A program made the position numbers and the translations under genes. From contig JASHQS010000260.1 of the NCBI GenBank assembly GCA_030038995.1, positions 327-64,326 of the forward strand: 64,000 bases of DNA, written 5' to 3'. This DNA is from Xanthobacteraceae bacterium. Lineage in GTDB: Bacteria > Pseudomonadota > Alphaproteobacteria > Rhizobiales > Xanthobacteraceae. A model generated the notes under the pieces. It saw only the letters and a program-made list of their open reading frames with translations. It made no database searches and was not told the DNA's origin. Below are positions 1 to 64,000 of this stretch, one piece after another (within the stretch, counting starts at the first letter, position 1; each line of letters begins with the position of its first letter).

Positions 1-48
1 CGCATCGGCAACCTCAACCCGCAAAGCAGGCTCGCGAAGAAGAAGTGA
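1..48 (+). CDS. 3' end of an upstream CDS (...RIGNLNPQSRLAKKK*); possibly the oxalyl-CoA decarboxylase C-terminus
   Basis: Frame 1 is open from the window edge to TGA at 46-48. The tail resembles Oxc C-termini as I recall them, and frc follows directly. Only 15 aa are visible. Confidence 0.3.
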   Translation, partial: RIGNLNPQSRLAKKK

Positions 49-60
49 CCCGCAGGGTCA

Positions 61-142
61 TCCCGGAGCGCGGGCGGAAAGCCCGCGAATCCGGGACCAT
101 AAACTCGAATGGTGAATATGGATTCCGGGCTGTCGCCGGAAT
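61..142. repeat. REP-like GC-rich palindromes (long hairpin 61-96; ATTCCGG/CCGGAAT hairpin 122-142)
   Basis: Inverted repeats read directly: TCCCGGAGCGCGGGC-GGAAA-GCCCGCGAATCCGGGA, and ATTCCGG-N7-CCGGAAT. Confidence 0.5.
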
Positions 143-159
143 GACGAGGAGAGGAACCC

Positions 160-1599
160 ATGGCAATCAAAAAGAAAGCCAAGGCCAAATCGAAGGCGGC
201 GGCAAAAAAGTCCGCGAAAAAAGTGGTGAAGCTCAAAGCGGCGAGAAAGCCGGCAGCGAAAGCCGGAAACGGCAACGGCCTGCCGCGGCCTTCGACCAAG
301 CCATGGGGCCAGGCGGGCAGGGCGCTCGACGGCGTCAAAATCCTCGACTTCACCCACGTGCAATCGGGGCCGACCTGCACGCAGCTCCTCGCCTATATGG
401 GCGCCGATGTCATCAAGGTGGAGCGGCCCGGTATCGGCGACGTCACGCGCGGGCAATTGCGCGACGTCAAGGACGCCGACAGCCTGTACTTCACCATGCT
501 CAACGGCTCGAAGCGCTCGATCACCATCGATTCGAAGCATCCCACGGGCAAGCAAATCCTGGCGCGGTTGATCAAGCATTGCGACGTGCTCGTGGAAAAT
601 TTCGCTCCCGGCGCGCTCGACCGCATGGGTTTGACCTGGGACTACATCCACAAGACCAATCCGCGCATGATCGTCGCTTCGGTCAAAGGGTTCGGTTCCG
701 GGCCGTACGAGGATTGCAAGGTGTACGAGAACATCGCGCAGTGCGCCGGCGGCTCGGCGTCGACCACTGGCTTCCGCGACGGTCCGCCGCTCGTCACCGG
801 CGCGCAGATCGGCGACAGCGGCACGGGGCTGCATCTCGCGTTCGGCATCGTCACGGCGCTGTATCAGCGCGTGCGCACCGGGCGCGGTCAGCGCGTGCTC
901 GCCGCCATGCAGGACGGCGTGCTCAACCTCGCCCGCGTCAAGCTGCGCGATCAGCAGCGGCTCAAGCACGGTCCGCTCACGGAATACAGCCAATACGGCG
1001 AGGGTATTCCCTTCGGCGAAGCAACGCCGCGCGCCGGCAACGATTCCGGTGGCGGCCAGCCGGGCTGGATTCTCAAGTGCAAAGGATGGGAAAGCGACCC
1101 GAACGCCTACATCTATTTCATCACCCAGGCGCCGGTCTGGGGCGCCATCTGCGACCTGATCGGCAAGCCGGAATGGAAGACCGATGCGGATTACGCAACG
1201 CCGCCGGCACGGCTGCCGCGGCTGCGCCGGATTTTCGATACGATCGAGCAATGGACCATGACCAAGACCAAGTTCGAGGTCATGGAGATTTGCAACAAAT
1301 ACGACATTCCGGCCGGTCCGATCCTGTCGATGAAGGAGATCGCCGAGGAGCCGTCGCTGCGCGCGACCGGCACCGTGGTCGAAGTCGATCATCCCAAGCG
1401 CGGCAAGTATTTGACGGTCGGCAATCCGGTGAAACTGTCGGATTCGCCCGCCGACGTGCGGCGCTCGCCGCTCCTGGGCGAGCACACCGAAGAAATCCTG
1501 CGCGACGTGCTCGGCTATTCGCAGAAGGAGCTGGAGGATATCAAAGCCTCCGGCGCCATCACGCCGCTGGAGAAGCCCGCCAAAGCCGAGGCAGCATAA
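160..1599 (+). CDS. frc: formyl-CoA:oxalate CoA-transferase (family III CoA-transferase) with a Lys/Ala-rich N-terminal extension
   Basis: Close similarity along the full length to Frc ([47 protein letters not shown]). GGAGAGGA SD lies 6 nt before ATG 160. Confidence 0.9.
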
Positions 1600-1614
1600 A
1601 CAGACGGGCCGCTC

Positions 1615-1673
1615 GTCCCCGCGCAAGCGGGGACCCAGCGAAAAGTGAACTGGATGCCCGCTTTCGCGGGCAT
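1615..1673. repeat. pair of REP hairpins (GTCCCCGC-gcaa-GCGGGGAC; ATGCCCGC-tttc-GCGGGCAT)
   Basis: Perfect 8-bp stems with 4-nt loops in the frc/formyltransferase spacer. The same family occurs at 18402-18421. Confidence 0.6.
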
Positions 1674-1696
1674 GAGCGGAGGAGAGGAATTGACCC

Positions 1697-2623
1697 ATGC
1701 GTATTGTCGTTCACGGCCAGCAGGCGTTCGGCAAGGCGGTGCTCGAGGCGCTGCTCAAGCGCGGCGAAGACGTCGTCGCCGTCTACGTCGCGCCCGAGAA
1801 GGACGGCGCCAAGGCCGACCCGCTGAAGGAAGCGGCGCTTGCCGCCAAGCTGCCGGTCCATCAGCCGGCCTCGTACCGCAAGCCCGAAGTCTGGGAGCAA
1901 TTCCGCGCGCTCAAGCCGGACTTGCAGGTGATGGCGTTCGTCACGCTGTTCGTGCCGGAGGAGTTTTTGCACATCCCGACCCACGGCTCGATCCAGTATC
2001 ACCCTTCGCTCTTGCCGGCCTATCGCGGCCCGAGCGCGATCAACTGGCCGATCATCAAGGGCGAGACCGAGACCGGACTGTCGATCTTCTGGCCCGACAA
2101 CGGCCTCGATACCGGCGACGTGCTTTTGCAGAAGAAAACCCCGATCGGGCCGACTGACACGCTCGGCTCGGTCTATTTCGACCGCCTGTTCCCGATGGGC
2201 GTCGAGGCCATGCTGGAGGCGGTCGATCTGGTCAAAGCCGGCAAGGCGCCGCGCCGCGAACAGGACGAAGCGAAAGCCAGTTACGAAGGCCGCTGCGGCG
2301 CGGACAACGCCCACATCGACTGGGGCCGGCCGTGGCAGGAGATCGACCGGCTGATCCGCGGCTGCAATCCGGCGCCCGGCGCGTGGTCGAAGCTCAACGA
2401 CAAGACCGTCAAGATCTTCGATGCCAAACCGCTGCCGGCTAAAGACCCCAAGGGCATCGCCGGCAAGATGGGCGAGATCGTCGCCATCGAGGGCGACGGT
2501 TTTACGGTGGTTTGCGCCGATGGACGCTTCAAAGTCACCCGTGTACAGGCCGACGGTCCTAAATTGTCCGCCGGAGAGTTCGCAACAAACGTCAAGCTCA
2601 ATACCGGAACGAGGTTTTCATGA
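1697..2623 (+). CDS. Fmt/FDH-N-like formyltransferase (N-terminal formyl-transferase domain plus Fmt-type C-terminal domain)
   Basis: [10 protein letters not shown] and [18 protein letters not shown] motifs. Length of 308 aa is like Met-tRNA formyltransferase. SD GGAGGAGAGG is present. The stop overlaps the fhs start (ATGA). Confidence 0.75.
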
Positions 2624-4353
2624 ATCCGACTCCAGCAACTGCGGCGAAGGCGCCAGCGGCCTCTTCGCAGCACGCCAATCCGCTCTCCAACATCGAGATT
2701 GCCCAGGCCGCCAAGATGCGGCCGATTGTCGACGTCGCGCGCGAACGGCTCGGCATAGCGCCCGAGAACCTCGAGCCCTTCGGCCACTACAAGGCCAAGG
2801 TGTCGATGGACTTCATCAAGTCGATCCAGAAGCGGCCCAACGGCAAGCTTATTCTCGTTACCGCCATCAATCCGACGCCGGCCGGCGAGGGCAAGACCAC
2901 GACGACGGTCGGGTTGACCGACGCGCTCAATTACATCGGCAAGAAGGCGATGCTGTGCATCCGCGAGGCGAGCCTCGGGCCGTGCTTCGGCGTCAAGGGT
3001 GGCGCCGCCGGCGGCGGCTATGCGCAAGTCGTGCCCATGGAGGACATCAACCTGCATTTTACCGGCGATCTCCACGCCATCACCTCGGCAAACAATTTGC
3101 TCGCCGCCATGCTCGACAATCACATCTATTGGGGCAACGCGCTTGGCCTCGATGCGCGCCGCGTAACCTGGCGCCGGGTCATGGACATGAACGACCGCGC
3201 GTTGCGCCAGATCGTCAATTCGCTGGGCGGCGCCGCCAACGGCTTTCCCCGCGAGGACGGCTTCGACATTACGGTGGCGTCGGAGGTGATGGCGATCTTC
3301 TGCCTGGCGCGCGACATCGAGGATCTCAAGAAGCGGCTGGGCAATATCGTTGTAGGCTACACGCGCGACCGCAAGCCGGTGCGCGCGTCGGATCTTAAGG
3401 CCAACGGCGCCATGGCGGTGCTGCTCAAGGACGCGTTGGCGCCGAACCTGGTGCAGACGTTGGAGGGCACGCCGGCGTTCATCCACGGCGGCCCGTTCGC
3501 CAATATCGCACACGGCTGCAATTCGGTGCTGGCGACCACCACCGCGCTCAAGCTCGCCGATTACGTAGTGACCGAGGCCGGCTTCGGCGCCGATCTCGGC
3601 GCCGAGAAATTCATGGATATCAAATGCCGCAAGACCGGAATCGCGCCCAGTTGCGCGGTACTGGTGGCCACCATTCGCGCGCTGAAGATGCACGGCGGCG
3701 TCAAAAAAGAGGACCTCAAGGCCGAGAACTTGAAGGCGCTCGATGCCGGTATTGCCAACCTGCTACGGCACGTCGAGAACGTGCGGAAATTCGGCATTGT
3801 GCCGTTGGTATCGATCAACCGCTTCTCCGCCGACACTGAGGCCGAGATCAAACTGGTCGAGGACAAATGCAAGGCGTTCGGGGTCGAGGCGTTCATGGCC
3901 GATCATTGGGCCGAGGGCGGCAAGGGCGCGGCCGAGGTGGCGCGCGCGGTGGTGAAAGTCTGTGATGGCGGCCAGAGCAAGTTGAAATACCTCTATCCCG
4001 ACGACATGCCGCTGGTGGAGAAGATCCGCACCATTTGCCGGGAAATCTATCGCGCCAAGGATATTGCGATGGACAAACCGGTGCGCGATCAGCTCGCCTC
4101 GTTCGAGGCGATGGGCGCCGGCAAGTTCCCGATCTGCATGGCCAAGACCCAGTACAGCTTCACCACCAACCCCGACGCCAAGGGCGCGCCGACCGATCAT
4201 ATCATCCCGGTGCGCGAAGTGCGGCTCTCGGCCGGCGCCGAGTTCGTCGTGGTGATCTGCGGCGAGTTGTTGACCATGCCGGGCCTGCCGCGGGTGCCGG
4301 CGGCGGACGCGATTGATATCGGGCCGGACGGCAAGATCGTCGGATTGTTTTAA
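2620..4353 (+). CDS. fhs: formate--tetrahydrofolate ligase
   Basis: [18 protein letters not shown]-loop and full-length FTHFS similarity. Confidence 0.95.
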
Positions 4354-4355
4354 AT

Positions 4356-4435
4356 TTCGCAGGGTGGGTTATCCGCGCAGCGGCGTAACCCACCGTCTTT
4401 CAACGCAATGGGTTTCGCTTCGCTTAACCCTGCGA
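4356..4435. repeat. REP-like composite palindrome directly after the fhs stop (GGTGGGTTA ... TAACCCACC; CGCAGGGT ... ACCCTGCG)
   Basis: Inverted repeats read directly at 4363-4371/4386-4394 and 4358/4426. May also act as a terminator. Confidence 0.5.
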
Positions 4436-4456
4436 ACTGACAGGAGAGGACAAGCA

Positions 4457-5143
4457 ATGCTCAAATTCTACTACAGCGGGGCGCCGAACCCGACCAAGAT
4501 CGCACTGTTCCTCGAAGAAGCCGGCCTGCCGTACGAGCCGATTCCGGTCGATACCCGCAAGGGCGAGCAGCACAAGCCGGATTTCTTGGCGATCAATCCG
4601 AACGCCAAGGTGCCGGCCATCGTCGATGGCGACGTCGTGGTGTTCGATTCAAGCGCGATCCTGCTCTATCTCGCGGAAAAAACCGGAAAGTTTCTGCCGG
4701 CGAAGACCGACAAGGCGCGCGGCGAGCTGTTGTCCTGGATGTTCTTCGTGTCTTCGGGCGTCGGACCGTATTTCGGCCAGTCGGTGCACTTCCGCAATTA
4801 CGCGCCCGAGAAGCTGCCCTACGCCATCAACCGCTACGCCTTCGAGGCGCGGCGCCACGCCGGCATACTCGATGCGCGGCTCGGCAAACGGAAATACATG
4901 CTGGGCGACACCTACACCATCGTCGACATGAACGTGTGGGGCTGGGCGCGGCTCATTCCGAACGTGCTGGGCGACGGCGCCTGGGACAAATTCAAAAACT
5001 TAAAGCGCCTCACCGACGAGGTCAGCGCCCGCCCCGCGGCACAGCGCGCGCAGGCGCTCAAGGACCGCCACACCTTCAAGACCGAAATGGACCAGGAAGC
5101 GCTCAACGCCATGTTCCCGCATCTGAGGGAGAAGGTGGCGTAG
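4457..5143 (+). CDS. glutathione S-transferase family protein
   Basis: MLKFYYSGAPNPTKIALFLEEAGLPYE...NPNAKVPAIVDG is a GST N-domain. AGGAGAGGA SD precedes ATG 4457, which is internal to track ORF 4313. Confidence 0.85.
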   Translation: MLKFYYSGAPNPTKIALFLEEAGLPYEPIPVDTRKGEQHKPDFLAINPNAKVPAIVDGDVVVFDSSAILLYLAEKTGKFLPAKTDKARGELLSWMFFVSSGVGPYFGQSVHFRNYAPEKLPYAINRYAFEARRHAGILDARLGKRKYMLGDTYTIVDMNVWGWARLIPNVLGDGAWDKFKNLKRLTDEVSARPAAQRAQALKDRHTFKTEMDQEALNAMFPHLREKVA

Positions 5144-5195
5144 CGCGGGCGGTTGCCGCGCGGCGAGCGTTGCAACGGTCGCTGGCCAACGGAAG

Positions 5196-5228
5196 ACGGC
5201 GCGGCCCTGCGGTCGCGCCGTTTGTCGT
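5196..5228 (+). terminator. GC-rich hairpin plus T-rich tail between convergent genes
   Basis: ACGGCGCG-N10-CGCGCCGT followed by TTTGTCGTT. Confidence 0.5.
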
Positions 5229-5244
5229 TGCCGAGGTGAAGCCG

Positions 5245-5370
5245 CTATTGAAACAGCTTCGTCGAGTTGATGAGCGTCTGAATGACGCCGAGCGTGAGCG
5301 GGATGCCGACCCACGCCCAGGCCAGCGCGAGCTGCCAAGTCTTCGTGCCTTCCTGATTCTGGTTTGCCAT
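5245..5370 (-). CDS. 41-aa membrane peptide downstream of the antiporter (MANQNQEGTKTWQLALAWAWVGIPLTLGVIQTLINSTKLFQ); candidate MFS transporter small subunit
   Basis: Not in the ORF track (under 60 aa). ATG at 5368-5370 is preceded by GGGAGAGAG and lies 12 nt after the antiporter stop. One hydrophobic helix. Resembles small proteins I recall being annotated next to OFA-family MFS genes. Confidence 0.55.
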   Translation of the reverse strand: MANQNQEGTKTWQLALAWAWVGIPLTLGVIQTLINSTKLFQ

Positions 5371-5382
5371 GTTGCTCTCTCC

Positions 5383-6828
5383 CTAGGCTCCGGCCGGTTC
5401 GCCCGCGCTGGCGACCGCCGCTTGCGCCAATTCGGCCTCATGATCGGACTGCATGTGGAAGCGCTGATGGACGGCCTTCACCAGCAGATTGCAGATGAAG
5501 CCGATCACCAACAGGCCGGCCATGATGTACATGGTGACATTGTAGGCGTCCGCTTTCGGCACGCCGTGGCTGACGTTGTACTGGCGGATGTAGTTGACCA
5601 GCACCGGTCCGAAAATGCCGGCCATCGACCACGCCGTGATGCACCAGCCATGAATGGCGCCGACGTAACGCGTGCCGAACATGTCCTTCAGATAAGCCGG
5701 CACGGTGGAGAAGCCGCCGCCGTACATGCTGATGATCACCAGGAAGCAGCAGACAAACCCGACCACGCTGCCGACCTTGCCGGTGTACGGCACGGTGCAG
5801 TACAGCAGGAAACCGAGCACCATGAACACGAAGTAGGTGTTCTTGCGCCCGATAAAGTCCGACGTGGACGCCCAGAAGAAGCGGCCGCCCATGTTGAACA
5901 GACTCATCAGGCCTACGAAGCCGGCCGCCGCCACCACCGAGACTTTGCCGGGGAACATTTCCTGACTCATGGCGGAAGCTTGGCCGATCACGCCGATTCC
6001 GGCGGTCACGTTCAGGCAGAGCACCCACCAGATCAGCCAGAACTGCGGCGTCTTCAGCGCGTCGTAGACGAAGACGTCATTCGTCGTGATCAGCTTGGTC
6101 GCCTGCACCGGCGGCGTATAGCCGGCCGGCTTCCAGCCCGGCGCCGGCACGCGCACGATGATGGATCCCACCACCATGAAGACGAAGTAGATCGCGCCCA
6201 TGACGATAAACGTTTCGGCGACGCCGACGTGGGTCTGGGTCGTGAATTTGCTCATCAGCCAGACCGAAAGCGGCGAAGCGATGAAGGCGCCGCCGCCGAA
6301 GCCCATGATGGCCATGCCGGTCGCCATGCCGGGCCGGTCAGGGAACCATTTGATCAGGGTGGAGACCGGCGAGATGTAGCCGATGCCGAGGCCGCAGCCG
6401 CCGATCAGGCCATAACCGAAATAAATCACCCATAGATTGTGGATATAGACGCCTATTGCAGAGATGAAGAAACCAATGGCCCAGCATAATGCCGCGGTAA
6501 ACATCGCCTTGCGCGGACCGCCTTCCTCGACCCAACGGCCGAAAATCGCGGCGGAGAAGCCAAGCACGAAGATAGCAGTCGAGAAAATCCAGCCGAGTTC
6601 GGCAAGAGTCCAGTCGGTAGGCAGCGGATGGACCCAGTTGAGATTGGCGTGCCAATTGGCGGGCGCGGTCGAGTGCGCGATGCCCAAGAGCTTGGTCATC
6701 GGCAGATTGAACACGCTGAATGCGTAGGCTTGGCCGATGCACAGGTGCACGCACAGCGCGGCCGGCGGGACCATCCAGCGATTGAAGCCGGGTCTGGCGA
6801 TCGTGTTGCTGCGATCAAAAAAACTCAT
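5383..6828 (-). CDS. oxlT: oxalate/formate antiporter family (OFA) MFS transporter
   Basis: MSFFDRSNTIARPGFNRWMVPPAALCVHLCIGQAYAFSVFN is a typical OFA N-terminus. 12-TM class. Start moved to ATG 6826-6828 (GGGAGA SD). The track ORF runs on into the repeat region. Confidence 0.85.
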   Translation of the reverse strand: MSFFDRSNTIARPGFNRWMVPPAALCVHLCIGQAYAFSVFNLPMTKLLGIAHSTAPANWHANLNWVHPLPTDWTLAELGWIFSTAIFVLGFSAAIFGRWVEEGGPRKAMFTAALCWAIGFFISAIGVYIHNLWVIYFGYGLIGGCGLGIGYISPVSTLIKWFPDRPGMATGMAIMGFGGGAFIASPLSVWLMSKFTTQTHVGVAETFIVMGAIYFVFMVVGSIIVRVPAPGWKPAGYTPPVQATKLITTNDVFVYDALKTPQFWLIWWVLCLNVTAGIGVIGQASAMSQEMFPGKVSVVAAAGFVGLMSLFNMGGRFFWASTSDFIGRKNTYFVFMVLGFLLYCTVPYTGKVGSVVGFVCCFLVIISMYGGGFSTVPAYLKDMFGTRYVGAIHGWCITAWSMAGIFGPVLVNYIRQYNVSHGVPKADAYNVTMYIMAGLLVIGFICNLLVKAVHQRFHMQSDHEAELAQAAVASAGEPAGA

Positions 6829-6919
6829 TGTGCGATTCTCCCGTGTGAGCAGCGCTTTTCTACGTGTGCCCTTTGGGGGATTTTGATGCAAGGTGACAAA
6901 ATGTACAAGTGGAAGACTT

Positions 6920-7157
6920 AGTCTGGTATTTGATAACCCGACGCCTGTGAGCAAATAGAATGCTGCGCCATAGCCAGGGGCTATTGAATTCCACAGCCGC
7001 GCGGTGCGGCCGCAGCCGTCACGGCGAGGAGTCGCCGCAGTCTGGTATTTGATGACCCGACGCCTGTGAGCAAATAGAAGGCCGCGCCATAGCCAAGGGC
7101 TATTGAATTCCACAGCCGCGCGGTGCGGCCGCAGCCGTCACGGCGAGGAGTCGCCGC
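6920..7157. repeat. tandem direct duplication, 2 x 119 bp (6920-7038 and 7039-7157), 4 mismatches
   Basis: Aligned by eye base for base. Lies 92 bp upstream of the antiporter start. Confidence 0.95.
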
Positions 7158-7371
7158 TTGCGTATTTCCTGGAATCTTTGGCTAATCGCCCGAGCTGGCT
7201 GCGGCGATCAGGGCAGGCAGCAGTTCAACGTCGTCATCGGCTCGGGCGCCGGCACCACGAGCCCAGTGGTATGAATTGCTTCCGGCTCGACGATCGCAAG
7301 GGCGCGCAACACGTCGGTGAGACCGAGTGTCGCAGCAAAGCCGCGCGGGCACGAACTGGCCCACCACGTTA

Positions 7372-7421
7372 CCCACTGGGCGGCGCCAGCCCTGCGCCCA
7401 CTGGGCGGCGCCAGCCCCGCG
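7372..7421. repeat. tandem 2 x 25 bp repeat (CCCACTGGGCGGCGCCAGCCC[T/C]GCG)
   Basis: Read directly; one mismatch. Confidence 0.8.
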
Positions 7422-7446
7422 CCGTGCGACCAAATGATGGATAAAC

Positions 7447-7469
7447 TTGCGAATAATCAACATGTTGAT
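7447..7469. promoter_or_regulatory. AT-rich patch with TTGC-N6-TCAA (FixK/FNR-like) overlapping a perfect 14-bp palindrome ATCAACATGTTGAT
   Basis: Read directly. About 85-100 bp upstream of the fds start. Regulator unknown. Confidence 0.25.
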
Positions 7470-7550
7470 AATGTTACTCTATCGATCATGCGCGGCTGGG
7501 CCTTGCAGGTGGTTGCCGGCCGGCGCCGCTTTTAGGCCTTCGGAGGACAG

Positions 7551-9272
<1,722 letters not shown>

Positions 9273-9301
9273 AAAGAGAGCTGCGCCGAAAGGATTGGCA
9301 A

Positions 9302-12214
9302 ATGAGCGATGGTAACGGACACAAACCGGTCGGCTACGGGCACGATCAAAAGGGCGCAGCCGGCGGCGCGACCTACGGCGACGGTAAGCCCGGCGTGGCG
9401 CACACCGCGCCGGCCGACAAAACCGCGGGCGCGAGTGGCCTCGCGACCGGCAAGACATTCACCATCGACGATCGCGAAATCGACATCCGCGCCGGCGAGA
9501 CGATTTTCCGCGCCGCGCGCCGGCTCGGCATCAAGCTGCCGCACCTGTGCTATTTGCCGCAACCCGGCTACCGGCCGGACGGCAATTGCCGCGTCTGCAT
9601 GGTCGAGATCGAAGGCGAGCGCGTGCTGGCGGCAAGCTGCATCCGCTATCCCGCGCCCGGCATGAAAGTAAAGACGCAGACCGAGCGCGCCACGACCGCG
9701 CGCCGCATGGTCGCCGAACTTTTGCTCGCCGACCAGCCGGACCAGGCCCATGCCCACGATCCCGCTTCGGAATTGTGGAAGATCGTCACGCGCATGAACC
9801 TGGCGCAGGGCCGCTTCCCGCGCCGCCACACGCCGGCGCCCGACCGCAGCCATCCGGCCATGGCGGTCAATCTCGACGCCTGCATTCACTGCAATCTTTG
9901 CGTCCGCGCCTGCCGCGAAGTGCAGGTCAACGACGTGATCGGCATGGCCGGCCGCGGCCATGGCGAGAAGATCGTGTTCGATTTCGACGATCCGATGGGC
10001 GCTTCCACGTGCGTCGCCTGCGGCGAATGCGTGCAGGCCTGCCCGACCGGCGCGCTGATGCCGGCAACCGTCGTCGATGCCGGCAACGTCTTTACCGGCA
10101 AGGCCGACCGCGAGGTCGACAGCGTGTGCCCGTATTGCGGCGTCGGCTGTCAGCTCACCTATCACGTCAAGGACGACAAGCTGTTGTACGTCACCGGCCG
10201 CAACGGACCGTCCAACGAGAACCGGCTGTGCGTCAAGGGCCGCTTCGGCTTCGATTACGTGCACAATCCGCAGCGCCTGTTGAAGCCGATGATCCGCAAG
10301 GACGGCGTGCCGAAAATTCCGCACGAGCCGGTCGATCCGGCCAATCCGTGGACGCATTTCCGCGAGGCCAGCTGGGACGAGGCGCTCGAGCGCGCCGCCG
10401 CCGGGCTGAAAAGGATCCGCGACCGCGACGGCCCGCAGGCGCTCGCCGGCTTCGGCTCGGCCAAAGGCTCCAATGAGGAGGCTTATCTGTTCCAGAAGCT
10501 GGTGCGCACCGGCTTCGGCACCAACAACGTCGATCACTGCACGCGGCTGTGCCATGCCTCGTCGGTGGCGGCGCTGATGGAAGGCATCGGGTCGGGCGCA
10601 GTGTCGGCGAGCTTCAACGAATGCAAGAACGCCGAAGTGATCTTTTGCATCGGCTGCAATCCGACCGAGAACCACCCGGTCGCCGCCACCTTCTTCAAGC
10701 AGGCAAAGAAGCGCGGCGCCACCTTGATTGTAGCGGATCCGCGCGGCCAGACGCTCAAGCGTCACGCCACCCACATGCTGCAGTTCAAGAACGGCACCGA
10801 CGTGGCGCTGCTCAACGGCATGCTCAACACCATCGTGACGGAAAAGCTTTACGACGAGCAGTACATCCAGACCTATGTCGAGGGATTCAAGCCGTTCGCC
10901 GAGAACGTCAAGGATTACACGCCGGAGGAAATGGCGCCGATCTGCGGCATCGACGCCGATCTCATCCGCACCGTGGCGCGCAAGTTCGCGCGCGCCAAGG
11001 CGGCGATCATCTTCTGGGGCATGGGCGTCTCGCAGCACACCCACGGCACCGACAATGCGCGCTGCCTGATCGCGCTGTCGCTGATCACCGGCCAGATCGG
11101 CCGGCCGGGCACCGGGCTGCATCCGTTGCGCGGCCAGAACAACGTGCAGGGCGCTTCCGATGCCGGACTGATTCCGATGTTCTATCCGGACTACAAATCG
11201 GTCACGGACCCGCAGGTGCGCGCGCGCTATGAGGACGCCTGGGGCGTCAAGCTCGATCCGAAGACGGGTCTCACCGTCGTCGAGATCATGAACGCGGTGC
11301 ACGCCGACGTGGTCAAGGGCATGTACATCATGGGCGAAAATCCCGCGATGTCCGATCCCGATCTCAATCACGCGCGCGAGGCGCTGGCGCATCTCGAACA
11401 TCTCGTGGTGCAGGATTTGTTCCTCACCGAGACCGCGGCCTATGCCGACGTGGTGCTGCCGGCATCGGCGTGGCCGGAGAAGGACGGCACCGCCATCAAT
11501 ACCAACCGCCAGGTGCAGATGGGCCGCCGGGCGCTGCCGCTGCCGGGCGACACGCGGTCCGATTGGTGGCTCATCCAGGAGATCGGCCGGCGCATCGGCC
11601 TGCCCTGGAACTACAAGGGCCCGGAGGAGATCTACACCGAGATGGCGTCGCTGATGCCCTCGCTCGACAACATCTCGTGGCAGCGCGTGCAGCGCGAGAG
11701 CGCGGTGACCTATCCGGCCGATGCGCCCGACAGGCCCGGCCACGACGTGGTGTTCGACAAGGGCTTTCCGCGGCCCGGCGGCTTCGGCAAGCTCGTCGCC
11801 GCCAAGCTGCAGCCGCCCGACGAGACGCCGGACGACCAATATCCGTTCATCCTCACCACCGGCCGCCAGCTCGAACATTGGCACACCGGGGCGATGACGC
11901 GCCGCGCCTCGACGCTCGACGCGCTCGAGCCGGGCGCGGTCGCTTCGGTGTCGCGCGGCACCGTCGCCAAACTCGGCATCCGGCCCGGCGACATGATCCG
12001 CGTGGCGACGCGGCGCGGCGCCGTCGAGCTCACCGCGCGGCAGGACGACGCCATCCCGGACGGCGTGGTGTTCATTCCGTTTGCGTATGTCGAGGCGGCG
12101 GCGAACCTGCTCACCAATCCGAAGCTCGATCCCTTCGGCAAGATTCCCGAGTTCAAATATTGCGCGGCGCGGATCGAGGCGGTCGAGCCGGCGAGCAGAA
12201 TCGCGGCGGAGTAG
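9302..12214 (+). CDS. fdsA: formate dehydrogenase alpha subunit (molybdopterin, NuoG-like N-terminus)
   Basis: 2Fe-2S/4Fe-4S Cys clusters (CIHCNLCVRAC, CVACGECVQACP, CPYCGVGC) plus molybdopterin oxidoreductase domains. Start taken at ATG 9302, internal to track ORF 9071. Confidence 0.9.
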   Translation: MSDGNGHKPVGYGHDQKGAAGGATYGDGKPGVAHTAPADKTAGASGLATGKTFTIDDREIDIRAGETIFRAARRLGIKLPHLCYLPQPGYRPDGNCRVCMVEIEGERVLAASCIRYPAPGMKVKTQTERATTARRMVAELLLADQPDQAHAHDPASELWKIVTRMNLAQGRFPRRHTPAPDRSHPAMAVNLDACIHCNLCVRACREVQVNDVIGMAGRGHGEKIVFDFDDPMGASTCVACGECVQACPTGALMPATVVDAGNVFTGKADREVDSVCPYCGVGCQLTYHVKDDKLLYVTGRNGPSNENRLCVKGRFGFDYVHNPQRLLKPMIRKDGVPKIPHEPVDPANPWTHFREASWDEALERAAAGLKRIRDRDGPQALAGFGSAKGSNEEAYLFQKLVRTGFGTNNVDHCTRLCHASSVAALMEGIGSGAVSASFNECKNAEVIFCIGCNPTENHPVAATFFKQAKKRGATLIVADPRGQTLKRHATHMLQFKNGTDVALLNGMLNTIVTEKLYDEQYIQTYVEGFKPFAENVKDYTPEEMAPICGIDADLIRTVARKFARAKAAIIFWGMGVSQHTHGTDNARCLIALSLITGQIGRPGTGLHPLRGQNNVQGASDAGLIPMFYPDYKSVTDPQVRARYEDAWGVKLDPKTGLTVVEIMNAVHADVVKGMYIMGENPAMSDPDLNHAREALAHLEHLVVQDLFLTETAAYADVVLPASAWPEKDGTAINTNRQVQMGRRALPLPGDTRSDWWLIQEIGRRIGLPWNYKGPEEIYTEMASLMPSLDNISWQRVQRESAVTYPADAPDRPGHDVVFDKGFPRPGGFGKLVAAKLQPPDETPDDQYPFILTTGRQLEHWHTGAMTRRASTLDALEPGAVASVSRGTVAKLGIRPGDMIRVATRRGAVELTARQDDAIPDGVVFIPFAYVEAAANLLTNPKLDPFGKIPEFKYCAARIEAVEPASRIAAE

Positions 12215-12262
12215 GCGGGTCGTCCTCTGCCAGCCTGACGAACGGCCGAGCAATACGGCGGT

Positions 12263-12814
12263 TCAGGCGTTGTACGTCAAAAATCGCATTTGCTGAAAGT
12301 GAAAGACGTTCTTCGTATCGCACAGCTCGGTGGCCGCGCTGACCACCGGGACGATCGTAATGCTGATTTCGGCATGCGATTTGGCGATTTGCTTCAGTGC
12401 GGCAGTAACCGGGACGCGCGCCAGCGTCGGTCGCAACGGATGCGGATCGCGCAAGTCGTAAGCGTCGAGGCGCTCGTTGATCTCGCAATGCCCGACGTCG
12501 CCGAAACAGCCGCCATGACCAAAAATGTAGAACGAACCGGCGTAGCCGTGGTCGAGCGTCTTGGGCGTGCTCGCGTCGGCCTTCGGATTGTTGAAAAAGA
12601 CGCGGCCCTCATATGACGCCTGGCTGTGGTCGATCCCGAGAATCTCGAGGTCCGCGGACTCGAAGCGGTGACCGGGTCCGGCGAATTCGATGGCAACCGG
12701 CTTCGAGGTATAGGTGTTGGCCGGCGCGCTTGGCCGCACCGGCGAGGTGACTCTGGCTTTGCCCGGAGTGCTTGCTTTGCCGACCCGGCGCTGTTGTCGC
12801 GACTTCTTTGCCAT
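12263..12814 (-). CDS. stand-alone tyrosinase C-terminal-domain-like (lid/caddie-like) protein
   Basis: Sits 14 nt after the tyrosinase stop with its own GGAG SD. Basic, disordered N-terminus, then a beta-rich domain with ...SYEGRVFFNNPKADASTP...GYAGSFYIFGHGGCFGDVGHC, reminiscent of fungal/bacterial tyrosinase C-terminal domains. Similarity judged from memory only. Confidence 0.5.
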   Translation of the reverse strand: MAKKSRQQRRVGKASTPGKARVTSPVRPSAPANTYTSKPVAIEFAGPGHRFESADLEILGIDHSQASYEGRVFFNNPKADASTPKTLDHGYAGSFYIFGHGGCFGDVGHCEINERLDAYDLRDPHPLRPTLARVPVTAALKQIAKSHAEISITIVPVVSAATELCDTKNVFHFQQMRFLTYNA

Positions 12815-12828
12815 TGTCCAAGCTCCGA

Positions 12829-13602
12829 TCAGATCGGGACGACCGTTTGCGCGGCGGCGTAGTCGTAACCGAGGCTGTTCACGCTCAGCACGTCGCGCAC
12901 CTGCATATTGAACGGCGGCAGCACCGTATCAAGGAGATCGTCCGGCATGCTGCCATTGCCATTGCGGACCTGCCACAGCCACCACAATCGATCGACCATG
13001 CAGTGATGCGAATAAAATATCGGGTCGAAAGCCGCGACCGCGACGATTGCCATGTCGCCGCCCACCCATCCGTGCACCAGGTTGTGCAGACGACTTTCCA
13101 GCGCCAAGGTGAAATCGGTCCAGTCACCGGTCGAGAGGACGTCGTCGACGTCGCTCTGCGACGGCAGATCGTCGGCCGATCCGGGCTGGCGGCGCGTGGC
13201 GTGATGAATCGAGGGATTGGTGAGGTCGATGCGGAAGCTGTACAGCGGATTGGGCTTGCCGCCGTCGGCGGTCCGATCTTCGAAAATTTTTGGAATGCCG
13301 GATTGGCGCGGCGGACGCAGCGTCCAGTCCCACCACGGCAACGTCACGGTAGATACCCTGCTTCGTGCGGCCAGCTCTAGATTGTAGAGGTATGCCCGGT
13401 GCCAGGGCAAAAAGTAATAGGCCGGAGCGGTGTCGGTGGAGTGCTGACAGTACCAATTCGGTACCCCGTGCAATCCGGCAAAATAGGCAAAGCCGCGATT
13501 GTCGGTAATGGCCTGCATCTGCCGGTAGGCGTCGCGGAAAGCGCCGGCCTCAGCATCGGACAGATTGTGCACGCCTTTCCTGATACGAAGGTTGTCGGCC
13601 AT
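12829..13602 (-). CDS. tyrosinase (type-3 copper protein), short form
   Basis: CuA His (LHG, CQH, WHRAYL) and CuB (HNLVHGWVGG ... DPIFYSHHCMVDRLW) motifs. ATG 13602 preferred over the track's GTG 13620. Confidence 0.85.
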   Translation of the reverse strand: MADNLRIRKGVHNLSDAEAGAFRDAYRQMQAITDNRGFAYFAGLHGVPNWYCQHSTDTAPAYYFLPWHRAYLYNLELAARSRVSTVTLPWWDWTLRPPRQSGIPKIFEDRTADGGKPNPLYSFRIDLTNPSIHHATRRQPGSADDLPSQSDVDDVLSTGDWTDFTLALESRLHNLVHGWVGGDMAIVAVAAFDPIFYSHHCMVDRLWWLWQVRNGNGSMPDDLLDTVLPPFNMQVRDVLSVNSLGYDYAAAQTVVPI

Positions 13603-13672
13603 ACTGAGCCCCCGTCGCACGGTAGTTGTGCGCCATAGCCGGACAAATTAACAATTGAAGGGGCCGCTGTAA

Positions 13673-14020
13673 ATGCACCGCAGCGACGATCCGCGCGAAG
13701 AGATCGAGCGCCTGGAAGCGCAGATCGACGGGCTCGTTGCCAAGCGCGAAAGCTGCCGCAAGTTCATTCTGGTGTCGCGCATCGCGATCGTTGCCGGCGC
13801 CGTCCTGCTGGCGGCGCTGCTGCTCGGCGCCATTCGCTTCGATGCGACGGAATTGATCGCGGCCATTGCCGCATTGCTTGCCGGCATCGTCGGCTGGGGC
13901 TCGAACGACTCGACCGCCAAGGAGGCGGCCAAGGAATTGGCAGCGCTCGAAGCGGATCGGACGGCGCTGATCGGCCGGATTCGGCTCCGTGTCATAAATG
14001 ACGGTGAAACCCTGCATTGA
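13673..14020 (+). CDS. hypothetical two-TM membrane protein with N- and C-terminal coiled segments
   Basis: ORF with a hydrophobic core (ILVSRIAIVAGAVLLAALLLG...IAAIAALLAGIVGWG). No function recognised. Confidence 0.45.
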   Translation: MHRSDDPREEIERLEAQIDGLVAKRESCRKFILVSRIAIVAGAVLLAALLLGAIRFDATELIAAIAALLAGIVGWGSNDSTAKEAAKELAALEADRTALIGRIRLRVINDGETLH

Positions 14021-14069
14021 CGGGCGGCGCCGGTCGGTTCCGGGCCACCGCGGGATTGCCCGCGTTTGC

Positions 14070-14249
14070 GCATAGGCGCTAACAGAGGCCTCTGTTTCCC
14101 GGATGCGGTGCAGTGCGAAGCGGTGCACCGCTGATCCGGGACCGTCCCAGACTCCGCAACTTGTTACGATCCCGGGTCTGCAGCGCACCACTTCGCTGCG
14201 CTTCGTGCTGCGCTGCGTCCGGGAAACGCAGCTATGTTAGCGCCTATGC
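14070..14249 (+). mobile_element. 180-bp MITE copy A (TIR GCATAGGCGCTAACA), flanked by 8-bp TSD GCGTTTGC (14062-14069 / 14250-14257)
   Basis: Terminal inverted repeats, internal long palindrome and direct flanking duplication were all read directly. Homologous copies at 18477 and 24867. Confidence 0.8.
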
Positions 14250-14257
14250 GCGTTTGC

Positions 14258-14473
14258 GGGCTCGCCGCTGACCAAATAACATACGAAGAAACGTCTCTCG
14301 GGAGGACGAACGGCACGCTGATGTCGGTTGCGCTGCACGCGCGCGACGCCAAGCAGGTCTATGTCGCCGCGCGCTACGGCGAAGTGTTCGGCACGCCGGA
14401 CGGCGGCCAAACCTGGCGCGAGATGCCGCTGCCGGCCGGCGTGCAGCATATTTACGCGCTGGCCTGCGGGTGA
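14258..14473 (+). pseudogene. C-terminal remnant of a BNR/Ycf48-like beta-propeller protein
   Basis: ...VYVAARYGEVFGTPDGGQTWREMPLP is a BNR-type repeat. There is no upstream body, and a MITE abuts the 5' side. Confidence 0.35.
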
Positions 14474-14482
14474 GATAACGTT

Positions 14483-14911
14483 TCATAACGGCCGGAAGAA
14501 TCGCAGCGAAGTGCGCGAAAAGCCGAGCCGCTGATAGAAGCGGTGCGCATCGAGCCGGCGCTGCGCGCTGGTGAGCTCGATACCCGAGCAACCGTGCTCG
14601 CGGGCAAAGTCGGCCACGCGGGCGAGCAGCCGTTCGCCAAGACCCCGGCGCCGGTGTTGTGACGCCACGACCAGCGCGGTGACGCGGCAGACCGTCGAGC
14701 CGTCTGGAAAATACGGCACCAGCTCGGCGCTGATCAGCCCGATCACGTCGTTCTCCGACTGAGCGAGGAGGAGGCAGCTTGTGCCGCTGTGCAGCGAGCG
14801 CCGCACGCGATCGACGACGCCGGCTGCCGTCGCCGCATAGCCGAGCTCGGTCACCAGCGCGGCGATCGCCTGCGCGTCGGCCTGGGTGGCGCGCCGGAAC
14901 GTGACTGTCAT
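14483..14911 (-). CDS. GNAT family N-acetyltransferase
   Basis: QHRRRGLGERLL...AHRFYQRLGF acetyl-CoA binding motifs. Start at ATG 14911, internal to the track ORF. Confidence 0.8.
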   Translation of the reverse strand: MTVTFRRATQADAQAIAALVTELGYAATAAGVVDRVRRSLHSGTSCLLLAQSENDVIGLISAELVPYFPDGSTVCRVTALVVASQHRRRGLGERLLARVADFAREHGCSGIELTSAQRRLDAHRFYQRLGFSRTSLRFFRPL

Positions 14912-14958
14912 TTGGTCGCTCGCACGGCCCTGCCCGCAGGCTCGACGCCGCTCTCCGG

Positions 14959-15219
14959 CTACGCTTTGGTGTCCTTGAAATACGGCTCGACCTTGCCGGT
15001 CAGCTTGATGGTGAGCGGATTGCCGTAGCGGTCCTTGGCCTTGCCGGCCGGCACGCGCACCCAGCCCTCGCTGACGCAATATTCCTCCACATTGGTCTTC
15101 TCGACGCCGCGGAAGCGCACGCCGACGTCGCGCTTGAGCACTTCGGCGTCGTAATAGGGGCTGCGCGGATCGTTCGACAAGCGGTCGGGCGGGGCAGCGG
15201 CGGGTTTGTCTTCGGGCAT
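14959..15219 (-). CDS. DUF3297-like small protein
   Basis: MPEDKPAAAPPDRLSNDPRSPYYDAEVL...EGWVRVPAGKAKDRYGNP. Family assignment is from memory. Confidence 0.55.
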   Translation of the reverse strand: MPEDKPAAAPPDRLSNDPRSPYYDAEVLKRDVGVRFRGVEKTNVEEYCVSEGWVRVPAGKAKDRYGNPLTIKLTGKVEPYFKDTKA

Positions 15220-15260
15220 GTTTGCTTTGTAGCATGAGAAGGTAAGCCGACACAGAAAAT

Positions 15261-15338
15261 CGTCATTGCGAGCGAAGCGACGAAGCAACCCGGAACGGCG
15301 GCGCCGCGCTGGATTGCTTCGCTTCGCGCGCGATGACG
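15261..15338. repeat. REP-like palindrome (CGTCATTGCGAGCGAAGCGACGAAGCAA ... TTGCTTCGCTTCGCGCGCGATGACG)
   Basis: Inverted arms read directly. Confidence 0.5.
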
Positions 15339-15436
15339 AGCGCAGCCATCATTGGATCGACAAGTGCGCCGCCTTGAGCGGCGCGCCGTTCTTCTCGATT
15401 TCCGCACCGATGATGCTTTTGCTGTTTTGGCGCCCG

Positions 15437-15470
15437 TAGCCTGGATTTTACGCGGCCGTCGTCCAGGCTA
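15437..15470. promoter_or_regulatory. perfect 9-bp inverted repeat TAGCCTGGA-N16-TCCAGGCTA just upstream of bioB
   Basis: Read directly. Function unknown (operator or RNA hairpin). Confidence 0.25.
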
Positions 15471-15502
15471 GAGTGGCCCCCGGCCGAAGCAGGATGCGAA
15501 AA

Positions 15503-16525
15503 ATGGCAGGCAGCGGAGACAGAGCGCAGCGATTGGCGGCTGCGCCGCGGCGCGACGATGCGGGCGCGGCGCCGCCCGCCCTGATCCGCCATGACTGGAC
15601 GCGCGGGGAAGTGCGCGCGCTGTTCGATCTGCCGTTCCCGGAGCTGATGTATCGCGCGCAGACGGTACACCGGCAAAATTTCGATGCGGCCGCCGTGCAG
15701 ATCGCGACGCTGTTGTCGATCAAGACCGGCGGCTGCCCGGAGGATTGCGCCTATTGCCCGCAGAGCGCGCGCTACCACACCGGCGTGCGCGCCGAAAAAC
15801 TGATGGGCCGCGATGCGGTGCTCGCCGAGGCACGCGCCGCCAAAGCGGCCGGCGCCAGCCGCTTCTGCATGGGCGCCGCCTGGCGCGAGCCCAAGGACCG
15901 CGACCTCGACGCCGTGTGCGCCATGGTCGAGGGCGTCAAGGCTTTGGGGCTCGAGAGCTGCGCCACGCTCGGCATGCTCACGGCCGCGCAGGCGCGCCGG
16001 CTCAAGGACAGCGGCCTCGACTATTACAATCACAACCTCGACACCGCGCCGGAGTTTTACGGCGCGATCATCAGCACGCGTACGTACCAGGAGCGCTTGG
16101 CCACGCTCGACCACGTGCGCGCCGCCGGCATCCATGTCTGCTGCGGCGGCATCGTCGGCATGGGCGAGACGCGCGAAGACCGTATCGGTATGATCGCGAC
16201 CTTGGCGAGCTTGCCGGCGCATCCGGAATCGGTGCCGATCAACATGCTGGTGCGCGTCGCCGGCACGCCGCTCGCCGACGTGCAAAAACTCGAGCCGCTG
16301 GAATTCGTCCGCGCCGTCGCCGCTGCCCGCATCACCATGCCGCGCGCGATGGTGCGGCTCTCCGCCGGCCGCGAGGACATGAGCGAGGAGACGCAGGCAC
16401 TGTGCTTTCTCGCCGGCGCCAATTCGATCTTCTACGGGCCGAAGCTGTTGACGACGCCCAACCCCGGCCCGGATCGCGACCGCGCGCTGCTGGAGCGATT
16501 GGGATTAAGGCCTATGGAGCCGTGA
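15503..16525 (+). CDS. bioB: biotin synthase
   Basis: Radical-SAM [11 protein letters not shown] motif and full-length BioB similarity. The start is uncertain (GTG 15473, ATG 15494 or ATG 15503); 15503 has the best AGGA spacing. Confidence 0.9.
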
Positions 16526-16761
16526 TGGCACGAACGCGTGTGCTCAATTCGGAGGCAGGTCAAGCGGTGCGCATTCCGCCGGAATTCGCCTATTGGAATG
16601 AAGACATTGAATTGGGAATTAATCGGTTCGGCGATGTCCTCATCATCTTTCCGGCACGCGAAGAGATGCGTGAAGTTGTAGCGACGCTTCGGAAGATGCC
16701 CCGGCCGGAACGTGTCGAAAAGAAGTGTCCGATCCAACCTCCGATCCGTCGGCGAGATTGA
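16525..16761 (+). CDS. AbrB/SpoVT-fold VapB/VagC-like antitoxin-type protein, orphan
   Basis: [44 protein letters not shown] fits the VagC-type pattern. The ATG overlaps the bioB TGA (GTGATGG). There is no room for a toxin gene before ggt. Confidence 0.6.
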   Translation: MARTRVLNSEAGQAVRIPPEFAYWNEDIELGINRFGDVLIIFPAREEMREVVATLRKMPRPERVEKKCPIQPPIRRRD

Positions 16762-16785
16762 TCAACCGCTCGCAATTATGTTGAT

Positions 16786-18378
16786 CTAAACTCCCGCAGC
16801 CCCGCCATCCGCCCGCGGATCGTGGGCGCCTTCGCAACTGCCGTCGGCATGCAGCAGCACCGCGCCGGCGTGGCCCATGACGTCGGAGTAGGGCTCGTCC
16901 AAAACTTCGATGTCGTGGCCGGCGGCGGCGAGCGCCTCGATGAGGTTGCCGTCGAAGCGCGGCTCGAGGCGCAACGTGGTGCGCGGGCTGCCCCAGGTGC
17001 GGCCCAAAACCCAGCGCGGCCGGTCGATGGCGTCGGCGAGCGGCTGGCGAAAATCGACGTGGCGGGTGAACAGCGCGCTCTGCGTTTGCGGCTGGCCGTC
17101 GCCGCCCATGCAGCCATAGGCCATGATGCGGCCGCCCGTGAGCACCGCGAGCGCCGGATTGAGCGTGTGAAACGGCAGCCGGCCGGGCGCGAGCAGGTTG
17201 AGCGCGCCGGCTTCGAGCGAAAAGCTGGCGCCGCGGTTCTGCATCAACAGGCCGGTGCGCGGCAGCACCAGGCCGGAGCCGAACTCCCAGTACAGCGATT
17301 GGATGTAGGACACGACGAGGCCGCTCGTATCCGCCGCGCCCATCCAGATCGTGTCGCTCTCGCCCGCGCGAATGAGCCACGGCGCCGCCTTGCGGCGGTC
17401 GATCTTCATCGCTTCGCCGGCGATGAAGCGCTCGTCGAGATAGCGCTCCAGCGCTTGCGGCAGCCGCTCCGGATCGGTCACGGCGCGGTCGCGCACGCGC
17501 AGCGCCCGCTTGGTGGCTTCGACCAGCAGATGCACATGATCGAAGCTTTCAGCCGCGGCGGCGCCGAGGCGCTCGAACAAAGCCAGGATCATGAGCGACA
17601 CCACGCCCTGGGTCGGCGCGTCCGTGTTGTAGAGGGTGCCGGCCGGCAGCGTGACGCTCAGCGGTTCGGCGAGCGTGGCGGCGTATTGCTTAAGGTCATC
17701 GCGGGTGACCGGGCTGCCGAGCCGTTCGAGATCGACGGCGATCTCGCGGCCGACGTCGCCGCGATAAAAATCGTCGAGCCCGGCATCGGCGACATGCGCC
17801 AACGTGTCGGCGAGTTTTTCCTGCTTCAGCATCGCGCCGACCGCCGGCGTCTTGCCGTCTACGAGAAAGGTCGCGGCAAAGCCGTGCACGTTCGACAGTT
17901 CGGCGAGATAGGTCGCGGTGAGCCGGTTTTGGCTGCGCGTAACCTTGTAGCCGTTGCGGGCATGGCCGGCGGCGGGGCCGAGCAGAACTTTCAGCGGCAG
18001 CTTGCCGCCGTAAGCGCCGGCGATGTCGAGCGCCAGCATCCAGCCGCCGACGGCGCCCGGCGCCGTGAGCGCGGCGAGCGGGCCGCGCGGCGGAATGGTC
18101 TCGTGGTTTTCGCGATAAAGCTCGGGCCGCGCGTGGTGCCCGGCCGGTCCCGCCGCCATGATGGCGCGCAGGCGTCGCGACGGCTCGCGGATCAGCCAAA
18201 AGCCGTCGCCGCCCAGATGATTCATGTGCGGGTAGACCACCGCGATGGTCGCCGCCATCGCCACCATGGCTTCGAGCGCATTGCCGCCCTCGGCCAGAAC
18301 GGCGCGGCCGTCCTCGACGGCGGAAAAATGCGGCGCGCAGACCACGCCGCGACGATGACCGGCGCTGTGCAGGTCCAT
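16786..18378 (-). CDS. ggt: gamma-glutamyltransferase family protein
   Basis: GGNALEAMVAMAATIAVVYPHMNHLGGDGF... and a ...DTIWMGAAD... region typical of the GGT/Ntn family. Confidence 0.85.
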   Translation of the reverse strand: MDLHSAGHRRGVVCAPHFSAVEDGRAVLAEGGNALEAMVAMAATIAVVYPHMNHLGGDGFWLIREPSRRLRAIMAAGPAGHHARPELYRENHETIPPRGPLAALTAPGAVGGWMLALDIAGAYGGKLPLKVLLGPAAGHARNGYKVTRSQNRLTATYLAELSNVHGFAATFLVDGKTPAVGAMLKQEKLADTLAHVADAGLDDFYRGDVGREIAVDLERLGSPVTRDDLKQYAATLAEPLSVTLPAGTLYNTDAPTQGVVSLMILALFERLGAAAAESFDHVHLLVEATKRALRVRDRAVTDPERLPQALERYLDERFIAGEAMKIDRRKAAPWLIRAGESDTIWMGAADTSGLVVSYIQSLYWEFGSGLVLPRTGLLMQNRGASFSLEAGALNLLAPGRLPFHTLNPALAVLTGGRIMAYGCMGGDGQPQTQSALFTRHVDFRQPLADAIDRPRWVLGRTWGSPRTTLRLEPRFDGNLIEALAAAGHDIEVLDEPYSDVMGHAGAVLLHADGSCEGAHDPRADGGAAGV

Positions 18379-18401
18379 GTGGTCAGCCCATGCTTCCGCT
18401 C

Positions 18402-18421
18402 ATTCCCGCGCAAGCGGGAAT
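18402..18421. repeat. REP hairpin ATTCCCGC-gcaa-GCGGGAAT
   Basis: Perfect 8-bp stem. Same family as 1615-1634. Confidence 0.6.
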
Positions 18422-18476
18422 CCAGAGGGAGCGCGCACCGATTGCAGTGATGAGGTTACTGGGTCCCCGCTTGCGC

Positions 18477-18656
18477 GCATAGGCGCTAACATAGCTGCGT
18501 TTCCCGGGCGCAGCGCAGCACGAAGCGCAGCGAAGTGGTGCGCTGCAGACCCGGGATCGTAACAAGTTGCGGAGTCTGGGACGGTCCCGGACCAGCGGTG
18601 CACCGCTTCGTGCTGCACCGCATCCGGGAAACAGAGGCCTATGTTGGCGCCTATGC
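18477..18656 (-). mobile_element. 180-bp MITE copy B (inverted relative to A), TSD GCTTGCGC (18469-18476 / 18657-18664)
   Basis: Same TIRs and length as copy A. The duplication was read directly. Joining the flanks restores a REP hairpin GTCCCCGC-TTGC-GCGGGAAC. Confidence 0.8.
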
Positions 18657-18692
18657 GCTTGCGCGGGAACGAGCGGATGGGTGTCGGCCGCA

Positions 18693-20765
18693 TCACGCGG
18701 TCACCTTCTCGGCGTCGGCAAAGCCGCGCTTGCGCAGGAGCGCATCGGCGCTCGGCAGGCGGCCGCGAAATGCCTTGTAGGCTTCGGCCGGATCGCGCGA
18801 ACCGCCGGCGGCGTAGATGAAGTCGTGCAGCCGCTTTGCCATGGCCGGATCGAACACGTCGCCGGTCTCCGCGAACGCTTCGAACGCGTCGGCGTCGAGC
18901 ACTTCCGACCACATGTAGCTGTAATAACCGGCCGCATAGCCGCCGCCGGCAAAGATGTGGGCGAAATGCGGCGGCCGGTGCCGCATGACGATCTCGTCCG
19001 GCATGCCGATGCGGTTGAGCGCGCTGGCCTCGAACGCGGCCGGATCGATGTTCTGCGGTTCGGACAGCGAATGGAAATCGAGATCGACCAGCGCGCAGGC
19101 GACGTACTCGACCGCGGCAAAGCCGCGGTTGAAATTGCGCGCCGCGATCAGCCGGGCCAGCAGCGCTTCGGGCATCGGTTCGCCGGTCCGATAATGCAGC
19201 GCGAAGCGGCGCAACAGCTCCGGCTGTTCGAGCCAATGCTCGTAGAGTTGCGACGGCAATTCGACGAAATCGGTGGCGACGTTGGTGCCGGCGATTTCCG
19301 GATAAGTGACGTTGGAGAGGAGTCCGTGCAGCGCGTGGCCGAATTCGTGGAACAGCGTGTGGGCGTCGTCGAAGCTGAGCAGCGTCGGCTCGCCGTCGGC
19401 GGCCTTGGCGAAATTGCAGACGTTGACGATATGCGGCCGCACCTCGCCGGCAAGCTTTTCCTGGTCGCGCAGCGCGGTCATCCAGGCGCCGCTGCGTTTC
19501 GACGGCCGCGCGAAATAGTCGCCGAAGAACAGGCCGATCGGCGCCGCGTCGCGGCCGCGCACCTCCCAGACCCGCACGTCGGGATGCCAGACCGCAACGT
19601 CGCGCCGCGGCCGGAACGTGAGGCCGAACAGGCGCCCCGCCGCATAGAAGGCGGCCTCGATCATCCGCTCCAGGCCGAGATACGGCTTGACCGCGGCTGC
19701 ATCGAAATCGCAGCGCCGTTGCCGCAACTTTTCCGCGTAATAGCGCCAGTCCCACGGCGCCAATCGGAAATTGCCGCCGCCCTCCTGGATCAGCGCTTGC
19801 AGGTCATCGCGGTCGGCCAGCGCCTTTTGCCGCGCGCGCGTCCACACCGCGTCGAGCAGGCCGCGCACGGCCTCGGGCGTCTTGGCCATGGCGTCGTCGA
19901 GCCGGTAATGGGCGAAATCCGCAAAGCCGAGCAGGCGGGCGCGCTCGGCGCGCAGCCGCACCATTTCGGCGATGATCGCCTTGTTGTCGGTTGCGTCGCC
20001 CTTGTCGCCGCGCATGACGAAGGCGCGGAATACTTTCTCGCGCAGGTCGCGGCGGTCGGCAAATTGCAGGAACGACTCGACGCTCGACCGCGACAGCGTG
20101 AGCGCATAGCCGTCGCGGCCACGCTCCTTGGCCTCGGCCTGCATGGCCTCGCGCATGAAGTCGGGCAGGCCGGCAAGCTCCGCCTCGCCGTGCAGCGACA
20201 GCACGAAGGCCTGCTCGTCGGCCAGCACGTTCTGGCTGAAAGAGGTGCCGAGCGCGGCGAGACGCTCGATGATGTCCGCCAGACGCTTCTTGGCGGCGGC
20301 GTCGAGGCCGGCGCCGGCGCGGCGGAAGGCGATATGATAGCGCTCGAGCACCCGCTTCTGCTCGGCGGTCAGCCCGAGCGTGTCGGCGGCGCGCGCCAGC
20401 GTGTCGATGCGGCGGAACAACGCCGCGTTGGTGTGGATGGCGTTGAAATGGCGGGCGATCTGCGGGGCGATGTCGCGCTCGATCGCAAGCAGCGCGTCGT
20501 TGCTGTGGGCGCCGACCAGGACGTGGAAGACGTTGCCGACGCGGGTGAGCGCGCGACCGCTGTTCTCCATCGCCGCGATGGTGTTGGCGAAGCTCGGCGG
20601 CGCCGGATCGGCCGCAATGGCGGCGATCTCGGCCTCGTGCCCGGCGAGCGCGCGCGCATAGGCGGCAGCAAAGTGCTCGGGCTTGATGCGGCCGAATGGC
20701 GGCACGCCGTCCGGCGCGTCCCACTCGGCCAAAAGCGGATTTTCGGGCGTCTTAATCCGGGTCAT
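18693..20765 (-). CDS. dcp: M3 family peptidyl-dipeptidase
   Basis: HEFGHALH zinc motif and Dcp-like N-terminus NPLLAEWDAPDGVPPF. Confidence 0.85.
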   Translation of the reverse strand: MTRIKTPENPLLAEWDAPDGVPPFGRIKPEHFAAAYARALAGHEAEIAAIAADPAPPSFANTIAAMENSGRALTRVGNVFHVLVGAHSNDALLAIERDIAPQIARHFNAIHTNAALFRRIDTLARAADTLGLTAEQKRVLERYHIAFRRAGAGLDAAAKKRLADIIERLAALGTSFSQNVLADEQAFVLSLHGEAELAGLPDFMREAMQAEAKERGRDGYALTLSRSSVESFLQFADRRDLREKVFRAFVMRGDKGDATDNKAIIAEMVRLRAERARLLGFADFAHYRLDDAMAKTPEAVRGLLDAVWTRARQKALADRDDLQALIQEGGGNFRLAPWDWRYYAEKLRQRRCDFDAAAVKPYLGLERMIEAAFYAAGRLFGLTFRPRRDVAVWHPDVRVWEVRGRDAAPIGLFFGDYFARPSKRSGAWMTALRDQEKLAGEVRPHIVNVCNFAKAADGEPTLLSFDDAHTLFHEFGHALHGLLSNVTYPEIAGTNVATDFVELPSQLYEHWLEQPELLRRFALHYRTGEPMPEALLARLIAARNFNRGFAAVEYVACALVDLDFHSLSEPQNIDPAAFEASALNRIGMPDEIVMRHRPPHFAHIFAGGGYAAGYYSYMWSEVLDADAFEAFAETGDVFDPAMAKRLHDFIYAAGGSRDPAEAYKAFRGRLPSADALLRKRGFADAEKVTA

Positions 20766-20853
20766 GGCAGGGGTCTTAGCAAATGCGGCGAGGCCCGTGA
20801 TATATATGTCATAGAGCCGAGAGCCTCCACCCGATGGAGGAAGGAGCGAAAAA

Positions 20854-21810
20854 ATGCCCCACCACGCCCATTACGTGCCGCACGGCGTCATTGCCGCCGT
20901 GATCCTGCCGTTCAGCGACGATCTTGCCATCGACGAGAAGAGCTTTCGCAAGCATTTGCAGGATGTAGCGGCGGTCAAGGGCCTGTCCGCCGTCACCGTC
21001 AACGCACACTCGACCGAGGTCGCCTCCTGCAGCTTCGACGAGCAGCGGCGCGTGCTCGACATCGCGCAGGACGAGATCGGCAGCCGGCTGCCGATCGTCA
21101 ACGGCATCTGGGCCGACGGCAGTTTGGAGGCGGCGCGCATCGCCCGCATGGCCGAGCAGGGCGGCGCCGCGGCGCTCTTGGTCTTTCCGCCGGCGCCGTT
21201 CACCTTGGGCCAATCGCCCGCCATGGCGGTCGAGCATTTCCGGCGCATCGCCGACGCCTCGCGCCTGCCGTTGATCGTCTTCCAATATCCGCTGGCCACC
21301 GGCCAGGGTTTTCCGCGCGATACTCTGCTGCGGATGTGCGACGAGGTGCCGACCATTCGCGCCATCAAGGATTGGGCCGGCAACGTCGCGCAGCACGAGA
21401 TGCACGTGCGCGAACTGCAAAGCCGCAAGCCCGCGGTCAACGTGCTCTCGACCCACAGCGCCTGGCTGTTGAGCTCGCTGGTGCTCGGCTGCAACGGGCT
21501 CCTCTCCGGCTCCGGCAGCGTCATCGCCGACCTGCAAGCGGCGCTGTTTGCGGCGGTGCAGAGGAACGACCTCGCCGCGGCGCGGCGGCTCAACGACCGC
21601 ATCTATCCGCTCGCCCGCGTGTTCTACGCCGACCCCTGGGCCGACATGCACAACCGCATGAAGGAGGCGCTGGTGCTGCTCGGCCGGCTGCCGCGCGCCG
21701 TGGTGCGGCCACCGCTCGTCAAGCTCGCCCGCGCCGAGGTCGACCGCATCCGCGCCGCCCTGGTGGAGGCCGGCCTGTTGCCGCAAAAAGCCGCACGCGA
21801 CGCGGCGTAA
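20854..21810 (+). CDS. dihydrodipicolinate synthase/N-acetylneuraminate lyase family (DapA-like) protein
   Basis: Class I aldolase pattern with the Schiff-base Lys in AIKDWAGN. Strong GGAGGAAGGAG SD. Confidence 0.8.
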   Translation: MPHHAHYVPHGVIAAVILPFSDDLAIDEKSFRKHLQDVAAVKGLSAVTVNAHSTEVASCSFDEQRRVLDIAQDEIGSRLPIVNGIWADGSLEAARIARMAEQGGAAALLVFPPAPFTLGQSPAMAVEHFRRIADASRLPLIVFQYPLATGQGFPRDTLLRMCDEVPTIRAIKDWAGNVAQHEMHVRELQSRKPAVNVLSTHSAWLLSSLVLGCNGLLSGSGSVIADLQAALFAAVQRNDLAAARRLNDRIYPLARVFYADPWADMHNRMKEALVLLGRLPRAVVRPPLVKLARAEVDRIRAALVEAGLLPQKAARDAA

Positions 21811-21820
21811 CCCATCATAC

Positions 21821-21960
21821 CGGGGCGCGCCGAAGGCGCGAACCCGGAAAATCCATCATCCCAGCCGTTCTAACGATACACGGGCGTCGTTCCCGCGCTG
21901 CCGGGCTTATGGATTCCGGCTCTCGCTCGCTTCGCTCGCTCGGCCGGAACGACGGCCCCG
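21821..21960. repeat. REP-like palindrome cluster after the DapA-like gene (CGTCGTTCC ... GGAACGACG and others)
   Basis: Inverted repeats at 21885-21893/21946-21954 and a GC hairpin at about 21821-21848. Confidence 0.4.
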
Positions 21961-22000
21961 GGGTTGAATTTGCCGCCTCTTTCAGACTAACTGCCCAACC

Positions 22001-22255
22001 ATGAATGAAGCTCCCCCTCGCCGCCCCCGCCGCATCGTCTGGCGCAACGTGCTGACCGTCGTCAGCGCGGCGATCCTGATCAGCGCCGAAGTGTTCGGCG
22101 CCGCGTTTGCCGGCAGCTGGGCGATCGCCAACCTGATCGGGCTCGGCACGCTGGGTGCGCGCATTCTCGACTTGCTGTTCATGCTCTGCGGCGTCGCCGT
22201 GATGGTGCAGTTTCTGCGCGCCGCCAGTCACGTCGAGCCATTCACCGCCGAGTAA
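22001..22255 (+). CDS. small hypothetical membrane protein (84 aa, 2 TM)
   Basis: ORF with two hydrophobic helices. No recognised family. Confidence 0.4.
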   Translation: MNEAPPRRPRRIVWRNVLTVVSAAILISAEVFGAAFAGSWAIANLIGLGTLGARILDLLFMLCGVAVMVQFLRAASHVEPFTAE

Positions 22256-22299
22256 CGGCGCCCGCGCCGTCGCCGCGCGGTGGAGAATTCCGCGCGTTA

Positions 22300-22736
22300 C
22301 GTTTTGTTAAGATCAAATCGCTTGCGCCTCGCGGCAAAATCGCTTATCCCGCGAATGCCCAATTTCGCACGTGCCTGTGGCCGTGTGTCGGTCGGTGGGC
22401 ATCCGGACAAGAGGCCGGACAGCCGCCTAAGGAAGAGACACTAACTTCCTTGCTCCCGTGACCGGCAGCCGGAGGCGAAACCGGCATAGCCCGCTCTCCA
22501 CGGGCGACGCGGCTTAAAGCAACGACGGAAGGGCTTTTTTGGTTACTGCCGGCGCCAATGCCGGGGACACCGAAAGGGCTTGTCCTTCTTTGCCAGCAGT
22601 GCGGAACGGGATCTCCCTCATCCGGACCAAGGCAGCAACAACGGCGGCGCACCTCGCTTTCGCATGATGCGGAACCCGCGTCGCAGGAGGTTCACCTCGG
22701 CGGCTAAGCCGCCGGCCGGATAGGGGAGCTGGGTCC
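22300..22736 (+). ncRNA. long structured 5' leader of the ornithine decarboxylase gene; candidate alphaproteobacterial speF-type leader RNA
   Basis: About 480 nt without a credible ORF directly upstream of an ODC gene. The speF RNA motif is known from exactly this context in Alphaproteobacteria. I cannot align to the covariance model here, so the boundaries are approximate. Confidence 0.35.
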
Positions 22737-23867
22737 ATGACCACGCGCATCCGCGAATTTCTCAAGAAGCGCCCGCAGGACGGACCGTGCCTCGTCGTCG
22801 ACCTCGACGTGGTGCGCGACAATTATCTGGCCTTCGCCAAGGCGCTGCCCGACAGCAAAGTGTACTACGCGGTCAAGGCCAATCCGGCGCCGGAGATTCT
22901 CAAGCTGTTGGCCGAGTTCGGCTGCTGCTTCGATGTCGCCTCGGTGAGCGAGATCGAAGCCGTGCTGGCGGCGGGCGCGACGCCGGAGCGGATTTCCTAC
23001 GGCAACACCATCAAGAAGGAATCGGAGATCGCCGCCGCCGCCAAGCTCGGCGTCATGCTGTTTGCGGTCGACTGCGAGGCCGAGGTCGAGAAAGTCGCCC
23101 GCGCGGCGCCGGGCAGCCGGCTGATTTGCCGCATCCATTGCGACGGCTCCGGCTCGGAGTGGCCGCTGTCGCGCAAGTTCGGCTGCGAGCCGGCCTATGC
23201 GGCGGACATTTTGGAGCTGGCGCAAAAGCGCGGCCTGACGCCGTACGGCGTGTCGTTCCATGTCGGCTCGCAGCAGCACAATATCGAGGCCTGGGACCGC
23301 GCGCTCGCTTCCACCGCGTCGGTGTTCCGCGCCTGCGCCGAGCGCGGCATCACGCTGTCGATGGTCAATCTCGGCGGCGGTTTTCCGGCCCGCTACGTGC
23401 GCAAGACGCCGAAGCTGGAATCCTACGGCAAGGCGATCTTCCGCTCGCTGCGCAAGCATTTCGGCAACGCGCTGCCGGAGACGATCGTGGAGCCGGGCCG
23501 CGGCCTGGTCGGCAATGCCGGCATCATCGAGGCCGAAGTGGTGCTGATCGCCAAGCGCTCGCCCGAGGACGAGGTGCGCTGGGTCTATCTCGACATCGGC
23601 AAATTCCACGGCCTTGCGGAAACCATCGACGAATCGATCCGCTATCCGATCCGCACCCCGCGCGACCGCGACGAGACCGCCCCTTGCATCATCGCCGGGC
23701 CGACCTGCGACTCCGTGGACGTGCTCTATGAGAAGACGCCGTACCCGTTGCCGGTGTCGCTCGCCATCGGCGACAAGGTGCTGATCGAGGCGACCGGCGC
23801 CTACACGGCGACCTACTCGTCGGTCGGCTTCAACGGCTATCCGCCGCTACGGCAGTATCTGATCTAA
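22737..23867 (+). CDS. odc: ornithine/lysine decarboxylase (alanine-racemase-fold, eukaryote-type ODC)
   Basis: YAVKANPAPEILKLLAEFGCCFDVASVSE PLP-Lys motif, plus GGGFP and CDSVD motifs. Confidence 0.9.
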   Translation: MTTRIREFLKKRPQDGPCLVVDLDVVRDNYLAFAKALPDSKVYYAVKANPAPEILKLLAEFGCCFDVASVSEIEAVLAAGATPERISYGNTIKKESEIAAAAKLGVMLFAVDCEAEVEKVARAAPGSRLICRIHCDGSGSEWPLSRKFGCEPAYAADILELAQKRGLTPYGVSFHVGSQQHNIEAWDRALASTASVFRACAERGITLSMVNLGGGFPARYVRKTPKLESYGKAIFRSLRKHFGNALPETIVEPGRGLVGNAGIIEAEVVLIAKRSPEDEVRWVYLDIGKFHGLAETIDESIRYPIRTPRDRDETAPCIIAGPTCDSVDVLYEKTPYPLPVSLAIGDKVLIEATGAYTATYSSVGFNGYPPLRQYLI

Positions 23868-24747
23868 AGCTGAATTCAGCTTCGGTCTCGGCCTTGGCGA
23901 CGGCCGCGGTCGCGACCGGAGCCTGCTCTTCAAGCTTGCGGGCGAGAGCCAGGAGGTCGAAAAACACCGCGGCGCAGCCGGCATCCTGCAGGTCGGATCG
24001 TGAAAAATGTCCGCTCTGCACGCCGACCGGCGTCAGCCCGGCGGTGCGCCCGGCTTCCGCGTCGTAGGGCGTGTCGCCGATCATGGCGATCTGCGCCGGC
24101 GGCACGTGCAGTTTCCTCACCGCCACGACAACGACGTTGGCGGCGGGCCTTTCCCGCTTCACGTCATCGCCGCAGCACGCCACGTCGATCAGGTCGTCGA
24201 CTCCCATGATGGCACGATAGCGGGCCAGGTCGTCCCTGTCGCAGGCCGCCGCCAGCGCGATCTTGGCGTCGGCGGTCTTGATCGCGGTGAACAGGCTGCG
24301 CAAGCCGGCGAACGGGCGCACCTGCGGCAGGTAGCGGATGCGGTAGCGCTCGCTCTGCATCTGGGCGATATGATCGAGCGTCTTCGGGTCGTGCTTCTTG
24401 ACGAAATGGCGCAGCATGCGCTTGCCGTCCATGCCCGAATAGGGGTGCAGATCGGCGACGCTCGCCGTCACGCCGATTTCGGCCAGCGTTTCGCTCCAGC
24501 ATTGCAGCGCCGGCAGCACCGTATCGACCAGCGTGCCCTCGACGTCGAACACGAAGGCGCGCGGCCGCAACGGCAGATCGTCGGCCGGGCGGAGGCGGCC
24601 AATGAGCCATCCCGGCGGCCGCGCAATCGCCGCGACGGCGGCGCCAGGCCGGCGACTGCGGTCGTAGCGTGCCAGGCGCCGATGGACCCGCCGCTCATGG
24701 TCGGCAGGCAGGCGGTGCGCAGCGTGATGGGCTCGAAGCGCTGTCAA
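23830..24747 (-). CDS. HAD family hydrolase
   Basis: FVFDVEGTLVDT (DxD) motif and GDTPYD motif IV. The true start is probably much nearer the DxD motif (for example TTG 6 codons upstream); the track start is TTG 24747. The 3' end overlaps odc by 38 nt. Confidence 0.7.
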   Translation of the reverse strand: MTALRAHHAAHRLPADHERRVHRRLARYDRSRRPGAAVAAIARPPGWLIGRLRPADDLPLRPRAFVFDVEGTLVDTVLPALQCWSETLAEIGVTASVADLHPYSGMDGKRMLRHFVKKHDPKTLDHIAQMQSERYRIRYLPQVRPFAGLRSLFTAIKTADAKIALAAACDRDDLARYRAIMGVDDLIDVACCGDDVKRERPAANVVVVAVRKLHVPPAQIAMIGDTPYDAEAGRTAGLTPVGVQSGHFSRSDLQDAGCAAVFFDLLALARKLEEQAPVATAAVAKAETEAEFSFRSDTAVAADSR

Positions 24748-24866
24748 AACGATCGATCCAAATATCTTGTCGGCTATACGGCACGTATCAACGCACGCAT
24801 AAAACCGGTCGTATCAGCCGCACAACGCTGATGCGCGCTCAAAGTTCCACAGGTGCCCGCTTTTGC

Positions 24867-25051
24867 CCCTAGTCTAGGCGCTAACATAGGCCTCTGTTTG
24901 CCGGATGCGGTGCAGCGCGCAGCGGTGCACCGCTGATCCGGGACCGTCCCAGACTCCGCAACTTGTTACGATCCCGGGTCTGCAGCGCACCACTTCGCCG
25001 CGCTTCATGCTGCGCTGCGCCCGGGAAACGCAGCTATGTTAGCGCCTATGC
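24867..25051 (+). mobile_element. MITE copy C (185 bp, degenerate left end), TSD GCTTTTGC (24859-24866 / 25052-25059)
   Basis: Homologous throughout to copies A and B. The right TIR is intact and the left end carries about 5 extra or altered bases. Confidence 0.75.
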
Positions 25052-25064
25052 GCTTTTGCCCCGA

Positions 25065-26066
25065 TCAGCCGAGATCGACGACGCCTGCGGCGCCATCTTC
25101 GGCGCCCCAGGCGAGCAGGAGCCCGTCGGCGCTCCAGGCCAGCGCGCTCACTGGCGCGTCGCCCGGCTTCTTGGCCAAAATCTCGGCGCCGTCCTCGATG
25201 CGCACGAGCAGCACCATGCCGTCGCCGTAGCCGGCTGCCACGATGTCCTGCTGGGGATGGCAGGCGACGATCTCGACGCGCGGCTCGGCGGGCGCCAACA
25301 GGCGCGGCTGCTTGCCCATCGGCCCATCCTTGGTGTGGAACGGCCAGAGAATGATTTGCGTCGCGCCGGAGGTCGCGAGCCAGCGGCCGCCCGCGGTCCA
25401 GTCGAGCGACATGACGCGCGCCGCGTAGCCCGCCATGCGCATGTGCTGCCGGCCGGCGAGGCGCCAGCCATGCAGCATCGGCTCCTGCATGGTGGTGACG
25501 AGAAAGCGGCCGTCGGGACTGACGGTGGCGCCAAGATGCGAGCCCTTCCACTCCAGCGGCTCGGGCGCGGCCTGCGGCGCGTTGGGAAACCACAAAGTGG
25601 CGCCATTGTAATGGGCGATGGCGAGGCGAAAGCCTTTGGGCAGGAACGCGAGCCCGCCGACTGTTGACGGCGCCGCGAATTGCTGGAGCTCTTTGGCCTG
25701 CACGAACGCGGTTTTGCCCGCCGACCAAGCCGCCGCGCCGTCCGGCCCAAGCGCGACGTGATCGATCCAGCGCCGCTTCGGATCGGCGGCGATGACGCGG
25801 CTCGATCCGGCGTCGGTCGTGACCACCTTGCCGTCGTCGCCGCCGCTGACAATGCGCGCGCCGTCACCGGCCGACGCCAGGATCGCGCCGTCATGGACGG
25901 CCATGCGCCGCTCTTCGCCATCGGGCTCGGCAAACAGCAGCGCTTCCTCGCCGAGCACGAACACGGCGGTGCGGCCGAGAAAGTGCGCGCCGACCACCGC
26001 GCCGCCCGCGGCGACCGCGCGGGTGCGCTCGACGACGGAGACGGTGTCGCTGCGGGTGTCGCTCAT
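25065..26066 (-). CDS. WD40/beta-propeller repeat protein
   Basis: Repeated ...GGDDGKV.., ..WS.DG... units. The start is 1 nt after the COG0523 stop. Confidence 0.7.
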   Translation of the reverse strand: MSDTRSDTVSVVERTRAVAAGGAVVGAHFLGRTAVFVLGEEALLFAEPDGEERRMAVHDGAILASAGDGARIVSGGDDGKVVTTDAGSSRVIAADPKRRWIDHVALGPDGAAAWSAGKTAFVQAKELQQFAAPSTVGGLAFLPKGFRLAIAHYNGATLWFPNAPQAAPEPLEWKGSHLGATVSPDGRFLVTTMQEPMLHGWRLAGRQHMRMAGYAARVMSLDWTAGGRWLATSGATQIILWPFHTKDGPMGKQPRLLAPAEPRVEIVACHPQQDIVAAGYGDGMVLLVRIEDGAEILAKKPGDAPVSALAWSADGLLLAWGAEDGAAGVVDLG

Positions 26067-26067
26067 A

Positions 26068-27114
26068 TCAAGCGATGCAGCTCTCGAACCCTTCCGTAAT
26101 CGTCTTGCCGGGCAGGTTGCGGCCGATGAAGACGATGCGGCTGTCGCGCTTCTCGTCCTTGTTCCAGGGCCGCTGGTGATCGCCGTCGAGGATCATGTGC
26201 ACGCCCTGGAAGACGAAGCGCTGGTCGTCGCCCTTGAAGGCGAGGATGCCCTTGCAGCGCAGGATATTGGGTCCTTCCTTCTGCACCAGATCCTGGATCC
26301 ACGGAAAGAATTTGTCGGGATCGAGCGGCTGGTCGCTTTTCAGCGACATCGATTGCATCTCCTCGTCGTGATAGTGCTTGAGCCCGCCGTGATGATGGGC
26401 ATGGTGGTGATCGTGATCGTGCCCACGCTCGTGATCATGATCGTGTGCATGCTCGTGGTCATGGCCGTCGCCTGCCAAAAAAGCGGGCTCGATGTCGAGG
26501 ATGCGATCGAGATCGAAGGCGTTGCGGTCCAAAACCTCGCCGAGCGGAATTTTGGCGCGCTCGGTCTTGTGCAGCCTGGCATAAGGATTGATGCCGCGGA
26601 TGCGCGCCTCGACCTCGCCCAGCTCCTCTGCCGACACCAAGTCGGTCTTGTTGAGCAAAATCACGTCGGCGAACGCGATCTGGTTCTTGGCCTCGGGCGC
26701 GTCCTTGAGCCGCTCGTTGAGCCATTTGGCATCGGCCACGGTGACCACGGCGTCGAGCTTGGTGCGGCGCCCGACGTTCTCGTCGATGAAGAAGGTTTGC
26801 GCCACCGGCGCCGGATCGGCGAGCCCGGTGGTCTCGACGATGATGGCGTCGAACTTGCCCTTGCGCCGCATCAGGCCGTCGAGGATGCGAACGAGGTCGC
26901 CGCGCACCGTGCAGCAGATGCAGCCGTTGTTCATTTCGAACACTTCCTCGTCGGCGCCGACCACGAGCTCGTTGTCGATGCCGATCTCGCCGAATTCGTT
27001 GACGATCACGGCGTATTTCTTGCCGTGCGGCTCGGACAGGATGCGGTTGAGCAGCGTGGTCTTGCCGGCGCCGAGATAGCCGGTCAGCACCGTGACCGGA
27101 ATTTTGTCAGTCAT
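26068..27114 (-). CDS. COG0523 (CobW/ZigA-like) GTPase metallochaperone with a His-rich insert
   Basis: GYLGAGKTTLLN P-loop, CICCTVRGDL metal motif and an HDHEHAHDHDHERGHDHDHHHAHHH stretch. ATG 27114 has a GGAGGG SD. Confidence 0.9.
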   Translation of the reverse strand: MTDKIPVTVLTGYLGAGKTTLLNRILSEPHGKKYAVIVNEFGEIGIDNELVVGADEEVFEMNNGCICCTVRGDLVRILDGLMRRKGKFDAIIVETTGLADPAPVAQTFFIDENVGRRTKLDAVVTVADAKWLNERLKDAPEAKNQIAFADVILLNKTDLVSAEELGEVEARIRGINPYARLHKTERAKIPLGEVLDRNAFDLDRILDIEPAFLAGDGHDHEHAHDHDHERGHDHDHHHAHHHGGLKHYHDEEMQSMSLKSDQPLDPDKFFPWIQDLVQKEGPNILRCKGILAFKGDDQRFVFQGVHMILDGDHQRPWNKDEKRDSRIVFIGRNLPGKTITEGFESCIA

Positions 27115-27273
27115 TTGGTCCCTCCGTTCGCCTTCTATATAGGCATCCGTCGGCAGTTGCATCCTCGCCCGCCGTCCGTTCGCCCGCGACGATCAGCCGG
27201 GTGCGTGCCGGCTTGATCGAAGGGGCGCTTGCGCTATCGTTTCCAACCACGCGGGCGTGCCAGGGAGGAAACG

Positions 27274-28233
27274 ATGCGTCACAAGGCGCGGATTATCGCC
27301 GGCATGGCGGCCGCCTGCGGCGCGGCGGCGGGCGTGACCGCCGCCGCGGCGCGGGACTATCCGAGCCGCGTCGTCCAGATCATCGTGCCGACCACGGCCG
27401 GCTCCAGCGCCGACATTTTGGGCCGCGTCTTGGCCGACGGTTTTTCATCGCGGCTCGGCAAGCCGTTCATCATCGTCGACCGGCCGGGAGCCAACGGCGT
27501 GCTCGGCACCGCCGACGTGGCGCGCGCCAACCCCGACGGTTACACGCTGATGCACGGCGCCACGTACTCGATCACGGTGCAGCCGCTGATCGACAAACAG
27601 GCCGGCTATACGATCAAATCCTTCACGCCGGTCTGCCAAACGTTCAAGAACGATCAGGTCGTGGTGGTGCCGCCGAACTCGCCGCTCAAGAGCGCGCGCG
27701 ACATCGTCGAGGCGACCAGGCGCAAGCCCGGCGGGCTCAATGTCGCCGTTCCGGGTATCGCCACGATCCCGCATCTCGCCATGATCGCGTGGGCCGACCA
27801 GGCCAAGGTCGCGTTCAACGACGTGCCCTATAAAGGCCCGGCCGAGGAAATGCAGGCGGTACGCGCGGGGCAGATCGACTTCGCCGCGGTGCCGCTGACC
27901 GCGGCCGCCGGCAGCGGCCTGCCGATGCCGGGACTATTCGCCGAAGCCCGCAATCCGGCGCTGCCTAACGTGCCGACCTTCAAGGAGCAGGGTTACGACG
28001 TGGCGCCGCTGAGCTATGGCGGCCTGTTGGGGCCGGCCGGCATGCCGGCCGAGGTCACGCGCAAGCTCGAAGCCGCCTGTATCGCCGTCATGAAGAGCGC
28101 CGCCGCCCAGAAGGTGGTCAGGAATACGCTGCAGCCGGCCGGCTATTTCGCCGACAGCGCCGGTTTCGCCCGCAATCTGGCGACCGATACGGCCGAGAAG
28201 AACCGCCTGGTGCCGCTTCTGCATCCGCACTGA
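27274..28233 (+). CDS. Bug/TctC family tripartite tricarboxylate transporter substrate-binding protein
   Basis: Signal peptide, then DYPSRVVQIIVPTTAGSSADILGRVLA...DRPGANG, typical of the Bug family. GGGAGGA SD. Confidence 0.85.
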   Translation: MRHKARIIAGMAAACGAAAGVTAAAARDYPSRVVQIIVPTTAGSSADILGRVLADGFSSRLGKPFIIVDRPGANGVLGTADVARANPDGYTLMHGATYSITVQPLIDKQAGYTIKSFTPVCQTFKNDQVVVVPPNSPLKSARDIVEATRRKPGGLNVAVPGIATIPHLAMIAWADQAKVAFNDVPYKGPAEEMQAVRAGQIDFAAVPLTAAAGSGLPMPGLFAEARNPALPNVPTFKEQGYDVAPLSYGGLLGPAGMPAEVTRKLEAACIAVMKSAAAQKVVRNTLQPAGYFADSAGFARNLATDTAEKNRLVPLLHPH

Positions 28234-28287
28234 GCAGTGCGGCGCTTTGCGCCCGTTGTCTGAAAGGGCCGTCGGCGCCTTGCCGCT

Positions 28288-28305
28288 GTAATGTTATAAT
28301 ATTAC
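28288..28305. promoter_or_regulatory. Zur box GTAATGTTATAATATTAC containing a TATAAT -10 hexamer
   Basis: 18-bp palindrome with one mismatch. Matches the GTAATG..ATAAC/TATTAC Zur operators I recall for Alphaproteobacteria. Lies 55 bp upstream of znuA. Confidence 0.6.
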
Positions 28306-28359
28306 ATTTTGCCGGTCCGCTCGCGCCGCTCGGTCGGGTGGCGATCAACGGGACCGGCC

Positions 28360-29250
28360 ATGACGAGGCTGCTCAAGATATTGCTCGGGGTCGCAGCCGC
28401 GCTCGCCGTCGCGGTTGCGGCGGCGCCTGTGCGGGCGGCCGAAAAGAAGATCGCCGTGGTCGCGGCCGAGAATTTTTATGGCGACGTGGCGCGGCAGATC
28501 GGCGGCGACCGGATTTCGGTCACCTCGGTGCTGGGCAATCCCGACCAGGACCCGCATCTGTTCGAAGTCACGCCCGCCATCGTTCGCCGGATCGCCGCCG
28601 CGAACGTCGTCATCTACAACGGCGCCGCTTACGATTCGTGGATGGACAAGCTGCTCGAGGTCAGCGCCGCGCCCGGACGCGCCGTCATCGTGGCGGCCGA
28701 TCTCGTGCACAGCAAGGCCGGCGACAATCCGCACCTCTGGTACGATCCGCCGACCATGCCGGCGGTCGCCACCGCGCTTGCGGCGGCGCTCGGCACGATG
28801 GATCCCGCCCACAAGGACGGCTACGCGGCGCGGCTGAAGACGTTTCTCGCTTCGCTTGCGCCGCTCGATGAAAAAATCGCCGCCCTGCGCGCCAAATATG
28901 CCGGCGCGCCGGTCACCGCGACCGAGCCGGTGTTCGGCGACATGGCGGCGGCGCTGGGGCTCGTCATGCGCAACGCGTCGTTCCAGCTCGCGGTCATGAA
29001 CAACACCGAGCCGAGCGCCCGCGATCTGGCACAATTCGAAGACGACCTGAAAAAGCAGAAGGTGCGGGCGATGTTCTACAACACGCAGGCAGCGGACCGC
29101 CTGGTGCGGCGGCTGGTCGAGCTGGCGCGCGCCGACGGCGTTCCGGTGGTCGGCGTGACCGAGACCTGCCCGCCGGATCTGTCGTATCAGGCCTGGATGC
29201 GGCGCGAGCTCGACGCCACCGCCAAGGCGTTGGCCGGGCCGGGCTCATGA
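28360..29250 (+). CDS. znuA: zinc/manganese ABC transporter substrate-binding protein (TroA/ZnuA family)
   Basis: Signal peptide plus ...ENFYGDVARQIGGD...DPHLFEVTP...NPHLWYDP motifs. Zur box upstream. Confidence 0.8.
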   Translation: MTRLLKILLGVAAALAVAVAAAPVRAAEKKIAVVAAENFYGDVARQIGGDRISVTSVLGNPDQDPHLFEVTPAIVRRIAAANVVIYNGAAYDSWMDKLLEVSAAPGRAVIVAADLVHSKAGDNPHLWYDPPTMPAVATALAAALGTMDPAHKDGYAARLKTFLASLAPLDEKIAALRAKYAGAPVTATEPVFGDMAAALGLVMRNASFQLAVMNNTEPSARDLAQFEDDLKKQKVRAMFYNTQAADRLVRRLVELARADGVPVVGVTETCPPDLSYQAWMRRELDATAKALAGPGS

Positions 29251-30089
29251 GCGTCATCGCGCTCGATCATGTGACGCTGAGCGTCGGCGGGCGCGGGGTG
29301 CTCGGCGACGTGAGCTGCGCCATCGCGGCCGGCGAGTTCATCGGCGTGCTCGGCCCCAACGGCGCCGGCAAGACGACGCTGTTTCGCGCCGTTCTCGGCC
29401 TCATCCGGCCGGACGCCGGCAGCATTCGCGTGTTCGGCCGCGCCCCGCAGCGCGGCGACGCCGCCATCGGTTACCTGCCGCAGGTGCGCACGCTCGCGCC
29501 GGATTTGCGCGTGCGCGGCCTCGATTTCATTGCCAGCTCCGTGCGCGGCGAACGCTGGGGGCTGCCGCTGCGCTCGCGTCGCGAACGCGAGGCCGTCGAA
29601 AAAACGCTGGCCGCCATCGGCGCGCGCGAGCTTGCCGAACGGCCGCTTGCCGCCATGTCGGGCGGCGAGCGCCAGCGCTTGCTGCTCGCCCAGGCGCTGC
29701 TCGGCGAACCGAAACTGCTGCTGCTCGACGAGCCGCTGATCAGCCTCGATCAGCATCACCAGGAATCCGTGGTCGCGCTGGTGCGCGGCTTTGCCCGCGA
29801 GCGCGGCATCACGGTGTTGTTTTCGGCGCACGAGCTGAACCAGCTGATCGGCGCGCTCGATCGCGTGCTCTATCTCGGCAACGGCCAGGCCGCGCTCGGC
29901 ACCGTGGCCGAAGTGATGACCGCGCCGGTGTTGTCGCGGCTTTACGATGCGAACATCGAAGTGGTGCGTGCCGACGGCCATATCTTCGTGCTGTCGCGCG
30001 GCCGCAACGTCGAGCGCTCCGACCATCTGCACGACCACGGCCACGCCCACGGCCGCGACCAGCATCACCACGACCATCGCCATGCTTGA
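29247..30089 (+). CDS. znuC: zinc ABC transporter ATP-binding protein with a His-rich C-terminal tail
   Basis: GPNGAGKTT Walker A, LSGGERQR signature, LLLLDEP Walker B. Tail HLHDHGHAHGRDQHHHDHRHA. ATGA overlap with znuA. Confidence 0.85.
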   Translation: MSVIALDHVTLSVGGRGVLGDVSCAIAAGEFIGVLGPNGAGKTTLFRAVLGLIRPDAGSIRVFGRAPQRGDAAIGYLPQVRTLAPDLRVRGLDFIASSVRGERWGLPLRSRREREAVEKTLAAIGARELAERPLAAMSGGERQRLLLAQALLGEPKLLLLDEPLISLDQHHQESVVALVRGFARERGITVLFSAHELNQLIGALDRVLYLGNGQAALGTVAEVMTAPVLSRLYDANIEVVRADGHIFVLSRGRNVERSDHLHDHGHAHGRDQHHHDHRHA

Positions 30090-30891
30090 ATACGATTTCA
30101 TGCGCAACGCGTTCGCGGCCGCGGGCGTGGCGGCTGTGGTGTCGGGCCTGGTCGGTTATTTCCTGGTGCTGCGCGGCCAAACCTTCGCCGGCCATGCGCT
30201 CGGCCATATCGGCTTTGCCGGCGCCACCGGCGCGGTGTTGATCGGCATGGCGTCGGTCTGGGGTCTGGTCGGTTTCACGGTCGCCGCCGGCATCGCGATC
30301 GGCTTGTTGGGCGAGCACGTCAGCGGCCGCGACGTCGCCATCGGCGTGGTGCTGGCGCTGGCGCTCGGCTTCGGGCTCTTGTTTCTGCACTACTACACGG
30401 CGTTCGCCGCGCAGGCGACGGCTTTGCTGTTCGGCAACGTGCTGGCGGTCGACCGCTCGACCATCGTGACGCTGCTCGGCCTCGGCGCGGTGACGCTGGC
30501 GGCGCTGGCGGCGATCATGCGGCCGTTGCTTTTTCTCACCCTCCAACCCGAGCTCGCCGAGGCCAAAGGCGTGCCGCTGCGCTTCGTGTCGACCGCCTTC
30601 ATGGCGATCGTCGCGCTCGCGGTATCGGAGAGCGCGCAGATCGTCGGCGTGCTCTTGGTGTTTGCGCTGATGGTCGGCCCGCTGGCCACGGCGCAGCGCC
30701 TGGTTGCCGGGCTGTGGAGCGGCATGATTTTGTCTGCCGTGCTGGCCTTGGCCGAGGCTTGGTTCGGCATCGCCATGGCCTATGCGACCGATTGGCCGGT
30801 CAGCTTCTGTATCGCGCTCTTGAGCGCGCTCGGCTATTTTCTCAGCCGCGGTCATTGGCCGGCACGGCATTCCGCCGCGGCGCAGGGATAA
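30082..30891 (+). CDS. znuB: zinc ABC transporter permease
   Basis: ABC-3 family membrane protein (MLEYDFMRNAF...). The start overlaps the znuC end. Confidence 0.85.
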   Translation: MLEYDFMRNAFAAAGVAAVVSGLVGYFLVLRGQTFAGHALGHIGFAGATGAVLIGMASVWGLVGFTVAAGIAIGLLGEHVSGRDVAIGVVLALALGFGLLFLHYYTAFAAQATALLFGNVLAVDRSTIVTLLGLGAVTLAALAAIMRPLLFLTLQPELAEAKGVPLRFVSTAFMAIVALAVSESAQIVGVLLVFALMVGPLATAQRLVAGLWSGMILSAVLALAEAWFGIAMAYATDWPVSFCIALLSALGYFLSRGHWPARHSAAAQG

Positions 30892-30894
30892 AGC

Positions 30895-31821
30895 ATGAGC
30901 GAGCAAACCGGACGCGCCGTCTGCGTCGGTGAGGTTTTGATCGAGCTCAAGCGCGGCGGCGACGGCCGCTTTGCGCTGTCCTGCGGCGGCGACACGTTCA
31001 ACACCGCCGTCTATTTGGCGCGCGCCGGCATCAACGTCGCCTTTGCGAGCGCGATCGGCGACGATCCGTATTCCGACAGCATGCTGGCGCTGGCGGCGGC
31101 GGAAGGCATCGCCACGAATCTCGTGCTGCGCGTTCCCGGCCGGCTGCCGGCGCTTTGTCTGGTCGAAAGCGGTCCGGGCGGCGAGCGCAACGCGCGCTAT
31201 TGGCGCGACGGCGCGCCGGTGCACGAGCTGTTCGAATTGCCGGACTGGATGCGCCTCGCCGCAGGCTTGGTCGGTGCGAAGCTGATCTACTTCTCCGGCA
31301 TCACGCTGTCGCTGTTGTCGACCAACGGCATCGGCCGCTTTCTCGCCGTGCTCGAAGTGGCGCGGCGCCAGGGCGCCAAGGTGGCGTTCGACGGCAACTT
31401 CCGGCCGCGCGGCTGGAAAGGCGATCTGCCGCGCACCCGCACCGTTTTCATCGAAACGCTCAAGCGCGTCGATATGGCGCTGCCGACCTTCGACGACGAA
31501 GCGGTGCTGTGGGGCGATCCGAGCCCGGAAGCGACGGTGGCGCGGCTGCAAGCCTTCGGCATCGGCGAGATCGTGGTCAAGAACGGGCCGAACAGCGCGC
31601 TGGTCGCCAGCGCCGGCGCCCAGGACTTCGTGCCGGTGCCCGAAGTTTTGGTGCCGGTCGACACCACCGCCGCGGGCGACGGTTTCAATGCCGGCTATCT
31701 GGCGGCGCGGTTGTCCGGCAGCGAGCCGCTGCAGGCGGCGGCCGCCGCCCATCACCTCGCCGGCCACGTGATCCGCCACGCCGGCGCGCTGGCACCGCGC
31801 GTCGGAGCGGCGATGCATTGA
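30895..31821 (+). CDS. PfkB family sugar kinase (2-dehydro-3-deoxygluconokinase-like)
   Basis: C-terminal DTTAAGDGFNAGYL motif and N-terminal GG dipeptide region. Confidence 0.75.
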   Translation: MSEQTGRAVCVGEVLIELKRGGDGRFALSCGGDTFNTAVYLARAGINVAFASAIGDDPYSDSMLALAAAEGIATNLVLRVPGRLPALCLVESGPGGERNARYWRDGAPVHELFELPDWMRLAAGLVGAKLIYFSGITLSLLSTNGIGRFLAVLEVARRQGAKVAFDGNFRPRGWKGDLPRTRTVFIETLKRVDMALPTFDDEAVLWGDPSPEATVARLQAFGIGEIVVKNGPNSALVASAGAQDFVPVPEVLVPVDTTAAGDGFNAGYLAARLSGSEPLQAAAAAHHLAGHVIRHAGALAPRVGAAMH

Positions 31822-31837
31822 GCAGATCGCCTCGCCA

Positions 31838-32330
31838 GCGTAACGGCGCGAGATAGGCGGTAAAGGCTTGCGGGTCGGCCGGCGCCGCATGATCGGCGAA
31901 GCAGTTGAGCCGGCCGGCGGCATGAGCGGCGGCAAGCTTGGCGAGGAACAGCCGGCGGAACAGGCGCGAGAGCGCACGCACGGGGAGGAAGAATCCCAGC
32001 CGGCATGCGATCCAACGCTTGCCATCGGGCGAGATTCCGCCGCCCGGCGCGATCATATGTCACGTGCGGACGATGGGTCATTGCCGCGCCCCAGGCGTGC
32101 ACCAAGCGTGCAGCACCGCGGTGATGCCGACGCTGGCGCCGCGATGCTCGGGTCGGCAGCACTGGGCTAAGGCGCTTCTCGGATGCAGCGCGGCGCTGCA
32201 CGGCGCATCGCTCGACGCCTTTGCCGAATGTTTGCGCAACGATTCGACCAAAAAGTGTGTCGCGCAATCCGGGCACGCCGATTGAGGTAGTCCGGGCTCG
32301 GCCGAAACAAACCTTTTGCCGCGCACTTCC
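31838..32330 (-). mobile_element. frameshifted, truncated IS91-family (Y2) transposase remnant
   Basis: Across three frames: ...GITAVLHAW / GAAMTHRPHV / MIAPGGGISPDGKRWIACRLGFFLPVRALSRLFRRLFLAKLAAAHAAGRL...AYLAPLR. These match the conserved central block of IS91-type transposases, but both ends are missing. Confidence 0.6.
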
Positions 32331-32353
32331 GTGCACGTTCACCAGCCGGGCAT

Positions 32354-32399
32354 TGACCAGAACGAGTTTCAGGACTAACATGCATACAAAATACATATT
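32354..32399 (+). promoter_or_regulatory. putative sigma70-like promoter (TTGACC-16-TAACAT) overlapped by an NsrR-type 11-1-11 operator AACATGCATAC-A-AAATACATATT (32377-32399)
   Basis: Compared by eye with the enterobacterial NsrR consensus AAGATGCATTT-N-AAATGCATCTT: 8/11 and 9/11 matches. Lies immediately upstream of the oxidase-like operon. Confidence 0.4.
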
Positions 32400-32948
32400 A
32401 TGGGGGAGGTCGCCGTGATCCAGGACGTGGTGTGGAGCGTCTCGATCATCCTGATGGGGGCGCTTGCCCTGGTGTTCATCTGGGTGGCGACAGGGGCGAG
32501 CGTGGCAATCGCCAATTACGGTCCGGTGATCGATGCGGCCTATCGGCTGCGCGTCTGGCTGTTCGGGATCGCCCTTATCGTCCTGATCGGCACCAACTAT
32601 AAGACCGTCGGCGAACTGCCCTATATCAACACGCTGCCGCCTTTACCTGCCGCGGCCGTGCAACCCGTCCAGGTCGTTGGCCAGCAGTGGATGTGGACCA
32701 TCACGCCCAATACCTTCAAGGTCGGCCAGACCGCCGAGTTCCAGGTCACCAGCAAGGACGTGAACCACGGCTTCGGGCTCTATGATCCGGAGTTCCGCAT
32801 CGTCGCGGAGGTTCAGGCGATGCCCGGCTACACCAACGTACTGCGCTACCAGTTCACCGAGCCCGGCACCTATCAGGTGCTGTGCCTCGAATATTGCGGC
32901 GTCGCCCACCACGCGATGCAGGCGCAGATCAAAGTGACCGACCACTAA
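32400..32948 (+). CDS. heme-copper oxidase subunit II-like cupredoxin with an intact CuA site (NorS-like)
   Basis: Two N-terminal TM helices. VNHGFG ... CLEYCGVAHHAM equals H...CxExCxxxHxxM. The likely true start is GTG 32415, 5 nt after GGGGGAGG. Confidence 0.85.
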   Translation: MGEVAVIQDVVWSVSIILMGALALVFIWVATGASVAIANYGPVIDAAYRLRVWLFGIALIVLIGTNYKTVGELPYINTLPPLPAAAVQPVQVVGQQWMWTITPNTFKVGQTAEFQVTSKDVNHGFGLYDPEFRIVAEVQAMPGYTNVLRYQFTEPGTYQVLCLEYCGVAHHAMQAQIKVTDH

Positions 32949-32997
32949 GGCCGCAGATTTTCAGGCGCCGAGCGACCGAGCGATCAGGGAGGACACT

Positions 32998-34458
32998 ATG
33001 ACGATTGCAGCCACCGCAGGCCGCACCGCGATCAACCCGCGCGCAGCCGTACTCGCCTATCTCGCCGTCTCGGGGATCGTCCTTCTCTTGATGATGCTCC
33101 TGGGCCTGACCATGCGGCTCGCCCAGGCGCAATGGATCGACGTGTCGCCCGATTTCTTCTACGTGGTCATGACCATGCACGGCGCCGGCATGGTCGGCAT
33201 TGCCGGCTTGTGCAGCGCCGCGGTCATGTGGCACTTCGTGCGCCGCCACGTCCCGGTCTCGACCGCGGTCTTCCTCACCAATCTCGTGTTCTTTCTGATC
33301 GGCGCCGTGCTGATTCTCGGCGCTGGTTTCATCGGCGGATTCGGCGCCGCCTGGACGTTCCTGTTCCCGTTGCCGGCGCATTCCGGCGGGTTGTGGTCGG
33401 TGAATGCCGCGGCTGCCTATCTCGTCGGCTTGATTTTCATTGGTGTCGGATTCCTGTTGCTGCATCTCGACATCGCTCGCGGCATCCTCTCCGTCTACGG
33501 CGGGCTCGGCGCCGCGCTCGGGGTCAAGCAGGCGTTCGGTCTGGCGCACGGCGAGGAGGGACCGCCGCCGGCCGTCACCGCTTCGACGATGGCGCTGATC
33601 GCCAACATCCTTGGCATCTTGGTGGGCGCCGCGGTGCTCATTATCTCGCTGGTCAATTTGTACGTGCCGAGCTTCACCTTCAACGCGCTTGCGGCGAAGA
33701 ACCTGATCTATTATTTTGGGCATACCTTCATCAACGTCACGATCTACATGGCGGTGATCGCCGTCTACGAGATCCTGCCGATCTATGCCCATCGAGCCTG
33801 GAAGACAAACTGGGCATTCTATCTGGCGTGGGTCCTCTCGACCGTGTTCGTGCTCACCGTCTACACCCATCACCTGCTGATGGATTTCGCCATGCCGACT
33901 TGGACCCTGGTCGCCGGGCAGGTGATTTCATGGCTGAGCGGGCTGCCGGTGCTGCTGGTTACCGCCTTCGGAACGCTGACCGTCGTCTACCGTTCCGGGT
34001 TGCGCTGGAATCCGGCGGCAGCTTTGGTGTTCCTCGGCGTGGCCGGCTGGGCGATCGGGGTCATCCCGGCGATCGCTGACGGTACCATCGCCGTCAACAG
34101 CGTCATGCACAACACGCAATGGGTGCCGGGTCATTTCCATACCTATCTGCTGCTCGGCATGGTGGCGATGGTGCTCGGTTTCATGACCTATCTCACCAAC
34201 CCACAGTCACGCTACGGCGTTGCTTGGCTGGGCTATTGGCTCTATCTGCTCGGCGGCGTGGTGTTCGTGCTGGCCTTCCTGAGCGCCGGCAGCGCCAGCG
34301 TGCCGCGGCGCTACGCGGTGCACGTTGCACAATGGCTGCCCTACGACCGGATCGGATCGATCGGCGCCGCTTGCGCCATCGCCGGCGTCCTGATCTTGAT
34401 AGTGCGGTTCTTTGTCGGCATGCGCACCGCCGCAAGTGCGCAAGATCCAAGCGGATGA
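32998..34458 (+). CDS. heme-copper oxidoreductase subunit I, divergent B-like family lacking the HPxVY tyrosine (NorY-like)
   Basis: H61 (TMHGAG), H242 in GHTFIN, H291-H292 (THHLLMD), H379/H381 (GHFHTY). AGGGAGGA SD. Confidence 0.9.
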   Translation: MTIAATAGRTAINPRAAVLAYLAVSGIVLLLMMLLGLTMRLAQAQWIDVSPDFFYVVMTMHGAGMVGIAGLCSAAVMWHFVRRHVPVSTAVFLTNLVFFLIGAVLILGAGFIGGFGAAWTFLFPLPAHSGGLWSVNAAAAYLVGLIFIGVGFLLLHLDIARGILSVYGGLGAALGVKQAFGLAHGEEGPPPAVTASTMALIANILGILVGAAVLIISLVNLYVPSFTFNALAAKNLIYYFGHTFINVTIYMAVIAVYEILPIYAHRAWKTNWAFYLAWVLSTVFVLTVYTHHLLMDFAMPTWTLVAGQVISWLSGLPVLLVTAFGTLTVVYRSGLRWNPAAALVFLGVAGWAIGVIPAIADGTIAVNSVMHNTQWVPGHFHTYLLLGMVAMVLGFMTYLTNPQSRYGVAWLGYWLYLLGGVVFVLAFLSAGSASVPRRYAVHVAQWLPYDRIGSIGAACAIAGVLILIVRFFVGMRTAASAQDPSG

Positions 34459-35066
34459 CGCGCGGCTTTCCAGTTCTGCTCGCTTTCGTCCTGTCGATCG
34501 GGATTGGTACGCTCGCCTTCGAAACTGACGGTTTCCGCGTCGTCACCAGCGCCGGCGCGCGGCAATTGTCGATCGAACGCGCGCCGCAAGGCGTGCCGGA
34601 CGCCCAGCTCGTCGATCAGGACGGTACGCCGTTCACGTTGGCCGACTATAAGGGCCGGCCGGTGCTGATCGACTTCATATATACGCGCTGTCCGACGATC
34701 TGCACCGCGCTGGGCGACGATTTCGCGCGCCTGCGGCAGCTCATGGGCGGGACGCGAGCGCACGCTGCAATCGATCTCCTCAGTATCAGCTTCGATCCGA
34801 CCGACAACCGCGCGGCGCTGCGGCTTTACGGCGACCGCTTCGGCGCCAAGGCGCCGCGCTGGCGCATTGCCGCAGCCGCCGACCAGCGCGCGCGTGCCGC
34901 ATTGCTGCACAGCTTCGGCGTCGTGGTGATTCCCGACGGCCTGGGCGGCTTCATTCACAACGACGCCGTCTATGTGGTGGATGCGCAGGGCCGCCTCGCC
35001 CGCATTCTCGATTCCGATGCGCCGGACCGGCTTCTCGCTGCGGCCGTGCAGGTCGCGGCGCCATGA
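34455..35066 (+). CDS. senC: SCO1/SenC family copper chaperone
   Basis: N-terminal TM helix plus YTRCPTIC (CxxxC) thioredoxin-fold motif. ATGA overlap with subunit I. Confidence 0.85.
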   Translation: MTRGFPVLLAFVLSIGIGTLAFETDGFRVVTSAGARQLSIERAPQGVPDAQLVDQDGTPFTLADYKGRPVLIDFIYTRCPTICTALGDDFARLRQLMGGTRAHAAIDLLSISFDPTDNRAALRLYGDRFGAKAPRWRIAAAADQRARAALLHSFGVVVIPDGLGGFIHNDAVYVVDAQGRLARILDSDAPDRLLAAAVQVAAP

Positions 35067-35683
35067 ACGCCCGGCTTCTCGCAGCAGCCACGGGATCGTG
35101 GCTCGTTCTCTGGCTGCCGCCCATCCGCCACACGCTCGAAAGCGATATGGTGCTGCATATGGCGGTGCAGGTGCCGCTGCTGATCATGCTGGGCGTCCTC
35201 GTCGCCGTGGTCGCGCGCGACCGCGAGCCGCGTTGGCTCGCCGATGCCGACTGGCTCGGCATTCCAGGCATCGTGGCGGTCGTGCTGGGCACCTCATTCT
35301 GGATGCTGCCGCGGGCGCTGGATCAGGCGGTCTCCGATCCGTGGGCCGATCTCATCAAGTTCTTAAGCCTGCCGTTGCTGGTCGGCGTGCCCTTGGGCTT
35401 GAGCTGGCGGCGGATGCCGCCGCTCGGGCGCGCGTTCATCTGGGCCAACTTCATTCCCAAACTCGGCGCCATAGGCGGCCTGTATCTCGGCGCGCCGACG
35501 CGGCTTTGCGCCTATTACCGGCTTGACCAACAGGAACTCGCCGGCTGGACCCTGATCGCCATCGCGGTCGCGCTGGGAATGACGTGGTTCTTTGCCGCGT
35601 TTGTCGGCTGGACGCCGAGCTGCGCGAAACAATCCCCACGCCGCTCGGGCGGCTTTCTCATTGCGGCAGTGGGAGGGAATTGA
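35063..35683 (+). CDS. polytopic membrane protein, CtaG(caa3)-like assembly factor candidate (the 'orf1' position of norSY-senC-orf1 clusters)
   Basis: About 6 hydrophobic helices. The HMAVQVPLLIMLG motif is reminiscent of the Caa3_CtaG family. ATGA overlap with senC. Confidence 0.5.
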   Translation: MNARLLAAATGSWLVLWLPPIRHTLESDMVLHMAVQVPLLIMLGVLVAVVARDREPRWLADADWLGIPGIVAVVLGTSFWMLPRALDQAVSDPWADLIKFLSLPLLVGVPLGLSWRRMPPLGRAFIWANFIPKLGAIGGLYLGAPTRLCAYYRLDQQELAGWTLIAIAVALGMTWFFAAFVGWTPSCAKQSPRRSGGFLIAAVGGN

Positions 35684-35710
35684 CGCCACTCACTTCGGGA
35701 AAGGGAGTTG

Positions 35711-35986
35711 ATGATGAGCAACAGCAAGTACGGTTCGCAGACTATCTCACGACGCGCGGCGCTCACGGGTACCGCGCTCGGGTTTGTCTTGGCCGCCGAC
35801 GCGGCGATCACGTGCGCCAGCGCGCAGCAAAAGCTCTCGCAGGCGGCAGCCAAGTATCAGGACCAGCCGAAGGGACAGCAAAGCTGTGCGGTGTGCGCCA
35901 ACTTTCAACCCCCCAACGCCTGCAGGTTCGTGCAGGGGACGATCAGCCCTCAAGGCTGGTGCCTGCTGTTCGCGGCCAAGACCTGA
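35711..35986 (+). CDS. high-potential iron-sulfur protein (HiPIP) with a Tat signal
   Basis: SRRAALTG twin-arginine signal. CAVCANF...C.F..G.ISP.GWC matches the four-Cys HiPIP pattern. Only about 25 nt after the preceding gene. Confidence 0.8.
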   Translation: MMSNSKYGSQTISRRAALTGTALGFVLAADAAITCASAQQKLSQAAAKYQDQPKGQQSCAVCANFQPPNACRFVQGTISPQGWCLLFAAKT

Positions 35987-36026
35987 CCGCTTTGCGTACG
36001 ACGAAGATGGGACTTGTCAGCCTACT

Positions 36027-36045
36027 TCATATAAAATTTATCTAT
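36027..36045. promoter_or_regulatory. AT-rich imperfect palindrome CATATAAAATTTATCTATG upstream of the Rrf2 gene
   Basis: 14/19 self-complementary positions. Possible autoregulatory site. It does not align well with the 32377 box. Confidence 0.2.
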
Positions 36046-36107
36046 GCTGCCCATAGCGGACCGGGACCGACGCTGCCAGCGTTGGTCCCGGCTCCACGGA
36101 GAAGAAG

Positions 36108-36560
36108 ATGCGGCTGACACTTCATACCGATTACGCCCTGCGTGTGCTCATTCATGTCGCCCTCGCTGGCGGCAAGTTGACAACGATCAACGATATTGCC
36201 GAAAGCTTCGACATTTCGAAGCAGCACTTGATGAAAGTCGTGAACGATCTCGGCCAAAGGGGCTATCTCGACACCGTTCGCGGCCGCAAGGGCGGTATCC
36301 GCCTGCGCCGTCAGCCGCGCGATATCAATATCGGCCGGGTGGTGCGGGAGACCGAGGACAAGCTCGGGGTTATCGGCTGCCTGGAGCAGCGCGGCTATTG
36401 CCGGATCGAGCGCGTCTGCGTGCTGCGCGGCGTGTTGCGTGAGGCGACCAACGCGTTCCTTGCGGTGTTGGATGCGCACACGCTCGCCGATCTGATCAAA
36501 CCGCGGAAGGCGTTGTCGTCGTTGCTGATGCTCGATCAGCACGCAGCGCGTACCCAGTAA
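36108..36560 (+). CDS. nsrR: Rrf2 family transcriptional regulator, NsrR-like
   Basis: MRLTLHTDYALRVLIHVA wHTH N-terminus. Three Cys in GCLEQRGYCRIERVCVL (cluster-ligand spacing as in NsrR/IscR). GGAGAAG SD. Confidence 0.8.
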   Translation: MRLTLHTDYALRVLIHVALAGGKLTTINDIAESFDISKQHLMKVVNDLGQRGYLDTVRGRKGGIRLRRQPRDINIGRVVRETEDKLGVIGCLEQRGYCRIERVCVLRGVLREATNAFLAVLDAHTLADLIKPRKALSSLLMLDQHAARTQ

Positions 36561-36564
36561 CAAG

Positions 36565-36584
36565 GGTGTCCGGTGCGGGACACC
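36565..36584 (+). terminator. hairpin GGTGTCC-N6-GGACACC 5 nt after the nsrR stop
   Basis: Perfect 7-bp stem. No clear U-tract. Confidence 0.3.
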
Positions 36585-36898
36585 AAGCTGCGGCCAAAAT
36601 GGTGCAGAGAATTGGGCTAAAGCAACGGTGATCAGATCGGGGCCATCGGTAGTGCGAGGTTTTGGGCGTTGGATTTTCTTGTCTGGGTGGAGGTCCGATT
36701 CCGACCCGCAAAAAATGAAAAATCTCCAGCAATTTCGCGCAAGCGGTTTAGTCCCCCGACCCATCGGCGCCACGGCTGTGAGTTCTTTGCGGCAGCGTGA
36801 AACGAATTTGTTGGAGACAAAACTCGCTGCGAGTACGGTTCTCGGGTCGATCTTAGAGCATGTTCCGCTCCGATCGAATCGCGACTCCTCGGTTCGTC

Positions 36899-36966
36899 AT
36901 TGCCGGGCTTGACCCGGCAATCCATGCTGCGTCGGGGCCGCATGGATGCGCGGGTCAAGCCCGCGC
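36899..36966. repeat. REP hairpins (ATTGCCGGG-cttga-CCCGGCAAT; GCGCGGG-tcaa-GCCCGCGC)
   Basis: Read directly. Confidence 0.55.
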
Positions 36967-37007
36967 ATGACGGGGAAGTGGCGCTACATGAGCGAGATCT
37001 GCTCTAG

Positions 37008-38477
37008 TCAACGCTTACTGAAAAACGCGTCTTCCGATCGCGCCGCGGCGGCGGCTGCCAACTTGCCCAACTTCATCACGCCCTTTTCGATGCGCTCATT
37101 CCAGCCGTGCCCGCAGCTCAGCCGCAGACAATGACCGTAGCGGCCGCTGATCGAGAACGCATTGCCGGGGATGAAGCAGATGCCGTTCTTCAGCGCCTCG
37201 TCGAAGAGCGCCGCCGTCTGCACCGACTTGGGCAGTTCGAGCCACAGCACGAAGCTGCCAGCCGGGCGGCTCACTTTCGTGCCGGCGGGAAACGAGCGCT
37301 CGACGGCGCGACTCATCTGGCCGATGGTGTCTTCGAAAGCGCGCCTGATCCGGCGCAGATGATTGTCGTAACCGCCGGAGGACAGGAACTCGGCAAAAGC
37401 GACCTGCAACAAGGGCGGGCCGGACAGCGTAAACGCCAGCTTTCTTTCGAGAGCGCTTTGCATTTGCGCCGCCGTCTTCGTCGCCATCCAGCCGATTCGG
37501 TAGCCAGGCGCGACAGTCTTCGAGAACGAGCTGCAATAGATGATGTTGTTCGCGGACGGATCGAGCGCCATGAAAGGAACCGGCCGTTGCGGGCCGAAGT
37601 AGATGTCGCCGTTGATGTCGTCTTCGATCAGCGTGGCGCGGTATCTCGCCAACAGCGCCAGGACCTTGAGCTTGTTCTCGCTGGGCATGTTGCATCCCAG
37701 CGGATTGTTGAAACTGGACGAAAAAAGGCAGGTCTTGACGCCGTTGCGCTCAAGCACAGTCTTCAAGGCCGACAGGTCGATTCCGTCGGCCGCGTCGGTC
37801 GGCAGTTCCAGCGCCTTGAGACCGAGCGCTTCGAGTGAGCGAAGCAATCCGAAATAGGTCGGCGACTCGATGGCAACCGTATCACCGGGCCGCGTCACGA
37901 TGCTCAGCGCCAGCGCAATGGCCTCCATGCAGCCGGACGTGATAACGATGTCTTCGGGCGAAAGCGCCGTGCCCCAACGCACCGCGCGGCGGGCGATCTC
38001 CTGGCGCAGCCGCAGCTCGCCTTTGGGCTCGGTGTAAGTATTGTAACTGACGCCCTTGGTGCGTGCCGCGCGCGCCAGAAATCGATCCAGGCGCGCGGCA
38101 GCCAACAGTTCGGCGCTCGGGATAGCTCCGCCCAGCGGCACGAACCGCGGGTCCACCGAATACTGCATCACCTTCGACAGCGTCGGCGAGATGACGACAG
38201 GCGCGGCCCTGCCGGGCGGATTGGAAATCGCCGGTGGTTCGAGGCGAAGAGCCGCGCGCGAGGCAACGTAGTGCCCCGATTGGGGTCTTGCCTCCAGAAC
38301 GCCGCGGTCCTCGAGCAGCCGATAGGCCTGCAGCGCAGTCGAGAGGCTGACGCGCTGCTGCTTGCTGATCTCACGCAGCGAGGGCGCGCGTGAACCGGGA
38401 CGCAGCGTTCCGGAGTCCACCAGCCCGGCGATCAAATTCGCCACTTCCTCATAACGGAAATGCGGATGCGCGCGCAC
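37008..38477 (-). CDS. MocR/PdxR-type GntR-family regulator fused to an aminotransferase-fold domain
   Basis: N-terminal wHTH (YEEVANLIAGLVDSGTLRPGSRAPSLREIS) plus a class I/II aminotransferase domain (SFSKTVAPGYRIGW). Confidence 0.85.
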   Translation of the reverse strand: MRAHPHFRYEEVANLIAGLVDSGTLRPGSRAPSLREISKQQRVSLSTALQAYRLLEDRGVLEARPQSGHYVASRAALRLEPPAISNPPGRAAPVVISPTLSKVMQYSVDPRFVPLGGAIPSAELLAAARLDRFLARAARTKGVSYNTYTEPKGELRLRQEIARRAVRWGTALSPEDIVITSGCMEAIALALSIVTRPGDTVAIESPTYFGLLRSLEALGLKALELPTDAADGIDLSALKTVLERNGVKTCLFSSSFNNPLGCNMPSENKLKVLALLARYRATLIEDDINGDIYFGPQRPVPFMALDPSANNIIYCSSFSKTVAPGYRIGWMATKTAAQMQSALERKLAFTLSGPPLLQVAFAEFLSSGGYDNHLRRIRRAFEDTIGQMSRAVERSFPAGTKVSRPAGSFVLWLELPKSVQTAALFDEALKNGICFIPGNAFSISGRYGHCLRLSCGHGWNERIEKGVMKLGKLAAAAAARSEDAFFSKR

Positions 38478-38630
38478 GTCAGGCGTCCTCCCACTGTCGA
38501 AGTGCAGACCGGTACAGATACAGAGCAGGATAACTGTTATGGATATAATTTCAATCTCCTGTATCTGTTATGGTTGGCGGTTTTTTTCTAAAGCGGACCC
38601 GGTGGTGCAGCAGCCGGGAGTCGCTCGCCA

Positions 38631-39872
38631 ATGTCCCGCACCTCGCAGCCGGTTCGTGCCGGGACGTATCTCGACGTGCTGGCGGCCGTCGTCATAACTC
38701 TCGTCGTCCAGTTGACCATGTCGCTGTTCACGGCGAGCGTTCCGGTGCTGGCGCCGGCGATCGCCGCCGAGCGGGGATGGAATCCGGCTATCGTCGCGTT
38801 CTATCCGATCGTCGTTTATGCCACCGCTTTTCTCATCAGCTTCCACGTTCCCGCGCTGCTGTTCCGGATGGGCGGGATGGGCGTGAGCCTGGCGAGCGTC
38901 GCGATCGGCGGCGCCGGGCTGCTGCTTCTGCTGCCGCCCTACGCCGCCGCTGCAGCCGCGGCGGCGGTCGCGATCGGCTGCGGCACTGCGGCGATGAATC
39001 CGGCGAGTTCGCAGATGCTGGGACCGCGCACCGCGCCGCGAACGGCGGGTCTCATCATGTCGATCAAACAAACTGGAGTGCCGCTGGGCGGAGTGGTCGC
39101 GGGCGCGCTGGTGCCAGTTCTGGCATCCCGTTCCGGCTGGCGCATGGCCGCCGGCGAACTCGCAAGCCTCGGATCGGCTTTGGCGATCGCTCTGCTGCCT
39201 TCAGTCAATTGGCTCAATGGCGCTGCGGGAGCCGCAAAACCTGCCGCCTTTCGGCCGCTCGATCCGGTCAGGCATCTGCTCGCCATGCCCGGCATGCCAA
39301 CGCTGCTGCTCGCCAGCCTCGCCTTCAATGGCATGCAATTGTGCCTGCGGTCGTTCTTCGTCGTTTATCTGGTTACCGATCAGCGGCTCGGCCTCGCCAC
39401 GGCCGGAGTGGCGTTCAGCGCCTCGCAAGCGGCCGGAATGGTTGGTCAGGTCGGCTGGGCGGCGCTGTCGGATCGTCTGTTCTCGGTTCGCACGGTCATG
39501 GCGATGGTCGGCATTTTGATGAGCGCGGCGGCGCTCTGCACCGCCGCGATGATGCCCCGCTGGCCCCTTGGCGCCATTTATGGCGTCGCGGCTGTCTACG
39601 GGATCAGCGCCGCTGGCTATCTGCCGGTGCTGCTGGGGGAAATCGCCAAGCGCGCGCCCCCCGGCCAAGTCGGCGCCCTGACGAGCGCCGCCCAGCTTTT
39701 CCCACTGGCCGGATGCATCCTCGGACCGCTGGCATTCGGCGGCATCTCCGCCGTCATGGGAATGCCCGCAGCCTTCATCCTCGCCGCCGCGAGCACGTTG
39801 GCGGGCACAGCCCTCTTGGCAGCGCCGCATCGGCTATTCACCGACCGGTTCCGTCATGGGGGCAGAGCATGA
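38631..39872 (+). CDS. MFS transporter
   Basis: 12-TM-class hydrophobic profile. Divergent from the MocR regulator. Confidence 0.8.
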   Translation: MSRTSQPVRAGTYLDVLAAVVITLVVQLTMSLFTASVPVLAPAIAAERGWNPAIVAFYPIVVYATAFLISFHVPALLFRMGGMGVSLASVAIGGAGLLLLLPPYAAAAAAAAVAIGCGTAAMNPASSQMLGPRTAPRTAGLIMSIKQTGVPLGGVVAGALVPVLASRSGWRMAAGELASLGSALAIALLPSVNWLNGAAGAAKPAAFRPLDPVRHLLAMPGMPTLLLASLAFNGMQLCLRSFFVVYLVTDQRLGLATAGVAFSASQAAGMVGQVGWAALSDRLFSVRTVMAMVGILMSAAALCTAAMMPRWPLGAIYGVAAVYGISAAGYLPVLLGEIAKRAPPGQVGALTSAAQLFPLAGCILGPLAFGGISAVMGMPAAFILAAASTLAGTALLAAPHRLFTDRFRHGGRA

Positions 39873-39999
39873 GTCCACCTGTCAAATCGAAGCCCTTGAC
39901 ACGAAACTCAACACGGTTGACGCGGGATGCAACATTCTCCGAGGATGACGCTGAGCAAGCGCTAAAAGAGATTGTCGCCGTTCAAGGCAAATTGGCCGG

Positions 40000-40899
40000 T
40001 CACGCCACGGCGGGGTGAGCGCGCAGGAAATCTATGAACGCCCGTAGCGGAAGAGGAAGCCGGGCACGGCCGGGGTAATAGACATGCCAGCCCGGAAATG
40101 GACGCGCATAGTCCTGCAATAGCGGCACGGCCTCCCCACGATCGATCGCTCGCCTGGCCGCAGATTCGATTCCAAGAGCAACGCATGCGCCGCTGACGAC
40201 GGCACGAGCCATCAACTGAATGCTGGTGGTGACGAGGGAGCCGCTGACATCCACTTCGACCGTTTCTCCGGCGATCAAGAACCGCCACGGGTAGATCGCG
40301 CCGTTCAACATACGCCAGCGCACGCAATTGTGGTTCTTCAGGTCCTCCGGTTGCCGCGGCGGTCCAAATCGCCGCAGATAGGCGGGGCTGGCCAGGACGA
40401 CCGTGCGTGTGTCGGGGACCAAGCGGAGCGCGATCATGTCTTTCGCGATCAACGCGCCGGCGCCGATTCCGGCGTCGAAGCCTCCGGCGACGATATCGAT
40501 CGGTCCATCGACGATGGTGATATCGAGCGTGATTTCCGGATACTTGGCCATGAAATCGCTCGCCACCGGCAGCACCACCGCCTCGGCCGCGAGGCTGACG
40601 GCCGCCAAGCGTAGCGTGCCCGCCGGGCGATTGCGGTAGAGGTTTACAGATTCGACGGCGCCATGAAGCTGGTCGAGCGCAGGCCGCACTTGCGCGAGCA
40701 GCGCCCGGCCGGCCTCGGTCAGCGTGACCGAACGAGTCGTGCGATTGAATAGCCGCACTCCCAGCCGCTCTTCCAATCCGCGCAGGGCTTGGCTCACCGA
40801 CGGGTTCGTAAGCCCAAGATGGCGCGCGGCGCCGATCAAGCTGCCTTGCTCGGCGATCGCAGCAAAGACGGTGAGGCCTGGAAGAGGCAGATCACGCAT
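40000..40899 (-). CDS. LysR family transcriptional regulator
   Basis: N-terminal HTH (LTVFAAIAEQGSLIGAARHLGLTNPSVSQALRGLEERLGVRLFNRTTR) plus a LysR substrate domain. Confidence 0.9.
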   Translation of the reverse strand: MRDLPLPGLTVFAAIAEQGSLIGAARHLGLTNPSVSQALRGLEERLGVRLFNRTTRSVTLTEAGRALLAQVRPALDQLHGAVESVNLYRNRPAGTLRLAAVSLAAEAVVLPVASDFMAKYPEITLDITIVDGPIDIVAGGFDAGIGAGALIAKDMIALRLVPDTRTVVLASPAYLRRFGPPRQPEDLKNHNCVRWRMLNGAIYPWRFLIAGETVEVDVSGSLVTTSIQLMARAVVSGACVALGIESAARRAIDRGEAVPLLQDYARPFPGWHVYYPGRARLPLPLRAFIDFLRAHPAVA

Positions 40900-41125
40900 T
40901 GTTAGGCAATGCCTAATAGTCCATTACGATAATACCGTATTTTCCACTAAAAACGCGAGCCCTAATCTCCCAGCCGACAAAGCCGCCCGGCGGCGTGTCG
41001 AAGGCGATCGCAGCGAAGACGCGATCCGCGCAGGTTTAGCTGCCGCAAAAATTGCTGCCCGTTGAGTTTTGCAGTCGGACTCGATTGCGCTTTGCGGGAA
41101 ATCAACCGACGGAGCCTGAAGAGCC

Positions 41126-42463
41126 ATGAACACCCCGATCATCTCGGAATTTGCCAAAGAGAGCTCGGACCAAGCTGCCGAGCTTCCCGCCATGTACGGC
41201 CGGGTGGACTTCTCGATCACGCCCGAGCGCTTCACGGTCGAGCCTGACGTGCAGAGCGAGCTTGCTCCGGAATATGCGGCGCGGCGGCCTGAGCTGCTCG
41301 CCAACAAACAGCGAGTCGCGCTGATAAAGGCCTACACGATGCATGGCGATCCAGTCGCCGACGCCTATGCTGCGCTCATTCCGCAATACGGGTTCCAGCG
41401 CCTGGTGGCGATGCTCACGGACGCCTGCGATCGCGGCGTGGAGAACGTGCCCACCGCTCCGCCGGAGCTCGTCCGCTTCATCCGGGAAATGGAGCAATTC
41501 CCTGCGTGGCTCGACGCAAAATTGATCGAAGAGGGCGCCCGCATTGAGCGCAACGCCTTTGCCCACCGCGCCCCCTTCAGCATCCGCGGCGGTCTCATTG
41601 CCACCTTCATGAACAAGTATGCGGCCTTGCCGATGGTGCTGACCGGTGCGCTGTCGAGCAAGTCAGCGGCACACCGCCTGAACGAGACGGCGATTTTTTT
41701 CACGCAGACCGTGATGCCCGACGCGCTCGACCGCCACGGCGCCGCGTTCAAATCCGCGGCGATGGTGCGCCTCATGCATTCGATGGTGCGGTTCAACGTC
41801 CTCACCCGCGGCAATCGTTGGGACGTCAAGACCTATGGCATTCCGATTCCGCAGGTCGATCAGATGCCGGCCGGCCTGATGTCGGTTTTCATCATCGCCC
41901 AAAAGGCGTTGCGGCAAGGCCGCACGGCGTTCACGCCCGCCGAGCGCGCGCATGTCGAACTCGCCCGTTACCGCTGTTTTCTGCTCGGCCTGCCCGAGGA
42001 TCTGCTCGCCGATACGCCGCCGGCCGTCGTCGACCTCATGCTGACGCGGCACGCGACGCTGCGAAAAGGTTTCGACGACAATTGCGCCGCTCTCGTCCAC
42101 GCGATGCTCACCGCCGATCTCACTTCGGACCACTCGCTGCGCGGCCGCATGCACACATGGCTCGAGCGCGGGTTCTCCAAGGTGTTCTTCGCCAGCGAGC
42201 TGGTGCGCGGAGGCAAAAGCGTGGCCGCCAAAGTCGGAGTCGAAGTCGGCTTGTCCGACTACATTGCCGCCGCCGCGGCAGGCGTCATGATCGCCGCACC
42301 GATGACGGTCTATGCGCTCGCCGCTCACATTCCGCTCGTCCGCGACGCAGCGGACCGCTCGCTGGTCCGCACGTTGACCAATCAGCTCAAGCGCTACGGG
42401 CATGCCGAATTCACGACGAATGTTGCCAACTATCGCCCCGCGCACCTCCAGTCCGCAGCGTGA
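41126..42463 (+). CDS. MpaB/DUF2236 family oxygenase-like protein
   Basis: Central region ...AAMVRLMHSMVRFNVL...WDVKTYGIPIPQVDQ resembles the DUF2236 (MpaB/latex-clearing-protein) family. Judged from memory. Confidence 0.65.
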   Translation: MNTPIISEFAKESSDQAAELPAMYGRVDFSITPERFTVEPDVQSELAPEYAARRPELLANKQRVALIKAYTMHGDPVADAYAALIPQYGFQRLVAMLTDACDRGVENVPTAPPELVRFIREMEQFPAWLDAKLIEEGARIERNAFAHRAPFSIRGGLIATFMNKYAALPMVLTGALSSKSAAHRLNETAIFFTQTVMPDALDRHGAAFKSAAMVRLMHSMVRFNVLTRGNRWDVKTYGIPIPQVDQMPAGLMSVFIIAQKALRQGRTAFTPAERAHVELARYRCFLLGLPEDLLADTPPAVVDLMLTRHATLRKGFDDNCAALVHAMLTADLTSDHSLRGRMHTWLERGFSKVFFASELVRGGKSVAAKVGVEVGLSDYIAAAAAGVMIAAPMTVYALAAHIPLVRDAADRSLVRTLTNQLKRYGHAEFTTNVANYRPAHLQSAA

Positions 42464-42757
42464 CGGCGGCTCCGGCGACCCGCACTTTCCGGCCAACTGG
42501 CATTCGATGGGTCTCTGCACTGATTTTCCTTCTGGCCGGTCGCTCCCTTCAGCTTTCGGCTGCTCTCATCACCGCGGTGCCTGCGCTGCTTTCGGCTGAA
42601 TCACACTCAAATCATTCGAGATGTTCGTGCGGGAATATGTTTCATCCCGACCCGCAGCCAAGCGGATGTCGACCGCTGCAAGCCTGGGCCGCGGCACATT
42701 TTTGTGACACAATTGCTACAGCAAAATGTCAGTTCGACGGCGCGCGGAGTGCGGCCC

Positions 42758-43600
42758 ATGAGTGTAGAATGGCAGGCCCGGGCGGGTTCGCTGGCCTGGT
42801 CTAATCCCCTGGCCTGGTGGTGGGCTCTGTTGAGCCTCGTGAGCGGCACAAATATCGCGGTCTGGTTCCTGCTGTACCATCAGCTCCGTGAACAGCCGGC
42901 CGGCCGCCTCGACAGCGCGCCCGGTGTCGAACTCATGCTCTTGCTTGGCGCGGCCTACGTTTTCGGCTGCGCATTCAGGTCGCTCCTTCCCCGCGCCGAC
43001 GTTCAGCGGATCTGCTTGTTCGACACCTGGCTGTCGAGCGTTGCCGTCGGCCGTTCGGTGGCAACCGTGGCCGAGATCTGCTTCGCGGTGCAGTGGGTCA
43101 TGGTCTTGCACCGACTCGGCGTGATGACGGGGGCGGATACGACCTTGAACATCGCCTGGGTGGTCGCGCCGCTCATTCTCGTCGCTGAATGTTTCTCGTG
43201 GTACGCGGTGCTGACCACCAACTACTTGGGCAACGCCATCGAAAATTCGCTATGGGCCGTCGGCTTCTTCGCCGTCGGCATAGGCCTGTGCCGGTTGCTG
43301 CCGGATTTTGCTGGTCCGGTCCGCATGATCCTCCTTATCGCCATCGTCGGCATTGCGGGCTATCTGGCTTTTCTCATGACCGTCGACGTGCCGATGTATT
43401 TCAATCGATGGCGGGCCAAGGCTGCCGGCGGCGGCAGGCTCCTGAGACCTCTCGATGGCCTGCGCGACGCAAGCACGCGCTGGGTCGTGACCCGCGACCT
43501 TTCCGAGTGGAAGGACGAGATAACCTGGATGTCGCTTTATTTCAGTGCGGCGGTCTGGGCGAGCCTCGCGCTCTGCGTCTTCTACTCGCACCTCCGTTAA
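42758..43600 (+). CDS. hypothetical polytopic membrane protein
   Basis: About 7 hydrophobic helices. Start chosen at ATG 42758 (the track gives GTG 42704). No family recognised. Confidence 0.5.
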   Translation: MSVEWQARAGSLAWSNPLAWWWALLSLVSGTNIAVWFLLYHQLREQPAGRLDSAPGVELMLLLGAAYVFGCAFRSLLPRADVQRICLFDTWLSSVAVGRSVATVAEICFAVQWVMVLHRLGVMTGADTTLNIAWVVAPLILVAECFSWYAVLTTNYLGNAIENSLWAVGFFAVGIGLCRLLPDFAGPVRMILLIAIVGIAGYLAFLMTVDVPMYFNRWRAKAAGGGRLLRPLDGLRDASTRWVVTRDLSEWKDEITWMSLYFSAAVWASLALCVFYSHLR

Positions 43601-44952
43601 GCGCTCAGCGCCCGCAGCCTTTGGCGCTGCATTCGAACGGCAACAGCGGCTCGTTCCGAGCGCCCGAGCGCGACGTAGCGAAAATTGGCCCGCTTCATGT
43701 GTTCGAGGTCATAAACGTTGCGTAGATCGACGATCAGCGGCTGGGCCATCACGCGCCTTAGCTGAACGAGATCGAGCGTGCGGAATTGCCGCCATTCGGT
43801 CGCTATGACCAGGGCGTCGGCGCCCGCGGCGGCGGCGTAGGCGCTGTTGCAATAATTGACCGCCGGGAGCAGGAGCTTCGCCTGCGCCATCCCGGCCGGG
43901 TCGTAAGCTCGCACCGTGGCACCGAGATCCAGCAGACCGGCGATCAACGCGATCGACGGCGAATCGCGCGTGTCGTCGGTATCCGCCTTGAACGTCAAAC
44001 CGAGCACCCCGAGCGTCTTGCCGCGGACCGAGCCGTCAAGCGCCGCGGCGATCTTGCCCGCCATGGCGCGCTTGCGCGCCTCATTCACGCCGCACACCGT
44101 CTCGATCAGGCGCAACTGCATCCCGTGATCGTGTGCGGTCTTGATCAGCGCCAGTCCGTCCTTGGGCAGGCAGGAACCGCCGATGCCGGGGCCCGCGCGC
44201 AGGAATTTTGGACCGATGCGCTCATCAAGGCCGATGCCGCGGGCGACGTCCTCTACGTCGCCGCCGACGCGCTCGCACAAATCAGCTATTTCGTTGATGA
44301 AGGTGATTTTGGTGGCAAGGAACGCGTTGGCCGCATACTTGATCAGCTCCGCGGTGCGGCGACCGACATAGACGAACGGAGCCGCGGCAAGGAGCGGCCG
44401 ATAGATGTCGGCGAGCACGGCGCGGGCGCGCGCGTCGTCGGTGCCGATCACGACGCGGTCGGGATGGGTGAAATCCTCAATCGCCGTGCCCTCGCGGAGA
44501 AATTCCGGATTGGAAACCACGGCAATATCGGCGTTGGGCCGCTGCCGGCGAACGATGCGCTCGATCTCGTCGCCGGTGCCGACCGGAACCGTGGATTTGG
44601 TGACCAGAATCGCCGTCTCGGCGAGCAACGGCGCAACGTCCTTGACCGCATCATAGACGAAGCTCAAATCGGCATGGCCGTCGCCGCGCCGCGTCGGGGT
44701 ACCGACCGCGATGAAGACGGCATCGGCTCCGGAAACAGCGGCCAAATCCGCCGCGAAGGCGAGCCGGCCGCCGCGCACGTTCGCCGCCACAAGGGCGTCG
44801 AGGCCCGGCTCGAAAATCGGAATTTTTCCTCTCGCGAGGGCGGCGATGCGGTGGCCATCCGTGTCGATGCAGGTGACGCGGTGGCCGAAATCGGCAAGAC
44901 AGACCCCGGACACCAGCCCCACATAACCGGCGCCGATCACCGCCACACGCAT
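43597..44952 (-). CDS. ugd: UDP-glucose 6-dehydrogenase
   Basis: MRVAVIGAGYVGLVSG Rossmann N-terminus, GGSCLPKD catalytic Cys motif. Start at ATG 44952, internal to the track ORF. Confidence 0.9.
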   Translation of the reverse strand: MRVAVIGAGYVGLVSGVCLADFGHRVTCIDTDGHRIAALARGKIPIFEPGLDALVAANVRGGRLAFAADLAAVSGADAVFIAVGTPTRRGDGHADLSFVYDAVKDVAPLLAETAILVTKSTVPVGTGDEIERIVRRQRPNADIAVVSNPEFLREGTAIEDFTHPDRVVIGTDDARARAVLADIYRPLLAAAPFVYVGRRTAELIKYAANAFLATKITFINEIADLCERVGGDVEDVARGIGLDERIGPKFLRAGPGIGGSCLPKDGLALIKTAHDHGMQLRLIETVCGVNEARKRAMAGKIAAALDGSVRGKTLGVLGLTFKADTDDTRDSPSIALIAGLLDLGATVRAYDPAGMAQAKLLLPAVNYCNSAYAAAAGADALVIATEWRQFRTLDLVQLRRVMAQPLIVDLRNVYDLEHMKRANFRYVALGRSERAAVAVRMQRQRLRALSA

Positions 44953-45115
44953 CCTGATATCGCCGCTGCGAAGGCATGGGCCGCTCCGCGGCAGCGCCTT
45001 TGCGGGATCGCGCCACATCTGATCGGATTCTCCTGCTCGCTCTGCGGGCCCGGATGCGCAACGTAACGCGCGGCCGCGAATCGTTGCTCTCCTCGCGCAG
45101 GCATTTAGCTTGCGG

Positions 45116-45133
45116 CCGTGACGGTGCTGTGAC
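45116..45133 (-). promoter_or_regulatory. Pho-box-like direct repeat (minus-strand reading GAGTCAC-AGCA-CCGTCAC)
   Basis: Two GTCAC cores 11 bp apart, about 165-180 bp upstream of ugd. Weak, by eye only. Confidence 0.2.
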
Positions 45134-45335
45134 TCGAAGGCGAAAGCGAGCTTGCATTCCAAAGCATTCAAACAGCGCGCCGATGATCTTTCCAACAACA
45201 AGTCTCCTCGTTCAGCCAGAAGACCCGCAGCGACGGCTTGGCCGCGTAACAAAACTGTCGTGGATCGATGACAGAGTGCCGCAGCGAATCACCGAGCCGC
45301 GCCGGAGCAGCACCACCTTGGAGGGCGCCACGAAT

Positions 45336-46430
45336 GTGTTGAGCGCCATCGCGTCGGTGGCCCGCAAGCGAATCGGATGGAGTTCCTTTACCGGCGTCGT
45401 CAGCCTTTCAATCGTCGCACTTGCGGCGGTCGCGCTGTCCAAGCTGCTGCACGGTATCGACGTTCGAAGCCTTGTTGCTGCTCTGCAAGCCCAGCCGCCC
45501 CACGTCCTGCTCCTGGCGAGCGGGTTTGTCGCGGCGAGCTATTTCATGCTGACGTGCTACGACGTTTTTGCCCTGCGCGCGATCGGGCACGGGGCCATAC
45601 CGTATCGGGCGGCCGCTCTGGCCAGCTTCGCGAGCTACACGATCGGGCACAATCTCGGCGCCACCGTCGTTACCGCGGGCGTCATCCGTTATCGCGTTTA
45701 TGCCTTCTGGGGCTTGCGTATCCGCGACATTACGGCAATCGCCTTCATGACCACTCTCACTTATTGGCTCGGCAACGCGCTGCTGCTCGGTTTCGGCTTG
45801 TCGGCCGCGCCGGACGCGCTCAGCGCGCTGGATCGGTTGCCGACGCTGGGTAATCGCTTGATCGGATTGGCGCTGCTGATCGGTCTTGCCGGCTACTTTC
45901 TCTGGCTTCGCGCCGGGCCACGCCGCATCGGCAGATCGAACTGGCAAATCGTCCTCCCCGGTCCGCAGTCGATGCTCGCGCAAATTTCGATCGCGAGTCT
46001 CGACCTCGTGTTCGTGGCGCTGGCGATGTATGTGCTGCTGCCGGCGCAACCAGCGCTCGATTTCCTGCATTTGCTGACGATTTTTGCCACCGCCGTGCTG
46101 ATCGGCGTCGTCAGCCACGCGCCGGGTAGTCTCGGCGTGATGGAAGCCGCAATGTTCCTCGGCCTGCCCCAATTCAAAAAGGAGGAATTATTGGCTTGCC
46201 TCCTGATCTTTCGCCTCCTTTACTTTGTTCTGCCGTTTGCCGTCGCGGTGCTTTTGCTGGGCCTGCGTGAATTTGGCAAAGTTTTCGGCGGAATTCGCCT
46301 GAGAAAGCGGTTTGTTGTCGGCGCTTCGTTTCCTGCCGAGGGCATGGGGCGGCCGCCGGGTGAAAAACGCCCGCGGCTTGGCTCGAGCGCGTGCCGATCG
46401 CGCACGGCGCGGCCACGGGAGAGCACATGA
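45336..46430 (+). CDS. YbhN/UPF0104 (lysyl-PG synthase TM-region-like, flippase-like) membrane protein
   Basis: ...LLLASGFVAASYFMLTCYDVFALRAIG...YTIGHNLGATVVTAGVIRYRVY pattern. The start is uncertain: GTG 45336 with a GGAGGG SD is preferred, ATG 45183 is the alternative. Confidence 0.7.
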   Translation: MLSAIASVARKRIGWSSFTGVVSLSIVALAAVALSKLLHGIDVRSLVAALQAQPPHVLLLASGFVAASYFMLTCYDVFALRAIGHGAIPYRAAALASFASYTIGHNLGATVVTAGVIRYRVYAFWGLRIRDITAIAFMTTLTYWLGNALLLGFGLSAAPDALSALDRLPTLGNRLIGLALLIGLAGYFLWLRAGPRRIGRSNWQIVLPGPQSMLAQISIASLDLVFVALAMYVLLPAQPALDFLHLLTIFATAVLIGVVSHAPGSLGVMEAAMFLGLPQFKKEELLACLLIFRLLYFVLPFAVAVLLLGLREFGKVFGGIRLRKRFVVGASFPAEGMGRPPGEKRPRLGSSACRSRTARPREST

Positions 46431-46780
46431 AGAGACTTTATACGGCGGCCGTTAATTCGCTGCGCGGCATCCGCTGCGGCTTGCGCCGCGAAGCTGCCCT
46501 GCGTGAAGAGCTGATCGCCCTTGCCGCCGCCGTGCCGCTCGCTGTTCCGATGGCGCCTACCTGGACCTGGTATGTCGCCATGATCGCAGCCCTGCTCGCG
46601 GTTCTCAGCGTCGAGATGCTGAATACGGCGATAGAGAAGCTCGCCGACCATACCACCGAAGGCCGGCATCCCGAGATCGGCATCATCAAGGATTATGGCT
46701 CGGCAGCGGTTTTCTTCATGCTGTGCGTGGCCGTCTTGATATGGATTGCGGCGGTTATCTTGCGTCTTGGGCGGTTTTGA
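46427..46780 (+). CDS. dgkA: diacylglycerol kinase (DgkA)
   Basis: SVEMLNTAIEKLADH motif and three TM helices. ATGA overlap with the upstream gene. Confidence 0.85.
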   Translation: MKRLYTAAVNSLRGIRCGLRREAALREELIALAAAVPLAVPMAPTWTWYVAMIAALLAVLSVEMLNTAIEKLADHTTEGRHPEIGIIKDYGSAAVFFMLCVAVLIWIAAVILRLGRF

Positions 46781-46820
46781 CGGCTGCGGCCGTTAACCAA
46801 ATACCGCGCGTTAATCGATC

Positions 46821-46838
46821 GTGTCATGGTGCTGCAAT
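46821..46838 (+). promoter_or_regulatory. Pho-box-like direct repeat GTGTCAT-GGTG-CTGCAAT
   Basis: 6/7 and 5/7 matches to CTGTCAT with 11-bp periodicity, 47 bp upstream of the phosphoesterase start. Confidence 0.3.
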
Positions 46839-46884
46839 GGAAGGCAATTACGCAGCTTGCGGGTCAACATCGCAGGCGTGATTC

Positions 46885-47706
46885 GTGGAATTTGAGCACG
46901 GCACGATCGCCTTCCGCGCGCTGTTCATTTCCGACGTTCACCTCGGCGCGCGTGGTTGCCAGGCCGGCCGCCTGCTCGACTTCCTGCGCTATCACGACGC
47001 CCACACCATTTATCTGGTGGGCGACATCGTCGACGGCTGGCAGCTACGCTCCGGCTGGTACTGGCCGCAGCATCATAACGACGTGGTGCAGAAGCTGCTC
47101 CGCAAGGCACGCAAAGGCACCCGCGTCGTCTATCTTCCCGGCAATCACGACGAGTTCCTACGCGACTATTATGGTACCCACTTCGGCGGCATCGAAGTGA
47201 TGGAGACGGCCATTCATCAGTCCGCGGACGGCCGCCGCTATCTGATCGTGCACGGCGACATGTTTGATCTCGTGATCAAGCACGCGCGGTGGCTGGCGCT
47301 GCTCGGCGACACGGCCTACGATTTCGCGCTCCTTGTCAATCGCTACCTCAACGCGATACGCCGGCGGCTGGGATTTTCCTATTGGTCGTTGTCGCAATGG
47401 GCCAAGCACAAGGTCAAGAACGCGGTGAATTACATCGGCGCGTTCGAACAGACGCTTGCCGCCGAGGCGCAGCGCCGCCAGGTCGACGGCGTGATCTGCG
47501 GCCACATCCATCATGCGGTGATCCACGATCGCTTCGGCATCCGCTACATCAATTGCGGCGATTGGGTCGAAAGCTGCACCGCGGTCGCCGAGCACGCGGA
47601 CGGGCGCTTCGAGATCATCACTTGGACCGATGAGCAAGACGTTGCCAACCCGCCGGATCGGGCCCGCGGCCCGGCGCTCAAGCAGGAAACCGGCATGGCG
47701 GCTTGA
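46885..47706 (+). CDS. calcineurin-like metallophosphoesterase, LpxH/PlcP-like (UDP-2,3-diacylglucosamine diphosphatase family; candidate phospholipase C PlcP)
   Basis: FISDVHLG, VGDIVDG, GNHDEF, VHGD and GHIHH motifs in canonical order. GTG start. Confidence 0.75.
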   Translation: MEFEHGTIAFRALFISDVHLGARGCQAGRLLDFLRYHDAHTIYLVGDIVDGWQLRSGWYWPQHHNDVVQKLLRKARKGTRVVYLPGNHDEFLRDYYGTHFGGIEVMETAIHQSADGRRYLIVHGDMFDLVIKHARWLALLGDTAYDFALLVNRYLNAIRRRLGFSYWSLSQWAKHKVKNAVNYIGAFEQTLAAEAQRRQVDGVICGHIHHAVIHDRFGIRYINCGDWVESCTAVAEHADGRFEIITWTDEQDVANPPDRARGPALKQETGMAA

Positions 47707-47740
47707 GCGCGCGGCGAAGCTGGGCAAGTTCTCCACGGCA

Positions 47741-48013
47741 TCAACCGTGGCGGATCTTAAGCGCCAAAATCGCTGTCGTTATCGCCAGCGTCGCGCCGCT
47801 TGAACCGATCAGCGGAGCGTCCGCGATGGCCAGGCCGTAGACGAGCCAGAGCAGAACGCCGGCAACGCCAAGTAACGTACCCGACAGTGAAATGGCGCGC
47901 GCTTCGCGATCGCGAACGATTTTCAGCGCTTGCGGCACCCAGCACAGCGTCGTCATGACGGCGGCGCTTGTGCCGATGGCATCGACCAGTGCCGGAGGAA
48001 TCGGTTCGAGCAT
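47741..48013 (-). CDS. SemiSWEET (PQ-loop) sugar transporter
   Basis: 90 aa, 3 TM. ...TTLCWVPQALKIVRDREARAISL...LWLVYGL..ADAPLI is very similar to the Bradyrhizobium SemiSWEET as I recall it. Start at ATG 48013. Confidence 0.85.
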   Translation of the reverse strand: MLEPIPPALVDAIGTSAAVMTTLCWVPQALKIVRDREARAISLSGTLLGVAGVLLWLVYGLAIADAPLIGSSGATLAITTAILALKIRHG

Positions 48014-48202
48014 GTCCTCTGCATCGCCGAATCGATGGGATTGGGGCGTTATCGGCCTGCTCCGTGTGGCTGTCATGACAACGGACAATCGCCGGGCGCA
48101 CATGTGCATTGAGCGGACATCGGCGCCGCCGTCATCAGGCGGTCATCAATAAAGCCTAGAATCATCAATGCGTTGCGACAGACGCCGGAAAACGTAGCAA
48201 TC

Positions 48203-48937
48203 ATGATCGTGTCCGACCACACCACCAAGGTATTCGACGCCGACTTGGTCAAGCTCACGCAAAAAGTTGCCGAAATGGGCGGTTGCGCCCAGAAGCAAGT
48301 CATCGACGCCATGGACGCGCTCACGCGGCGCGACACGGTTCTCGCCCGGCAGGTTATTGCCGCGGATGCGACGATCGACGAGTTCCAGCGGCAGATCGAG
48401 CAACGCGCCGTCGAGACGATTGCGTTGCGCCAACCGATGGCCGTCGACTTGCGTTCGCTGGTGGCGATCCTGCGCATCGCCAACGACCTCGAGCGGATCG
48501 GTGATTTGGCAAAGAACATCGGCAAGCGCGCGATTGCCACGGGCAACGAACATCCGGCGCGGACCCTGGCGCAGGGCTTGCGCCGCATGACGACGCTTGC
48601 CGTCGCCCAGTTGAGCGCGGTACTCGACAGCTTCGTCGGCCGGAGCGTTTTGCTGGCGCTCAGGGTTTGGGAAGACGACAAGGATATCGACGCGCTTTAC
48701 GTGTCGCTGTTCCGCGAATTGCTCACCTATACGATGGAGGATCCGGGTTCGATCTCGATGTGCATTCATCTTTTGTTTTGCGCCAAGAACATCGAGCGAA
48801 TCGGCGATCACACGACCAATATCGCCGAGGCGGTTCACTACATGGTCGAAGGCCACGCGATTGCCGGCGAGCGGCCGAAGAGTGACGCAGTCAGCTTTGC
48901 CGGCGAAACACGCAGAAGCCTTGTCGTTACAGCGTAG
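48203..48937 (+). CDS. phoU: phosphate signalling complex protein PhoU (no pst genes adjacent)
   Basis: Duplicated ...ANDLERIGDLAKNI... / ...AKNIERIGDHTTNIAE motifs. Start at ATG 48203. Confidence 0.85.
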   Translation: MIVSDHTTKVFDADLVKLTQKVAEMGGCAQKQVIDAMDALTRRDTVLARQVIAADATIDEFQRQIEQRAVETIALRQPMAVDLRSLVAILRIANDLERIGDLAKNIGKRAIATGNEHPARTLAQGLRRMTTLAVAQLSAVLDSFVGRSVLLALRVWEDDKDIDALYVSLFRELLTYTMEDPGSISMCIHLLFCAKNIERIGDHTTNIAEAVHYMVEGHAIAGERPKSDAVSFAGETRRSLVVTA

Positions 48938-48949
48938 TCATGGGCGTTG

Positions 48950-49810
48950 TCACGGCATCCGCAGCAGCGGCTGGCCGACGCGAATCACCGCGCCATTTTC
49001 GACATTGTCGCAGAGCGAGAAGCGGCCGGGCGCGAACACGATGATGGTCGAGCCGTGCTCGAACCAGCCCAATTCGTCCCCCTTGCGGAATTCGACATTG
49101 CAGGAAGCGGCCTTGCCGCCGTCGTGCTTGAGGCGTTGAAGGTCGATGAAATTCAGCCGAATGCCGGAAACCAGGATGGCCCCGACCGGCACGAGACTGA
49201 CCACATCCGCGGTCGTAAGCCTTGCGTGCAGCACGGCGCGCTCGTTCTTGCAATAGAGCTTGTCGACGCGACGCAGCGCGGCAGGATTGACGTTCCAGGC
49301 GTCGCCCGCAATGTAGCCGACGCGCTCGACGCGGCAGTCGTGGGGGGCGTGAAAGCGGTGGTACATGGCCGACGTCAGGCGCAGCGTCACATAGCAGCCG
49401 TCGCGGTGCGCTTCGACGAGGTTTTGATCGCAAAGGAGTTCCGTCAGCGAGTATCTTCTGCCCTTGATCTGATAGAGCTCGGTCGCGCAAATCCGCCCGT
49501 GCGCGCCGACGATGGCATCGCATGGACTGACCAGAATGTTCGGCGCGGCGTCGATCGGCCGCGCTCCCGGCTTCAACCGGCGCGTGAAGCAATCATGCAT
49601 GCTGCGGAATTCGGCGCTGGCGGCGTCGCTCAAATCCAGGTCGGAGAAATAACGCCATAAACCGATCGATGCGTCGCGGACCAAAGGCTGCTCGATGCGG
49701 CTGAACCAACCGACGAGCCGGCTCAATGACCGGCGCGGCAGCCGGTTGGTGACGAAGAAGTTGATGGCGTCCCGCTGCAAAATCCGCAACAGGCGGCTGT
49801 TGACCGTCAT
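48950..49810 (-). CDS. psd: phosphatidylserine decarboxylase family protein (short, archaetidylserine-decarboxylase-like form)
   Basis: FEHGSTII self-cleavage motif (GST) and YHRFHAP motif. Start at ATG 49810. Confidence 0.85.
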   Translation of the reverse strand: MTVNSRLLRILQRDAINFFVTNRLPRRSLSRLVGWFSRIEQPLVRDASIGLWRYFSDLDLSDAASAEFRSMHDCFTRRLKPGARPIDAAPNILVSPCDAIVGAHGRICATELYQIKGRRYSLTELLCDQNLVEAHRDGCYVTLRLTSAMYHRFHAPHDCRVERVGYIAGDAWNVNPAALRRVDKLYCKNERAVLHARLTTADVVSLVPVGAILVSGIRLNFIDLQRLKHDGGKAASCNVEFRKGDELGWFEHGSTIIVFAPGRFSLCDNVENGAVIRVGQPLLRMP

Positions 49811-49845
49811 GGGAGCGTAAACTCTCCGCGCTATAGCCTGATTCG

Positions 49846-51534
49846 ATGGATTGGCATGGCCTGGCCTTGGCCACTTGCGGCGTCGGCGCGGCCGTTCTGG
49901 CGGCGTCGCTGGCGGCGGTGAAACGCGGCGCGTGGCCCGGCAGCGGCAAGCCTCCGCCGCTCGCCGTGCACACCCGCCTGGCGCAGCGCATCGCCTCGTC
50001 GGTGCGCTTTTACGAATATGACGAAGGCCGCTTCTTTTGCGCCGACGGCGCACCGCCCGAGGTCGCCGCGCGCCGCCGCGCCGGCTTCATGCGGCTTGCC
50101 GCGCTTTATCGGATGCGTTTCGCCAAGACTGCCGCGCTCGGCGCCGCGGCGGAGAGCGGTATTTCCGATTTGCAGTTCACCGCAGCCTATCGCGTGCCGT
50201 TTCAGTTCAGCCGCTTCGTGCGGCGCCATCTCCGCGTCGGAGCTTTCCTGCAATCGTCCGCAGGCGTCACCGTGGAGGATATCGACGGCAATCGCTTTTA
50301 CGATTTGAGCGGCTCCTACGGCGTCAACCTCCTCGGCTACGATTTCTACAAGGCGGCGATCGCGCGCGCGGTCGAGCGGGTGCAGGCGCTTGGTCCGGTG
50401 CTCGGCGCGTACCACCCGATCGTCGCCGACAACGTGCGGCGGCTGCAGCAGATTTCCGGGCTCGACGAGGTGTCGTTCCACATGTCCGGAACCGAGGCGG
50501 TGATGCAGGCGGTGCGGCTTGCGCGCTATCACACCAGGCGGCGCACCCTCGTGCGCTTCGCCGGCGCTTATCACGGCTGGTGGGGCGACGTGCAGCCCGG
50601 CATCGGCAACCCGCTGCCGGCGCACGATACGCTCACATTGCGCGACTTTTCCGCAAAGACGCTGCGTGCCCTGAGGCGGCGGCGCGACATTGCTTGCGTT
50701 CTGGTCAATCCGCTGCAGGCGCTGCATCCCAATGCGAATCCGCCGACTGATTCGGCGCTGCTCGACAGCGCGCGCAGGGCGGATTTCGACAGAGCGGCCT
50801 ACGCCGAGTGGCTGCGGCTTTTGCGCGCTGCGTGCACCGAACGAGGCATCGTGCTGATTTTCGACGAAGTGTTTGTCGGGTTCCGGCTGGCGCTCGGCGG
50901 CGCCCAGGAATATTTCGGGGTCGCCGCCGACCTCGTCACCTACGGCAAGACCGTCGCCGGCGGCTTGCCGATCGGCGTGCTCTGCGGGCGCAAGGAGTTG
51001 ATGAAGCGCTTCCGCGACGATCGGCCGGCTGACATCTGCTTTGCCCGCGGCACGTTCAACTCGCACCCCTACGTCATGGCGGCGATGAACGAATTTCTCC
51101 GCACCGCCGACATGCCGCGCGGCGACCAGCCCTACGCCGATCTCGACGCGGTCTGGAACCACAGGGCGTCGCGGCTCAACGCACGGCTCGAAGATGCGGA
51201 CTTGCCGGTGCGGGTTGCGAACATGTCCACGATTTGGATGGTCTGCTATACGCAGCCAAGCCGATACAATTGGATGCTGCAATATTACTTGCGCGCCCAC
51301 GAACTGGCGCTGAGCTGGATCGGCACCGGCAGGCTCATTTTCAGCCTCGATTATACCGATGCCGACTTCGCCGCGGTGAGCGATCGATTTGTCGCTGCCG
51401 CCAAGGCCATGAACGAAGACGGCTGGTGGTGGCGTGACCCGGCGACGACCAACGGCTCGATCAAACGTGCGATCTTCAAAGAGATGCTCGCGCATCGCTT
51501 GCTGCCCGATCACCGCAAAGGCAAAGCCGCGTGA
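49846..51534 (+). CDS. class III (GSA-aminomutase-like) PLP-dependent aminotransferase with an N-terminal extension of about 140 aa
   Basis: GNRFYDLSGSYGVNLLGY, SFHMSGTEAVMQAVRLAR, IFDEVFVGFR and TYGKTVAGGLP (PLP-Lys) motifs. The N-terminus has one hydrophobic helix. Confidence 0.8.
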   Translation: MDWHGLALATCGVGAAVLAASLAAVKRGAWPGSGKPPPLAVHTRLAQRIASSVRFYEYDEGRFFCADGAPPEVAARRRAGFMRLAALYRMRFAKTAALGAAAESGISDLQFTAAYRVPFQFSRFVRRHLRVGAFLQSSAGVTVEDIDGNRFYDLSGSYGVNLLGYDFYKAAIARAVERVQALGPVLGAYHPIVADNVRRLQQISGLDEVSFHMSGTEAVMQAVRLARYHTRRRTLVRFAGAYHGWWGDVQPGIGNPLPAHDTLTLRDFSAKTLRALRRRRDIACVLVNPLQALHPNANPPTDSALLDSARRADFDRAAYAEWLRLLRAACTERGIVLIFDEVFVGFRLALGGAQEYFGVAADLVTYGKTVAGGLPIGVLCGRKELMKRFRDDRPADICFARGTFNSHPYVMAAMNEFLRTADMPRGDQPYADLDAVWNHRASRLNARLEDADLPVRVANMSTIWMVCYTQPSRYNWMLQYYLRAHELALSWIGTGRLIFSLDYTDADFAAVSDRFVAAAKAMNEDGWWWRDPATTNGSIKRAIFKEMLAHRLLPDHRKGKAA

Positions 51535-51541
51535 GCAACTC

Positions 51542-52183
51542 TCAGCTCGTCCGCGGCGATTCCTCGGCCGTCTCCTCATCCCATTCGCTGCCGATCGCGG
51601 GATCGATCAGCTCGCCGCGCAGCAGCGCCAGCGGCGCCTTGCGGTAGAGCTTGATGTCATGGAACGGATCGGTGAGGATCTTGGTCGCCCAGACCAGCCC
51701 GGTCTGCACGTCCTTGATGAGAAACAGTTGGACGGTGCGGAACAATACGCCGCCGACGCCGAGGCCCAGCCAGATCATGGCGACCTGACGGACCAGCTCC
51801 ATTTTGCCGCTGGCCGGCGAAAACAGGCCGAAGAACGTCGGCTTGAAATAAAGCGCCAGCGGCGACAGCGCCCAGATCGTCAACAACACGACCTTGCGCT
51901 GCAGATTGTAGCCGACTTTGATCGCTTCCTTGTATTCGTGGCTGGCTTGGTTGACCTCGTCATAACCCTTTGGCTCGAAAAAGAAATGGCCGGTCTGCCG
52001 CGTCGTCATCGCCAGCAGCCAGCCGGCCAGGGCCGAGACGGCGGGATCCTTGAACAGCATGACGTAAGAAAACAGGAAGCTCAGCGCGCTGACGAAATGC
52101 AGCGATTGATTGATCCTGCTGTGATGATAGTAGCGATGATCGTCCCAACGCTGGATGCGCAGCGTCTCGAGAAAACCGGCCAT
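51542..52183 (-). CDS. Mpo1/DUF962-like membrane protein
   Basis: YYHHSRINQSLHFVSALSF (YH..N...H pattern) and about 4 TM helices. ATG 52183 lies 5 nt after GGAGGA. Confidence 0.45.
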   Translation of the reverse strand: MAGFLETLRIQRWDDHRYYHHSRINQSLHFVSALSFLFSYVMLFKDPAVSALAGWLLAMTTRQTGHFFFEPKGYDEVNQASHEYKEAIKVGYNLQRKVVLLTIWALSPLALYFKPTFFGLFSPASGKMELVRQVAMIWLGLGVGGVLFRTVQLFLIKDVQTGLVWATKILTDPFHDIKLYRKAPLALLRGELIDPAIGSEWDEETAEESPRTS

Positions 52184-52326
52184 ATGTGTCCTCCACGTCA
52201 AGCTCGTCGGGCAACGCTATGGCGATTCGATGAATCCAGCGTGACAATCCTGAACCGGGACGATTCCGGCCGCGAAGAGGCGAAAGGAAAACGTGGGCGT
52301 CGCGGCGGCCGCGTTGAGAACTGGGC

Positions 52327-53028
52327 TTACGCAGCGGCGCGCGCCGGCGCAGTTGCAGCGTGCCCGTTCCGCGCCCCCTCGCCCTTGGTGAAACGGATCA
52401 GCGAGAAATGGCCGAACGGCGGCATGGCGCGGCGCTCGATCAGCCGCACGCCGTGAGTGCTTTTCGCCCAATGGGCATAGCGTTGGAACGAAAACTCGGT
52501 GCGCCAGCCGAGCTTGCGCGCCGCCGGCGCAAACCACTTCTCCAGCGCCCGCCGCAATCCGGCCTCGGCGCCGACGCGGCTCACCAGGATGATCTCGCCG
52601 CCGGGCCGCAACACGCGGGCGAATTCGTCGAGCGTGGCCTCGGGATTTGGCACGGTGGTGACGACATACTGCGCCACGACGACGTCGAACGAGGCGTCGG
52701 CAAAATCCAGGTGCTCGGCATCCATGACCAGGAGCGCCTCGACGTTGTCGAGACCATATTCGCTCACCCGCTGCTGTGCCTTGCGCAGCATCGGTTCGGA
52801 AATGTCGACCCCGCAGATGCGCACGGCGCATGAATAATACGGCAGCGACAGCCCGGTCCCGACCCCCACTTCAAGGACCCGGCCGCCGACACGCTCCGCG
52901 GCCGCGATCGCGGCATGGCGTCCTTGTTCGAACACGGCGCCGAAGACGAGGTCGTAAAGCGGCGCCCAGCGCGCGTAAGCCTTGGTGATCGTCTCCTTGT
53001 CGAGTTCGGCGCGCTGCGCATCGGTCAT
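52327..53028 (-). CDS. class I SAM-dependent methyltransferase, Rhodobacter PmtA-like (candidate phospholipid N-methyltransferase)
   Basis: YARWAPLYDLVFG..., VLEVGVGTGLSL SAM motif, RVLRPGGEIILV. The ATG overlaps the GT4 stop (ATGA). Confidence 0.7.
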   Translation of the reverse strand: MTDAQRAELDKETITKAYARWAPLYDLVFGAVFEQGRHAAIAAAERVGGRVLEVGVGTGLSLPYYSCAVRICGVDISEPMLRKAQQRVSEYGLDNVEALLVMDAEHLDFADASFDVVVAQYVVTTVPNPEATLDEFARVLRPGGEIILVSRVGAEAGLRRALEKWFAPAARKLGWRTEFSFQRYAHWAKSTHGVRLIERRAMPPFGHFSLIRFTKGEGARNGHAATAPARAAA

Positions 53029-54113
53029 GGGTGTCCTCTCGTTCTGTGGAATGTGTTGATGGAGCCGAGCGCCCGGCCGGGCAGCTCGGCCGCATTGGCA
53101 ACGCCGACATCGGCGGTGGCGACCTTGCGCAGGTGCCCGATGAATTGCCTCGCGCTGTTCTCCCATGAGTATTGCAGTGCAAAGGCTCGGCATGCCTCGC
53201 GTGAGACTTTCAGCGCTGCAAGACACGCAGCGCGCAAATCTTCGTTCAGCACGCCGACCGGATGAGCGCCGATGACGTCCTGCGGACCGGTGACCGGAAA
53301 CGCCGCAATCGGCACGCCGCTCGCCAGCGCCTCGAGTTGCACGATGCCGAACGTGTCGGTGCGGCTCGGAAAGACGAACACGTCGGCTGCCGCCAAGTGA
53401 CCGGCCAAGGTGCCGTTTTCCAGTTGGCCGAGAAATTTTGCATCCGGAAAGCGGGCCTTGAGCTCCGCCTCCATCGGTCCCTTGCCGATCACGATCTTGG
53501 TGCCGGGAAGGTCGAGCGCCAGAAAGGCCTCGAGATTCTTTTCCACGGCGACGCGGCCTACGCAGATGAAGATCGGCCGCGGCAAGTCCATGGCGATGGC
53601 GCGATCCGGCCTGAACAGCTCGGTGTCGACCCCGCGCGTCCACATTCCGAGATTATTGAAACCGCGCTCGCCCAGTTCGTTCATCAAGGACGGCGTGGCG
53701 ACCATCGTGACGGCCGCGGCGGCGTGAAAACGCCGCAGCGCCGCATAGATCCAGCGCTCCGGTACCGGCACGCGAGCGGCAATGTATTCGGGAAATCGCG
53801 TCGTGTAGCTTGTCGTGAACGGACGGTCATGGCGGCGGCAATAGGCGCGCACGGCATGGCCGATCGGCCCTTCGGTGGCGACGTGGATGGCGTCGGGCCG
53901 GGCTTCTTCTATGCAGCGGGCGATCCGGCTTCGGCGGGGGACGGCCAAACGCAGGCCCGGATAGGTCGGCACCGGAACGGTACGAAAGCCTTCCGGCGAC
54001 AGGAATTCGACCGCGACGCCGAGGCCGCGCGCAGCGCGCTGCAGCGCCAGCAATGTTCGCAGGACCCCATTGACCTGCGGGTACCAGGCATCGGTTGCGA
54101 TGAGGACGCGCAT
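53025..54113 (-). CDS. GT4 family glycosyltransferase (Agt/SQD2-like; candidate glycolipid synthase)
   Basis: MRVLIATDAWYPQVNGVLRT N-terminus and C-terminal FVFPSRTDTFGIVQLEALASGVP (E-x7-E region). Confidence 0.8.
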   Translation of the reverse strand: MRVLIATDAWYPQVNGVLRTLLALQRAARGLGVAVEFLSPEGFRTVPVPTYPGLRLAVPRRSRIARCIEEARPDAIHVATEGPIGHAVRAYCRRHDRPFTTSYTTRFPEYIAARVPVPERWIYAALRRFHAAAAVTMVATPSLMNELGERGFNNLGMWTRGVDTELFRPDRAIAMDLPRPIFICVGRVAVEKNLEAFLALDLPGTKIVIGKGPMEAELKARFPDAKFLGQLENGTLAGHLAAADVFVFPSRTDTFGIVQLEALASGVPIAAFPVTGPQDVIGAHPVGVLNEDLRAACLAALKVSREACRAFALQYSWENSARQFIGHLRKVATADVGVANAAELPGRALGSINTFHRTRGHP

Positions 54114-54165
54114 CTATCAGCTCCGGAAAACATTCCGGTCCCCGGTCCGAATCGTGTGCACCACC

Positions 54166-54194
54166 ATTGTGAATTCATGTCTCAATTGTGTGAC
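54166..54194 (-). promoter_or_regulatory. Pho-box-like phased repeats (minus-strand reading GCGTCAC-ACAA-TTGAGAC-ATGA-ATTCACA)
   Basis: 11-bp phased (G/T)xCAC-like cores 55-80 bp upstream of the GT4 start. Weak. Confidence 0.2.
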
Positions 54195-54493
54195 GCTGTT
54201 TGCGGTGAACGGCGAAATTCATTCAGGGCGATAAGCCGCGTCGCAAGGCCGACCAAGATGGGCATCGCGCATGAGCCTGATGCAGCAGATCGGCTATTGC
54301 GGTCCTGAGGTAGCCGGTCCGCGACCAAGAGATTTTTTGCCCATGGCGGGTTGCGGCAGAGTGAGCGGCCGCCCGGCAGCGCTACGCCGGATCCCTATGG
54401 GCCCGACCTCAACGTGCCACATTGCGGCCTCATTATTTCCCAGCGCAAGTATTAGATTTCAGCCTGCTTTTCGGGGAATCGCGGTCGGGGGGA

Positions 54494-55507
54494 ATGAAAG
54501 TCTGGCAGCTAAGCTGCGTCGTTGGCGCAACGGCGGCGATTTCGGTCGCTGCGGCGTGGCGCATCGCGGACCTGCAGCCGGTCGCCGCGCCGCCGACCAT
54601 GGCCGCGCCGCCAACCGCCATGCTTGCGGCGAAATTCGCGGCCGCCCCGGCCAACACGACGGTCGTGGCGAAAGCCAGCACAATGTCGCCGAATGCGCTG
54701 ATCGGGGCGGCATTCAGTGCATTGGGGCGGAATGCTCTCACTGCTCTCGATGTGACGGGCGCAGTTGCAAAAGGCCCTATGCTGGCCTTGACCGAAGACG
54801 ATCAGTTGCCGGCCATCCGCTTCGCGTTGCCGGCCGGCCCGGCTGCGGCGGCAAGACGCGCACTGCCGTATCTCAAGTACTACGTTTATTCCGAGCTTCC
54901 GCCTCCGGAAAAACCGGCGAAAATCGCCTTGCAGGCGCTAAGCGACGTTCCGCTGGGAACGCCGCTCGAGGAGATCAAACGTGCAGCCGACGCTTTCGGT
55001 CTCGACTATAATTTCATGAAAGCGGTCGCCAAGGTCGAATCCGATTTCGATCCCGGGCAACGCACCGGCTCATATATCGGTCTGTTCCAACTGAGCCGCG
55101 CCGAGTTCGCTCGCTATGGCTCCGGCGATATCACAAACCCGCGCGACAATGCCGTCGCGGCGGCCTATAAATTCCTCAACGAGGCTGCAATGTTTGAAGC
55201 GGTGACGCACAAGAAACCTACTTTCAGCGATCTCTATTTGATTCACCAGCAGGGATGGCAGGGCGCCGCGGAACACGTCAGTCACCCGGACCGCATCGCC
55301 TGGAAGTCGATGTGCGCAACCGACGAGGGCATGATGAAAGGCGAGCGCTGGTGCAAGCACGCCATCTGGTGGAACACGCTGCCGGCGGTCAAGCGCGAAT
55401 GGAAGTCGGTCGACCGCCTGACCTCGGGCGCGTTCGTGGCGATGTGGCGGCAGCGGATCGATACGCTCTATGCGCGCTATGCCGACGTCGAGCGGGCGAA
55501 GGAGTGA
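54494..55507 (+). CDS. SLT-domain (lytic transglycosylase-like) protein
   Basis: N-terminal anchor, then ...MKAVAKVESDFDPGQRTGSYIGLFQLS (catalytic E-S motif). Start at ATG 54494. Confidence 0.7.
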   Translation: MKVWQLSCVVGATAAISVAAAWRIADLQPVAAPPTMAAPPTAMLAAKFAAAPANTTVVAKASTMSPNALIGAAFSALGRNALTALDVTGAVAKGPMLALTEDDQLPAIRFALPAGPAAAARRALPYLKYYVYSELPPPEKPAKIALQALSDVPLGTPLEEIKRAADAFGLDYNFMKAVAKVESDFDPGQRTGSYIGLFQLSRAEFARYGSGDITNPRDNAVAAAYKFLNEAAMFEAVTHKKPTFSDLYLIHQQGWQGAAEHVSHPDRIAWKSMCATDEGMMKGERWCKHAIWWNTLPAVKREWKSVDRLTSGAFVAMWRQRIDTLYARYADVERAKE

Positions 55508-55779
55508 CACGGTTTCCGGCTGATCGCTTCACTTGCCCGCGGACCGAATCGCGAACACTCAACGTCATCAACGGCCGGCTTCTTGGCTCATGAAATCCAG
55601 CGTGTCGGCGCCGCCGTGGCGGCGGCGCCCCACGCGGCAACCGGATTCTTGGGCGCCGCCGCCTTCTTGTTCTATGCAGCGCAGACTTGGGCCGCTATCA
55701 TCATGGCAAGCGGCGGCGGGCATCGACGCGGCCGGTGCAATCCGAGGATCAAGGCCAACAGTAGCCGGGGAGGTTTTCA

Positions 55780-56586
55780 ATGCCGAAGATCAAGGCAAAC
55801 GGCATCTCGATCAATTACGAGCAGCAAGGCGCGGGAGAGCCGCTCGTCCTTATCCCTTATCTCGCCGCCGACAATGCCTGCTACGCCTTCCAGGTCGCCG
55901 ACTATGCGAAGCATTTCACCTGCATCTCGCTTGATCCGCGCGGCGCCGGCGAAACCGACAAACCGGACGGCAGCTATTCGATCGAGCTGTTGGCCGACGA
56001 CGTGGCCGCGTTCATGCACGGGATCGGCATCGAGCGCGCCCACGTGAGCGGCGTGTCGCTGGGTGCGGCAACCGGGCTGTGGCTGGCCGGCAAATATCCG
56101 CAGCGGGTCAAGTCGCTGTCGCTGCACAGTGCCTGGCCGAAGAGCGATCCCTTTCTCAAGGTGGTGGTCGAAGGCTGGCGCAGCATCGCCAAGGCGCTGG
56201 ACAGCGTGCAGGAAATGATCATCCAGGGTATCTTCCCGTACTGCTTCACGCCGGAACTCTACGCCGCCAAGCCGGACTACATCGAGCAGCTCGCGGCCTT
56301 TGTGCGCAGCCGCCCGAAGCAGCCGCTCGATGCATTCATGCGCCAGTCCGGTGCCGTCATCGCCCACGACGCGGCCTCGCAACTGCCGCGTATCAAGGCG
56401 CCGACCCAAATTACTTTCGGCCGCCACGACATTGTGACGTCGTTGCGTTTTGCCGACGCCCTCAAGAACGGAATAGCCGGGAGCGAGTTTTTCATCTTCG
56501 AAGGTTGCGCGCACGCCGCCCTTTATGAAAACGTAGCCGAGTTCAATGCAAAGACCTTGAGCTTTCTGAGGCAGCATGCGGGTTGA
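55780..56586 (+). CDS. alpha/beta hydrolase
   Basis: HVSGVSLGAATG nucleophile elbow and C-terminal GCAHAA His. GGGGAGG SD. Confidence 0.85.
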   Translation: MPKIKANGISINYEQQGAGEPLVLIPYLAADNACYAFQVADYAKHFTCISLDPRGAGETDKPDGSYSIELLADDVAAFMHGIGIERAHVSGVSLGAATGLWLAGKYPQRVKSLSLHSAWPKSDPFLKVVVEGWRSIAKALDSVQEMIIQGIFPYCFTPELYAAKPDYIEQLAAFVRSRPKQPLDAFMRQSGAVIAHDAASQLPRIKAPTQITFGRHDIVTSLRFADALKNGIAGSEFFIFEGCAHAALYENVAEFNAKTLSFLRQHAG

Positions 56587-56805
56587 GGCGCACGACCTGA
56601 GCCGATCATAGCGCGGCGGCCGGCCACGGAACTCCTCGCCCGCCTGCGGTTCGCGGTTGAGTCCGATCTTTTTGGCTGCGGCGATGAACTGCGGGCCGCA
56701 GCATGTCGCGGAAGGCCTTGTGCAGGGCCGCCGCGCGGCCGGCGGCGCTGCCGCCGCCCTCGACCTCGCTGCGCTGCATGGCAAGCAGTGGCGGCACCAG
56801 CGGTT

Positions 56806-59172
56806 TCAATAATGCCACGCGGCTTTCACGTAGTAGGTGCGCGGCTCGCCGACAGCGCCGCCGGCGCTCTCCGCGAACGTGTAGTAGGTGACGTTGCCGA
56901 TGTTCTTGATGCCGATTTGCGCGTCCCAATGGGTCTGGTAATAGCCGAACATGGCGTCGATCACCGTCGAGGGCGGAATCCACGAGGTGTTTCCGGTGTT
57001 GGCGTAGGTGCGGTCGTTGTATGACAGGCCGCCGCCGACCTTGAAACCGTGAACGCCCGCTATGGCGAAATCGTAGGTCGTCCACAGATTGAAGATGTGG
57101 GCCGGAACGCCGACCGGCCAGTTGCCGACCTGCGAAGGAGTCAAGGGTACCTGCGTCAGCACCGCTTCTTGCGTGATCGCGTTGGCGAGGATCTTCCATT
57201 GCGGCGTGACCGCGACCTGCAAGTCGGCATCGATACCCTTGCTGGTCTGCCCATTGAAGGAGATTTGGTCGGTGGTGGTATCTTCATTGAAGACGTTTTG
57301 CCGGAAAATCTCGAACGCCGCGGTGGTCAGGACGATACGGCCGTCCGGCGAGGAAAGTTTCACCCCGGCCTCGTATTCGAGCCCGGATTCCGGCGCGAAG
57401 ATGCCGTTCTGCGTCGTTTCCGAGTTGAAGTTGGTGAGGTAGCTTTTCGACACGCCGACGAACGGGGCGACGCCGGGCAGGATCTTGTAGAGCGTGCCGA
57501 CGCTCCAACTGGTCGGGTGGTCGATTTCGGTGTCGACGACGCCGGGTTCGAGCGGGGTGCCGTTCATTTCGAACCGGCCGGGCGCCGGATTGGTGGCGGA
57601 TTGCGCCACATAGGCGAGCGGCGTCAACTGCTCGTACCAGTGCTCCTGTCTGACGCCAAGCCGCAGCTTCCACTGATCGGTGAGGTCGATCTGGTCGGTT
57701 GCGTAGGCGGAGAGATAGAGCGCGCTCAGGTCATCGATCATGCCGGGGTCGGCTGCAGTGCGCATGAAGGCGAGCCCGGCGGTCGAGGTTTCGGGAATGA
57801 CCGGCGCGAAGATGTTGGTGATGTTCGGCAGGTTGGCGGTGGCGCGGTTGTCGTCGATGCTCTGCCACTCGACCTGCGCGCCGGTCAAAAGCGTGTGGCC
57901 GACCGAGCCGGTGTGGAATTTCCAGACCGGCTCGAACTGATAGATGAAATCGTTGTCGTGGTCGGTCTGCTCGCGCAGCTGCCGACCCGTCTCCTCAAAC
58001 AGCCCGCCGACTTCGGTGATGGTGCCGCCGCCGGAATTGCGCAGGATGTCGACGTCGCGGTGCGTGAACGACAGGCGGTTGTTGACCGTGAGATAATCCG
58101 CCACCCACCAGGAGTCGATCGCCGTGCCGCGCTCGATGTCCTGGTTGCCGTAATCGAACGGCGTCGAATATTTCGCCGTATTGGGCACGTTGGCGAGCGG
58201 CGTGCCGGCATCGCTGCTGCCGTTGAAATAGAGAATGCCGTAGCTGTCGGGCGTGCGCTCGATGTGGCGCAGGTCGAGCGCGAACGTGGTGACGTGATTG
58301 TCGTGATTCCAGCTCAGCACCGGCCGGATTTCGTAGTCGGCGCTTTTAAGGTCGCGAAAGCCGTCGGCGTGCTGCAACAGGCCGTCGATGCGGTAGGTCC
58401 AGCCCGGAAGGCTGGCCGGGCCGGTGGCGTAGACGCTGGTGGTCGTGGAGCCGAACGAGCCGAGCTGCTCGCTGATGCCATAGCCGGGCGTCGCCGACGG
58501 CTGGAAGTGGACGATGTTGATGCTGCCGCCGGGCGTGGTGCTGCCGAACAACGCGGAGCCGGGGCCCTTGAGGACCTCGACGTTTTGCACGCCGTTGAGC
58601 GAGTGCGCAAAGCCGTTGAACTGGTCGCCGTCCGGAAAACCGTCGCTGTAGATGCGGGCATCGAGCCCGCGGATGGTGAAGCGATCGAAGAAGCCGTAGC
58701 TCGACGAGCCGCCGAGATTGATGCCGCTCACGTCGCGAATCGCGTCGCTCAAGGTGGTGCCGCCCTGCTCGACGACCTGGCTGTGCGGCACGACGACCAC
58801 GCTCTGCGGCAGGTCCGCAAGCGGCGTGCCGGTCTTGGCCAAACTTGGAATCTGCTGCAGCCCGGTCTGCGTGCCGGGCGTGCCGGCGGCCGCCGTTTGC
58901 GCGGGCGCCGGGCCGGTGCCGGTATTCGCAACGTTGGCCGGCGCCGCCGGCGCGCGCCGCCGCGCGGCGCGCCGCCGCTTCGGCTTTATTTTCGGCGCCG
59001 AGACGACGATTTCCGGCATTGTCACGCCGGCCGGTTTCGCCGGCGCCGGCGTCTGCGCCAACGCGCGCGCCGCCGCGACAAGGCAAATGGCTGCAGCACA
59101 GCCGCAACAACAACGCAAAGACCATTTGCGCGAAACGCCACTGGGCCGATATCTTTGGATACACTTGCGCAC
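56806..59172 (-). CDS. TonB-dependent (siderophore-type) outer-membrane receptor
   Basis: Plug (VVVVPHSQVVEQGGTTLSDAIRDVSGI) plus a beta-barrel with repeated aromatic-ended strands and a C-terminal ...YYVKAAWHY. The only available start is GTG 59172. Confidence 0.9.
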   Translation of the reverse strand: MRKCIQRYRPSGVSRKWSLRCCCGCAAAICLVAAARALAQTPAPAKPAGVTMPEIVVSAPKIKPKRRRAARRRAPAAPANVANTGTGPAPAQTAAAGTPGTQTGLQQIPSLAKTGTPLADLPQSVVVVPHSQVVEQGGTTLSDAIRDVSGINLGGSSSYGFFDRFTIRGLDARIYSDGFPDGDQFNGFAHSLNGVQNVEVLKGPGSALFGSTTPGGSINIVHFQPSATPGYGISEQLGSFGSTTTSVYATGPASLPGWTYRIDGLLQHADGFRDLKSADYEIRPVLSWNHDNHVTTFALDLRHIERTPDSYGILYFNGSSDAGTPLANVPNTAKYSTPFDYGNQDIERGTAIDSWWVADYLTVNNRLSFTHRDVDILRNSGGGTITEVGGLFEETGRQLREQTDHDNDFIYQFEPVWKFHTGSVGHTLLTGAQVEWQSIDDNRATANLPNITNIFAPVIPETSTAGLAFMRTAADPGMIDDLSALYLSAYATDQIDLTDQWKLRLGVRQEHWYEQLTPLAYVAQSATNPAPGRFEMNGTPLEPGVVDTEIDHPTSWSVGTLYKILPGVAPFVGVSKSYLTNFNSETTQNGIFAPESGLEYEAGVKLSSPDGRIVLTTAAFEIFRQNVFNEDTTTDQISFNGQTSKGIDADLQVAVTPQWKILANAITQEAVLTQVPLTPSQVGNWPVGVPAHIFNLWTTYDFAIAGVHGFKVGGGLSYNDRTYANTGNTSWIPPSTVIDAMFGYYQTHWDAQIGIKNIGNVTYYTFAESAGGAVGEPRTYYVKAAWHY

Positions 59173-59193
59173 TGCGACACCCCGTACTTTGAC

Positions 59194-59210
59194 TTTAGAA
59201 CAATGAAAAA
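59194..59210. promoter_or_regulatory. partial iron-control-element-like site TTTAGAA-CAA-TGAAAAA
   Basis: The left half is identical to the Bradyrhizobium Irr ICE half-site TTTAGAA as I recall it; the right half matches 4/7. Lies 22-38 bp upstream of the receptor start. Confidence 0.25.
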
Positions 59211-59491
59211 CTGTATAGCTATCAAATACTTCTTAGCATCGCGGCTGCGGGCATCTCAACAACAATCTTATTTTTGAGTAGAAATGAAGTTATAATAATT
59301 AAAAACTGATCATGCGTGACGGTGAGCAACGCATAGATCGGCATGTTGAAACCGCCGTTGTTGCACAGCGGTGACTTGGCGTGAGCGACCCAGTGCGTGG
59401 AAATCCCGATTCTTGCACGGCGTGCTTCGCCTCCTTTATGGTTCTCATGAGCATATGAATTACATGCGATACTGGAGCGACCCGAGAGCCT

Positions 59492-60448
59492 ATGGAAAAT
59501 TCTTTCGCTGATGGTCATACGGAAATTGTCGGCAAAGTGGTCGAGAAAGAGCTTGGCGAAGCTCCCACCGCGGTACGACGGATGACCGTTGGGATCGCCA
59601 ATGAGGTTTATGTCGCAAGCCTTGCGGCAAGAGAAGTGATTGTGCGTTTGAACGCAGACGAGAAATCAATTGCCGGCGCTGCAGCGCATATCGCATTGTT
59701 CAAATCAAAAGGTATCTCCGTCGCCGAAGTAATCGCCTCGGATTACTCAAAGAGCTTCGTTCCGTTTGCCTACCAAATACAAAGCAAATTAGCAGGCCAT
59801 GATATGGGCGTGGTAATTTCGACCCTTAGCAACGAACAGCTACGAGGGATTGCTCGGGAGATAGCATCGATAGTCAGGAAATTGGCGCCGCTCCCCACGA
59901 ATGGCAAATTCGGCTGGTCCGGCGGAAGCTCTGAAGCGTCGTTTGCTTCCTGGCTGGATGTCCTCAAGAAGTTACGGAGAGACGTGCGAGGGCGAACGGC
60001 ACAAACCGGCGTCGTCGACCAAAGATATATGGATGTGATGGACCGGATTCTCGAGAAGTACCATGGTTATTTCGAAAATCTGCCGTCGACTTTTTATTAC
60101 GACGATATGTGTTCGAAAAATGTTCTGATTCATGAGGGCAAGTTCGTCGGTCTGGTCGATCTTGATACGGTCGCATACGGCGATCTACTGGAGGGCATCG
60201 GCAGAATCGAAGCATGTTGGCATGGCACCGAATATGGCAGGACCTATGCCGACGCCGTAATGACGGAGCTCGGGCTTGATGAAGAGCGCCGAGAAATGGT
60301 CTCCGTATACGCTGTCCTCAACAGAATTTATTGGCTTTCGGAAAGAGGCATCAAATTCAACGAAAACACGTCGACCGATATTGACTATCGGGCCGTCGCG
60401 AAAGACAAGCAAATTATCGACGCGATGCTTGCCCGATTGAATGTCTAA
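59492..60448 (+). CDS. aminoglycoside-phosphotransferase-fold (APH/choline-kinase-like) small-molecule kinase
   Basis: YYDDMCSKNVLI (D-x4-N catalytic loop) and GLVDLDTVAYGD (DxD metal site). Codon usage is visibly AT-richer than the neighbours. Confidence 0.75.
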   Translation: MENSFADGHTEIVGKVVEKELGEAPTAVRRMTVGIANEVYVASLAAREVIVRLNADEKSIAGAAAHIALFKSKGISVAEVIASDYSKSFVPFAYQIQSKLAGHDMGVVISTLSNEQLRGIAREIASIVRKLAPLPTNGKFGWSGGSSEASFASWLDVLKKLRRDVRGRTAQTGVVDQRYMDVMDRILEKYHGYFENLPSTFYYDDMCSKNVLIHEGKFVGLVDLDTVAYGDLLEGIGRIEACWHGTEYGRTYADAVMTELGLDEERREMVSVYAVLNRIYWLSERGIKFNENTSTDIDYRAVAKDKQIIDAMLARLNV

Positions 60449-60630
60449 CGGCATTGTCCGACGACGATCGCCGGCAGCGCGATATCGACGACGGATTCAT
60501 CGACATTGGCGATCGTCGAAGCCAGGATCGTGGCGACGAGCACCCACGGTTTGCTGCTGACGGCGCAAGGCGCAGCGGCGATCGAGCGGATTGCTCCTTG
60601 GTCGCAAGGCGCGGCTTTGGGATTGATCAT
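60445..60630 (-). pseudogene. N-terminal stub of a DHA2-type MFS efflux transporter, truncated at the AT-rich islet
   Basis: ...KPWVLVATILASTIANVDESVVDIALPAI is the characteristic TM1 motif. Reading stops 6 codons later, exactly at the composition break. Confidence 0.45.
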
Positions 60631-60933
60631 TTGCCGTCGCCAAAGCCGGTTTATGGGGCGCGGCGTGCGGCCCTGCCGCAGCCGCGCGGCGCGCGGGCCG
60701 AGACGAGCCTGGCGTCGACGCGAAGTCGGCATGAGGCCGTTGGTCGCACCGCGTTCCGCAAGTATCATCTTGAGGGGACAAGCCGCCCACGGTCACATTA
60801 TAGCTGCGCCTACATCGAGGCGGAGCCGGGCCAGTTCGGCCTTGTGCAGGAAGCCCATGAATCATGACCTACCCCGCGACGCCGACGGCCCATGCCGGCG
60901 GCACCGCGCTTCGTCCCGCAGAGGCGCCATGCC

Positions 60934-62265
60934 ATGACTGTTGCCACGGCCGCGGTTTCACCTTGGTACCGGACGCTCACGGCACACCAATGGCGCACGC
61001 TGGTCGCCGCCAATCTGGGTTGGCTGTTCGACGGCTTCGAGACTTACGCCCTGTTCCTCACCGTCGGGCCGGCCATGCACGCGCTGCTGCCGCCTGCCGC
61101 CTATCCGCACATTCCCGCCTTCATCGGGACCGTGGTGGCGATCACGCTCCTCGGCTGGGGCATCGGCGGCTTTTGCGGCGGCATTCTCGCCGATTATCTC
61201 GGCCGCAAACGGACCATGATCTACGCCATCCTGGCCTATGCGGTTCTGACCGGTTTGACGGCGTTGTCCTTCAATTGGCTCTCGTTCGCGCTGTTGCGGT
61301 TTCTGGTCGGCATCGCCATCGGTTCGGAATGGGCGACCGGCTCCTCGATGATGGCCGAGCTGTGGCCGAAGCAAGCGCGCGGCAAGGGCGCGAGCCTGAT
61401 GCAGTGCGGCTTCGGCATCGGTTTCTTCATCGCCTCGCTGTTGTGGCTGTTCATCAGCGCGCTCGGGCCGCAGGCTTGGCGCTACATGTTTCTGGTCGGC
61501 GTGCTGCCGGCGCTCCTGGTGCTGTGGATCAGATTTTCGATCGACGAATCGCAGGCCTGGCAACAGAGCGACGCGCGGCGTCGCGACGCGCGCCGGCGCC
61601 TGAAGAGCGGGGCCGCGCTTTCGGCGGCCGACCAGGCGCTGACCCGCTTCACCGTCGCCGACCTGTTCGCCGAGCCGGAGATCCGCCGGCGCACGATCCT
61701 GGTATTTCTGCTGTCGTTCTCCACCACGCTGGCGTGGTGGGGCATCTCGTCATGGGTCTCGCCCTACATCGCGGGGGTCGCCCGCAACGCCCACCTTCCG
61801 GCGCAGCAATGGGTCAGCTACGCCGGCATGACGTACAATCTGGGCGGCATATTGGGCTACATCGCGCTGGGATTTCTCGCCGACAGCTTCGGCCGCAAGC
61901 CGACCACGATGCTCTATTTCGCCGGCGCATTTTTGCTGACGCCGGTTTTTTATCTGTGGACGCACGACATCGACCTGTTGCTCGTTGCGGCGCTGGTCAA
62001 CGGCTTCTTCACGCTCGGCATCTATTCGTGGATGCCGGTGTGGCTGCCGGAGCTTTACCCGACGCGCTCGCGGGCGACCGGCATCGCGTTCGCCTTCAAT
62101 GCGCCGCGCTTCGTCGCCTTCCTCGGTCCGCTGTTCGCCGGCGCGCTGATCGTCGAATTCGGCGGCTTCAGCCGCACCGCCATGATCTTCGCCTGCATCT
62201 ACATTCTCGGCTTCGTCGTGGCGCCGTTCCTCCCGGAGACCAAGGGGCAGCCGCTGCCGGCATAG
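60934..62265 (+). CDS. MFS transporter (sugar-porter/metabolite:H+ symporter-like)
   Basis: GWLFDGFETYA, DYLGRKRTM and LLRFLVGIAIGSEWATG motifs. Start at ATG 60934. Confidence 0.85.
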   Translation: MTVATAAVSPWYRTLTAHQWRTLVAANLGWLFDGFETYALFLTVGPAMHALLPPAAYPHIPAFIGTVVAITLLGWGIGGFCGGILADYLGRKRTMIYAILAYAVLTGLTALSFNWLSFALLRFLVGIAIGSEWATGSSMMAELWPKQARGKGASLMQCGFGIGFFIASLLWLFISALGPQAWRYMFLVGVLPALLVLWIRFSIDESQAWQQSDARRRDARRRLKSGAALSAADQALTRFTVADLFAEPEIRRRTILVFLLSFSTTLAWWGISSWVSPYIAGVARNAHLPAQQWVSYAGMTYNLGGILGYIALGFLADSFGRKPTTMLYFAGAFLLTPVFYLWTHDIDLLLVAALVNGFFTLGIYSWMPVWLPELYPTRSRATGIAFAFNAPRFVAFLGPLFAGALIVEFGGFSRTAMIFACIYILGFVVAPFLPETKGQPLPA

Positions 62266-62454
62266 GAAGGTGCTGGTCTCAGCGGCTGCCCGAAAAATGG
62301 GCGGCGCCGTGCTGAAAAATCAGCCGCGCCTCCGCGACGGCTGATATTCATGATCCAAGTCAGTAGCTTGGACTTCAGCGAACTTGGCACGTGGTTTGCG
62401 ATCCGACCGGCGGGGAGGGCGTCTTTGCGCTCTCCGGCAGGCGGAGGCTTATCC

Positions 62455-63774
62455 ATGTCCCACACTCCCACATTGAAGAATCTTCAGCTCAACCGGCGCC
62501 GGTTGCTGGCGTCCGCGACCGGGCTCGCTGCCGGGCTCATGGCGCCCCGACTGGCCATGGCCGCGGACACGATCAAAGTCGGCATACTGCACTCGCTGTC
62601 CGGCACGATGGCGATCAGCGAGACGACGCTCAAGGACGTCATGCTGATGCTGATTGCCGAGCAGAACCAGCAGGGCGGCTTGCTCGGCAAAAAGCTCGAG
62701 CCGGTCGTGGTCGATCCGGCCTCGAACTGGCCCTTGTTCGCCGAGAAGGCGCGCGAGCTGATCAGCCAGGATCACGTCGCCGCGGTGTTCGGCTGCTGGA
62801 CCTCGGTGTCGCGCAAGTCGGTGTTGCCGGTGTTCAAGGAGCTCGACAACATCCTGTTCTATCCGGTGCAGTACGAGGGCGAGGAGAGCCAGCGCAACGT
62901 GTTCTACACCGGCGCGGCGCCGAACCAGCAGGCGATTCCGGCGGTCGATTACCTCGCGAGCGCGGACGGCGGCTCGGTCAAGCGCTGGGTGCTGGAAGGC
63001 ACCGATTACGTCTATCCGCGCACCACCAACAAGATTCTCGAGGCTTACCTCAAGAACGAGCTCAAGGTGGCGCCCGAAGACATCTTGATCAACTACACGC
63101 CGTTCGGCTTCTCCGACTGGCAGACCGAAGTGTCGCGGATCAAGGCGTTCGGCTCGGCCGGCAAGAAGACCGCAGTCGTCTCCACGATCAACGGCGACGC
63201 CAACGTGCCGTTCTACAAGGAGCTCGGCAACCAGGGTGTCAAGGCGACCGACATTCCGGTCGTGGCCTTCTCGGTGGGGGAGGAAGAGCTGGCCGGCCTC
63301 GACACCAAGCCGCTGGTCGGGCATCTCGCCGCCTGGAACTATTTCGAGTCGATCAAGACGCCGGCCAACCTCGCCTTCATCAAGCAGTGGCACGAGTTCA
63401 TCGGCAATCCGAAGCGCACCACCAACGATCCGATGGAGGCGCACTACATCGGCTTCCATATGTGGGTGAAGGCGGTGGAGAAAGTCGGCACCACCGACGC
63501 CGACAAGGTCATCGCCGCCTTGCCCGGCACGCAGACGCCCAATTTGACCGGCGGCATCGCCACCATGCTGCCGAACCATCACATCACCAAGCCGGTCTAT
63601 ATCGGCGAGATCAGGCCGGACGGCCAGTTCGACGTGGTGTGGAAGACCAAACGGCTGGTGCCGGGTCAGGCGTGGTCGCCATACCTGCCCGGATCGAAGG
63701 ACTTGGTTGCCGATTGGGTGAAGCTCAATTGCGGCAACTACAACACCGTCACCAAGACGTGCGGCGGTTCGTAG
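62455..63774 (+). CDS. urtA: urea ABC transporter substrate-binding protein
   Basis: Tat-like signal (NRRRLLASATGLAAG), then IKVGILHSLSGTMAISE...FGCWTSVSRK...YPVQYEG, as in UrtA. GGCGGAGG SD. Confidence 0.9.
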   Translation: MSHTPTLKNLQLNRRRLLASATGLAAGLMAPRLAMAADTIKVGILHSLSGTMAISETTLKDVMLMLIAEQNQQGGLLGKKLEPVVVDPASNWPLFAEKARELISQDHVAAVFGCWTSVSRKSVLPVFKELDNILFYPVQYEGEESQRNVFYTGAAPNQQAIPAVDYLASADGGSVKRWVLEGTDYVYPRTTNKILEAYLKNELKVAPEDILINYTPFGFSDWQTEVSRIKAFGSAGKKTAVVSTINGDANVPFYKELGNQGVKATDIPVVAFSVGEEELAGLDTKPLVGHLAAWNYFESIKTPANLAFIKQWHEFIGNPKRTTNDPMEAHYIGFHMWVKAVEKVGTTDADKVIAALPGTQTPNLTGGIATMLPNHHITKPVYIGEIRPDGQFDVVWKTKRLVPGQAWSPYLPGSKDLVADWVKLNCGNYNTVTKTCGGS

Positions 63775-63805
63775 CCGGCGTCGCTGCGCCAAGCTGCAGG
63801 ATTGC

Positions 63806-63831
63806 GGGAAGGCGGCGCCGTCCGCCTTCCC
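63806..63831 (+). other. intercistronic 10-bp GC hairpin GGGAAGGCGG-N6-CCGCCTTCCC between urtA and urtB
   Basis: Perfect stem read directly, with no U-tract. Possibly a differential-expression or mRNA-stability element. Confidence 0.45.
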
Positions 63832-63854
63832 GGGGAATGCCGGGATTTATCGAT

Positions 63855-64000
63855 ATGGCTGTAGCCCGAGCTTTGCTCGTCGCGCTGGCTTTTGCCTGTG
63901 CCTTGGTGTGTGGCTTGGCCCTGGGCCAGGCCGCCGCCGCCGCGGCGACGCTCGACCAGGCGATCGCGCATTTCACCGCCGACGATTTTGACGAGACCCT
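63855..64000 (+). CDS. 5' part of the next gene, probably the urea ABC permease UrtB (N-terminal signal/extension), truncated by the window end
   Basis: MAVARALLVALAFACALVCGLALG... follows urtA. Identity is inferred from the canonical urtABCDE order only. Confidence 0.4.
   Translation, partial: MAVARALLVALAFACALVCGLALGQAAAAAATLDQAIAHFTADDFDET

Follow-up and report, generated by a model that had tools for sequence, protein, structure and literature searches.

A putative NsrR-controlled sNOR cassette containing a HiPIP gene in a Xanthobacteraceae bacterium

The locus described here raises the question of whether a heme-copper enzyme encoded beside a predicted NO-responsive regulator reduces nitric oxide or oxygen, and whether the HiPIP encoded with it is its electron donor. 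The window, by which we mean the whole 64,000-nucleotide stretch of DNA analyzed, comes from a Xanthobacteraceae-type soil alphaproteobacterium that is not a nitrifier. From its sequence, the region 32346-36573 is proposed to be a self-contained cassette that would respond to NO. In the ORF list of the window its co-directional genes have the order norS-norY-senC-orf4-HiPIP-nsrR (Table 1). The whole reading, an NsrR-repressed sNOR cassette that reduces NO with HiPIP as donor to CuA, has in our judgment an even chance of being correct.

Table 1. Positions of the genes and predicted regulatory features of the cassette in the window
Feature	Position	Strand	Details
Sigma-70-like operon promoter	32353..32381	+	TTGACC, 17-nt spacer, TAACAT; promoter scan, 9/12 matches
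NsrR operator (predicted)	32380..32396	.	ATGCAT-ACAAA-ATACAT; overlaps -10 box and likely transcription start
norS, CuA subunit II	32415..32948	+	177 aa from GTG 32415; 182 aa from ATG 32400
norY, heme-copper subunit I, sNOR family (assignment almost certain)	32998..34458	+	486 aa; Pfam COX1 151 bits
senC, SCO1/SenC copper chaperone	34455..35066	+	203 aa; Pfam SCO1-SenC 56 bits
orf4 ("orf1" of norSY-senC-orf1), conserved polytopic membrane protein	35063..35683	+	206 aa
Tat-exported small HiPIP (PioC/Iro-like), fifth operon gene	35711..35986	+	ORF list 35708-35986
G+C-rich hairpin, nsrR leader	36061..36091	.	15-nt arms, 93% complementarity, 1-nt loop
nsrR, Rrf2-family [Fe-S] regulator	36108..36560	+	150 aa; Pfam Rrf2 120 bits

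Gene content and relationship to the sNOR family

The first five genes are closely packed. The ORF list, the bases, and the alignments bear out the preliminary description: the six genes, the two ATGA overlaps, the ligands of CuA, and six heme and metal histidines are all at the stated positions. The overlaps are GG-ATGA-CG at 34455 (norY/senC) and CC-ATGA-AC at 35063 (senC/orf4). The gap between orf4 and the HiPIP gene, earlier put at about 25 nt, measures 24 nt, comes with a ribosome-binding site, and is preceded by GGGAAAGGGAG. No significant terminator was found between the genes ahead of HiPIP, and norS-norY-senC-orf4-hipip would be transcribed as a single message. Judging from the sequence, norS probably starts at GTG 32415, because the ribosome-binding site GGGGGAGG at 32402-09 lies in front of it, the orthologue in the closest complete genome was called as 177 aa, and the NsrR box ends just 4 nt ahead of ATG 32400. 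NorS matches Pfam COX2 with 29.9 bits (cut-off 22). Its CuA signature is complete as first described (H123, C162, C166, H170, and M173, numbered from ATG 32400), but the length of 182 aa should probably be shortened to 177.

The accessory genes are widely conserved with the enzyme. The order norS-norY-senC-orf is kept in about 80 genomes (81 loci surveyed), among them those of Nitrosospira multiformis and Nitrosovibrio Nv6, with senC after norY and orf4 after senC in nearly all loci, including for orf4 those of ammonia oxidizers. SenC scores above the Pfam SCO1-SenC cut-off and has the CxxxC motif noted before (C79-x3-C83) as well as H168; it would put copper into CuA. The orf4 product has the conserved motifs LE..M..HM.VQ.PLL, FWMLPR.LD, and LY..AP.R.C. 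It had been labeled CtaG-like, a name that gains no backing from the Pfam and NCBIfam models, none of which matched. Three of 20 homologues match DUF1404 at 4.5e-4, and the AlphaFold model is poor (pLDDT 56). The protein may be an assembly or stability factor.

The residues and relatives of NorY indicate that the enzyme is almost certainly a member of the sNOR family. NorY passes the Pfam COX1 cut-off. It is 77% identical to the protein of Nitrobacter sp. JJSN and 54% identical to its orthologues in the ammonia oxidizers Nitrosospira and Nitrosovibrio. H61, H242, H291, H292, H379, and H381 do not vary in an alignment of 30 family sequences or in the 81 loci. N246 is likewise invariant in 81 of 81, which gives H-x3-N in place of the cross-link tyrosine of H-x3-Y. 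T322 and Y257 are also invariant, E258 is found in 77 of the 81 loci, and the position of ba3 S309 is V, I, or L across sNOR loci (V318 in the window). This pattern agrees with the published description of sNOR (PMC11214002). Of the 50%-cluster representatives with more than 150 bits, all have the asparagine except one with serine, and no HPxVY sequence scores above 138 bits. In a neighbor-joining tree, which has no bootstrap values and leaves out labeled eNOR, bNOR, gNOR, and nNOR references, NorY groups with the Nitrosospira and Nitrosovibrio proteins, and the HPxVY B-family sequences lie outside. [quoted passage not shown] The sNOR assignment is upheld by orthology, synteny of four genes with norSY-senC-orf1, H-x3-N, and the tree position; because of the orthology, the kept gene order, and the change from Tyr to Asn, the enzyme is placed in sNOR and not among B-family oxidases. 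The cluster has been named norSY-senC-orf1 and taken to encode a heme-copper NO reductase (PMC3764937). Both the family and the gene order were thus described before, and the novelty first claimed for the core is overstated.

NorS and NorY would form a B-family-derived heme-copper enzyme of the sNOR type. NorY would hold a low-spin heme, a high-spin heme, and a three-His metal site without the cross-link tyrosine, and a K-channel-like path (Y250, Y257, E258, T322) may bring it protons from the cytoplasm.

Control by NsrR

Operator, promoter, and gene neighborhood make it very probable that NsrR controls the operon. The operon promoter is the sole plus-strand match in a promoter scan of 31800-36800, and similarity to all close relatives starts at 32346-32351, immediately upstream of its -35 box. 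The predicted operator agrees at every core position with the consensus gATGyAT-N5-ATrCATc published for NsrR (PMC1274295). It is the single exact match in 64 kb, where 0.03 are expected per window, and the background for a box with at most one mismatch is 10 matches in 862 kb. An identical palindrome lies 31-36 nt upstream of the norS start in loci L001-L013, L015, and L034, and the palindrome also occurs in distant loci with an adjoining Rrf2 gene. Such a gene adjoins the sNOR cluster in 35 of the 78 evaluable loci and co-occurs with the box (20/15 vs. 6/37; Fisher p = 8e-5, from a test that ignores the kinship of loci and, since they are phylogenetically non-independent, overstates the support). 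Ruegeria pomeroyi has a divergent Rrf2 gene and a related palindrome at the cluster promoter. With an exact operator over the promoter, its position kept, and the Rrf2 co-occurrence, the link between NsrR and the operon is stronger than was known when it was suggested.

The regulator itself resembles NsrR. Its closest solved relative is Streptomyces coelicolor NsrR (5N07, E 7e-17), with which Asp8 and three cysteines align. These are the C91, C98, and C104 of the three-Cys Rrf2 regulator first described, and the Pfam Rrf2 score is above the cut-off. The cysteines and Asp8 would hold the Fe-S cluster. Among NCBIfam models NsrR scores best but below its cut-off (130 bits, cut-off 182), with RirA nearly equal at 125. 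The spacing C-x6-C-x5-C lies between those of NsrR and RirA. These two features would suit a RirA- or IscR-like regulator of iron, redox, or Fe-S status, with a cassette that answers the metal or redox state and not NO. We consider this very improbable, given that the operator fits the NsrR consensus exactly and not an IscR or RirA box, that the nearest solved structure is an NsrR with Asp8 conserved, and that the regulated genes encode a proposed NO reductase and a sister-locus box precedes an adjoining cytochrome c.

As an NO sensor, NsrR bound at ATGCAT-N5-ATACAT would repress the single operon promoter by covering its -10 box and its start site. NO would damage its Fe-S cluster and release it from the DNA, and the operon would be transcribed. 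The promoter of its own first ascribed to nsrR was not recovered, as the scan of 31800-36800 found no sigma-70-type promoter ahead of the gene. The hairpin in the nsrR leader is not kept as a hairpin in relatives.

Reaction and electron donor

We regard NO-reductase chemistry as somewhat likely. The most likely reaction of NorSY in the membrane would be 2 NO + 2 e- + 2 H+ -> N2O + H2O. The literature is divided: NO reduction by sNOR is a prediction, with no member purified (PMC11214002), whereas norSY-senC of Nitrosomonas europaea was up 2.7- to 10.8-fold under O2 limitation and the authors favor a high-affinity oxidase (PMC6967387). The enzyme could accordingly be a terminal O2 reductase that tolerates NO or has a high affinity, still served by HiPIP. 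It would be induced through NsrR once the main oxidases are poisoned by NO, and would sustain respiration and not clear NO. Of solved structures ba3, an O2 reductase, is the nearest to NorY, and the three-His site and copper chaperone are oxidase-like. In Vibrio fischeri an NO-related alternative oxidase is also under NsrR (PMC1274295), so that NsrR control fits either activity. However, the cross-link tyrosine is needed by all known O2-reducing heme-copper enzymes and is replaced in every sNOR locus, and Y289, the only tyrosine nearby, is phenylalanine in 20 of the 81. In addition, NO reduction has been shown by experiment for bNOR, whose active site is reportedly the same (PMC11214002), and the R. 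pomeroyi cluster is coupled with a gene of the formate/nitrite transporter family. An O2-reducing enzyme is therefore considered unlikely.

Comparison of the loci indicates that the HiPIP gene is a recent, narrow, lineage-specific insertion between orf4 and nsrR. The inserted segment is about 35631-36050 relative to L003. HiPIP is present in one of the 81 genome sNOR loci (L002) and in the metagenome loci L082 and L085, the last of which has kept HiPIP and nsrR and lost the sNOR genes. The protein probably starts at ATG 35711 or 35714, because homologues begin with MMSN or MSN. It scores 72 bits with NCBIfam Iro (under the cut-off of 100), and a profile of its homologues matches PioC (6XYV, E 6e-16). 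A Tat-signal HiPIP had been reported, and the SRR twin-arginine motif and the four cysteines (C60, C63, C72, C85) were found; these and W84 are invariant among homologues.

HiPIP may or may not be the dedicated electron donor of the enzyme, and we hold the two to be evenly balanced. As donor it would be a periplasmic one-electron shuttle, probably from the bc1 complex to CuA. Three loci (L005, L009, L012) have a class I cytochrome c in the HiPIP slot, and in L005 and L009 it carries an exact NsrR box, which supports the donor role and argues for selection of a carrier gene there. HiPIP would replace this NsrR-controlled cytochrome in the same position. R. pomeroyi also has a cytochrome c downstream of the sNOR cluster on the same strand. 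In further support, paralogues of HiPIP recur beside N-oxide genes, among them cytochrome P460, and L086 has the order NsrR box, cytochrome c, HiPIP, hemA.

A rather doubtful but possible alternative is that HiPIP serves the periplasm as a general carrier or works with a different N-oxide enzyme, for instance cytochrome P460. It would have come to lie between orf4 and nsrR by recombination and would share the NO-responsive transcript, with sNOR fed by ordinary cytochromes c. HiPIP is absent from 80 of the 81 genome loci and thus dispensable for the family, and most of the 81 loci encode no carrier of their own. Its homologues are in other contexts in 80 of 83 loci, mostly downstream of cytochrome P460, which is directly upstream of the HiPIP paralogue in 31 of 65 loci. 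L085, with HiPIP and nsrR but no sNOR, suggests that HiPIP may have another partner. PioC-type HiPIPs have potentials of about +400 to +450 mV, above typical CuA, so that transfer to CuA could be uphill. Against this, the window, L002, and L082 have the six-gene order and an orf4-HiPIP spacing of 24-27 nt in three independent contexts with different flanks, at least six further short contigs, recognized by identical lengths, appear to pair HiPIP with orf4, and the boxed cytochrome c occupies the same slot.

Comparison with known systems

The regulatory part of the cassette resembles the NsrR regulons of beta- and gammaproteobacteria (hmp, ytfE/dnrN, hcp, nnrS, nirK), which have the same Rrf2-type regulator and a gATGyAT-N5-ATrCATc operator over the promoter. 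In the 2005 reconstruction of these regulons, NsrR was nearly absent from alphaproteobacteria, and the listed targets did not include a heme-copper enzyme (PMC1274295).

Among solved structures, Thermus thermophilus ba3 (1EHK/1XME) is closest to NorY, with E about 1e-7 over residues 227-475. The His ligands are shared, and Y248 and T312 of ba3 correspond to NorY Y257 and T322. In contrast, Y237 of the H233-Y237 cross-link is NorY N246, S309 is V318, and ba3 reduces O2. The bNOR (qCuANOR) of Bacillus azotoformans, compared here by its description, is an NO reductase that likewise contains CuA and derives from the B family, but it is confined to Bacillales, not closely related to sNOR, and convergent according to Murali et al. 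(PMC11214002).

Transfer from a HiPIP to a heme-copper enzyme has a precedent in Rhodothermus marinus caa3, cited in PMC11214002 as a HiPIP:oxygen oxidoreductase. The caa3 enzyme belongs to the A family, reduces O2, and has a cytochrome c domain fused to it. It is not NO-regulated, and the precedent does not imply operon linkage of the HiPIP. Among solved HiPIPs the closest is PioC (6XYV) of Rhodopseudomonas palustris TIE-1; Iro of Acidithiobacillus ferrooxidans is also akin. PioC and the HiPIP of the window share a mature size of 54 residues, the spacing C-x2-C-x8-C-x12-C, and Tat export. PioC receives its electrons from an iron oxidase and delivers them to the photosynthetic reaction center, whereas the gene in the window lies in a proposed NO-reductase operon.

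The nearest known system is norSY-senC-orf1 of ammonia and nitrite oxidizers (Nitrosomonas, Nitrosospira, Nitrobacter), which has the same four genes in the same order and likewise encodes a CuA subunit, H-x3-N, and this variant of the K-channel. The window differs from it in its non-nitrifying host, in having nsrR in cis together with an NsrR operator, both lacking from the sampled ammonia-oxidizer loci, and in the addition of HiPIP as a fifth operon gene.

Gene organization and apparent mobility of the cassette

The cassette is organized as five closely packed genes on one strand followed by a sixth, the Rrf2 gene nsrR. This layout, given in the preliminary description, is borne out by the list of open reading frames (see table). 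The ATGA overlaps at 34455 and 35063 are seen in the bases, as is the short spacer of 24 nt between orf4 and the HiPIP gene. The longest reading frame of norS begins with an ATG that lies 4 nt past the NsrR operator and lacks a ribosome-binding site. The norS start is most likely the GTG at 32415, because it has a strong ribosome-binding site, GGGGGAGG, and a 177-aa orthologue is called in the closest complete genome. The HiPIP start is most likely the ATG at 35711 or 35714. A search for a terminator between orf4 and the HiPIP gene gave one weak hairpin at 35640, but terminator-like sites are as frequent as in shuffled sequence.

Coordinates of the cassette genes, nearby elements and related loci
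Feature	Sequence	Coordinates	Strand	Size	Remark
IS91-type transposase fragment	window	31685-32056	-		~300 nt upstream of cassette
Operon promoter, TTGACC-17-TAACAT	window	32353-32381	+		promoter scan
NsrR box, ATGCATACAAAATACAT	window	32380-32396			overlaps promoter -10 box
norS	window	32400-32948	+	182 aa	ORF list
norY	window	32998-34458	+	486 aa	ORF list
senC	window	34455-35066	+	203 aa	ORF list; ATG start
orf4	window	35063-35683	+	206 aa	ORF list
HiPIP	window	35708-35986	+	92 aa	ORF list
G+C-rich hairpin	window	36061-36091		15-nt arms	perfect-looking
Rrf2 gene (nsrR)	window	36108-36560	+	150 aa	ORF list
Imperfect inverted repeat	window	36895-36972		36 nt, 6-nt loop	81% complementary; ~330 nt downstream of nsrR
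Cytochrome c	L005	8683-9060	-		exact NsrR box at 9083
Cytochrome c	L009	5154-5534	-		exact NsrR box at 5564
Cytochrome c	L012	8680-9060	-		same slot; exact NsrR box only in L005 and L009
HiPIP locus with nsrR	L085	1357-3866
HiPIP locus with exact NsrR box	L086	182-2534
sNOR cluster of Ruegeria pomeroyi DSS-3	L165, megaplasmid NC_006569.1	192928-202322			next to cbb3 oxidase operon
Cytochrome P460-HiPIP pairs	L083, L088, L094, L096, L102, L106, L114, L115, L119, L121, L128, L130, L135, L138, L140, L141, L152				31 loci, named in part

Four of the cassette proteins match Pfam COX2, COX1, SCO1-SenC and Rrf2, all over the curated cut-offs. SenC scores 56 bits against SCO1-SenC and has both the cysteine pair C79-PTI-C83 and the distal histidine H168, which confirms its description as a CxxxC SCO1/SenC chaperone. 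The orf4 gene is kept with the cluster in almost all loci, and its product is a putative assembly factor, judging from gene context. The earlier label "CtaG-like" for this protein finds no support. The window protein has no Pfam match even at E <= 10 and no NCBIfam support, and none of 20 homologues matches CtaG at E <= 1. Three of the 20 match DUF1404 weakly, and the name CtaG appears in only one JGI record. An AlphaFold model from a 30-sequence alignment (pLDDT 56.5, pTM 0.45) was too poor for a fold search.

Shared homology boundaries and unrelated flanks suggest that the cassette acts as a discrete, relocatable module. DNA homology to loci L001-L007, L012, L082 and L085 of other genomes and metagenomes begins at 32346-32351, at the -35 box, and ends at 36511-36573, at the end of nsrR. 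In all ten close relatives the flanks are unrelated, and the genomic site is different in each. No repeats bounding the cassette were found. The neighboring genes in the window (znuABC-like genes, a PfkB kinase, a MocR-type regulator, an MFS transporter and a LysR regulator) have no link to N-oxides. The apparent movement of the cassette between contexts is relevant to the spread of NO-handling capacity among soil bacteria.

Two other elements lie near the cassette. The IS91-type fragment upstream matches Pfam Y2_Tnp at E 3.3e-9 over profile positions 21-87 of 183. The inverted repeat downstream seems to resemble the palindromic repeats that Bradyrhizobium-type genomes often have between their genes.

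Predicted control by NsrR

From the distribution of operators and regulator genes it is concluded that predicted NsrR-type repression of sNOR is widespread in the family and present here too. The promoter scan found one good site on the + strand for the operon. The box at its -10 element is an exact match to the core of the NsrR consensus gATGyAT-N5-ATrCATc (PMC1274295), and it is the sole exact match in the window, where 0.03 are expected. The same palindrome lies 31-36 nt ahead of the norS start in L001-L013, L015 and L034, and it is also found in many distant loci. Elsewhere in the locus sequence, which amounts to 862 kb, boxes with at most one mismatch number only 10. Of the 78 evaluable loci, 35 have an Rrf2 gene next to the cluster; it lies downstream in the same orientation in 19 and upstream and divergent in 10. 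The box is present in 20 and absent from 15 of the loci with an adjacent Rrf2 gene, compared with 6 and 37 of those without one (p = 8e-5, kinship of the loci being ignored). The loci of ammonia oxidizers and Rhodocyclaceae have neither the adjacent gene nor the box. The occurrence of nsrR in cis and of its operator across many lineages therefore argues that sNOR belongs to an NO-responsive regulon.

The regulator itself is NsrR-like. It scores 120 bits against Pfam Rrf2, and its best NCBIfam match is NsrR at 130 bits (cut-off 182), followed by RirA at 125 (cut-off 193); both are below cut-off, and the NsrR model was built from enterobacterial NsrR. Its best relative of solved structure is NsrR of S. 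coelicolor (5N07), with its predicted cluster ligands D8, C91, C98 and C104 aligned to D8, C93, C99 and C105; the three cysteines noted before are present. The further claim that nsrR has its own promoter is not borne out and is uncertain, because none was detected by the promoter scan and the HiPIP insertion ends just before a conserved CATAGC -10-like box. No NsrR box was found ahead of nsrR that would indicate autoregulation. A G+C-rich hairpin occupies the nsrR leader between the CATAGC box and the ribosome-binding site, and it is not kept as a hairpin in the relatives.

The HiPIP as a possible electron donor

The fifth gene encodes a HiPIP of the short PioC/Iro type. The four cysteines of its [4Fe-4S] motif (C60, C63, C72 and C85, spaced C-x2-C-x8-C-x12-C) and W84, in a G-W-C close to the C-terminus, are invariant. 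The sequence shows a twin-arginine motif, SRRAALTG, and a cleavage-like site, ASA-QQ, and the earlier reading of a Tat-signal HiPIP stands, as a profile of its homologues matches solved HiPIPs, first PioC of R. palustris (6XYV) at 6e-16 and then others. The protein scores 14.1 bits against Pfam HIPIP (cut-off 22) and 72 against NCBIfam Iro (cut-off 100); these models cover short HiPIPs of this type poorly.

The HiPIP gene is a recent insertion, because window positions 35631-36050 stand in place of about 120 nt of L003 (blastn). In L003, L006, L007, L008 and L013, orf4 is followed directly by nsrR. Among the 81 genome loci, a HiPIP occurs at sNOR only in the closest relative, L002. A further 83 loci were fetched by way of HiPIP homologues, and only those at least 79% identical adjoin sNOR or nsrR. 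One of these, L082, has the same six genes with different flanks, while L085 has lost the sNOR genes and kept the HiPIP and nsrR. Judging from contigs of matching length, at least six more short contigs appear to carry both the HiPIP and orf4. The in-operon HiPIP is thus a new variant that is limited to a small clade, and no description of sNOR with a HiPIP, or of cytochrome P460 with a HiPIP, was found in the literature searched.

A periplasmic carrier gene recurs beside sNOR, and the HiPIP takes that place here. In L005, L009 and L012 a small class I cytochrome c (PF00034) occupies the slot between orf4 and nsrR, on the strand opposite to the cassette, with an exact NsrR box ahead of it in L005 and L009. 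A cytochrome c is also found downstream at the R. pomeroyi cluster. There the order is a divergent Rrf2 gene, norS, norY, the SCO gene, orf4, a formate/nitrite transporter family gene and the cytochrome c, the last two on the same strand as the cluster. A palindrome related to the NsrR box, AGGTAT-TTAAA-ATACCT, lies at a TTGACA promoter in this locus.

The comparative evidence is suggestive of the HiPIP as electron donor of sNOR. It may instead serve some other purpose: most sNOR loci encode no carrier, and L085 keeps the HiPIP without the enzyme. PioC-type HiPIPs have a very high potential, so that transfer to CuA would be uphill. The return of a carrier to the same slot in three loci, and beside the R. 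pomeroyi cluster, speaks against dismissing a donor role. The in-operon HiPIP, or the cytochrome c of a sister locus, is a candidate donor that makes well-defined in vitro measurements and straightforward genetics feasible. R. pomeroyi is a model marine bacterium and is possibly tractable for tests of sNOR.

HiPIP paralogues 47-74% identical to this one lie directly downstream of cytochrome P460 genes, on the same strand and with gaps of 23-220 nt. The pairing is seen in 31 of the 65 metagenome loci with a callable neighbor, and two representative cytochromes score 113 and 102 bits against Pfam PF16694. Apart from L086, no NsrR boxes were found ahead of these pairs in 325 kb. In L086 the box is followed by a cytochrome c with a membrane anchor, by a HiPIP (74% identical) and then by 5-aminolevulinate synthase. 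L085 has the same synthase, short senC and orf4 remnants, the HiPIP and nsrR, and is a decayed cassette that has retained carrier and regulator. The 64-kb window contains no second HiPIP, cytochrome P460, cytochrome c or further sNOR copy.

Cytochrome P460 oxidizes hydroxylamine and NO. It is a tentative and rather unlikely idea that in soil Xanthobacteraceae the PioC-like HiPIP subfamily is a dedicated periplasmic N-oxide carrier, which would receive electrons from cytochrome P460, its most frequent upstream neighbor, and here also pass them to an NsrR-induced sNOR. If true, hydroxylamine/NO oxidation and NO reduction would be linked through an iron-sulfur rather than a haem carrier, which is perhaps less prone to blockage by NO than cytochrome c. 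The cassette would then offer a donor and an enzyme that occur together in nature, the first such pair for deciding whether sNOR reduces NO.

NorS, NorY and the function of sNOR

The metal ligands proposed for both subunits are in place. NorS has all five CuA ligands (H123, C162, C166, H170 and M173), with Pfam COX2 over cut-off, and the haem and CuB/FeB histidines of NorY (H61, H242, H291, H292, H379 and H381) are invariant in a family alignment as well as in the 81 loci. NorY scores 151 bits against Pfam COX1, and its nearest solved structures in a PDB search are all of Thermus ba3, a B-family oxidase. In the alignment, NorY has Asn246 and Val318 where Thermus ba3 has the cross-link Tyr237 and Ser309. 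N246 is found in 81 of 81 loci, so that H-x3-N replaces the cross-link tyrosine, and position 318 is V, I or L in all 81 and never Ser. Y250, Y257 and T322 are also invariant, and 77 of the 81 loci have E258; this residue is an unconfirmed candidate for the conserved K-channel Glu of the sNOR description, which does not specify the position (PMC11214002). Y289 is Phe in 20 of the 81 loci and so cannot be an obligatory stand-in tyrosine.

The gene order of the family is conserved. Only 527 NorY relatives are found among 1.84 billion cluster representatives. Full-length relatives above about 150 bits all have H-x3-N, one with S, while HPxVY appears at lower scores only. Scanning a single genome for each species gave 80 NorY loci, including Nitrosovibrio sp. 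Nv6, Nitrosospira multiformis and Nitrobacter sp. JJSN. The closest, at 92-95% NorY identity, come from metagenome-assembled genomes of Xanthobacteraceae. Nearly all of the 81 loci, N. multiformis and Nv6 among them, keep the order norS-norY-senC-orf4 (tblastn). It is the order of norSY-senC-orf1, the cluster to which the name of haem-copper NO reductase has been given in ammonia oxidizers (PMC3764937). In a neighbor-joining tree, made without bootstrap and without labelled eNOR, bNOR, gNOR or nNOR references, NorY groups with the NorY of Nitrobacter and ammonia oxidizers, and all H-x3-N sequences stand apart from HPxVY. NorY thus does not fall inside the bona fide B-family oxidases, in agreement with the sNOR placement first proposed.

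Public annotation systematically gives the sNOR family the wrong names. NCBI calls subunit I "cbb3-type cytochrome c oxidase subunit I", and "cytochrome C oxidase subunit I" is the name attached to one norS.

The sNOR family is a proposed NO-reductase family that is thought to add to N2O production, and whether it is an NO reductase or a high-affinity oxidase is disputed. No purified sNOR or norY mutant is reported in the literature searched. Murali et al. took the active site as the basis for predicting NO reduction, and by their account the characterized bNOR has the same one (PMC11214002). Sedlacek et al. favored a high-affinity oxidase because the cluster is induced under O2 limitation (PMC6967387). 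Control by NsrR fits either function. The invariant loss of the tyrosine favors NO reduction, so far as residues can indicate it, and it counts against an NO-tolerant oxidase, which the induction pattern would support but which seems improbable. On balance NorSY is probably an NO reductase, an assignment made with moderate confidence.

Overall, the cassette core is a further member of an already described, uncharacterized family. The published sNOR is derived from the B family. It has a CuA subunit, it lacks the active-site Tyr, and its K-channel is without S309 but holds a conserved Glu (PMC11214002). The predicted features of NorS and NorY agree with this description, E258 being an unconfirmed candidate for the Glu, and the assignment leans on orthology to ammonia-oxidizer NorY, as the main text of that paper leaves the active-site residue unnamed. 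Both the carrier slot and the evidence for an NsrR operator bear usefully on the open question of sNOR function. The sNOR family itself was already known, and what is new here is the HiPIP in the operon.

Follow-up and report, generated by a model that had tools for sequence, protein, structure and literature searches.

A NorSY gene cluster with asparagine at the cross-link tyrosine position: a probable sNOR-family enzyme in a Xanthobacteraceae-type bacterium

The open reading frame (ORF) at positions 32998-34458 of the DNA stretch analysed here (64 kb, hereafter the window) very probably encodes NorY, the catalytic subunit I of the sNOR family of heme-copper oxidoreductases (HCOs). In its active site an asparagine stands where oxygen reductases carry a cross-linked tyrosine. 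We consider it probable that the locus as a whole is best read as encoding a B-family-derived NorSY enzyme with this asparagine as its family signature and with an NO-reducing mechanism. By analogy with a characterised relative, we also favor NO reduction as the physiological activity of NorSY, with somewhat less assurance. The tyrosine-to-asparagine exchange is the published defining signature of sNOR, so nothing new about the active site is learned from the locus; it is an ordinary additional member of a described family and would hardly surprise a specialist. The analysis yielded, as its most useful side result, a predicted NsrR-type operator that is conserved at sNOR operons and that offers a handle on them in the form of NO-inducible expression. 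All features described below lie on the forward strand, and their positions are those of the window.

Results

NorY is predicted to be a protein of 486 amino acids with 12 transmembrane helices (TMH) and a B-family-related heme-copper oxidoreductase fold. The ORF matched the Pfam family COX1 (E=5.2e-44), and its closest relative of solved structure in a phmmer search of all PDB chains was subunit I of the Thermus thermophilus ba3 oxidase (E~1e-7). An AlphaFold2 model of the subunit (pLDDT 78, pTM 0.83) consisted of 12 long helices and matched HCO subunit I structures in Foldseek with TM-scores of 0.73-0.78, which supports the HCO fold. The six canonical histidines of subunit I (H61, H242, H291, H292, H379, and H381) can all be read from the ORF, in agreement with the list of retained metal ligands in an earlier note on this DNA. 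The helix VII pair H291/H292 is encoded by CAT CAC at 33868-33873 and is preceded by Y289 (TAC, 33862-33864), a non-essential aromatic residue in the motif Y289-T-H291-H292 (33862-33873).

The codons at 33721-33735 (CAT ACC TTC ATC AAC) give H242-T-F-I-N246, inside YYFGHTFINVTIY, in place of the H-P-x-V-Y motif of B-family (ba3-type) oxidases. In the phmmer alignment, the NorY segment fgHtfiN pairs with tgHpivY of Thermus ba3 (H233...Y237), which sets N246 on the cross-link residue Tyr237. The NorY ytHH likewise pairs with gfHH (H282/H283) of ba3, and the heme-ligand motif wvpgHfH aligns with an identical wvpgHfH. Because the segment from H242 to N246 and the histidine motifs all align to ba3, the helix VI alignment is correct. 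The earlier note had depended on that alignment when it read HTFIN at this site, and the codons and the ba3 comparison now agree with its reading. It had also called the site, which begins with the first metal-ligand histidine, a CuB motif; as the name presumes copper, it is provisional with respect to the metal.

We then asked how widely the asparagine is shared. A word-seeded homologue search yielded 2,237 matches at E<=1e-10, and the motif FGH[VTI]F[IV]N was present in all of the at least 120 homologues (64-92% identity) among the matches listed. To sample relatives further out, 50%-identity representatives were scanned exhaustively with HMMER; above ~32% identity, almost every full-length hit had GHxxxN. 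Serine replaced the asparagine in two divergent hits, which had also lost heme or metal histidines, and the tyrosine form GHP[VI]VY (GHPVVY) was confined to hits of 32% identity or less. When 193 close relatives (>=53% identity) and 26 distant Asn-type representatives were aligned together, N246 and all six histidines were unvaried in 219/219 sequences. As the asparagine is invariant in both the close (193/193) and the distant (26/26) set, chance or sequencing error is far from likely. Judged from these alignments, the asparagine of H242...N246 is an invariant family signature and no private mutation of the NorY gene.

The same alignment was used to evaluate other tyrosines near the active site. 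Position 289, which the earlier note had put forward as an alternative source of the cross-link tyrosine, is Y in 167, F in 25, and V in 1 of the 193 close relatives. The phenylalanine is found in a betaproteobacterial clade of our tree that holds the ammonia oxidizer Nitrosovibrio sp. Nv6 together with Thauera, Aromatoleum, and Thiobacillus, so the proposal fails in a group that includes the ammonia-oxidizer type. Tyr-type oxidases have W or G in this column (HMMER scan), and position 289 seems to be a general packing site, aromatic or structural, that could coexist with a real cofactor. Its spacing also differs from the arrangement in cbb3 oxidases, where the cross-link tyrosine sits six residues before the HH pair; Y289 is two residues N-terminal of the pair, and the residue six before it is V285. 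The phenylalanine in 25/193 and the difference from the cbb3 spacing together led us to reject Y289 as a migrated cross-link tyrosine. Y250, present in 193/193 close relatives, was rejected as a substitute on other grounds: it lies eight residues, or two helical turns (~12 A), below H242, and it is more likely a proton-path residue. Such proton-path candidates aside, no replacement tyrosine is kept across the 193 close relatives. These arguments draw on conservation, helix geometry, and published modelling, the last being the models of Asn-type NO reductase families by Murali et al., in which no tyrosine migrates (PMC11214002).

The candidate proton-path residues form part of a set of conserved polar residues on helix VI, Y250...Y257-E258 (33745-33771), one to three turns below N246. 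Among the close relatives Y257 is conserved in 193/193 and E258 in 192/193, and T322 is invariant. When NorY is aligned to the K-channel of ba3 by phmmer, Y257 corresponds to Y248 and T322 to T312, and V318 occupies the position of S309. Murali et al. list the loss of ba3 S309 and a conserved glutamate elsewhere as features of sNOR (PMC11214002), and E258 is probably this sNOR-specific glutamate.

Upstream of norY lies the gene for subunit II, NorS (32400-32948), a predicted CuA cupredoxin with two N-terminal transmembrane helices. It matched COX2 in Pfam (E=5.9e-7) and CoxB in NCBIfam (E=3.2e-20, under the cut-off). Its translation contains a full CuA motif, H-x38-C-x-E-x-C-G-x2-H-x2-M (CLEYCGVAHHAM). 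From the position of a candidate ribosome site, GGGGGAGG, the true start is likely the downstream GTG at 32415. Downstream of norY is a gene for a SenC/SCO1 copper chaperone with a CPTIC motif (34455-35066; Pfam SCO1-SenC, E=5.2e-15), the ATG of which overlaps the stop codon of subunit I. The fourth gene, orf1 (35063-35683), encodes a polytopic membrane protein that is conserved in position, with 32-95% identity, in related loci. It had no match in Pfam or NCBIfam even at E=10, and a CtaG-like identity for it was dropped for want of support from either library at that threshold. The order in the window is thus subunit II - subunit I - SCO - orf1, and the stops and starts of the subunit I, SenC, and orf1 genes overlap.

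A search across prokaryotic species, with one genome for each, gave 80 related loci, and in all of them, as far as the contigs reach, subunit II, subunit I, SCO, and orf1 followed in this order. The loci include those of Nitrobacter sp. JJSN (77% identity) and of Nitrosovibrio sp. Nv6, an ammonia oxidizer (54%), and others belong to Thauera, Aromatoleum, Thiobacillus, Gallionellaceae, and Mariprofundaceae. Two further genes follow the cluster in the window. The first (35708-35986) encodes a HiPIP/Iro-like four-cysteine protein with a Tat signal (NCBIfam Iro, E=2.9e-20, under the cut-off; Pfam HIPIP, E=0.059), a candidate periplasmic electron donor by its predicted features. Of the 80 loci only the two closest (L001 and L002) carry this gene, and its role is therefore a local hypothesis and no family feature. 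The second (36108-36560) encodes an Rrf2-family regulator with a C-x6-C-x5-C motif (Pfam Rrf2, E=1.1e-34). Its NCBIfam scores for NsrR (E=5.9e-38) and RirA (E=1.7e-36) are about equal, both being under the cut-off; by context we regard the protein as NsrR-like rather than as RirA.

A predicted NsrR-type operator, AACATGCATACAAAATACATATT, lies a short way 5' of the gene for subunit II, at 32377-32399. Its core, ATGCAT-N5-ATACAT, is an exact fit to the NsrR core consensus gATGyAT-N5-ATrCATc of Rodionov et al. (PMC1274295). No other perfect NsrR core occurs in the window or elsewhere in the 4.6-Mb genome (65% GC), for which base composition predicts ~0.1 perfect cores. We then evaluated the conservation of the box in the 77 related loci with a scannable upstream region, counting a box as conserved if it had >=16/23 matches and lay before the subunit II start. 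In 37/77 loci an Rrf2 gene lay no more than 5 kb from the cluster. An NsrR-like box was present in 32/37 loci with an adjacent Rrf2 gene, in 7/40 loci without one, and in 3/214 random background segments. The boxes lie 12-61 nt, mostly 20-50 nt, 5' of the subunit II start. This pattern supports the prediction that in many lineages sNOR operons are under a repression that responds to NO or nitrite. At the locus itself, the putative operator and the adjacent NsrR-like gene would provide regulatory support for an NO-linked role that is independent of the active-site evidence. In the literature searched, no paper was found that ties NsrR boxes to sNOR operons, which is in itself no proof of novelty.

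Phylogenetic placement was evaluated in a maximum-likelihood tree (LG+C20 PMSF), with labelled bNOR, eNOR, and gNOR sequences outside its sample. NorY fell in a clade with 100/100 support and a stem of 0.82, together with Nitrosovibrio sp. Nv6 (L080), Nitrobacter, and a Cytobacillus representative, apart from both the Tyr-type oxidases and the remaining Asn-type lineages. Its nearest relative is from a Xanthobacteraceae metagenome-assembled genome (MAG; 95% identity). The sNOR (NorSY) of ammonia- and nitrite-oxidizing bacteria was reportedly set out by Stein et al. in 2007. In nitrifiers, the cluster norSY-senC-orf1 is the one described as encoding the heme-copper NO reductase sNOR (PMC4964001, PMC3764937). 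NorY has the six histidines, asparagine at the tyrosine site with no migrated tyrosine, and a CuA subunit II encoded upstream, and to these features are added the order norS-norY-senC-orf1, the shared clade with an ammonia-oxidizer NorY, and a modified K-channel. The earlier note had proposed a comparison with sNOR candidates; as the same four-gene cluster, the 100/100 clade, and the same asparagine all emerged from it, we place NorY inside the sNOR family.

Scans of the host genome (a 4.6-Mb assembly, 90.7% complete) gave the metabolic setting. PF00115 (COX1) matched three subunit I genes, two of A-type oxidases and that of NorY. A narG-type nitrate reductase gene is present in the assembly. 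In the same 90.7%-complete genome, no nirK match was above the cut-off, the cytochrome d1 of nirS appeared only via weak beta-propeller hits, and no nosZ was found. No cNOR or qNOR was seen in it either, the generic COX1 family having given the three genes only. With narG but no nirK, nirS, or nosZ, we dropped the reading of the host as a denitrifier for one of NO detoxification. The enzyme more likely removes NO that arises from nitrite, perhaps conserving energy, than serves as a step of full denitrification. That nitrite is the NO source we infer, though the genome has no dedicated NO-forming nitrite reductase.

Discussion

The proposed activity of NorSY depends on comparison with the purified qCuANOR (now bNOR) of Bacillus azotoformans. 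Heylen and Keltjens reported asparagine in place of the cross-linking tyrosine in that enzyme, a demonstrated NO reductase, and noted related clusters in nitrifiers, there called sNOR (PMC3475470). According to their paper, Hemp and Gennis had predicted the tyrosine-to-asparagine exchange in 2008 (PMC3475470). The active-site residues of sNOR are the same as those of bNOR (PMC11214002), and NO reduction has been proposed for sNOR from the loss of the tyrosine with retention of the metal ligands (PMC11214002, PMC3475470). The proposed NO reductase role of sNOR stands on analogy with bNOR and eNOR and on indirect evidence from Nitrococcus (PMC6967387). The altered chemistry that the earlier note had suggested, NO reduction after the loss of tyrosine with CuA and the three metal-ligand histidines retained, is by the same analogy supported by the sNOR placement.

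It is unlikely that the enzyme is instead a high-affinity, NO-tolerant B-type terminal O2 reductase that works without the His-Tyr cofactor and reduces NO as a side reaction. The kinship with the B family, with ba3 as the top PDB match, and the presence of CuA and an SCO copper chaperone would all suit such an enzyme, and the sNOR genes of Nitrosomonas europaea were upregulated 2.7- to 10.8-fold under O2 limitation, for which the authors proposed a high-affinity oxidase (PMC6967387). However, the cross-linked tyrosine is required by every O2-reducing HCO characterised so far (PMC11214002), and here the position is an invariant asparagine for which no tyrosine is conserved as a replacement. The operon moreover has an NsrR-type operator with no obvious O2-type control, and the genome already encodes two A-type oxidases.

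Other N-oxide chemistry, such as NO dismutation, nitrite reduction, or the turnover of hydroxylamine or N2O, or a role as an NO sink or sensor, appears quite improbable. These activities come into question since the NO reductase function of sNOR is assigned by analogy and NsrR control points only to NO or nitrite stress, and roles as NO dismutases and N2O reductases have been put forward for HCO relatives whose sites are altered (PMC11214002). Those proposed families, however, are kin to qNOR and cNOR and fall outside the NorY clade (PMC11214002), and the identity of the sNOR and bNOR active-site residues argues for the demonstrated activity of bNOR. That Y289 or Y250 takes the place of the cross-linked tyrosine, in the manner of cbb3 oxidases, with the O2-reducing cofactor kept, is scarcely credible. 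Y289 is close to H291/H292 in sequence and common among close relatives, and Y250 is unvaried among them, but the former gives way to phenylalanine in the clade with the ammonia-oxidizer sNOR, and oxidases of the true Tyr type have W or G there. The residue at the cbb3 position is V285, Y250 is beyond cross-link reach of H242, and the published models are without tyrosine migration.

For the favored NO-reducing enzyme, we propose that electrons would enter at CuA, with the adjacent HiPIP as a possible donor at this locus. From CuA they would travel through the low-spin heme (H61/H381) to a binuclear site in which the high-spin heme (H379) is paired with a three-histidine metal (H242, H291, and H292). 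With no redox-active His-Tyr cofactor, the fourth electron for O2 cleavage would be unavailable, and the two-electron reaction 2NO + 2e- + 2H+ -> N2O + H2O would still be possible. Protons may be supplied via the modified K-channel (Y250, Y257, E258, and T322), which would allow charge separation. NsrR would repress the operon until NO damages its Fe-S cluster and so lifts the repression, and the main role of the enzyme would be NO removal, for detoxification and perhaps with energy conservation. The characterised HCO NO reductases use FeB (Murali et al., PMC11214002), and the copper chaperone of the cluster may serve CuA only.

Compared with the sNOR of nitrifiers, the locus has the same gene order, H-x3-N motif, three metal-ligand histidines, and 12-TMH subunit I of ~480-490 aa, as well as the conserved glutamate (E258) and the loss of the ba3 S309 equivalent. 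It differs in its host, a Xanthobacteraceae-like heterotroph MAG without nirK or nirS or an ammonia-oxidation context, and in the HiPIP-like gene, which is limited to its closest relatives. From the sNOR of Nitrosovibrio it differs further in having tyrosine rather than phenylalanine at position 289 and in the adjacent NsrR-like gene and operator, both absent at the Nitrosovibrio locus. With bNOR of B. azotoformans NorSY shares a CuA subunit II, a B-family-derived subunit I with the tyrosine-to-asparagine exchange, and linked genes for SenC and a membrane protein (PMC3475470). The bNOR enzyme differs in its larger subunit I (~560 aa, 13 TMH), a subunit II with one TMH, and an extra 46-aa subunit, and it constitutes a separate lineage that is convergent with sNOR (PMC11214002).

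Relative to T. thermophilus ba3, NorSY has the six histidines, equivalents of the K-channel residues Y248 and T312, and a CuA subunit II in common, whereas ba3 has H233-P-I-V-Y237, S309, and 13 TMH where NorY has N246, V318, and 12 TMH. The cNOR and qNOR enzymes (NorB) also belong to the HCO superfamily, are also without a cross-linked tyrosine, and share the proposed NO reduction. They have a glutamate at H+4 as the fourth ligand of FeB and use heme c or a fused subunit in place of CuA, whereas NorY has asparagine at H+4 and is accompanied by a CuA subunit II. They also have neither CuA nor a conserved cytoplasmic proton channel (PMC11214002). NorY has V285 at the cbb3-equivalent position, a CuA subunit II, and SCO and orf1 rather than ccoOP as neighbors. 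The C-family cbb3 oxidases, in contrast, supply the tyrosine of the cofactor from helix VII and have the cytochrome c subunits CcoO and CcoP in place of CuA. The label 'cbb3-type' that NCBI attaches to relatives of NorY is a generic misnomer.

More broadly, we raise only tentatively the possibility that sNOR in many Proteobacteria that are neither nitrifying nor fully denitrifying is a dedicated, NsrR-controlled, copper-dependent (SCO-assembled), proton-channel-bearing NO reductase, fed here by a HiPIP. If this is true, sNOR would be an energy-conserving, NO-detoxifying respiratory enzyme, and the conserved NsrR operator would be the first regulon-level evidence that ties sNOR to NO. If the three-His/Asn site binds copper, it would break the pattern of 'FeB for NO, CuB for O2' among characterised HCOs. 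The value of the locus is as a clean example of sNOR in a soil bacterium of Xanthobacteraceae type, which has a nitrate reductase and in which none of the nitrite, nitrous oxide, or other NO reductases were seen. As one of several NO reductase families predicted from sequence, sNOR may affect soil N2O emission and NO tolerance.

Predicted regulation of the sNOR operon

An NsrR-type palindrome, a predicted operator, lies at 32377-32399 of the window, upstream of the gene for subunit II (NorS). We compared the upstream regions of subunit II in the window and in loci L001-L075, which are related genome loci carrying an sNOR cluster, counting palindromes with at least 16 of 23 matches. Where an Rrf2 gene was adjacent to the cluster (within 5 kb), a palindrome was found 12-61 nt (mostly 20-50) 5' of subunit II in 32 of 37 loci; the corresponding upstream palindrome occurred in 7 of 40 loci without an adjacent Rrf2 gene, and the background rate in random segments was 3/214. 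The perfect NsrR core at 32377-32399 is the sole one across the 4.6-Mb genome, and no link between an NsrR palindrome and an sNOR operon was found in the literature searched. The annotated ATG of subunit II (32400) directly borders the operator. A candidate ribosome site, GGGGGAGG, is followed by a GTG at 32415 (both within 32400-32417), and it looks as if this GTG is the real start.

Among iron oxidizers (Mariprofundaceae and Gallionellaceae; loci L028, L030, L031, L034, and L036), sNOR clusters are common; an NsrR-type box and an Rrf2 gene of divergent sequence often accompany them.

Relatives of subunit I

Some Asn-type homologues (P0151, P0152, and P0164) were placed with Tyr-type oxidases, apart from the remaining Asn-type lineages, in a tree with long branches and arbitrary rooting. 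This grouping is consistent with repeated switching between Tyr and Asn during the B-family radiation. NCBI labels the relatives P0030, P0048, P0072, and P0271-P0279 'cbb3-type cytochrome c oxidase subunit I'; for members of this CuA-containing, B-family-derived clade, the 'cbb3-type' label is generic and misleading.

Possible electron donor and genomic context

Immediately 3' of orf1 is a HiPIP/Iro-like gene (35708-35986) encoding a Tat signal and four Cys; among the related loci, only the two closest relatives (L001 and L002) have this gene. In this lineage, its product may pass electrons to CuA.

The window's own genome (C224, C64, and C265) carries two A-type oxidase subunit I genes and a putative nitrate reductase gene of the narG type scoring 2163 bits, which may instead encode a nitrite oxidoreductase like that of Nitrobacter. 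No nirK, nirS, or nosZ scored above the cut-off in this assembly, nor was any cNOR or qNOR seen there. This gene set points to NO detoxification rather than denitrification.
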